Shown here: positions 1-22,295 of the stretch, one piece after another
How positions within the stretch are numbered: position 1 is the first letter of the stretch
Layout of the letters: the number at the start of each line of letters is the position of its first letter
Source: a virus
Lineage: Duplodnaviria; Heunggongvirae; Uroviricota; Caudoviricetes
Virus record (IMG/VR): IMGVR_UViG_2579779049_000014
Location: 1-22,295 of that record
Length of the DNA: 22,295 bases
Reading direction: 5' to 3' (one strand)
Program-made: the position numbers and the translations under genes
The notes under the pieces: generated by a model
The model's database searches: none
Told to the model about the DNA's origin: nothing
What the model saw: only the letters and a program-made list of their open reading frames with translations

Positions 1-6547: not shown

Positions 6548-7131
6548 GCAACGTAATTTTTACTTATAACGAAGAAGCAGCACTGACCGCAGGGCAAGGT
6601 GGTTTTATTAACGAAACTGGCGCTCACATAATTACCATTACTGAAGCAGAACTCAAGCAATCAGAAAAAGGAGCCAAATTTATTGAGTTTTCTGGAGAAT
6701 CCGACGACGGACGTAAAATCCAGTATCTTAGCGTCTGTGTTCAGAAAAATGACGGCACGGAAAACAAATTTGGCGCAAATGTCGTTCACGCCATGATGGG
6801 GTGTGCCGGGATTGGACAATTAACGCAACATATGGTTTCCGCCAGTAAATTTGTTGCACCTGAATTTCATGGAAAGAAAATCGGGTTAGTGCTCCAGAAA
6901 GTATTAACCACAAACAAAAAGACTGGCGCAGACAGCTACCAGATGGAAATACGCATCCCGTTTATTGCACAAACAGGTCAAACCCTTAAAGAAAAGGCAG
7001 AAGGCAAGCAACCAGAAACTATCGCCAACATGGTTGCCAGCCTCAAAGATAAAGACAATCGCTCTAAAAACGTAAGCCATAATCATGCAGATGATTATGG
7101 TTACAGCCAGAACGATTACCCTCCTTTCTGA
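6544..7131 (+). CDS. Putative ssDNA-binding partner protein (SSB-like C-terminal tail)
   Basis: Start overlaps the upstream stop (ATGA); the acidic/aromatic C-terminus …HADDYGYSQNDYPPF resembles SSB tails that end in PF; sits next to the Sak4-like ATPase. Confidence 0.4.
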   Translation: MSNVIFTYNEEAALTAGQGGFINETGAHIITITEAELKQSEKGAKFIEFSGESDDGRKIQYLSVCVQKNDGTENKFGANVVHAMMGCAGIGQLTQHMVSASKFVAPEFHGKKIGLVLQKVLTTNKKTGADSYQMEIRIPFIAQTGQTLKEKAEGKQPETIANMVASLKDKDNRSKNVSHNHADDYGYSQNDYPPF

Positions 7132-7154
7132 TTACTGAAAATAAGGCTCCCATT

Positions 7155-7451
7155 ATGCCAGCGCCTCTGTATGGTGCGGATGACCCGCGCAACTGCTCCG
7201 GTAGCTCCAAGGCGGAGGTGCTGGAAAATATCAAAAACAATTTCGACGCGTTTCTTGCTCTGACACCAGAAACAAAAGCAGAACGGATGTACCGACGCGA
7301 TATACAACTCGCGCTAAAACAGGAGAAGGACCGAACAAACGAAACAGCAATGAGACCGTTGCGAAAAGCGACAATAGACAAATTCCCTGAATATATCGAC
7401 CCGCGCCTGCGTAATTACCGCTCACGCTATGGCGCTATCAGTAATGACTGA
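7155..7451 (+). CDS. Hypothetical protein
   Basis: 98-aa ORF on the operon strand; weak Shine-Dalgarno. Confidence 0.45.
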
Positions 7452-7461
7452 GGAATTTACC

Positions 7462-7629
7462 ATGAGAGGACTTGCATACAATCCCGGCATTCTTCCGGCA
7501 GAAATGATTATTCGCCAACGCGTAAAGCCAATGCCCTCGAGAGAGGAATTGCTTAAGAGAAAGAGTTTCGGTTCTGTTAATGACAACAAATATCTGAATG
7601 CGATGTTGCGCAAAGGAGGCAACCAGTGA
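7462..7629 (+). CDS. Small protein sharing the C-terminal RKGGNQ junction module
   Basis: ATG at 7462 with GAGGAA upstream; ends …MLRKGGNQ, with its stop overlapping the GTG start of the next gene. Confidence 0.4.
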
Positions 7630-8255
7630 GCAAAATTGACTATCAGGCACTGCGTGAGGCGGCAGTAGCAATTGAAACAGTAGCAACGCCTCAAAAATTG
7701 CTGGCATTTCGTATGAAAGTCACACCTCAGGTTGTGCTGGCGCTACTGGATGAACGAGATGCATTAAACGAACGCATAGCCGAACTGGAGGCTAATTTAG
7801 CGGAGCTGGCCGAAGACCAACAGAAAGCGATTGAGTCAATTAAGCAGGCTGATGCGGCTGTTAAGTTGGCACACGAGAAGTTTTCGGTGCTGGCGGCAGA
7901 GAATGCGGAGCTTAAACAGTCGGAGAAGGAATTTAATAACTTCTGTCGTCAGGAGTACTACGGTTGGGAGGACAACTTCACGGAAACCCCAGCCACCGAC
8001 GCTTTCCTGGCTGAAATTCGTGCGGCGGCTCGCAACGAGGGTATTAACTATACCGCAAGCCGTCTTGCTGCTGCTTTCAATCACGGATTTATCAATAAGT
8101 CTTTGCGTGAAGTTTTCGACGTTACACGCATGATTTTGTCAGCGAAAGAAGAGTTGGCTAATGAAGCGCATCCGATTGATGGCCTGTCTGGTGAATATGC
8201 GGAGAAATCCCTTGAAGAATGGGCGGAACAGATTCGCAAAGGAGGAAACCAGTGA
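7626..8255 (+). CDS. Ea22-like early protein (coiled-coil), paralog 1
   Basis: GTG start at 7626 preceded by AAAGGAGG; [13 protein letters not shown]…, coiled-coil central part, ends …IRKGGNQ; lies in the lambda ea22 position. Confidence 0.55.
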
Positions 8256-8845
8256 GCAAGATTGACTATCAGGTACTGCGTGAAAAGGCAGAAAAAGCAA
8301 CGTGTGGTGAGTGGTCTCTCGAATATGGAGAGAGCCGATTTGATGGTGATGATGCACTAATTCATCGCGAGGCTGCTGGATATATTCCCATTTGCAGAAT
8401 TGAAGGAGCGCATCCTGAAAGCGGTTTCGATGAAGATTTCCAAATGGAACAGCAGGCCAATGCTGAATTCATCGCCGCAGCCAATCCGGCTACCGTCTTG
8501 GCGCTGCTGGATGAGCTGGAAAGAAACCAGCAATACATCAAACGCCGCGACCAGGAGAACGAGGATATTGCGCTAACGGTAGGGAAACTGCGTGTTGAGC
8601 TTGAGGAAGCAAAATCAAAACTCAACGAGCAACGCGAGTATTACGAGGGAGTAATCGCGGATGGAAGTAAGCGCATAGCAGAACTGTCTGCTAGCCACAG
8701 CAAATTGCGCGACACAATGGCTGGCATCCACAACACAATCCGAATGGATGGCGGCTATACGCCACTGGCAGCAATCCTTAACGCTGCTAAACGCGCATAT
8801 GAAGAATCAGCAAGCGCCGCTGGCATCAAGGAGGAGTCTGAGTGA
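8252..8845 (+). CDS. Ea22-like early protein, paralog 2
   Basis: GTG start at 8252 after AAAGGAGG; [13 protein letters not shown]…; the N-terminus and the upstream DNA are near-repeats of paralog 1. Confidence 0.55.
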   Translation: MSKIDYQVLREKAEKATCGEWSLEYGESRFDGDDALIHREAAGYIPICRIEGAHPESGFDEDFQMEQQANAEFIAAANPATVLALLDELERNQQYIKRRDQENEDIALTVGKLRVELEEAKSKLNEQREYYEGVIADGSKRIAELSASHSKLRDTMAGIHNTIRMDGGYTPLAAILNAAKRAYEESASAAGIKEESE

Positions 8846-9336
8846 TGGTCATTTCACCTATAACGCTGAAAGCGGCGCAGGAATTTATCGCACAGCACCA
8901 CCGACACAATAAACCACCAGTGGGGCATAAATTCAGCATTGGTCTGAGAAATAATGCCGGAGAATTGATAGGTGTGGCGACAGCTGGTCGACCTGTTGCA
9001 CGACATTTGGACGATGGATTAACGCTTGAAGTAAATCGCACATGTACCACAGGAGAACGCAACGCTAACAGCGCGCTTTATGGTGCTGTCTGGCGGGCAG
9101 CAAAAGCTATGGGTTATCAACGTTGTATTACGTACACCCAGGCAGATGAATCAGGAGCATCTCTTCGCGCAGCTGGTTTTGTTCGTGTGAAAGAGCTTCC
9201 TCCAAGAAAAAGCTGGGCGGAATCAAGCGTCGCCCTGCGGAGTAAACGCGATCCGGTCGGAAACGGTGGTATTCCTCGTGTGCTCTGGGAAATCAGGAGA
9301 ATGAGTACCGCTGGCATTCGCATCAAAGGAGAGTGA
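8845..9336 (+). CDS. Hypothetical protein, possible GNAT-like acyltransferase fold
   Basis: ATG at 8845 with AAGGAGGAG 7 nt upstream (GTG at 8842 is the alternative). Segments …GVATAGRPVARHLDDG… and …YTQADESGASLRAAGFVRV… resemble GNAT motifs; weak. Confidence 0.4.
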   Translation: MVISPITLKAAQEFIAQHHRHNKPPVGHKFSIGLRNNAGELIGVATAGRPVARHLDDGLTLEVNRTCTTGERNANSALYGAVWRAAKAMGYQRCITYTQADESGASLRAAGFVRVKELPPRKSWAESSVALRSKRDPVGNGGIPRVLWEIRRMSTAGIRIKGE

Positions 9337-9337
9337 G

Positions 9338-9529
9338 ATGAACGGACAAATCTCAATTGTTCGACCGGGAGCATGTGACGATCGCGAGATACGAATGATT
9401 ATTCGTCTGGCGATGGGGAAAACAATAACTGCTCTCATTACTCCAGAAAATCTCGCATTAGCATTAACCGGAAAGTCAGACCTGCCAGTAGAGCTAAAGC
9501 TGCGAAATGTTGAGATTAAGGTGAAATAG
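9338..9529 (+). CDS. Hypothetical small protein
   Basis: 63 aa; AAGGAG upstream; tightly coupled to its neighbours. Confidence 0.45.
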   Translation: MNGQISIVRPGACDDREIRMIIRLAMGKTITALITPENLALALTGKSDLPVELKLRNVEIKVK

Positions 9530-9531
9530 CT

Positions 9532-10143
9532 ATGACCACTATTACCGACAAAGAGCTAATTAAAGAAATTAAAGAACATATCAGCAGTCTGGGGGTGCGG
9601 GACAATATTGAGCGCCGTGCTTATGAAATTGCGTTGACTGCATTGACCGCTGAACCATTCGCCACTATCGACACCGCGGGAATTGAGCTCGTTAAATATG
9701 GTTGTAACACGTTTATTAGTCCCGACAATTCGATGGATCCGGGAAATGTACCGCTATATATCGGCCTGCCACGAATTGAGCCAGCAAGCCAGACTGCCAA
9801 GCTGTCATTCCAGGAATGGTTGTCAGAACAAAAAGAAAAAATAGACGTTGATTGCGGATGTGTGAGCACTGAAACGCTTATGCACTGGATGCGTGTGGCG
9901 TATGAGGCTGGCAACTCTCCGGTAATTCCGGATGGTTGGATAAGCTGTAGTGAGCGAATGCCAGAAATTAGACAAACAGTTATTGGATGGAATGAATATG
10001 CAGTTAGACAATGCGTATATACAAGGAATGAATATGCCAAGACACAGAAAGGCAGAGAGCCAAGGTTTGAAACCTTAACTGGTATATGGCATGGAGTAAC
10101 CCACTGGATGCCGCTACCAGAACCGCCGCAGGAGGTGAACTGA
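9532..10143 (+). CDS. DUF551 domain protein
   Basis: C-terminal …WHGVTHWMPLPEPPQ matches the DUF551 signature common in enterobacterial prophage early regions. Confidence 0.6.
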   Translation: MTTITDKELIKEIKEHISSLGVRDNIERRAYEIALTALTAEPFATIDTAGIELVKYGCNTFISPDNSMDPGNVPLYIGLPRIEPASQTAKLSFQEWLSEQKEKIDVDCGCVSTETLMHWMRVAYEAGNSPVIPDGWISCSERMPEIRQTVIGWNEYAVRQCVYTRNEYAKTQKGREPRFETLTGIWHGVTHWMPLPEPPQEVN

Positions 10144-10538
10144 TGGAAAATGAAGGCGATAATATCATCACACTGGTGCAGCCAAAGCGCGATGAAGAGA
10201 AGCTGCTGAACATTACAGTAACTGGCAGAAAAAACTACACACAACAGAGCTGTAAGCATCGGGCCATTGAGGTTCATGAACAGGATCACGTTATCCTGTG
10301 CTTGCAGTGCGGATGTGTTGTGGACCCTTTTCAGTATGTTCTGCGGTGTGCGAACGATGGTGAGGCTGTGGTGAGAGAGATTAGACAGCTTCATAACAGA
10401 CACGATCAGCTCCGAGAATCTGTTGCCAGCCTCGAGCGTGAAGAAAAGAACACCAAAGCACGGTTGCGGGCAGCAAGAACTGCAATACTGTATGCGGAAA
10501 ATGACCTTAAAAATATTGAGCAGAAGGTGAATCAATGA
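10143..10538 (+). CDS. Hypothetical protein with a Cys/His cluster and C-terminal coiled coil
   Basis: ATG at 10143 overlaps the upstream stop (TGATG); GGAGGTG upstream; C-x4-H … H-x4-CLQCGC may bind zinc. Confidence 0.5.
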   Translation: MENEGDNIITLVQPKRDEEKLLNITVTGRKNYTQQSCKHRAIEVHEQDHVILCLQCGCVVDPFQYVLRCANDGEAVVREIRQLHNRHDQLRESVASLEREEKNTKARLRAARTAILYAENDLKNIEQKVNQ

Positions 10539-10618
10539 CCTGGCCTGAAGCATTCGCAAATGTAGGAACAGTAATGGCGGTGGTGCTGGTTGTGTATTCG
10601 ATTTGTCGCTGGAGATAA
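10535..10618 (+). CDS. Possible 27-aa hydrophobic peptide
   Basis: ATG at 10535 with AAGGTGA upstream; MTWPEAFANVGTVMAVVLVVYSICRWR, one predicted transmembrane helix. Confidence 0.25.
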   Translation: MTWPEAFANVGTVMAVVLVVYSICRWR

Positions 10619-10744
10619 AAACGGTTTGCGGGAAAAGGAGAGTTAAGTAGAATTGCTGCGGGTGCTTGAGGCTATCTGCCTCGGGCATGAACACCAACGG
10701 CAGATAGAGAAAAGCCCCAGTTAACATTACGCGTCCGGCAAGAC

Positions 10745-10815
10745 GCTTAACATTAATCTGAGGCTCAATCCATGCTGAACACATGTAGGTTAGCCTCTTA
10801 CGTGCCGAAAGGCAA
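10745..10815 (-). ncRNA. sok: Predicted Sok-type antisense RNA (boundaries approximate)
   Basis: Inferred from hok/mok family architecture, where the antisense RNA is complementary to the mok translation-initiation region; promoter and terminator were not resolved. Confidence 0.3.
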
Positions 10816-10984
10816 GGAGAAGCAGGCTATGAAGCAGCAAAAGGCGATGTTAATCGCCCTGATCGTCATCTGTTTAACCGTCATAGTGACGGCACTGGTA
10901 ACGAGGAAAGACCTCTGCGAGGTGCGAATCCGAACCGGTCAGACGGAGGTCGCTGTCTTCGTAGACTACGAATCTGAGAAGTAA
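10772..10984 (+). CDS. mok: mok-type coupling reading frame, in-frame N-terminal extension of hok
   Basis: The 70-aa track ORF beginning MLNTCRLASYVPKGKEKQA continues in frame into the Hok sequence. Confidence 0.45.
   Translation: MLNTCRLASYVPKGKEKQAMKQQKAMLIALIVICLTVIVTALVTRKDLCEVRIRTGQTEVAVFVDYESEK
10829..10984 (+). CDS. hok: Hok/Gef family type I toxin (small membrane toxin)
   Basis: MKQQKAMLIALIVICLTVIVTALVTRKDLCEVRIRTGQTEVAVFVDYESEK fits the Hok/Gef signature (hydrophobic helix, TRKxLCE, EVA.F) and is closest to HokC/HokD; AAGGAG upstream. Confidence 0.85.
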   Translation: MKQQKAMLIALIVICLTVIVTALVTRKDLCEVRIRTGQTEVAVFVDYESEK

Positions 10985-11103
10985 GAGACCAGGCGGGGGA
11001 GTAATCTCCCGCCACCTCTGATGTGTCAGGCATCCTCAACGCACCCGCGCTTTACCATACTGAAAATGCTGTTTGAATGTTCATCTCTGAAAGAGGACTA
11101 TGA

Positions 11104-11448
11104 ATGAAAAAGGTATTGATTGCAGCACTTATTTCTGGTGTGTCTTTTGGCGCTTTTGCACAGCAGGGCGGTTTCCAAGGGCCTGAAGCAGAGCGTTCAA
11201 CAGTAGCGCAGGCAAAAGAACTGAAGGATGATGCATGGGTTATCCTTGAAGGGAGCATCGTTAAAAAAGTGGGTGATGAACGTTATGAGTTTCGTGACAA
11301 TAGCGGGACAATTGTCACGGATATCGATGACAGCATATGGGCCGGTCAGAATGTTTCTCCGAAAGACAAAGTAAGAATTGAGGGTGAAATTGATAAAGAC
11401 CTGAGCAGTGTTGAAGTGGATGTAAAGGCACTGAAATTATTAAAGTAA
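11104..11448 (+). CDS. YgiW/YdeI-family (BOF) periplasmic OB-fold protein
   Basis: Signal peptide MKKVLIAALISGVSFGAFA, then the family pattern …ERYEFRDNSGTIVTDIDDSIWAGQNVSPKDKVRIEGEIDKD…; AAGAGG upstream. Confidence 0.7.
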   Translation: MKKVLIAALISGVSFGAFAQQGGFQGPEAERSTVAQAKELKDDAWVILEGSIVKKVGDERYEFRDNSGTIVTDIDDSIWAGQNVSPKDKVRIEGEIDKDLSSVEVDVKALKLLK

Positions 11449-11465
11449 CCGTCCCAGCTTGCTAA

Positions 11466-11492
11466 GCCCGTCTTACTGACGGGTTTTCTGTT
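11466..11492 (+). terminator. Rho-independent terminator
   Basis: CCCGTC-TTACTG-ACGGG followed by TTTTCTGTTTGTT. Confidence 0.65.
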
Positions 11493-11527
11493 TGTTATCA
11501 CAGTATTTTTCAACAAAACACCGAATC

Positions 11528-11900
11528 TTATCCGGTGCGCTGTAAAACCCCGTCCTTCAGGGCGTGGAGGATGTCAAATGGCGTATATTTGGATATAAGA
11601 AAGCCATCCAATACTGGCTGAAAAAACTCCTCATCGATATCATCGTGGGCCTGAATAGTTCCATCCGCAATTCTGATTGCCGGTATTGTTCCCCGGCGAT
11701 AAGGGGTGAACATCATCCCGGTTACATCAGATCGCCTAATAACATATCAAGATTATTTTGCTCATAAATGCTATTCGCCATTACCGTTGCTGCTTCAGCT
11801 TAATGAAACGCATAGATCCGCCATGCTTTTTCAGCAAATACGCTGCCATTTGCGCAACTTTTTCTTCATTAAACATAAATCGGCTCTCTGTATCACATGA
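11528..11900 (-). pseudogene. Fragmented minus-strand reading frames, possibly a frameshifted gene remnant
   Basis: A 31-codon ORF (MFNEEKVAQMAAYLLKKHGGSMRFIKLKQQR) is followed in other frames by short ORFs and the 62-aa track ORF at 11528..11716; no intact gene spans the region. Confidence 0.25.
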
Positions 11901-11968
11901 AATGCTCTTCTGACTATATGTTAATAGCTCCGGTTATTACAGGTCAATGAGTGTTTATTTCTTAATCA

Positions 11969-11992
11969 GCCCCGCACTTCCGTACGGGGCCA
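11969..11992. terminator. Hairpin at the 3' end of the giant gene
   Basis: GCCCCG-CACTTCCGTA-CGGGGC inverted repeat in the convergence zone; no strong T-run on either strand. Confidence 0.3.
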
Positions 11993-11998
11993 TTTCTG

Positions 11999-14900
11999 TT
12001 AATCCACTCCCACTTTTTTGTTGTACTCGCGGTTAAACCGATCCACGGCAATTTTCATATCCCGCTCTACCGATTTCACCATCGCCGACTGTTGCGCCAG
12101 ACTGAGAGTACTGTCGGCGTAAATGGCATCACGCTGTTTACGCAAATCCTTCAGTCTCTTCCGGGTATCCTGCATAAGCCCGTTCATCGACAATTTTCCG
12201 TTGTTCTCGTCAATGAACGCCGTTCTTTCTGCACCGGTCAGACTCTTCAGCTCTGCGTGATACTGCGCAATCTCTGTCATCCGGTCGTACATCTTCTGCT
12301 GGTCTGCATACGGCATCACCTCACCTGAAATTTTCCCCAGGAAGGGCACCTGCTGCTCCGGTATATCAATACCATTCAGCGATTTCACCGCCGCATCCGT
12401 GGTTTTGGAAATGAAGCGCCCTGTCCCTCCGGAGATATAGTCCACCCAGTATTTCAGCGATTCCGGTGTGATATCCACCGCGCCGGGACGGTACTGGCTG
12501 CCACCAGAGAACGCATTCAGCCAGGATGCAAACGCCTTGTACGCTTCTGGCGTTGAACGTCTTCCCAGCTGGCTGTCAGGTTTTGGTGTACCAAACGGCA
12601 TGTTCTCCTGGTAAATCTGCGCCCCCATGAAGTTTTCATTCATGGCAAGGTTCGCAAACGGACGCAGAATGGTCGGCGCTGCATTTTTCAGCAATGCCCC
12701 GGACAGTGTTTCCGACGTCTCACTGCCCACAGGACTGAATGCCCCAAGCACACCACCAACAACATTACCGGCAGCACGTGAAGCGGTCAGGTCGCCCGCT
12801 GCCACCCCTTCGGCTGTGTGACCAAGCAGGAAGAAAACGTTGTACCCGTAAGGCAGAGGAATACTCCAGTACTCTCCGGCCTTGCCCCCGAACACCGATT
12901 TCATAATGACGAGGTTACGCTCTTTCACATGAGACGGCACCTTGTCATACCAGTTAACCCCGTCATCATCCTCCCCCGCAACACTGCGGTTAAGCGAGCC
13001 AAGCAGATAACCCGCTCCCACAGCTGCAAGCGCGATTTTCTGCGGTACATTGAGATTCTTCCAGCGAAGGCGCTCCAGTAACGGCCCGTCGCCATTAAGA
13101 TGTCCGAGCGTTCTCACCAGGTTTGCGGTCCCCTGAATGCTGGCGTTGGCGAACATGTACAGCGAGTTCATCAGCGCTCCCTGCTCACCACGACGGTTAA
13201 AGTTCACCGTCATGTTTTTGGCAAGAGACGCCGCCTGCTGGCGTGACAAACCGGCATCACGGGCGTGTTTATAGGCAGAAAGACGCAGAGCGTTTTCAAC
13301 CGCCCCGTTGGCATCCTCGACAAGGTTAAGGAACGAATTCCATGCACCGATACTCTGGCCTTTCCATCCTCCCTTCGCCAGCGATACAAGGCGATCCATT
13401 TCCTTCTGCTGGCCTTCAAGGTCACCCATGTTAAACCAGCCGGTTTTACCTCCGTCCTCAACAAACTCTTTCCACACCTTCTGCCACTGTGCACCTTTTC
13501 CCGTGAGGGTTTTACCACGCAGACTGGCGTATACGGCTGACATGGCAGAACGGCTGTCTTTCACCACAGCCAGGGCGGATAAGTTATCCAGCCCTTTCAG
13601 TTTACCGTCGCTCCTTCCCTGCTCCGCCTTCAGGTTCATCACCGCCGTCTGCACGTCACGGATGAAGTTACTGACCAGGAATTCCGGGTTATACGACGTG
13701 TTCACCGTTGCCAGGAAGCGGTTAACTTTCCCCAGCGTACGAACAAAGGCATTGCTGGTTTCCGGTCCCATATTCTTCATCGCACGCATCAGGCGCGGAT
13801 CATGGAGTTTGATGTAGTACGTTTTGCCGTTCTTTTTGGTGGTGAAGTACCGGTCTGCCATCATTGCCATCGGTACAGGGCGTTCGACAACTTCGCGAAT
13901 GGTTTCACCAGTTTCCTGGTCCTTGCGCTCTGCAATCGTCCGCATGGTATCCGGTCTGTCATCGGTGAATACCTGCCAGTAATCCTTGTCGGGATTATCC
14001 TGCACCAGTTTCAGGAAGGCGTTACCCACTTCGTTTTTGCGATGGCGGATCAGCGATTCGCTCAGGTCCTGTATCGCCTGAGTGGACGGAGACTGTGCAC
14101 GGGATGCACGCCCCATGGCCTGCCTGCTTTCACGTCCGCCGATGGTGAAGCCCTTACCTGTACGGGGAAGTGACACCACACCGTCAACATCCTGACCTTT
14201 CAGGGGAACGTAGTAACGGTAAGCTTTCTGCCAGGCATCCACAACACCGCTCTCTTCCAGTCCGGCTTCACGGATAAGCTCACGGCGACGGGCCAGCATA
14301 TCGTCAACAATCCCTGCCAGACGGTCATACTGTGCCTGTTTGCCGCTGTTACGCACACGCTGCATGATTTCCGCCGCTTCCGCGTTGGTCATCCCCGAAC
14401 CGCCGTCCGGCATTTTCGGGTTGATTTTCGCGATATGCGCGTTACGTTCCGGCGCGTGACGGGCGTAGAGGTACTCATCCAGATCGGCCTGCGCAATTTT
14501 GTAGTCCGCCAGTAATTTAGCCAGTGGCTGAACGTAGCGCTCCTTCATCACGTTCAGGTCGTTTTCCGCCTTCCCGTGGAAGAGTTCTTCCGCCATATAA
14601 GCGTTGTTACTGTCGTCCACTTTGCCGCCAGTTTTACGGATATTCTCCTGAACAGCTTTCAGCACCTGGAATTTATCCTGCATCTGGCGCACAAAACGCG
14701 ATGCAATTGTCTCTTCCGGTGTCAGACTGCTGGTACGGGAGTAATACGGCCCCTTGCGAATATCTTCAGGATAGAGTATTTTATCCGCAGAGCCGCGATA
14801 AGAATGTTCCCCTTTGGGCAATTGGAGCCCTCTGTGCAGAAGGTTATCGCGGCTTAATTTTTCTCTCCGGTACAACGTTAACCCGGTCATTTCCATACTC

Positions 14901-22295: not shown

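Follow-up and report, generated by a model that had tools for sequence, protein, structure and literature searches.

A short gene-boundary sequence shared by many cassettes in the early-left operon of lambdoid prophages is a probable linker for cassette exchange

Introduction

The idea that exchangeable phage modules are joined at linkers goes back to Susskind and Botstein (1978) and Botstein (1980), the modular theory being associated with Campbell as well, and Clark, Inwood, Cloutier and Dhillon (2001), with HK620 as their basis, proposed that short conserved boundary sequences are foci of homologous recombination; we rely for this work on the accounts given in PMC3029335 and PMC2839356. As far as those accounts describe them, the Clark boundary and the Botstein linker are of the same type as the sequence reported here, a short conserved boundary sequence in a mosaic lambdoid genome, and HK620 itself has a syntenic operon that carries the very same junction between hkaH and hkaG. 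A full-text literature search for KGGNQ found nothing relevant, and the junction may already be listed in Clark et al. (2001). To the linker model, as represented in the two accounts, the present data contribute scale, one complete E. coli genome in two carrying the junction, together with a table of flank combinations and an exact cassette indel.

The mosaicism of Ea22 has been described at the level of protein domains, for single ea22 genes of lambda and Stx phages, by the Donaldson and Wegrzyn groups (PMC10834534, PMC8614690), and experiments on lambda and Stx phages attribute to lambda Ea22 a pro-lysogenic activity and tetramerisation (PMC10834534). The mosaic Ea22 proteins described there share the layout seen at the present locus: a short conserved N-terminal segment is followed by the Ead_Ea22 coiled coil and then by C-terminal domains that are unrelated to one another. 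The passages on mosaic Ea22 available to us from the two papers make no mention of a DNA junction, an upstream tail or tandem Ea22-like genes, and the terms 'tandem', 'duplicat', 'paralog' and 'recombination' have zero occurrences in PMC10834534.

Two further bodies of work are relevant. In T4-type phages, PeSL cassettes likewise carry repeated expression signals around small non-essential genes and act as linkers for cassette insertion, deletion or replacement (PMC2839356). PeSLs, however, are intergenic units of promoter plus terminator, by which every cassette is transcribed on its own, and they form mini-circles (PMC2839356), whereas the junction consists of coding sequence and a Shine-Dalgarno (SD) motif inside a single operon and gives no structure signal. 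Phage annealases, whose relaxed recombination tolerates divergence and has been put forward as the origin of phage mosaicism (PMC3945230), and the Sak4/SSB pair of HK620, whose Sak4 has annealing activity (PMC5928155), provide a mechanism that can work with homology that is short and slightly diverged, in studies that concern other sequences. Efficient pairing needs a minimal segment of 23-27 bp with Red-beta and of 31-34 bp with RecA (PMC3945230).

The junction clearly belongs with the phage linker or boundary sequences proposed long ago and does not represent a new type of element. The concept is old, Ea22 mosaicism is published, and for a lambdoid prophage the biology of the locus is ordinary, although as an example it is particularly clean and widely distributed. 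Its value lies in offering an unusually clean and quantifiable case for the dispute between homologous exchange at linkers and illegitimate recombination followed by selection.

Results and Discussion

Genomic context of the junctions

The window, by which we mean the whole stretch of 22,295 nucleotides analysed here, is 99.6% identical to TL-2011a (an Escherichia phage of Stx type, Sepvirinae; O103:H25 outbreak strain). The locus is the early-left operon of an Stx-type lambdoid prophage, on the plus strand. The order of the operon in the window is the cIII thermoregulator RNA (Rfam), kil, a Sak4-type recombinase, an SSB-like protein, Abc2, DUF2737, Ea22-like B, Ea22-like C, an XF1762-family Mom-like gene, an hkaF homolog and a DUF551 gene, in synteny with cIII-kil-hkaM-hkaL-hkaK-hkaJ-hkaI-hkaH-hkaG-hkaF-hkaE of HK620. 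The recombination module formed by Sak4 and SSB (5867..7131) lies 0.5-1.7 kb upstream of the junctions:

5867-6547, plus strand, Sak4-type single-strand-annealing recombinase, 99% identical to HK620 hkaL (= Sak4; PMC5928155)
6544-7131, plus strand, SSB-like protein, cognate to Sak4 (PHROG 743 SSB)
7155..7451, plus strand, abc2, anti-RecBCD protein 2 (Pfam PF11043, E = 1.5e-35; PHROG 656)

Coverage of at least 80% of the segment 7155-9336 was reached in none of the complete E. coli genomes; this combination of segments is thus rare, each segment being common. A promoter and terminator scan of positions 5000-11000 returned nothing at the junction: the single promoter-like site (5254-5226) lay outside the region, and the terminator-like matches, on the minus strand within ORFs, were at chance level.

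Anatomy of the junction repeat

A repeat search of 6500-9800 returned one substantial direct repeat, of 57 nt, with copies at 7609-7665 and 8235-8291 that are 89% identical and 626 nt apart. A preliminary description of this DNA had placed nearly identical sequence at about 7606-7660 and 8235-8290; the repeat stands, its first copy starting at 7609, not 7606. The consensus, CGCAAAGGAGGNAACCAGTGAGCAANATTGACTATCAGG, has two exact matches in the 22-kb window and none in 100 dinucleotide-preserving shuffles. The junction repeat is real and far above chance. The genes that meet at its two copies are laid out as follows:

7462..7629, plus strand, DUF2737 gene, 55 aa, HK620 hkaI homolog (Pfam PF10930, E = 1.9e-30, residues 1-51 only)
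7609..7665, plus strand, junction copy 1 (J1): RKGGNQ tail, SD AAGGAGG at 7613-7619, GTG at 7626, TGA at 7627-7629, first 13 codons of B
7626 (GTG)..8255, plus strand, Ea22-like B, 209 aa (Pfam Ead_Ea22, 42 bits against a cutoff of 27, profile positions 57-114 only)
8235..8291, plus strand, junction copy 2 (J2): RKGGNQ tail of B, SD AAGGAGG at 8239-8245, GTG at 8252, TGA at 8253-8255, first 13 codons of C
8252 (GTG)..8845, plus strand, Ea22-like C, 197 aa (Pfam Ead_Ea22, 136 bits, E = 1.4e-39, full profile)

At both junctions the codons for K-G-G, AAA-GGA-GG(N), also write the SD motif AAGGAGG 6 nt before the GTG, the GTG start overlaps the upstream TGA stop (GTGA), and the downstream gene opens with SKIDYQxLRE, an Ead/Ea22-like N-terminus. 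The last codons of DUF2737 (RKGGNQ) are encoded by J1, and B as a whole forms a 626-bp cassette between two junction copies. The coding reading first proposed for the repeat, namely an RKGGNQ tail with an embedded SD, followed by a GTG start and SKIDYQ, is borne out by the ORFs and agrees with RefSeq, where an E. coli locus that is 99.9% identical is annotated with the same overlapping GTG starts; for annotation, the junction fixes the GTG starts of Ea22-like genes. The statement that three ORFs end in RKGGNQ holds for DUF2737 and B and fails for C, which ends in AAGIKEESE, and the small upstream ORF, which had been grouped with the Ea22 paralogs, is assigned by Pfam to DUF2737 instead. Owing to three evenly spaced mismatches, the longest exact runs shared by J1 and J2 are only 13 nt.

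Relationship between the two Ea22-like genes

Both B and C score above the curated cutoff of the Ead/Ea22 family (PF13935; lambda Ea22, P22 Ead). Both have its three-part architecture, consisting of a short conserved N-terminus of the form MS[KE]I[DN]xQALRE, a coiled coil with an LLDE motif, assigned from sequence and from Pfam coiled-coil cross-matches, and a variable C-terminal domain. Residues M1, S2, I4, Q7, L9, R10, L85 and L86 are invariant when lambda Ea22 and a further 11 proteins of the family are included in the alignment. The RefSeq protein identical to B is named ead/Ea22-like family protein, and the homolog of C likewise. Within this common plan, B has a short lambda-type N-terminus, followed by the coiled coil and by a variable C-terminal part that closes with IRKGGNQ-TGA, and C a long Stx-type N-domain, a coiled coil that hardly differs from the one in lambda Ea22 and a C-terminal domain ending in AAGIKEESE. 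ORF C carries the insert of ~63 aa typical of Stx variants and is annotated shorter, from an internal ATG, in the TL-2011a record.

Two adjacent genes that both match Pfam Ead_Ea22 and share their first 7 residues could have arisen by a recent local tandem duplication, the junction then being a remnant of the duplicated unit. By BLASTP, however, the similarity of B and C amounts to just 11 of 13 residues at the N-terminus and a coiled-coil stretch with 28% identity; their DNA similarity is confined to the 57-nt repeat, and each has much closer relatives (93-97% at the DNA level) beside different partners in other phages. From the BLASTP figures it follows that B and C are distant paralogs and not the product of recent duplication, an explanation that the comparison effectively refutes and to which we give practically no credence. 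The initial label of tandem Ea22-like paralogs is therefore right as regards distant kinship and wrong if close kinship is meant.

Prevalence and arrays

Queried with a 65-nt junction consensus, 2840 of 5426 complete E. coli genomes contained the junction, at 5283 places in all, 751 of them on plasmids, with a maximum of 13 per genome. It was also found in 426 phage records, among them HK620, Salmonella phage ST104, mEp213 and many Stx phages, and genomes of Shimwellia and Salmonella contain related versions. A GTDB scan for distant relatives yielded mostly phage lambda contamination and ~12 real enterobacterial loci, 3 of which have recognisable junctions. Absence of the junction from related genomes, which the preliminary description had named as the outcome that would count against it, is contradicted by these figures and by more than 119 IMG/VR contigs.

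The occurrence of arrays, with up to 13 junction places per genome, the bracketing of cassettes by direct boundary repeats (B, and the XF1762-family gene described below) and the precedent of PeSL-mediated shuffling (PMC2839356) would all suit a dedicated site-specific or cassette-mobilising system, integron attC-like or PeSL mini-circle-like, that targets the junction and excises and inserts Ea22-like cassettes. A site-specific cassette of this kind is defined by a structured site together with a dedicated recombinase. No inverted repeats or stable hairpin were found at the junction, which is mostly coding sequence; the predicted folding of either copy was no more stable than that of shuffled sequences (z = -1.1 each), and an Rfam search returned no match there, so that a structured RNA or attC-like site was rejected. 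The neighbouring genes encode Sak4, SSB, Abc2 and DUF2737, with no site-specific recombinase adjacent and only the general Sak4/SSB functions nearby. We regard such a dedicated system as very improbable.

Flanking genes reassort across the junction

IMG/VR was scanned with a DNA pattern of the junction core that fixes positions -14 to +16 relative to the GTG, yielding at least 119 loci; invariance between these positions is for that reason partly a matter of ascertainment. Flank types were defined from 150 nt on each side, clustered at >=80% identity. Among the IMG/VR matches listed, 125 junction copies joined 24 left to 23 right flank types; 71 combinations of these occurred, and 84 four-gamete quartets were counted. 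Upstream partners among these matches included DUF2737, a 79-aa protein, hkaH-like proteins that lack a Pfam match and several Ead_Ea22 proteins whose C-terminal parts are unrelated, and downstream partners at least 20 different Ea22-like N-domains; the junctions, at least 119 among the matches listed, were all colinear and free of indels or scars. Flanking modules thus occur in varied combinations across the junction.

Column identities were computed with one sequence per flank combination. Among the matches listed, pairwise identity was 0.83-1.0 from -17 to +31, intermediate out to -29 and +48, and no higher than random (0.25-0.35) further out than about -40 and +60, which leaves a short conserved gene-boundary island, -29 to +48, between differing flanks. 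Polymorphic sites at or to the left of -17 tracked the left-flank type only and those at or to the right of +33 the right-flank type only, sites between -17 and +33 being weakly associated with either flank (matches listed). Such weak association in the middle of the core is what crossovers spread across it would produce.

The presence or absence of a whole cassette is the most direct evidence. Six loci (L112, L105 and four others) align to window positions 7461-7656 and 8235-8614 at 93-97% identity, and the overlap of the two alignments, 48 nt, falls on one junction copy; each of these loci corresponds to the window with precisely the 626-bp B cassette removed and one junction left. Alignment (HSP) ends from all loci listed cluster at both junctions. 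The view of the junction as a reusable linker, with which the preliminary description had closed, draws support from the 71 flank combinations and from this exact presence or absence of B.

The left half of the junction is not tied to one protein family. Positions -29 to -15 have identities of 0.3-0.9 and encode a shared [FI]A[AED][QE][LI]R tail in unrelated upstream proteins (matches listed), and in two loci, L120 and L121, the left half is joined exactly at the start codon to unrelated non-Ea22 genes. The tail of DUF2737 varies with the downstream neighbour in relatives, reading RKGGNQ, RKGGSQ or RSGKK. Because this tail changes with the neighbour and the left half also joins non-Ea22 genes, the tail is a property of the boundary and not of the protein family; for annotation, RKGGNQ, and equally the AGIRIKGE tail described below, should be read as boundary features and not as features of the families that carry them.

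Conservation and functional constraint

Since the IMG/VR pattern fixed -14 to +16, retrieval was repeated at the protein level. In the resulting sample of 65 Ea22-like starts, ~45% had an RKGGNQ-type tail upstream and 20% matched the strict DNA pattern; the left half is accordingly the commonest upstream context, yet not the sole one. In the protein-retrieved loci, which are biased to C-like genes, codons 2-10 were nearly fixed at synonymous sites (AGC 47/47, ATT 47/47, CTG 46/47, CGT 44/47, GCA 35/37). Conservation at synonymous sites was ~0.83 at the DNA level in the junction and ~0.69 in an internal island of B described below, which is suggestive of stronger synonymous conservation at the junction. 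Exact runs of at least 27 nt were shared by 35% of between-phage junction pairs in the protein-retrieved sample, and J2 shares runs of this length with 80% of the pattern-retrieved set (matches listed).

Functional constraint explains part of this conservation, as the right half is the conserved Ead_Ea22 N-terminus and the left half holds the SD. Taken to its end, this argument would have the junction conserved for function only, as ribosome-binding site, stop/start overlap and Ea22 N-terminus, with the mosaics produced by illegitimate recombination and selection, as in the view of Hendrix and Juhala; the junction would then mark boundaries and be no substrate for exchange. That the right half falls within Pfam Ead_Ea22 and the SD dominates the left half is in keeping with it, as are the 13-nt limit on exact runs between J1 and J2, the other upstream contexts of Ea22-like starts, and the joints of L120 and L121 to unrelated genes exactly at the start codon, which homology in the right half does not explain; most phage mosaic boundaries, moreover, are without conserved sequences (PMC3029335). 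A purely functional account is harder to reconcile with synonymous positions that are nearly fixed between otherwise unalignable flanks, with at least 119 junctions (matches listed) that are colinear and show neither indels nor scars, with an indel of exactly one cassette that leaves one junction copy, and with partial conservation of -29 to -15 in unrelated proteins, where the SD does not need it. A conserved island present in all parents cannot by itself separate internal crossovers from illegitimate joints filtered by selection. On balance we consider conservation for function alone unlikely, while granting it appreciable weight.

A candidate linker for cassette exchange

We favour, with a probability of roughly 0.7, the reading that the junction is a conserved gene-boundary linker of the lambdoid/P22-like early-left (exo-xis / ea) operon, acting both as a start and coupling site and as a homology patch for cassette exchange. 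It is roughly 50-75 bases long and is reused between many different gene cassettes in lambdoid prophages. Counted from the GTG, its core extends from about -16 to +32, with weaker conservation from -29 to +48, and comprises the upstream [L/I]-R-K-G-G-N-Q codons, the SD AAGGAGG, the GTGA overlap and about 11 first codons of Ead/Ea22-like type. Judging from this anatomy, one task of the junction would be translation initiation and coupling for each cassette on the polycistronic pL transcript. The other would be that of a portable homology patch, given that near-identical DNA occupies many cassette boundaries in phages and prophages. Co-resident genomes could recombine at the junction via host RecA or via phage annealases, e.g. 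the upstream Sak4/SSB, such that cassettes would be swapped, inserted in tandem or deleted with reading frames and expression intact; in the window, Ea22-like B is one such cassette, with a junction copy on either side, upstream of Ea22-like C.

The components of this reading differ in standing. The anatomy, the reassortment of flanks and the exact cassette indel are observed. From the flank and alignment patterns we infer that homologous recombination has probably acted at the junction, and Sak4 may have a part in it. The 13-nt exact runs of J1 and J2 fall below the published minimal pairing lengths, so that RecA-type exchange between the two copies within this genome would be inefficient. 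With a core of ~50 nt standing between dozens of gene segments in half of the complete E. coli genomes, and with cassettes gained and lost exactly, the question is testable by recoding one short sequence.

A second boundary and an internal island

Further conserved segments lie within and downstream of the Ea22-like genes:

7980..8025, plus strand, internal conserved island in B, where coverage rises from 18-19 to 50-52 loci (matches listed)
8813..8845, plus strand, degenerate second boundary GCTGGCATCAAGGAGGAGTCTGAGTGATG at the 3' end of C, with the GTG of the XF1762-family gene
8842..9336, plus strand, XF1762-family Mom-like gene (NCBIfam NF045478, E = 8.7e-62; PHROG 1384)
9310..9340, plus strand, second boundary GCTGGCATTCGCATCAAAGGAGAGTGAgATG: AGIRIKGE-stop, SD and ATG of the hkaF homolog

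Many upstream proteins that otherwise differ have the island of B in common, and its flanks fall into 23 x 18 types, seen in 42 combinations. The second boundary, GCTGGCATTCGCATCAAAGGAGAGTGAgATG, repeats the design of the junction; it is identical to the 3' ends of lambda ea22 and HK620 hkaG, and was found in 105 of ~200 sources, with 31 upstream (C-terminal) and 48 downstream contexts. The XF1762-family gene of the window ends in TAGIRIKGE, and two loci (L117, L173) have the same C-terminal domain as C, there ending in canonical AAGIRIKGE. In a further locus (L104), the XF1762 gene is flanked by two AGIRIKGE boundaries. With B between two junctions and the XF1762 gene between AGIRIKGE copies, cassettes bracketed by repeats are a recurring architecture here.

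A more far-reaching interpretation would make the ea region a true cassette array, in which a small set of dual-coded boundaries (RKGGNQ/SKIDYQ starts, the AGIRIKGE-stop end and intragenic islands) would have been selected as recombination signals, which together with Sak4, SSB and Abc2 would shuffle Ea22-like effector domains at high frequency, and spaced point differences, such as those that limit J1 and J2 to 13 nt of identity, would keep tandem copies from collapse. We think this rather improbable; if it were true, the region would serve to diversify proteins that interact with the host or counter its defences. For the avoidance of identity between tandem copies in the pattern-retrieved sample (matches listed), the expectation is uncertain, about 0.8^16 (0.03), and the protein-retrieved sample contained 0 loci with two recognised Ea22-like starts; the spacing of the J1/J2 mismatches as a selected stabiliser of the array is a lead only.

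In the same part of the window, a 20-nt inverted repeat (8453-8472 / 8927-8946) with the palindromic GAATTC at its centre was noted, and is probably due to chance.

Conserved segments at and within the genes of the ea region

Besides the junction joining the RKGGNQ tail of one gene to the GTG/SKIDYQ start of the next, the ea region holds the following conserved segments:

7980-8025, short conserved island within the gene for Ea22-like B
8813-8845, degenerate copy of the AGIRIKGE-stop boundary, at the end of ORF C (Ea22-like C)
9310-9340, second conserved boundary, GCTGGCATTCGCATCAAAGGAGAGTGA (..AGIRIKGE-stop plus Shine-Dalgarno), at the end of the XF1762-family gene

The boundary at 9310-9340 matches the 3′ end of lambda ea22 exactly, and the AGIRIKGE-stop boundary was present in 105 sources, where it was preceded by 31 different contexts and followed by 48. 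Because a degenerate copy of it ends ORF C, the XF1762-family gene also forms a cassette bracketed by boundaries. The island inside Ea22-like B was kept at the DNA level in 67 sources, with flanks of 23 types on the left and 18 on the right, a pattern of sequence conservation which suggests that segments are shuffled inside genes and not solely at gene boundaries.

Divergence between the two junction copies

The copies of the junction at 7609-7665 and 8235-8291 differ by three mismatches; as these are evenly spaced, the longest run of exact identity is only 13 nt, which falls short of the minimal lengths published for pairing. Other tandem arrays usually carry the SEINYQ variant as their second junction. 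The spacing of the mismatches and the SEINYQ second junctions may mean that arrays resistant to deletion are the ones that survived or were selected for.

Occurrence and annotation in other records

Among the 5283 junction places counted in complete E. coli genomes, 751 (E. coli plasmid records) were located on plasmids of ~90-130 kb, which are probably phage-plasmids. An Ead/Ea22-like gene is also present in phage P7. Thus, the junction boundary is common to integrated prophages and probable phage-plasmids.

About 33 species-representative GTDB assemblies (contigs L124-L151, L155, L156 and L160-L164) yielded DNA mostly 99-100% identical to phage lambda. The assemblies come from unrelated phyla (e.g., Streptococcus, Streptomyces, Prevotella, Shewanella and Pseudomonas), and part of this DNA sits on contigs of ~48.5 kb; it is almost certainly contaminating lambda control DNA.

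In the GenBank record of phage TL-2011a (JQ011316; L172, 13944-14345), ORF C is annotated as a 133-aa product from an internal ATG, a start call that differs from the conserved GTG/SKIDYQ start. With the exception of abc2 (anti-RecBCD protein 2), all ea-region genes of this record are labelled hypothetical proteins.

Other features of the window

5414-5472, plus strand, cIII thermoregulator (Rfam Lambda_thermo, 88.5 bits), where the cIII gene begins
8453-8472 / 8927-8946, 20-nt inverted repeat, 90% complementary, between ORF C and the XF1762-family gene
10660-10984, plus strand, hok/sok toxin-antitoxin module (Rfam and Pfam)
10660-10834, plus strand, sok (Rfam, 113.5 bits)
10772-10984, plus strand, Hok/Gef-family ORF (Pfam, E = 1e-22)
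11999-20419, minus strand, 2806-aa ORF with LPD38, LPD5, LPD1 and MuF_C domains
20450-21715, minus strand, 421-aa ORF

The Lambda_thermo match confirms that this is the early-left operon and in which direction it runs. The inverted repeat, which has a palindromic GAATTC at its centre, is probably due to chance. Downstream of the ea region and on the opposite strand, the 2806-aa ORF encodes a mobile-element 'large polyvalent protein' and adjoins the 421-aa ORF, for which a Pfam search returned no match.

Follow-up and report, generated by a model that had tools for sequence, protein, structure and literature searches.

The hok-type locus in the stretch of DNA analysed here (22,295 nt, referred to below as the window) is almost certainly an intact copy of a known type I toxin-antitoxin cassette, hokW/mokW/sokW, from lambdoid (Stx) phages of the 933W/Sp5 type. 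Direct alignment of window positions 10600-11110 with the corresponding locus of phage 933W showed that 510 of the 511 bases are shared, the sole mismatch being G10992, which is an A in 933W. The 933W record (GenBank AF125520), reportedly published by Plunkett et al. in 1999, carries sokW, mokW and hokW annotations at the equivalent positions. A 461-nt query from the locus found matches in 4709 of 5426 complete E. coli genomes, with 99.8-100% identity in many O157:H7 strains, and in 44 phage records, mostly of Stx-converting phages. On the + strand, the locus matched Rfam model RF01794 over its entire length (model positions 1-157 of 157), at 113.5 bits, where the gathering score is 59 (E = 1.7e-25). 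Nothing was found that contradicted the identification. The system itself is not new: besides its annotation in 933W, it is catalogued in Rfam, Pfam and PHROGs, and it was functionally characterised in 2021.

The original prediction, made by a reader that saw only the sequence, had described a complete hok/mok-type type I toxin locus between positions 10620 and 11050, and this description stands, since all parts of the module were found. The proposed span fits the unit well, with the hok promoter at 10625-10653 and a transcript from 10660 to about 11046. The in-frame mok extension of the Hok ORF was likewise correct: the hokW start codon at 10829 sits 57 nt inside the ORF at 10772-10984, in the same frame. 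The 9-bp inverted repeat in the leader and the 3' hairpin, predicted at about 10990-11015, were both located (Table 1). There is little significance in this result beyond the correct annotation of the locus, but it serves as a useful positive control, in which a sequence-only reader recognised a hok/mok locus from an ORF and hairpins.

Promoters, reading frames and the antisense RNA

The features of the locus and of its surroundings are listed in Table 1. Both promoters were placed by homology and, in the case of sok, also by a published mutant. Neither was scored in a stringent consensus promoter scan of positions 10450-11150, because each hexamer matches the consensus at only 3-4 of 6 positions. 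The assigned hok promoter, for which TTGCGG at 10626-10631 is an alternative -35 hexamer, would start transcription at G10660. In the homologous loci, a -10-like hexamer (TAGAAT, TACAAT, TAAGAT or TATAAT) is found 6 nt before the conserved GGG/GGC 5' end, and the RF01794 model also begins at 10660. A sub-consensus promoter of this kind would fit the weak hok promoter described for plasmid R1. In 58 homologous loci, the 5' end and the end of fbi are 358-403 nt apart, compared to about 387 nt in the predicted full-length hokW mRNA. A terminator scan of 10450-11150 was negative; on the + strand, the first terminator-like site is located at 11464-11486.

HokW is a 51-aa hydrophobic peptide (MKQQKAMLIALIVICLTVIVTALVTRKDLCEVRIRTGQTEVAVFVDYESEK) that matched all 42 positions of the Pfam profile PF01848 (HOK_GEF) with 79.8 bits (cut-off 22; E = 1.1e-22). 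It was also assigned to PHROG 251, “MokW-like host killing”, which belongs to the moron category (E = 9.8e-33). In the NCBIfam scan, the Hok models all fell below their cut-offs, including the Hok subfamily model NF007279 at 53.6 bits (cut-off 73), and no hokW- or hokD-specific equivalog was reported. The peptide is identical to 933W HokW at 51 of 51 positions, to K-12 HokD at 47 and to HokC at 40. Upstream, the GAGG of the mok Shine-Dalgarno (SD) sequence is separated from the mok ATG by a spacing of 8 nt.

Table 1. Features of the hokW locus and of the surrounding window.
Feature	Position	Strand	Basis
cII-like	421-717	-	
cro-like	824-1069	-	
cI-like repressor	1130-1867	+	
N-like antiterminator	3641-4066	+	
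cIII thermoregulator	5414-5472	+	Rfam RF01804
Sak4-like annealing protein	5867-6547	+	
SSB	6544-7131	+	
Abc2 anti-RecBCD	7155-7451	+	
Two Ea22-like ORFs	7626-8845	+	
Mom-like protein	8842-9336	+	Part of profile only
DUF551 protein	9532-10143	+	
150-aa ORF	10086-10538	+	
Putative hok promoter: -35 TTTGCG (10625-10630), 17-nt spacer, -10 TAGAAT (10648-10653)	10625-10653	+	Sequence, homology
hokW locus	10660-11046	+	
Predicted full-length hokW mRNA, about 387 nt, tac to fbi	10660-11046	+	Rfam model start, MFE, homologous lengths
tac (translational activator element), GGGTGCTTGAGG	10660-10671	+	Pairs with fbi (MFE) and with ucb (Rfam consensus)
Alternative 5' (metastable-type) hairpin, 10662-10672 with 10678-10688	10662-10688	+	Nascent/truncated RNA folds
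9-bp inverted repeat, CTATCTGCC (10672-10680) / GGCAGATAG (10699-10707)	10672-10707	+	MFE, Rfam helix 1
SokW antisense RNA, 71 nt	10710-10780 (10780 to 10710)	-	misc_RNA sokW in 933W record, equivalent coordinates
ucb (anti-SD of mok), AAGCCCC	10712-10718	+	mok SD (full-length fold); tac (Rfam consensus)
mok Shine-Dalgarno GAGGC (GAGG at 10760-10763)	10760-10764	+	Sequence
mokW ORF (70 aa)	10772-10984	+	ORF listing; annotated mokW in 933W
sok promoter: -35 TTGCCT (10815 to 10810), 17-nt spacer, -10 TAACCT (10792 to 10787)	10787-10815	-	Sequence, published mutant
dcb, GCCTC; mok SD partner in open (Sok-target) hairpin 10760-10797	10793-10797	+	Rfam helix, constrained fold
hokW ORF (51 aa), SD AAGGAG 10815-10820	10829-10984	+	Pfam, PHROG, identity
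3' hairpin, 9 bp, arms 10992-11000 / 11005-11013, GUAA loop	10992-11013	+	Present in every fold
fbi (fold-back inhibitory element), CCTCAACGCACCC	11034-11046	+	Complementary to tac
YgiW/BOF-family gene	11104-11448	+	
Intrinsic terminator	11464-11486	+	
Convergent 2806-aa gene; Sp5 homologue needed for tail assembly	11999-20419	-	

The SokW antisense RNA starts at G10780, and its promoter lies within the 5' end of mok. The RNA was predicted to fold with a free energy of -29.9 kcal/mol; in this fold, a single-stranded 5' tail of 14 nt is followed by a long hairpin and then by UUUU. The 5' tail is fully complementary to positions 10767-10780, which include the mok start codon. The assignment of the sok promoter agrees with the primers YO-421/422 of Takada et al. 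(2021; PMC8621323), which exchange exactly TAGGTTAG (10786-10793) for CCGGCTCG; the resulting “pro-less” mutant was toxic. In R1, a sok-promoter mutation falls in dcb (PMC9841398), and in the window, dcb adjoins the sok -10 hexamer (10787-10792), inside the sok promoter. An antisense RNA of roughly 65 nt had been anticipated for the locus. Such an RNA, SokW, was detected on northern blots in Sp5 lysogens (PMC8621323), and its annotated length is 71 nt.

The Rfam family RF01794 is named “sok antitoxin”, yet its match is to the mRNA-sense strand (10660-10834) and stops at the hok AUG. What it models is therefore the leader of hok and not the antisense RNA, and automated annotation from RF01794 would place “sok” on the wrong strand.

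Leader elements and predicted folding of the hokW transcript

A long-range folded hok mRNA, as originally proposed, was found in the computed structures. The 389-nt RNA at 10660-11048 had a minimum free energy (MFE) of -162.6 kcal/mol, compared to -120.1 ± 6.0 kcal/mol for dinucleotide shuffles (z = -7.1). In this closed MFE structure, the tac-fbi duplex and the pairing between ucb and the mok SD are present together, and the mok AUG is also base-paired (pair probabilities 0.8-1.0). The tac-fbi duplex consists of 12 bp with one bulged C, at pair probabilities of 0.97-1.0 and with a duplex energy of -21.5 kcal/mol, compared to -12.8 kcal/mol in shuffles. Within ucb, the AGCC at 10713-10716 pairs with the mok SD region at 10762-10765 with a probability of about 1.0, while the mok start codon is paired with 11029-11033, at probabilities of 0.81 for 10772-11033 and 0.99 for 10774-11031.

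The 9-bp inverted repeat forms the inner stem of the 5' tac-stem domain. In the Rfam consensus it corresponds to helix 1, and the full-length MFE structure also contains it. Each of its arms, CTATCTGCC and GGCAGATAG, occurs once in the window. Perfect 9-bp inverted repeats with a loop of 3-40 nt were present in ≈4% of shuffles of the 431-nt region, so that the repeat by itself is weak evidence.

The position of the 3' hairpin is conserved in the R1, hokB, hokC and hokD loci. By analogy with the R1 model, this hairpin is likely to be the stop and stabiliser for 3' exonucleolytic trimming. The single base that distinguishes the window from 933W is found here: G10992 adds one G-C pair at the base of the hairpin, and G is the consensus of the other family members. 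The same state is seen in the K-12 hokD and hokC loci and in plasmid hokD-like loci. In an otherwise identical locus, the G allele was found in few collection records (E. coli F8952 and phages Stx2_EH2086 and Stx2_EH2085).

We also considered the open form of the leader, which was forced by constraining tac to pair with ucb (10712-10718) and the mok SD (10760-10764) to pair with dcb (10793-10797). In the full-length RNA, the open form was 14.6 kcal/mol worse than the closed form. When the RNA ended at 11016, the open form was 2.5 kcal/mol above the MFE, which in this case retained the alternative 5' hairpin and not the tac/ucb stem. The alternative hairpin resembles the co-transcriptional metastable hairpin of R1 (PMC9841398), to which it may correspond. 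Refolding triggered by 3' trimming would thus be thermodynamically plausible in these models, and fits the R1 model (PMC9841398).

The mechanism outlined here is taken from the R1 hok/sok model and is consistent with the computed folds. The weak promoter would give rise to a stable hok mRNA of ≈387 nt, in which tac is paired with fbi, ucb masks the mok SD and the mok start is paired, leaving the RNA neither translated nor bound by Sok. Slow trimming from the 3' end back to the hairpin at 10992-11013 would remove fbi, whereupon the leader would refold into the tac/ucb and SDmok/dcb helices. This refolding would expose mok for translation, on which the translation of hok would depend, and would form the Sok-target hairpin. 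Meanwhile, the abundant and unstable 71-nt SokW, made from the promoter inside the mok start, would pair through its 5' tail with the mok start region, which would prevent translation and target the duplex to RNase III. Upon loss of SokW, the 51-aa HokW would enter the inner membrane and damage it. The 3' processing, the refolding and the coupling of mok and hok translation are all inferred by homology.

Genomic context and role of the locus

The hokW locus sits at the distal end of the early-left unit, ≈7 kb downstream of the N-like gene and on the same strand, and is followed only by the YgiW/BOF-family gene and the intrinsic terminator. Its predicted placement at the end of the early operon was thus accurate. 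The region upstream of hokW is P22-like and includes Sak4, SSB, Abc2, Ea22 and DUF551 genes; at 5867-9336, a Sak4-like annealing protein, SSB, Abc2 anti-RecBCD and a Mom-like protein are encoded in place of Exo/Bet/Gam. There is no int, xis or att from the early-left region to hokW, in contrast to 933W/Sp5, which places the integration module outside the window. No single collection record covered more than 61% of the window in whole-window searches, and the window therefore represents a mosaic relative of the 933W/Sp5-type phages. The lambda cIII thermoregulator element (RF01804) was matched over its full length at 88.5 bits (E = 1.1e-20), and the cIII ATG is located at 5427.

The locus had also been described as a prophage moron, a label that applies in part. 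It is an accessory cassette, and PHROGs places its peptide in the moron category. However, it has no terminator of its own, and no composition signature of foreign DNA was found, the GC content ranging from 0.48 to 0.51 within the locus and from 0.43 to 0.53 on either side. It is therefore not a textbook moron, but an accessory cassette that, in the case of Sp5, is expressed in the lysogen. Host DNA is absent from the window, and prophage status cannot be read from it.

Several smaller features were noted around the locus. There is no terminator between the end of fbi (11046) and the YgiW/BOF-family gene, and transcripts reading through from hok or pL may extend into this gene, which is of a stress-tolerance-like type and the product of which appears to have a hydrophobic, signal-peptide-like N-terminus. 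Just before the hok promoter, at 10535-10618 on the + strand, there is a 27-aa hydrophobic ORF (MTWPEAFANVGTVMAVVLVVYSICRWR), the ATG of which overlaps the stop codon of the 150-aa ORF (ATGA). This ORF had no Pfam, NCBIfam, PHROG or PADLOC match and is unannotated in 933W and in RefSeq records; it may encode a small membrane peptide or simply be a chance ORF. Among the late/tail genes, an 83-aa ORF (21726-21977, - strand) showed glycine-zipper and class II bacteriocin-like matches below the Pfam thresholds, and is labelled “bacteriocin” by RefSeq in related prophages.

The Hok and Mok peptides, the sok promoter and the leader of 933W (AF125520) and Sakai Sp5 (ECs_1245) are identical to those in the window. 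The downstream neighbours also agree, with a ygiW-like gene followed by a gene of about 2800 aa in convergent orientation, which is needed for tail assembly. These phages differ from the window in the A at 10992 and in the upstream backbone.

The Sp5 copy has been studied experimentally by Takada et al. (2021; PMC8621323). Arabinose-induced HokW stops growth, SokW expressed from its own promoter neutralises it, and promoter mutations bring the toxicity back. Repression by SokW was partly dependent on RNase III and Hfq, neither of which the authors considered to be the major route. Uninduced Sp5 lysogens contain both the hokW and SokW RNAs, and two smaller, unmapped hokW RNAs were also visible on the northern blots (PMC8621323). 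The original prediction had named a non-toxic Hok ORF, or a missing antisense promoter or transcript, as findings that would speak against it; in the Sp5 copy, HokW is toxic, the SokW transcript is seen, and mutation of the sok -10 frees the toxicity (PMC8621323). The toxicity of HokW and its neutralisation by SokW are thus published for the Sp5 copy, and the RNA made from the window would be the same except for base 10992.

Upon addition of mitomycin C, SokW vanishes and HokW-3FLAG builds up in the inner membrane; HokW production is RecA-dependent and starts ≈1 h ahead of that of endolysin (PMC8621323). The accumulation of HokW at induction advances growth arrest and lysis by ≈40 min and increases phage release ≈2-fold (PMC8621323). 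When the locus was deleted, growth arrest occurred ≈40 min later and the amount of phage released was halved; these effects are modest and were measured in K-12 carrying Sp5, the backbone of which differs from that of the window. The Sp5 hokW-sokW deletion was viable, and phage was still made at about half the yield (PMC8621323). Assistance with lysis and phage release at induction is the only role reported from experiments.

The original prediction had suggested that the locus could stabilise the prophage or act in phage exclusion. We consider it unlikely that the locus serves mainly to stabilise the prophage by addiction (post-segregational killing). This is the function originally assigned to the hok/sok family, on plasmid R1, and the window has the same RNA architecture; the 933W record carries a remark on “prophage maintenance”, and both RNAs are constitutive in the lysogen. 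On the other hand, the deletion had no growth phenotype, and a role at induction was seen instead (PMC8621323). In an addiction module, loss of the prophage would leave the stable hok mRNA behind while the unstable SokW is depleted, and the cell would die. Integrated prophages are, however, rarely lost spontaneously unless induced, making the selection less obvious than for a plasmid.

A main role in abortive infection or exclusion, in which the shut-off of host transcription by an invading phage would deplete SokW and free HokW, is quite improbable. Defence genes are common among the accessory genes of prophages, and R1 hok/sok on a high-copy plasmid, as cited in PMC8621323, lowered the plating of T4 by 42% and the size of its plaques by about 85%. 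This R1 effect is weak, however, and dependent on high copy number. Furthermore, a PADLOC defence scan gave no match for the peptide or its neighbours, other than one to LmuB at the level of chance (E = 0.005) in the 150-aa ORF upstream.

Returning to the role at induction reported for Sp5, one might suppose that HokW is triggered by transcriptional interference from the phage early-left operon, a speculative idea to which we assign a low probability. If it were correct, N-modified transcription originating at pL would meet the sok promoter (10815 to 10787) head-on and silence the short-lived SokW, while read-through from pL would add hok-sense RNA, tying the release of HokW to derepression. 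In integrated 933W/Sp5, attR is located about 3 kb upstream of hokW, between the locus and pL, and such a link would form only after excision and circularisation; the timing of HokW would then vary by backbone. In the window, there is no att site between the N-like gene and hokW. This backbone, in which pL is contiguous with hokW, would be convenient for asking what removes SokW at induction.

Comparison with related hok loci

Alignment with the hokC and hokD loci had been proposed as a check of the original prediction. An alignment that included these two loci showed the same order of elements in the window, in the R1-type plasmid locus, in K-12 hokB, hokC and hokD, and in a plasmid hokD-like locus.

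For a wider comparison, 79 loci were fetched across the Enterobacterales, of which 58 were distinct and had a recognisable tac. In each of these, the first 13 nt form a duplex with a segment located between 15 and 110 nt beyond the stop codon. This duplex was stronger than at least 99% of shuffles in 40 of the 58 loci, with a median z of -3.7. The tac-fbi pairing was kept with compensatory changes across the 58 loci, such as GGGTGCC/GGCACCC vs. GGGCGCC/GGCGCCC, or GGGTGCTTGAGG/CCTCAA-C-GCACCC vs. GGCGCTTGAGGC/GCC-TG-AAGCGCC.

The hok/sok (parB) locus of plasmid R1/IncF shares with the window the promoter, tac, ucb, the Sok target, mok, hok, the 3' hairpin and fbi, and its mRNA has a similar length. 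The R1 sok promoter (TTGCGC-N17-TATCCT) has the same layout and the same position inside the 5' end of mok. In our own alignment, the two loci are ≈49% identical in nucleotide sequence and their peptides at 20 of 51 positions; Takada et al. reported 44% for the R1 comparison (PMC8621323). Relative to hok, the R1 mok occupies the +1 frame, whereas mokW in the window is in frame. The settings also differ: the R1 copy is plasmid-borne and acts in post-segregational killing, while the window copy is phage-borne, with a role at induction reported for Sp5.

Among the K-12 loci, hokC/mokC/sokC (gef) has mokC in frame with hokC, as in the window, but IS186 is inserted 20 bp past the hokC stop codon, where fbi should be, whereas fbi is intact in the window. 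The K-12 hokD locus (relF, Qin prophage) shares the 3' hairpin and an identical fbi with the window, but has lost the leader, mok and sok, with relBE in their place, whereas the window copy is complete. These losses, together with the label “RelF inactive antibacterial toxin” attached to the gene in some phage records, might suggest that the window locus has decayed into a non-functional hok relic, as have several of the E. coli K-12 chromosomal copies, but this is so improbable that we consider it ruled out, since every element is intact and only one stem-strengthening base separates the window locus from a copy shown to be toxic and regulated.

Loci with 90-100% identity to E. coli or plasmid hok copies were also encountered in assemblies labelled Veillonella, Acinetobacter, Xanthomonas and Streptomyces, and likewise in others labelled Ferruginibacter, Oscillibacter, Dysgonomonas and Vagococcus. 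Most of the contigs concerned were short, and the loci most likely represent contamination or mis-binned enterobacterial or plasmid DNA.

What the first reader, a model, noticed from the sequence alone, without database searches (positions are those of the whole stretch)
11449..11998. Convergence zone with degraded ORFs and no integrase between the early and virion operons
The plus-strand early operon and the minus-strand virion operon end about 550 bp apart. This is where an int/xis/att module would be expected in many lambdoid prophages, but only fragmented frames and a hairpin (11969-11992) are present. The element may be defective, may use an integration module outside the window, or may have lost the module by deletion. 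The virion side also appears more GC-rich to the eye than the early region.
Basis: partly seen in the sequence, partly recalled or inferred. Interest (0 to 1): 0.45.

Follow-up and report, generated by a model that had tools for sequence, protein, structure and literature searches.

The report
Decayed toxin-antitoxin cassette in Stx phage
The 550-base gap between two converging gene blocks of this Shiga-toxin phage is the wreck of a small toxin-antitoxin gene pair flanked by transcription stop signals, not the remains of an integrase, so it is an ordinary and widely shared feature of 933W-type phages.

Summary
The YgiW-like gene ends at 11448 and the 2806-aa LPD38 virion gene ends at 11999, which leaves 550 bp. 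That gap holds only broken frames and a strong hairpin at 11969-11992. GC is 44.8% on the left and 53.6% on the right.

All of 11499-11998 aligns to an intact two-gene cassette that relatives carry at the same site. That cassette is a SocA/Panacea antitoxin (186 aa) followed by a 133-aa protein with a MazF-like fold. In the window the antitoxin gene lost about 406 bp, out of frame. The toxin gene lost 225 bp, which removed its beta-barrel core, and it gained a 46-nt IS200/IS605-derived mini-element. Nothing in the gap derives from int, xis or att. The gap is 100% identical in about 100 complete E. coli genomes. Across 11000-12600 it is 99.6% identical to 933W, whose att and int lie elsewhere.

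The integrase is missing for a different reason. At 10102-10147 a TL-2011a-like early-left block, which normally runs on to xis-int-wrbA, joins the 933W right arm inside a 46-bp shared motif. The window is a whole draft contig of E. coli O111:H- 95NR1, a strain with two abutting tandem Stx2 prophages. The integrase is therefore most likely outside the window. Interest is low.

The parts
11104..11448 (+). YgiW/BOF-family gene (933W L0136), the last gene of the plus-strand block
   Evidence: Pfam BOF 5.1e-33; annotated as L0136 and as a NirD/YgiW/YdeI family protein in relatives
11464..11496 (+). Intrinsic-terminator-like hairpin plus T-run that closes the plus-strand block
   Evidence: 9-bp stem followed by TCTGTTTGTT; -15.7 kcal/mol, z = -4.0. 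This ~47-bp segment accompanies the upstream block in many other genomes (query 1-47 hits)
11499..11716 (-). Remnant of the 133-aa MazF-fold partner (PanT-like) gene. The 62-aa ORF 11528-11716 is 933W L0135
   Evidence: blastn to the intact locus: window 11688-11580 = L011 6254-6362 and 11531-11499 = L011 6365-6397. A 225-bp in-frame deletion lies between imperfect 11-nt repeats at 11678-11688. phrog_1925 5e-48
11532..11577 (.). 46-nt miniature IS200/IS605-derived element inserted 3' of TTTAT. It supplies the last 16 codons and the stop of the L0135 ORF
   Evidence: Absent from the intact locus. Copies with unrelated flanks occur elsewhere. Its two halves match the left-end and right-end hairpins of a tnpA-tnpB copy in L020
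11508..11538 (-). Terminator-like hairpin plus T-run after the L0135 stop, formed half by the mini-element and half by native sequence
   Evidence: -13.5 kcal/mol, z = -4.1
11720..11876 (-). Remnant of the SocA/Panacea antitoxin gene. It keeps the first 27 codons (ORF 11781-11876) and the last ~24 codons in another frame (stop 11722-11724)
   Evidence: Window 12100-11789 = L011 5210-5522 and 11796-11678 = L011 5921-6039, with about 406 bp missing between them. Full-length relatives match PF13274 at 2.5e-19. Cluster mates are named Panacea domain-containing protein, partial
11918..11947 (-). Sigma-70-like promoter candidate of the cassette (TTGACC, 18-nt spacer, TAACAT)
   Evidence: This is a consensus match only, and the region's count equals what shuffles give. 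The sequence is conserved in the intact locus
11969..11992 (.). GC-rich hairpin 7 nt after the LPD38 stop. It is a module boundary and a probable transcription stop
   Evidence: Homology with phi345 ends at 11962. In L011 a 148-bp copy of the LPD38 3' end plus this hairpin is repeated on the far side of the cassette
11999..20419 (-). 2806-aa polyvalent virion protein gene (933W L0134), the last gene of the minus-strand block
   Evidence: Pfam LPD38, LPD5, LPD1 and MuF_C
10102..10147 (.). 46-bp join shared by both parental blocks (the end of a DUF551 gene). It explains why no int/xis/att lies in the window
   Evidence: Window 4749-10147 is 99.9% identical to L023 and L025, which continue to xis-int-wrbA. 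Window 10102-22295 is 98.96% identical to 933W

Best explanation
The gap is a non-functional spacer. It consists of the decayed remains of a moron-type PanA-PanT toxin-antitoxin cassette, bracketed by the transcription stop signals of two converging gene blocks.

Shown: relatives carry an intact cassette immediately after the LPD38 hairpin. It encodes a 186-aa Panacea-domain antitoxin followed by a 133-aa protein with a MazF/PemK-like fold. The window keeps codons 1-27 and the last ~24 codons of the antitoxin gene, with about 406 bp deleted out of frame. It keeps codons 1-11 and about 87-124 of the partner gene, with 75 codons deleted. That deletion removes all the main beta strands and the conserved residues H20, D55, C58, H65 and Y76. 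A 46-nt IS200/IS605 mini-element is inserted near the 3' end.

Inferred: the partner was a toxin that the antitoxin neutralised by direct binding. The toxin was disabled first and the antitoxin then decayed neutrally. Today the zone only ends transcription, at about 11490 on the + strand and at 11969-11992 and about 11510 on the - strand.

The missing integrase is a separate matter. The contig joins the early-left arm of one Stx2 prophage to the right arm of a 933W-type prophage at a 46-bp shared motif (10102-10147). This most likely reflects the int-less joint of the tandem prophages Phi14 and Phi15 of strain 95NR1. The working integrase would then lie outside the window.
For: - Whole-zone homology to the intact locus, with breakpoints mapped.
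- The intact gene order LPD38, then Panacea 186 aa, then 133 aa, in eight independent contigs.
- PF13274 at 2.5e-19 for a full-length relative.
- AlphaFold model with pLDDT 96.3. All 50 best PDB matches are MazF/PemK toxins, probability about 1.0, TM 0.5-0.7.
- The pairing with a Panacea gene is kept in homologues only ~50% identical, with a 4-nt overlap.
- The partner family has 1767 representatives.
- Several decay states exist. Antitoxin-only states are seen, but none with an intact toxin and a broken antitoxin.
- 2014C-3338 has lost a further 119 bp of L0135, which argues against constraint.
- Terminator hairpins.
- For the integrase question: define the join. The closed genome F8798 has the same int-less architecture, with one int 58 kb away at sbcB. 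The source strain and its abutting tandem Stx2 prophages are documented, one of them rated incomplete by PHAST (PMC6602927).
Against: - Toxicity and neutralisation were not tested for this pair.
- No Pfam, PADLOC or PDB sequence match exists for the 133-aa protein. Sequence identity to MazF is 8-14%, and its conserved His/Cys residues differ from the MazF catalytic residues known from the literature.
- The - strand hairpin lacks a U-tract, so it was not called a terminator.
- The 62-aa and 31-aa remnant ORFs may still be expressed. Their perfect conservation is uninformative, because all carriers are near-identical phages.
- The join at 10102-10147 could be a short-read assembly chimera. It occurs in only one contig in the gene-position index, and exact-pattern scans found it nowhere else.
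Confidence: 0.85

Rival explanations
1. The gap is the scar of a lost int/xis/att module. An integrase once sat here, as in P27-type relatives, and decayed into the fragmented frames.
For: In phi345 (Traversvirus P27 type) a 954-bp integrase gene lies directly between the end of the early-left block and the LPD38 gene. Homology with the window stops 7 nt beyond the hairpin.
Against: Every base from 11499 to 11998 aligns to the PanA-PanT cassette or to the mini-IS, and 11449-11498 is the YgiW-block terminator. No sequence is left over for an int relic. The identical spacer is present in 933W, which has its attR 3.2 kb further on.
Confidence: 0.02
2. The absence of an integrase is an assembly artefact. 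The Illumina GAII draft contig wrongly joined two prophage arms at the 46-bp repeat 10102-10147. In the real chromosome each arm continues to its own int or att.
For: The junction-specific protein is on record in one contig only. Exact junction searches in viral and genome collections gave no hit. The early-left arm continues to xis-int-wrbA in at least six other contigs. The authors state that short reads could not resolve these prophages.
Against: The closed long-read genome F8798 has the same DUF551-to-L0139 join and no int. The PacBio genome of the source strain has two directly abutting Stx2 prophages, the second 3.5 kb shorter and flagged incomplete.
Confidence: 0.25
3. The remnants are not dead. 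The 62-aa L0135 product, the 31-aa peptide or an RNA from the zone has acquired a new function, and that is why the state is fixed in Stx2a phages.
For: Both small ORFs keep start codons and a promoter-like site. The state is shared by about 100 complete genomes and about 45 phage records. L0135 forms its own PHROG.
Against: The carriers are near-clonal (99.6-100% identical over the 1.6 kb around the gap), so conservation carries no weight. 2014C-3338, AST198 and the Shigella phages show further or different deletions. No Rfam family reaches threshold in the zone. The deletion removes the whole predicted beta-barrel.
Confidence: 0.05

Closest known systems
PanA-PanT type II toxin-antitoxin pairs (Kurata et al. 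2022, PMC8832971), in particular toxin cluster T6, validated for Pseudomonas moraviensis
   Same: The antitoxin-first order, a 1-4 nt overlap or short gap, and a Panacea (PF13274) antitoxin are shared. The P. moraviensis antitoxin starts MIFSEQKVAQ and this one starts MFNEEKVAQ. In both cases the toxin is annotated as hypothetical, has no domain-database hit and is predicted to have a MazF/PemK-like fold.
   Different: Here both genes are pseudogenes. Toxicity was not tested.
933W L0135 and the L0134-L0136 intergenic region (AF125520), and the same region in VT2-Sakai, Min27 and the PA-series phages
   Same: The segment is the same: 99.6% identity over 11000-12600 to 933W, Min27 and the PA series, and the gap itself is 100% identical in about 100 genomes. 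VT2-Sakai carries the same degraded state.
   Different: Those records call L0135 a hypothetical protein or annotate nothing. The cassette origin is not stated in the annotations seen. No paper in the searched library mentions L0135.
MazF/PemK endoribonuclease toxins
   Same: The fold is shared: an SH3-like barrel followed by C-terminal helices. All 50 best PDB matches are MazF family members.
   Different: No PemK Pfam match was found and identity is 8-14%. The conserved residues (H20, D55, C58, H65) differ from the MazF catalytic residues known from the literature. The antitoxin is Panacea, not MazE.
Compound or tandem Stx prophages in STEC (PMC6602927, PMC8112680, PMC7645076)
   Same: Two lambdoid prophages abut without chromosomal DNA between them, as in 95NR1 Phi14/Phi15 and in F8798 at sbcB.
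   Different: The joint here is not an att site. It lies in a 46-bp conserved gene end, which implies homologous recombination or a deletion rather than site-specific tandem integration.

Membership tests
SocA/Panacea (PanA) antitoxin | Match to Pfam PF13274 above the gathering score | tested here: not met
   The joined window remnant gives no Pfam hit. Full-length relatives P0004 and P0002 reach 70.7 and 38.5 bits against a cut-off of 25.7, so the window holds a pseudogene of a member.
SocA/Panacea (PanA) antitoxin | Two-gene arrangement with an adjacent partner (toxin) gene | tested here: met
   This holds in the intact relatives L011-L018 and in the divergent loci L031 and L032. Both partners are present as fragments in the window.
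SocA/Panacea (PanA) antitoxin | Neutralises the partner's toxicity by direct binding | not testable with these tools
   This needs co-expression and pull-down assays as in PMC8832971.
MazF/PemK toxin | Sequence-profile match (Pfam PemK_toxin) | tested here: not met
   No Pfam family matched P0001 or any of 66 family members. There was no PDB sequence match.
MazF/PemK toxin | MazF-type fold | tested here: met
   The model has pLDDT 96.3. All Foldseek top 50 hits are MazF/PemK, with probability about 1.0 and TM 0.48-0.71. This applies to the intact relative only. The window copy lacks residues 12-86.
MazF/PemK toxin | Sequence-specific endoribonuclease activity | not testable with these tools
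   No assay was possible. The conserved His/Cys pattern differs from the MazF catalytic residues known from the literature.
Lambdoid int/xis/att module | Tyrosine recombinase or excisionase gene at or near the zone | tested here: not met
   No integrase or excisionase family was found among the window ORFs. The zone is fully accounted for by other homology.
Lambdoid int/xis/att module | att core repeats flanking the element | not testable with these tools
   The window is the whole contig AVDU01000087.1. The closed genome CP021339 is not in the collections.
Intrinsic terminator | GC-rich hairpin followed by a U-run | tested here: met
   The + strand site 11464-11496 and the - strand site 11538-11508 both qualify.
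Intrinsic terminator | Same features, for the reported hairpin 11969-11992 | tested here: inconclusive
   The stem is strong (z = -5.9), but no U-run follows on the - strand and it was not called.
IS200/IS605-derived miniature element | Ends matching the left-end and right-end hairpins of a full element | tested here: met
   Window 11532-11577 combines the left-end sequence (L020 ~2509-2535) with the right-end sequence (L020 ~4228-4258) of a tnpA-tnpB copy.
IS200/IS605-derived miniature element | Insertion 3' of a fixed short target without a target duplication | tested here: met
   TTTAT or CTTAT precedes the element in 3 of 4 copies. Comparison with the uninterrupted locus shows no duplication. 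The sample is small.

The most novel reading that the evidence does not exclude
The site just after the LPD38 hairpin may be a cargo hotspot of Traversvirus phages. The intact Panacea/MazF-fold pair carried there by rare relatives could be a working phage-borne defence or addiction module of a toxin family with no Pfam entry. The 62-aa remnant fixed in 933W and Sakai-type Stx2a phages could keep the antitoxin-binding C-terminal helices and still act, for example as a decoy against related modules of competing phages. Separately, the int-less joint may mean that the second Stx2 prophage of 95NR1 rides on its neighbour's single integrase. That would fit the joint loss of both prophages in strain 95JB1.
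Probability: 0.07. Interest if true: 0.45.

Novelty: new member of a known kind. Interest (0 to 1): 0.2.

Why it matters
This result corrects the annotation of a segment present in the reference Stx2a phages 933W and VT2-Sakai. L0135 is a toxin-gene remnant, not a gene of unknown function. It also shows that the convergence zone says nothing about whether the phage can integrate. The zone gives a small, clean example of the order in which a toxin-antitoxin pair decays. It points to an uncharacterised MazF-fold family of about 1,800 representative proteins partnered with Panacea antitoxins. Finally, it flags a recurrent 46-bp recombination joint that can fuse Stx prophages without an att site. 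That joint matters for reading draft STEC assemblies and for counting stx copies.

Tried and rejected
- Pfam on the remnant peptides: no hit.
- PADLOC on the intact pair: no hit.
- PDB sequence search with a 66-member profile of the 133-aa family: no hit.
- Rfam at gathering score over the window: only sok (10660-10834) and the cIII thermoregulator (5414-5472). A permissive scan of 11300-12100 gave only sub-threshold chance-level matches.
- Exact search for the 10102-10147 junction in viral contigs and genome contigs: 0 hits.
- The closed 95NR1 genome NZ_CP021339.1 is not in the E. coli collection, so the junction could not be verified.
- Literature search for L0135 with 933W: nothing.
- The 387-aa antisense ORF 9621-10784 was considered as a hidden integrase. 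It has no Pfam family and spans the chimeric join, so it was rejected as spurious.
- My first reading, that attR lies at about 7535 by analogy with LC645440, was dropped. blastn showed the window is collinear with that record and with 933W only from 10102 onward.
- I considered the 46-nt unit as an invertase (gix/hix-like) site or a REP element. I rejected both because its halves match the two ends of an IS200/IS605 copy.

Full report
**What the window is.** The window is identical to the whole 22,295-bp contig AVDU01000087.1 of assembly GCA_000467695.1. This is the Illumina draft of E. coli O111:H- strain 95NR1 (PMC6602927). The DNA belongs to a 933W-like Stx phage (Sepvirinae, Traversvirus).

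On the + strand lie cI (1130-1867), N (3641-4066), cIII/kil, a Sak4-like protein, SSB, abc2, Ea22-like genes, a DUF551 gene (9532-10143), an L0139-like gene, mokW/hokW with sok (Rfam, 10660-10834) and a YgiW/BOF gene (11104-11448). cro and cII are on the - strand at the left end. From 11999 onward the - strand carries the 2806-aa polyvalent LPD38 protein gene and further virion genes.

**Check of the observation.** The two blocks end 550 bp apart, at 11448 and 11999. The gap holds no ORF longer than 67 aa, and RefSeq leaves it unannotated. The hairpin at 11969-11992 has a 10-bp stem, -20.5 kcal/mol, z = -5.9. GC is 44.8% to the left, 43.6% in the gap and 53.6% to the right.

**What the gap is.** The start of the - strand reading, MFNEEKVAQMAAYLLKKHGG, looked to me like a Panacea antitoxin. 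I treated that as a lead and tested it.

- A search with the joined fragments returned full-length proteins carrying PF13274. Pfam confirmed SocA_Panacea at 2.5e-19.
- It also returned a 133-aa protein, P0001, of which L0135 is an internally deleted copy.
- Contigs encoding P0001 show the intact ancestral layout at exactly this site in eight places: LPD38 gene, 124 nt with the same hairpin, a 186-aa Panacea gene, a 5-nt gap, the 133-aa gene, then converging ParB-like, PAPS-reductase-like and Ant genes.

blastn maps the window onto this locus without leftover sequence:

| Window | L011 | Meaning |
|---|---|---|
| 12100-11789 | 5210-5522 | LPD38 3' end, hairpin, first 27 antitoxin codons |
| (missing) | ~406 bp | out-of-frame deletion in the antitoxin gene |
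| 11796-11678 | 5921-6039 | antitoxin 3' end, first 11 partner codons |
| (missing) | 225 bp | in-frame deletion between imperfect 11-nt repeats |
| 11688-11580 | 6254-6362 | partner gene, later part |
| 11577-11532 | none | 46-nt insertion |
| 11531-11499 | 6365-6397 | partner gene 3' end |

The remaining 11449-11498 holds the terminator of the YgiW block. No part of the gap can derive from int, xis or att.

**The partner protein.** The 133-aa family has 1767 representatives at E <= 0.001. It has no Pfam, PADLOC or PDB sequence match.

An AlphaFold model built on a 66-sequence alignment has pLDDT 96.3. Its 50 best PDB matches are all MazF/PemK toxins, with probability about 1.0, TM 0.48-0.71 and 8-14% identity. 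Two homologues only ~50% identical also sit directly after a Panacea gene, with a 4-nt overlap.

This matches the PanA-PanT systems of Kurata et al. (PMC8832971). Their T6 cluster is annotated as hypothetical, has antitoxin-first order, is predicted to be MazF-like, and was validated as a toxin-antitoxin pair in P. moraviensis. I could not test direct homology to T6. Toxicity here is inferred.

The window's deletion removes residues 12-86. That covers the strands at 18-24, 29-31, 36-46 and 72-83, most of the strand at 10-15, and the conserved H20, D55, C58, H65 and Y76. The remnant cannot form the barrel.

**Decay series.** No complete E. coli genome of 5,426, and no phage record of 50,697, holds the intact cassette.

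- At least three genomes and phage PhiR5_2 keep the antitoxin but only the first codons of the toxin.
- About 100 genomes and about 45 phage records, including 933W and VT2-Sakai, carry exactly the window's state.
- 2014C-3338 has lost a further 119 bp.
- AST198 and the Shigella phages show other truncations.

No state with an intact toxin and a broken antitoxin was seen. This fits the expectation that the toxin must be lost first, which is an inference. Continued erosion argues against function.

**The hairpin as a module boundary.** Homology with phi345 ends 7 nt beyond the hairpin. In L011 a 148-bp copy of the LPD38 3' end plus the hairpin recurs on the far side of the cassette. The cassette therefore sits at a recombination joint.

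**The 46-nt insertion.** Copies of the unit occur with unrelated flanks elsewhere in E. coli. Of three other copies inspected, one lies within 30 bp of IS200/IS605 genes and one within 350 bp.

In L020 the left end of a tnpA-tnpB element reads ...GTAAAACCCCGTCCTTCAGGGCGGGG and the right end reads ...CCACGTTCTTCAGGGCGTGGAGGATGTCAA. The window unit is the left-end half fused to the right-end half. It lies 3' of TTTAT without a duplication. It supplies the last 16 codons and the stop of L0135, and half of a terminator-like hairpin.

**Why there is no integrase.** Window 4749-10147 is 99.9% identical to prophages in which the DUF551 gene is followed by DUF4752, two small ORFs, an excisionase, a 436-aa integrase and then wrbA. 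Window 10102-22295 is 98.96% identical to 933W, where L0140, TraR, Ant and attR lie upstream of L0139. The two homologies overlap in 46 bp that encode the conserved DUF551 C-terminus. The same motif borders other modules in AST198 and 2014C-3338.

The closed genome of O157:H7 F8798 has the same int-less order, where a short-tailed Stx2a prophage is fused to a long-tailed Stx2c prophage at sbcB. Its only integrase is 58 kb away. The PacBio genome of 95NR1 has two Stx2 prophages that abut base to base (5164024..5226171 and 5226172..5284858). The second is 3.5 kb shorter and was rated questionable or incomplete by PHAST. Both are missing together from sister strain 95JB1.

I conclude, with moderate confidence, that the window spans that joint. 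A short-read chimera at the 46-bp repeat remains possible.

**Comparison with relatives.** It does not apply to 933W-type phages.

**Verdict.** The feature is an ordinary pseudogenised PanA-PanT cassette between terminators. Novelty is limited to an annotation insight and a few side observations.

Noticed in passing
window 10102-10147: A 46-bp stretch encoding the conserved DUF551 C-terminus (HWMPLPEPPQEV). Homology switches here from a TL-2011a-like early-left arm to the 933W right arm. The same motif borders other modules in AST198, 2014C-3338 and F8798, so it looks like a recurrent recombination joint.
   Followed up: yes
window 11532-11577; also L019 ~2505-2550, L020 ~2505-2541, L021 ~2501-2545: A 46-nt unit that looks like the fused left-end and right-end hairpins of an IS200/IS605 element, inserted 3' of TTTAT. 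Matches to this part of the query recur with unrelated flanks in many E. coli genomes and in ~60-kb plasmids.
   Followed up: partly
L011 5210-5342 and 6542-6689: In relatives with the intact cassette, the last ~116 nt of the LPD38 gene plus its hairpin occur twice, flanking the PanA-PanT pair. The downstream copy is closer to the 933W sequence than the upstream one.
   Followed up: partly
window 9621-10784 (- strand): A 387-aa ATG-started ORF runs antisense to the DUF551, L0139 and hok genes and spans the chimeric join. It has no Pfam match and is probably spurious.
   Followed up: partly
window 10660-10984: A complete hok/sok type I toxin-antitoxin locus (Rfam sok 113.5 bits; mokW/hokW ORF 10772-10984) lies only ~500 bp from the decayed type II cassette.
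   Followed up: partly
window 4018-4701: An Nmad5-family (putative nucleotide-modification) gene sits right after N in the early-left operon. A short Mom-like ORF at 8842-9336 falls below the Pfam threshold (24.2 bits against 27.1).
   Followed up: no
L011 6764-8619 (and L012-L018): In the intact-cassette relatives the converging genes are a ParB-like protein and a PAPS-reductase/DUF3440 protein, with weak BrxP and DndC matches. This may be a DNA-modification or defence pair at the prophage end.
   Followed up: no
window 7626-8255 and 8219-8845: Two consecutive Ea22-like ORFs overlap by 37 nt. Relatives L023 and L024 have a shorter second copy (197 aa against 208 aa), which suggests local rearrangement in this repeat-rich gene family.
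   Followed up: no
P0001 family alignment A5: The MazF-fold partner family has an invariant His (H20) and near-invariant D55, C58, H65 and Y76. This pattern is unlike the MazF catalytic residues known from the literature and may indicate different chemistry or metal binding.
   Followed up: no

Follow-up and report, generated by a model that had tools for sequence, protein, structure and literature searches.

In the window, by which is meant the whole stretch of viral DNA analysed (22,295 nucleotides), an uninterrupted open reading frame (ORF) of 2793 codons plus stop occupies 8.4 kb of the minus strand, accompanied by two smaller genes and a terminator-like element:

11999..20380, minus strand: giant ORF, 2793 aa plus stop; orthologue of Sp5 ORF80/ECs1242, VT2-Sakai VT2-Sap73, phi24B vb_24B_48 ('gp47') and P13374 ORF78
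20398..20417, minus strand: GC-rich hairpin followed by a T-run, terminator-like; between the 421-aa gene and the giant ORF, directly upstream of the GGAG and ATG at 20380
20450..21715, minus strand: 421-aa ORF; orthologue of Sp5 ORF79/ECs1241, Cys-free, of no known family
21726..21977, minus strand: 83-aa glycine-zipper peptide; RefSeq 'bacteriocin', Cys-free

The continuous 8.4-kb frame had been reported in an earlier reading of the sequence (hereafter the original prediction), which left the strand unstated, and it is borne out here. Listed from its first ATG, the ORF extends over 11999..20419 and encodes 2806 aa, a RefSeq-style start that was rejected: the terminator-like hairpin would then fall within the coding sequence, and distant homologues begin at the 20380 methionine. 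The start at 20380, giving 2793 aa, is preferred because GGAG precedes it, because the hairpin at 20417-20398 would otherwise be intragenic, and because distant homologues align their own residue 1 with residue 1 of this start. The giant ORF is conserved, coding and subject to purifying selection: it occurs at full length and at least 90% identity in 186 phage records, with a dN/dS of 0.11-0.16 (versus the phi24B and Sakai orthologues), which together exclude an assembly artefact.

Its placement at the end of the virion operon is also correct. In the window, P13374, phi24B and VT2-Sakai alike, the gene follows the tail-fibre genes and closes the late operon; it converges on ygiW/mokW-like and early-left genes as it does in VT2-Sakai, where the gene order is the same as in the window. 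The description of such a frame as exceptional for a lambdoid prophage holds in general only, because within the short-tailed Stx phages this gene is the rule.

Domain architecture of the giant protein

Approximately 75% of the length of the giant protein is now assigned to domains or modules, listed here from the N-terminus:

18671..20083, minus strand: N-terminal module, aa ~100-570; matches the N-termini of phage giants
17741..18670, minus strand: low-complexity P/Q/E/G-rich linker, aa 571-880; disordered, kept in close relatives only
16799..17740, minus strand: extended LPD5 domain, aa ~881-1194; Pfam LPD5 match at aa 1051-1200
16046..16798, minus strand: predicted zincin domain 1, CLCA_X type, aa 1195-1445; the unannotated HExxH-1 segment plus Pfam LPD1 (aa 1361-1440)
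16508..16531, minus strand: HEWFHSLD, aa 1284-1291; HExxH-1 motif plus an Asp three residues beyond
16235..16258, minus strand: EMAARAFE helix, aa 1375-1382; within Pfam LPD1, with E1375, R1379 and E1382 invariant
15386..15973, minus strand: predicted zincin domain 2, aa ~1470-1665; outside any Pfam model
15713..15730, minus strand: HEIIHH, aa 1551-1556; HExx[H/G]H in relatives
14846..15163, minus strand: MuF-C/PBECR (BECR-fold RNase-like), aa 1740-1845; Pfam MuF_C
12002..14683, minus strand: C-terminal constant module, aa ~1900-2793 (~900 aa); contains LPD38
12338..12955, minus strand: Pfam LPD38, aa 2476-2681; moderately hydrophobic Gly/Ala-rich segments at aa 2445-2467 and 2515-2551

Four Pfam families match above their gathering scores, namely LPD5 (E 8e-45), LPD1 (1e-23), MuF_C (1e-17) and LPD38 (1e-48), and these are among the families that define phage-type polyvalent proteins (Iyer, Burroughs, Anand, de Souza & Aravind 2017), in support of the polyvalent-protein reading of the original prediction. 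LPD5 was itself defined as a polyvalent-protein family in 2017 (Iyer et al. 2017), and the RefSeq label of the gene is already 'LPD5 domain-containing protein'. Judged from homologues, the LPD5 family begins near aa 880-900, ahead of the Pfam match. At relaxed thresholds, Pfam searches of seven sub-segments returned nothing significant in the N-terminal 1040 aa, in aa 1840-2350 or for either HExxH segment.

Alanine and glycine abound in the N-terminal module, where a single hydrophobic segment spans aa 181-199 and a stretch resembling a glycine zipper spans aa 393-425; at 29-35% identity, the module matches the N-termini of many phage giants of 2000-4600 aa. No strong transmembrane helix is predicted in the giant protein, the best 19-mer having a Kyte-Doolittle mean of 1.38. 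A 1087-aa protein encoded upstream of P0205 in L003 was considered as a split-off N-terminal module, which was not established from a single marginal BLASTP match (E 0.41, to aa 306-477). The low-complexity linkers of the original prediction are real, at about aa 571-880.

Both HExxH-bearing peptides quoted in that prediction, ALAHEWFHSLDNY and LRHEIIHHAMEHV, are present, the motifs starting at aa 1284 and 1551 and thus 267 aa apart (about 265 in the earlier account). From composition, ~0.04 (0.037) such motifs would be expected in the protein. Each lies in a conserved domain with a predicted zincin fold, although the second motif is better read as HExxxH; that the motifs might not be conserved is likewise excluded. 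In domain 1, the HExxH is kept in 68/68 distant homologues, and an alignment of 50 sequences (30-52% identity) has H1284, E1285, W1286, H1288 and D1291 invariant, as are H1263, E1265, E1375 and E1382. The predicted order of helix, three-stranded sheet, HExxH helix and second helix in domain 1 is that of a zincin fold. Since E1375, R1379 and E1382 are invariant, the EMAARAFE helix is a candidate source of the third zinc ligand; the candidate residues in the domain as a whole are D1291, E1375 and E1382, all three invariant.

The closest sequence family to domain 1 is CLCA_X (NCBIfam NF041907), which matches aa 1182-1437 with E 2e-43 over model positions 3-245 of 250 and shares the conserved Asp after HExxH. 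The score of 148.5 bits falls below the curated full-length cutoff of 260, and the domain is thus a divergent or embedded relative and not an equivalog-level member. CLCA_X is a zincin-like family related to the self-cleaving CLCA_N metalloprotease domain, and many of its members are phage proteins of more than 1000 aa (Lenart et al. 2013); zinc binding and peptidase activity are predicted properties of the family and of the giant protein alike. In domain 2, two strands precede the predicted helix that holds the HEIIHH motif. Eleven relatives (22-40% identity) carry HExxHH or HExxGH, with H1551, E1552 and H1556 conserved and H1555 not, which makes HExxxH the conserved form. Domain 2 usually lies directly upstream of the C-terminal module in relatives.

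MuF-C matches the isolated segment with E 4.5e-19. [quoted passage not shown] MuF-C was defined as BECR-fold RNase-like and not as a peptidase, and its RNase activity is a prediction of the same authors (Iyer et al. 2017). The segment is mosaic among Stx phages: the allele of the window is the common one (135 records at 99% identity or above), and dS between it and the phi24B allele reaches 0.54 there.

Mostly alpha-helical apart from one beta subdomain, the C-terminal module holds numerous invariant polar residues and is under the strongest purifying selection in the protein (dN/dS 0.05-0.08). Its predicted model is of moderate confidence (pLDDT 67); it has no solved structural relative, and neither structure nor sequence matched T7, P22 or N4 ejection proteins. 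The module is 45-58% identical in proteins that bear methyltransferase, ART, RadC, AcrIF11-like, lysozyme or tail-tip domains instead, and it extends to podoviruses of Vibrio, Ralstonia and Burkholderia. The order N-terminal module, LPD5, first and second metallopeptidase domain, optional MuF-C, C-terminal module recurs in dozens of giants. One protein (P0189) consists of a lone C-terminal module, encoded in a ~16-kb int/xis/repressor element devoid of structural genes. A PDB sequence search found no relatives of the whole giant protein or of its 421-aa neighbour, and PADLOC defence models gave no matches.

A probable internal virion protein of short-tailed Stx phages

The giant gene is the same gene as phi24B gp47 (vb_24B_48), Sp5 ORF80 (ECs1242) and the 933W and VT2-Sakai orthologues, with allelic differences only. 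Full-length identity to orthologues is 96.7-99.4%, ranging from phi24B (96.7% over all 2793 aa) to P13374 and TL-2011c (99.4%); the neighbouring genes correspond and neither motif is disrupted. Much is already published on these orthologues. ORF80 of Sp5/VT2-Sakai is needed for infectious particles: its deletion permits excision and packaging, abolishes plaque formation and lysogenisation, can be complemented, and leaves DNA-filled heads to which an anti-tail-fibre antibody does not bind (Mondal et al. 2016). Mass spectrometry of purified phi24B virions found gp47 to be abundant, yet it is missing from the cryo-EM map (phi24B preprint), and the authors in 2026 proposed it as an encapsidated ejection protein. 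An unrelated LPD38-containing giant, PTXU04_00025, is likewise essential.

These observations support the suggestion that the protein is packaged in the capsid, and we put at roughly 70% the probability that the ORF encodes an essential giant internal virion protein of the short-tailed (933W/phi24B/Sp5-type) Stx phages, polyvalent of the phage type and packaged and ejected as proposed. Delivery into the host is suggested by the absence from the cryo-EM map together with a parallel in phage N4, taken up below. Previous publications already cover the gene, the fact that it is essential, its occurrence in virions and its polyvalent nature; the reading is supported but is not new.

The neighbouring genes may share in this picture. 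Sp5 ORF79, the orthologue of the 421-aa ORF, is also essential, with a deletion phenotype identical to that of ORF80, and the 421-aa ORF is syntenic with a 435-aa gene in L003 and with JC1 gp68. The 83-aa glycine-zipper peptide is possibly a small ejection or membrane protein. Cysteine is avoided throughout: there is none in the 2793 aa of the giant protein, 26 in 241,737 aa across 82 giants, none in N4 gp50, gp51 and gp52, and none in the five consecutive genes gp74-gp78.

Alternative roles

P22-type ejection-protein mutants are not known to show the phenotype of the Sp5 deletion (full heads, no tail-fibre antibody binding), a difference that can be counted against ejection and in favour of a role in building or attaching the short tail. 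Such a role was the interpretation placed on the phenotype by its authors, who saw a tail-assembly defect (Mondal et al. 2016); the protein would then be an assembly factor or structural component of the tail, acting as an energy-using AAA+ enzyme or as a scaffold, and would not be ejected. The position of the gene after the tail genes fits this view, as does the COG1483 AAA+ match reported in 2016. The AAA+ idea is rejected because the Walker motifs are absent: neither [GA]xxxxGK[ST] nor hhhhD[DE] occurs anywhere in the 2793 aa, and no ATPase family was matched in Pfam, NCBIfam or PADLOC. Furthermore, the phi24B tail has been fully modelled without the giant protein despite its abundance in virions, the domain content is of the polyvalent type, and loss of a portal-docked internal protein could secondarily block stable tail attachment. 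The giant protein also falls outside the tail-fibre and tape-measure families, which excludes a conventional protein of either kind. Tail assembly as the primary role is accordingly regarded as improbable.

Podovirus ejection proteins often have wall-degrading activity, T7 gp16 being the usual example, and the HExxH domains might by analogy degrade peptidoglycan, making a way through the wall for a trans-periplasmic conduit. A wall-degrading role has been put forward for the phi24B protein, where it was ascribed to a 'MuF-C metallopeptidase' (phi24B preprint), and some relatives of the C-terminal module do bear wall hydrolases. In those relatives, however, the hydrolases are separate lysozyme or lytic-transglycosylase domains (PF00959 in P0170; LT-like in JC1 gp69), of which the giant protein has none, and MuF-C is RNase-like according to the paper that defined it. 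Predicted peptidase activity would belong instead to the two HExxH domains, which corrects the assignment in the preprint. Their nearest folds are protein-cleaving zincins (MtfA, Pro-Pro endopeptidases, lethal factor) and not LAS or M23 muramoyl peptidases, and the nearest sequence family, CLCA_X, is kin to self-cleaving proteases, leaving wall degradation by these domains a distinctly unlikely function.

A purely accessory effector of anti-defence or host takeover, a DarB-like moron dispensable for particles, is very improbable: although the gene lies beyond lom and other morons, relatives carry ART, AcrIF11-like, RadC and methyltransferase cargo, and a PHROG 'DarB-like antirestriction' family matches aa 2351-2681, that match is confined to the shared LPD38 region, the LPD36, adenine methyltransferase and SF2 helicase triad of P1 DarB is wholly absent by Pfam, and constraint is strongest on the C-terminal module and not on the enzymatic cargo. 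The protein is no mere accessory effector because its Sp5 orthologue is essential, on a K-12 host, and the heads left by its deletion are filled with DNA but negative for the tail-fibre antibody.

Relation to known systems

With an internal, ejected virion protein as the preferred reading, three systems offer useful comparisons. Firstly, like phage-type polyvalent proteins, the giant protein is encoded with virion genes and carries LPD38, which is reported in phage-type members only; its two zincin metallopeptidase domains match two described variants, one with a His after strand 2 and an Asp three residues after HExxH, the other with HExxxH (Iyer et al. 2017). It is essential, whereas polyvalent proteins were framed as conflict effectors, in a main text that leaves Stx phages unmentioned (Iyer et al. 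2017).

Secondly, the 'DarB-like' giant of Bcep22/JC1 phages (JC1 gp69, 4515 aa) and its Ralstonia-phage homologues share the C-terminal module with LPD38, with 26-27% identity across some 86-100% of its length. Like the Stx giant, JC1 gp69 is encoded where the virion module ends, behind a virion protein of ~500 aa; mass spectrometry detects it in virions, along with gp68 and gp67, which precede it. Phages of this type also share portal, MCP and head-closure homology with 933W. The cargo differs, comprising a lytic transglycosylase, adenine methylase and SNF2 helicase in JC1 gp69, as against LPD5, two zincins and PBECR in the Stx giant.

Thirdly, the N4 virion RNA polymerase gp50 is similarly giant, Cys-free and invisible in virion maps, and is laid out in parallel, with a membrane-active N-terminal domain, cargo, an HExxH subdomain and a large alpha-helical C-terminal domain without structural relatives. 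Together with the ejection proteins gp51 and gp52, it follows the same gene order of small, medium and giant as in the window. There is no detectable sequence homology between the two (hhalign probability 2%), a result that likewise rejects a profile relationship between the C-terminal module and the CTD of the N4 polymerase, and in N4 the cargo is an RNA polymerase. Experiments have established that N4 gp50 is ejected; for the Stx giant we infer it.

A tentative model of ejection

The constant ends and variable centre of the protein suggest how such a molecule might work. The giant protein would be encapsidated with the DNA and, once triggered by the receptor, would leave through the portal and tail, largely unfolded; its lack of cysteine is compatible with transit of the oxidising periplasm. 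The N-terminal (glycine-zipper and hydrophobic) and C-terminal (LPD38) modules would form a constant 'chassis' for packaging, contact with the portal or tail plug and crossing of the envelope, a role in which the Cys-free 421-aa and small glycine-zipper proteins encoded upstream may share. The central part would be exchangeable cargo: LPD5, the two putative zincin-fold metallopeptidase domains (CLCA_X-type HExxHxxD and HExxxH type) and the RNase-like PBECR. After ejection, the peptidases would most probably cleave the polyprotein itself or its partners, releasing functional pieces, and a freed RNase-like module would target host or defence RNA. Taken as a whole, the proposal is possible but rather doubtful: an essential, Cys-free 'ejection chassis' with recombinationally exchangeable cargo, whose zincins would, once ejected, cleave the polyprotein and so liberate an active PBECR RNase to attack host or defence RNAs at the very start of infection.

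Implications

Through short-tailed Stx phages, Shiga toxin genes spread among E. coli, and the giant gene takes up ~14% of the genome of these phages. How a protein of ~300 kDa is packed with DNA, exits through a short tail and helps to bring the genome across the envelope is a question posed explicitly by the phi24B authors. The domain map provides targets for mutagenesis (E1285, E1552 and H1752) and module boundaries at about aa 570, 880, 1195, 1445, 1470, 1665, 1740, 1850 and 1900. If the proposed model is true, Stx phages would inject a nuclease effector alongside their DNA, and a run of late genes lacking cysteine would be a general signature for the ejection-protein operons of podoviruses.

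Identity and boundaries of the giant gene

An ORF listing of the minus strand of the window gives one very long frame, 11999..20419, of 2806 aa from its first ATG; a start at 20380, as proposed in the original prediction, gives 2793 aa.

Features of the window
1-11900, plus strand: lambdoid immunity and early-left region, in which minus-strand cII and cro side are followed by cI, a Ser/Thr kinase gene, N and an anti-RecBCD gene
9621-10784, minus strand: 387-aa ORF antisense to the early-left genes and overlapping several plus-strand ORFs, probably a spurious shadow ORF
10772-10984 and 11104-11448: two ORFs matched, by length and relative position alone, to the mokW/gef-like and ygiW/ydeI-like genes located beyond the giant gene in VT2-Sakai
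11999-20380, minus strand: giant gene
14681-15178, minus strand: mosaic MuF-C/PBECR cassette, aa ~1735-1900
20398-20417, minus strand: hairpin and T-run, 18 nt before the start codon at 20380, separating the giant gene from the essential 421-aa gene
20450-21715, minus strand: 421-aa ORF, the counterpart of Sp5 ORF79
21726-21977, minus strand: 83-aa ORF

The start at 20380 is favoured because GGAG precedes it, because the 39 nt 5' of it hold a GC-rich hairpin and then a T-run (20417-20398), as is usual for terminator-like elements between genes, and because distant homologues align their own residue 1 with its residue 1. RefSeq and phi24B annotations begin the ORF at the upstream ATG (20419), so that the hairpin is translated, and the 'putative leader peptide' remarked on in phi24B is probably a product of this mis-start.

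The possibility that the frame is an assembly artefact is excluded by 186 phage records carrying the full-length gene at no less than 90% nucleotide identity, and by low dN/dS (0.16 against phi24B, 0.11 against the VT2-Sakai orthologue). Every one of these full-length matches (186/186) is a short-tailed Stx-converting phage, from the Sepvirinae and relatives, and the suggested comparison with such phages identifies the ORF as their known conserved gene. Its orthologue in phi24B, vb_24B_48, retains both zincin motifs and shows 96.7% identity across all 2793 residues. P13374 carries the gene as ORF78 under the name 'LPD5 domain-containing protein'. There it closes the series of late genes, preceded by those for the tail fibre, by lom, by a mokW-like gene and by four ORFs of small or medium size, in agreement with the predicted position at the end of the virion operon. 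The lambdoid region in the left half of the window (cII, cI, kinase, N, anti-RecBCD gene) converges on the 3' end of the giant gene, and VT2-Sakai is arranged alike. Over the ~53% of it that aligns, this half is 99.1% identical to TL-2011a, a partial phage record. The giant gene, by contrast, is nearest to that of TL-2011c; E. coli O103:H25 is the host serotype of both phages.

Central domains

Both HExxH motifs are present, HEWFH at aa 1284 and HEIIH at aa 1551, with a spacing of 267 aa where about 265 had been claimed; composition leads one to expect 0.037 such motifs in the protein. The low-complexity linker is likewise there, as a little-conserved, P/Q/E/G-rich stretch at ~aa 571-880.

Pfam domains of the giant protein
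LPD5: aa 1051-1200
LPD1: aa 1361-1440
MuF_C: aa 1750-1839
LPD38: aa 2476-2681

No Pfam model matched over either HExxH, relaxed thresholds included. The stretch of LPD5, HExxH-1 and LPD1 is repeated as a unit in hundreds of proteins, many of only ~480 aa, and HExxH-1 is kept in all 68 distant homologues that span it. As H1263, E1265, H1284, E1285, W1286, H1288, D1291, Y1369, E1375, R1379 and E1382 are invariant in a 50-sequence alignment (30-52% identity), the unannotated HExxH-1 segment and 'LPD1' are together predicted to form one catalytic unit. This first zincin domain (MPT1) has two marks of the phage-type MPTase clade of Iyer et al., a conserved His ahead of the motif and an Asp three positions beyond it. 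The NCBIfam model CLCA_X matches aa 1182-1437 (E 2e-43, under its curated cutoff); that family was defined in 2013 as zincin-like, from phages and bacteria, and kin to the self-cleaving CLCA protease domain. Relatives of the second domain (MPT2; 22-40% identity) read HExxHH or HExxGH, and H1555 is not conserved, so that the conserved pattern is H1551-E1552-x-x-x-H1556. Whilst both motifs stand, the second is therefore conserved not as the HExxH of the original prediction but as the HExxxH variant of polyvalent-protein MPTases. Peptidoglycan hydrolysis by the zincins is a rival reading that no homology supports; where relatives have this activity, it resides in lysozyme or LT domains of their own.

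The remaining central domain, MuF-C, was described in the phi24B preprint as a metallopeptidase, a statement we reject, as its definers give it as a BECR-fold RNase-like domain (Iyer et al. 2017, PMC5512222). The copy in the giant protein keeps its predicted catalytic His (H1752) in 20/20 sequences and Ser (S1816) in 95%. Its segment is locally mosaic, with a dS of 0.54 against phi24B and 0.02-0.13 elsewhere in the gene, and is bimodal among the 186 Stx phage records (135 with at least 99% identity and 44 with 60-90%). The two groups and the high dS suggest that the module has been exchanged by recombination.

Terminal modules

An exhaustive HMMER search with aa 1-1040 matched aa ~100-570 to the N-termini of many proteins of 2000-4600 aa, at 29-35% identity, and showed aa ~860-1040 to be an upstream extension of LPD5. 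The C-terminal ~900 aa recur at 45-58% identity in proteins with other domains (methyltransferase, ART-PolyVal, RadC, AcrIF11-like ART, lysozyme, tail-tip); this C-module has many invariant polar residues and is under the strongest purifying selection in the gene (dN/dS 0.05-0.08). Dozens of giants share the order N-module ... LPD5-MPT1-MPT2-(MuF-C)-C-module, MPT2 usually adjoining the C-module directly upstream. By tblastn, the C-module occurs in ~100 Vibrio phages, at 41% identity. Bcep22-like podoviruses of Ralstonia and Burkholderia have it as well, at 26-27% and under the annotation 'DarB-like', and Bacillus podoviruses have part of it. The 4515-aa giant of JC1 and the two proteins preceding it are virion proteins by MS, and in phage PTXU04 a further LPD38 giant is essential.

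Two further loci carry related modules. In an Amphritea MAG (GCA_036960915.1, L002 4052-20029) a 981-aa protein is the C-module alone, at 54% identity, on an element of ~16 kb that encodes integrase, excisionase, YqaJ-type exonuclease and S24 repressor and lacks capsid and tail genes; the element may be what is left of a prophage, or else satellite-like and supplying its own copy of the C-module. In a distant relative (Logan SRR28496340, L003 5465-15025) either the giant is split or a 1087-aa protein comes before it; a 1674-aa LPD38 protein carries RadC and an AcrIF11-like ADP-ribosyltransferase, and a 435-aa gene with 24% identity to the 421-aa ORF (E 2e-8) occupies the same upstream position.

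Cysteine avoidance

The giant protein has no Cys in 2793 aa, and 82 related giants, each at least 2000 aa long, have 26 in 241,737 residues, 70 of them being Cys-free. This observation also takes in loci L001 9289-20382 and L008 6524-19524. The N4 ejection proteins gp50, gp51 and gp52 share this absence, whereas N4 tail proteins contain Cys; in P13374 five consecutive genes, gp74 to gp78, are Cys-free, whereas portal, terminase and other virion proteins are not. Proteins that pass through the periplasm unfolded may thus be recognisable in sequence by their lack of Cys. The 83-aa ORF upstream encodes a glycine-zipper membrane peptide (Pfam Gly-zipper_YMGG, E 9e-6), a character that accounts for its 'bacteriocin' label in RefSeq relatives. 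A 'bacteriocin homolog' found in phi24B virions was dismissed as a contaminant (bioRxiv 2026, 10.64898/2026.04.10.717836); from its position in the Cys-free gene block, the peptide may be a genuine small ejection protein.

Function and published record

Mondal et al. 2016 (PMC5155283) deleted Sp5 ORF80 (ECs1242, 'an extremely large ORF' of 2,793 aa). The mutant excised and packaged its DNA normally but lost plaque formation and lysogenisation, and complementation restored these; its heads, normal in appearance, failed to bind anti-tail-fibre antibody. Deletion of ORF79 behaved identically. The tail-less phenotype fits a role in tail assembly, or as an AAA+ protein, but the giant protein has no Walker motifs and the tail model has no place for it. 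Reading the protein as a DarB-like effector with a purely accessory role conflicts with its essentiality and with its lack of methylase-helicase domains. The phi24B giant ('gp47') is abundant in virions by MS and missing from the cryo-EM model; the same preprint assigns it LPD5, LPD1, LPD38 and MuF-C and proposes an encapsidated ejection protein (10.64898/2026.04.10.717836).

Conservation, presence in virions and essentiality are established. The best-supported reading, to which we give a probability of roughly 70%, is that the gene encodes an essential internal virion protein, which would enter the capsid together with the DNA and be ejected from it. The conserved modules at the two ends of the protein would serve packaging, portal interaction and envelope crossing, and the central region (LPD5, two zincins and an RNase-like effector) would be cargo; the zincins, as putative zinc-dependent proteases, most probably process the polyprotein itself, and MuF-C may act as an RNase.

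The packaged polyvalent protein first predicted is essentially the interpretation already in print; 'polyvalent proteins' as a class, with their LPD, MPTase and PBECR domains, go back to Iyer et al. 2017 (PMC5512222). As gene, size, essentiality, virion association and polyvalent-protein annotation are all in the literature, the finding is a rediscovery. Incremental additions are the correct position and type of each peptidase domain, the reassignment of MuF-C as RNase-like, the picture of a constant chassis with variable cargo, the mosaic PBECR cassette and the Cys-free signature shared with the N4 ejection proteins.
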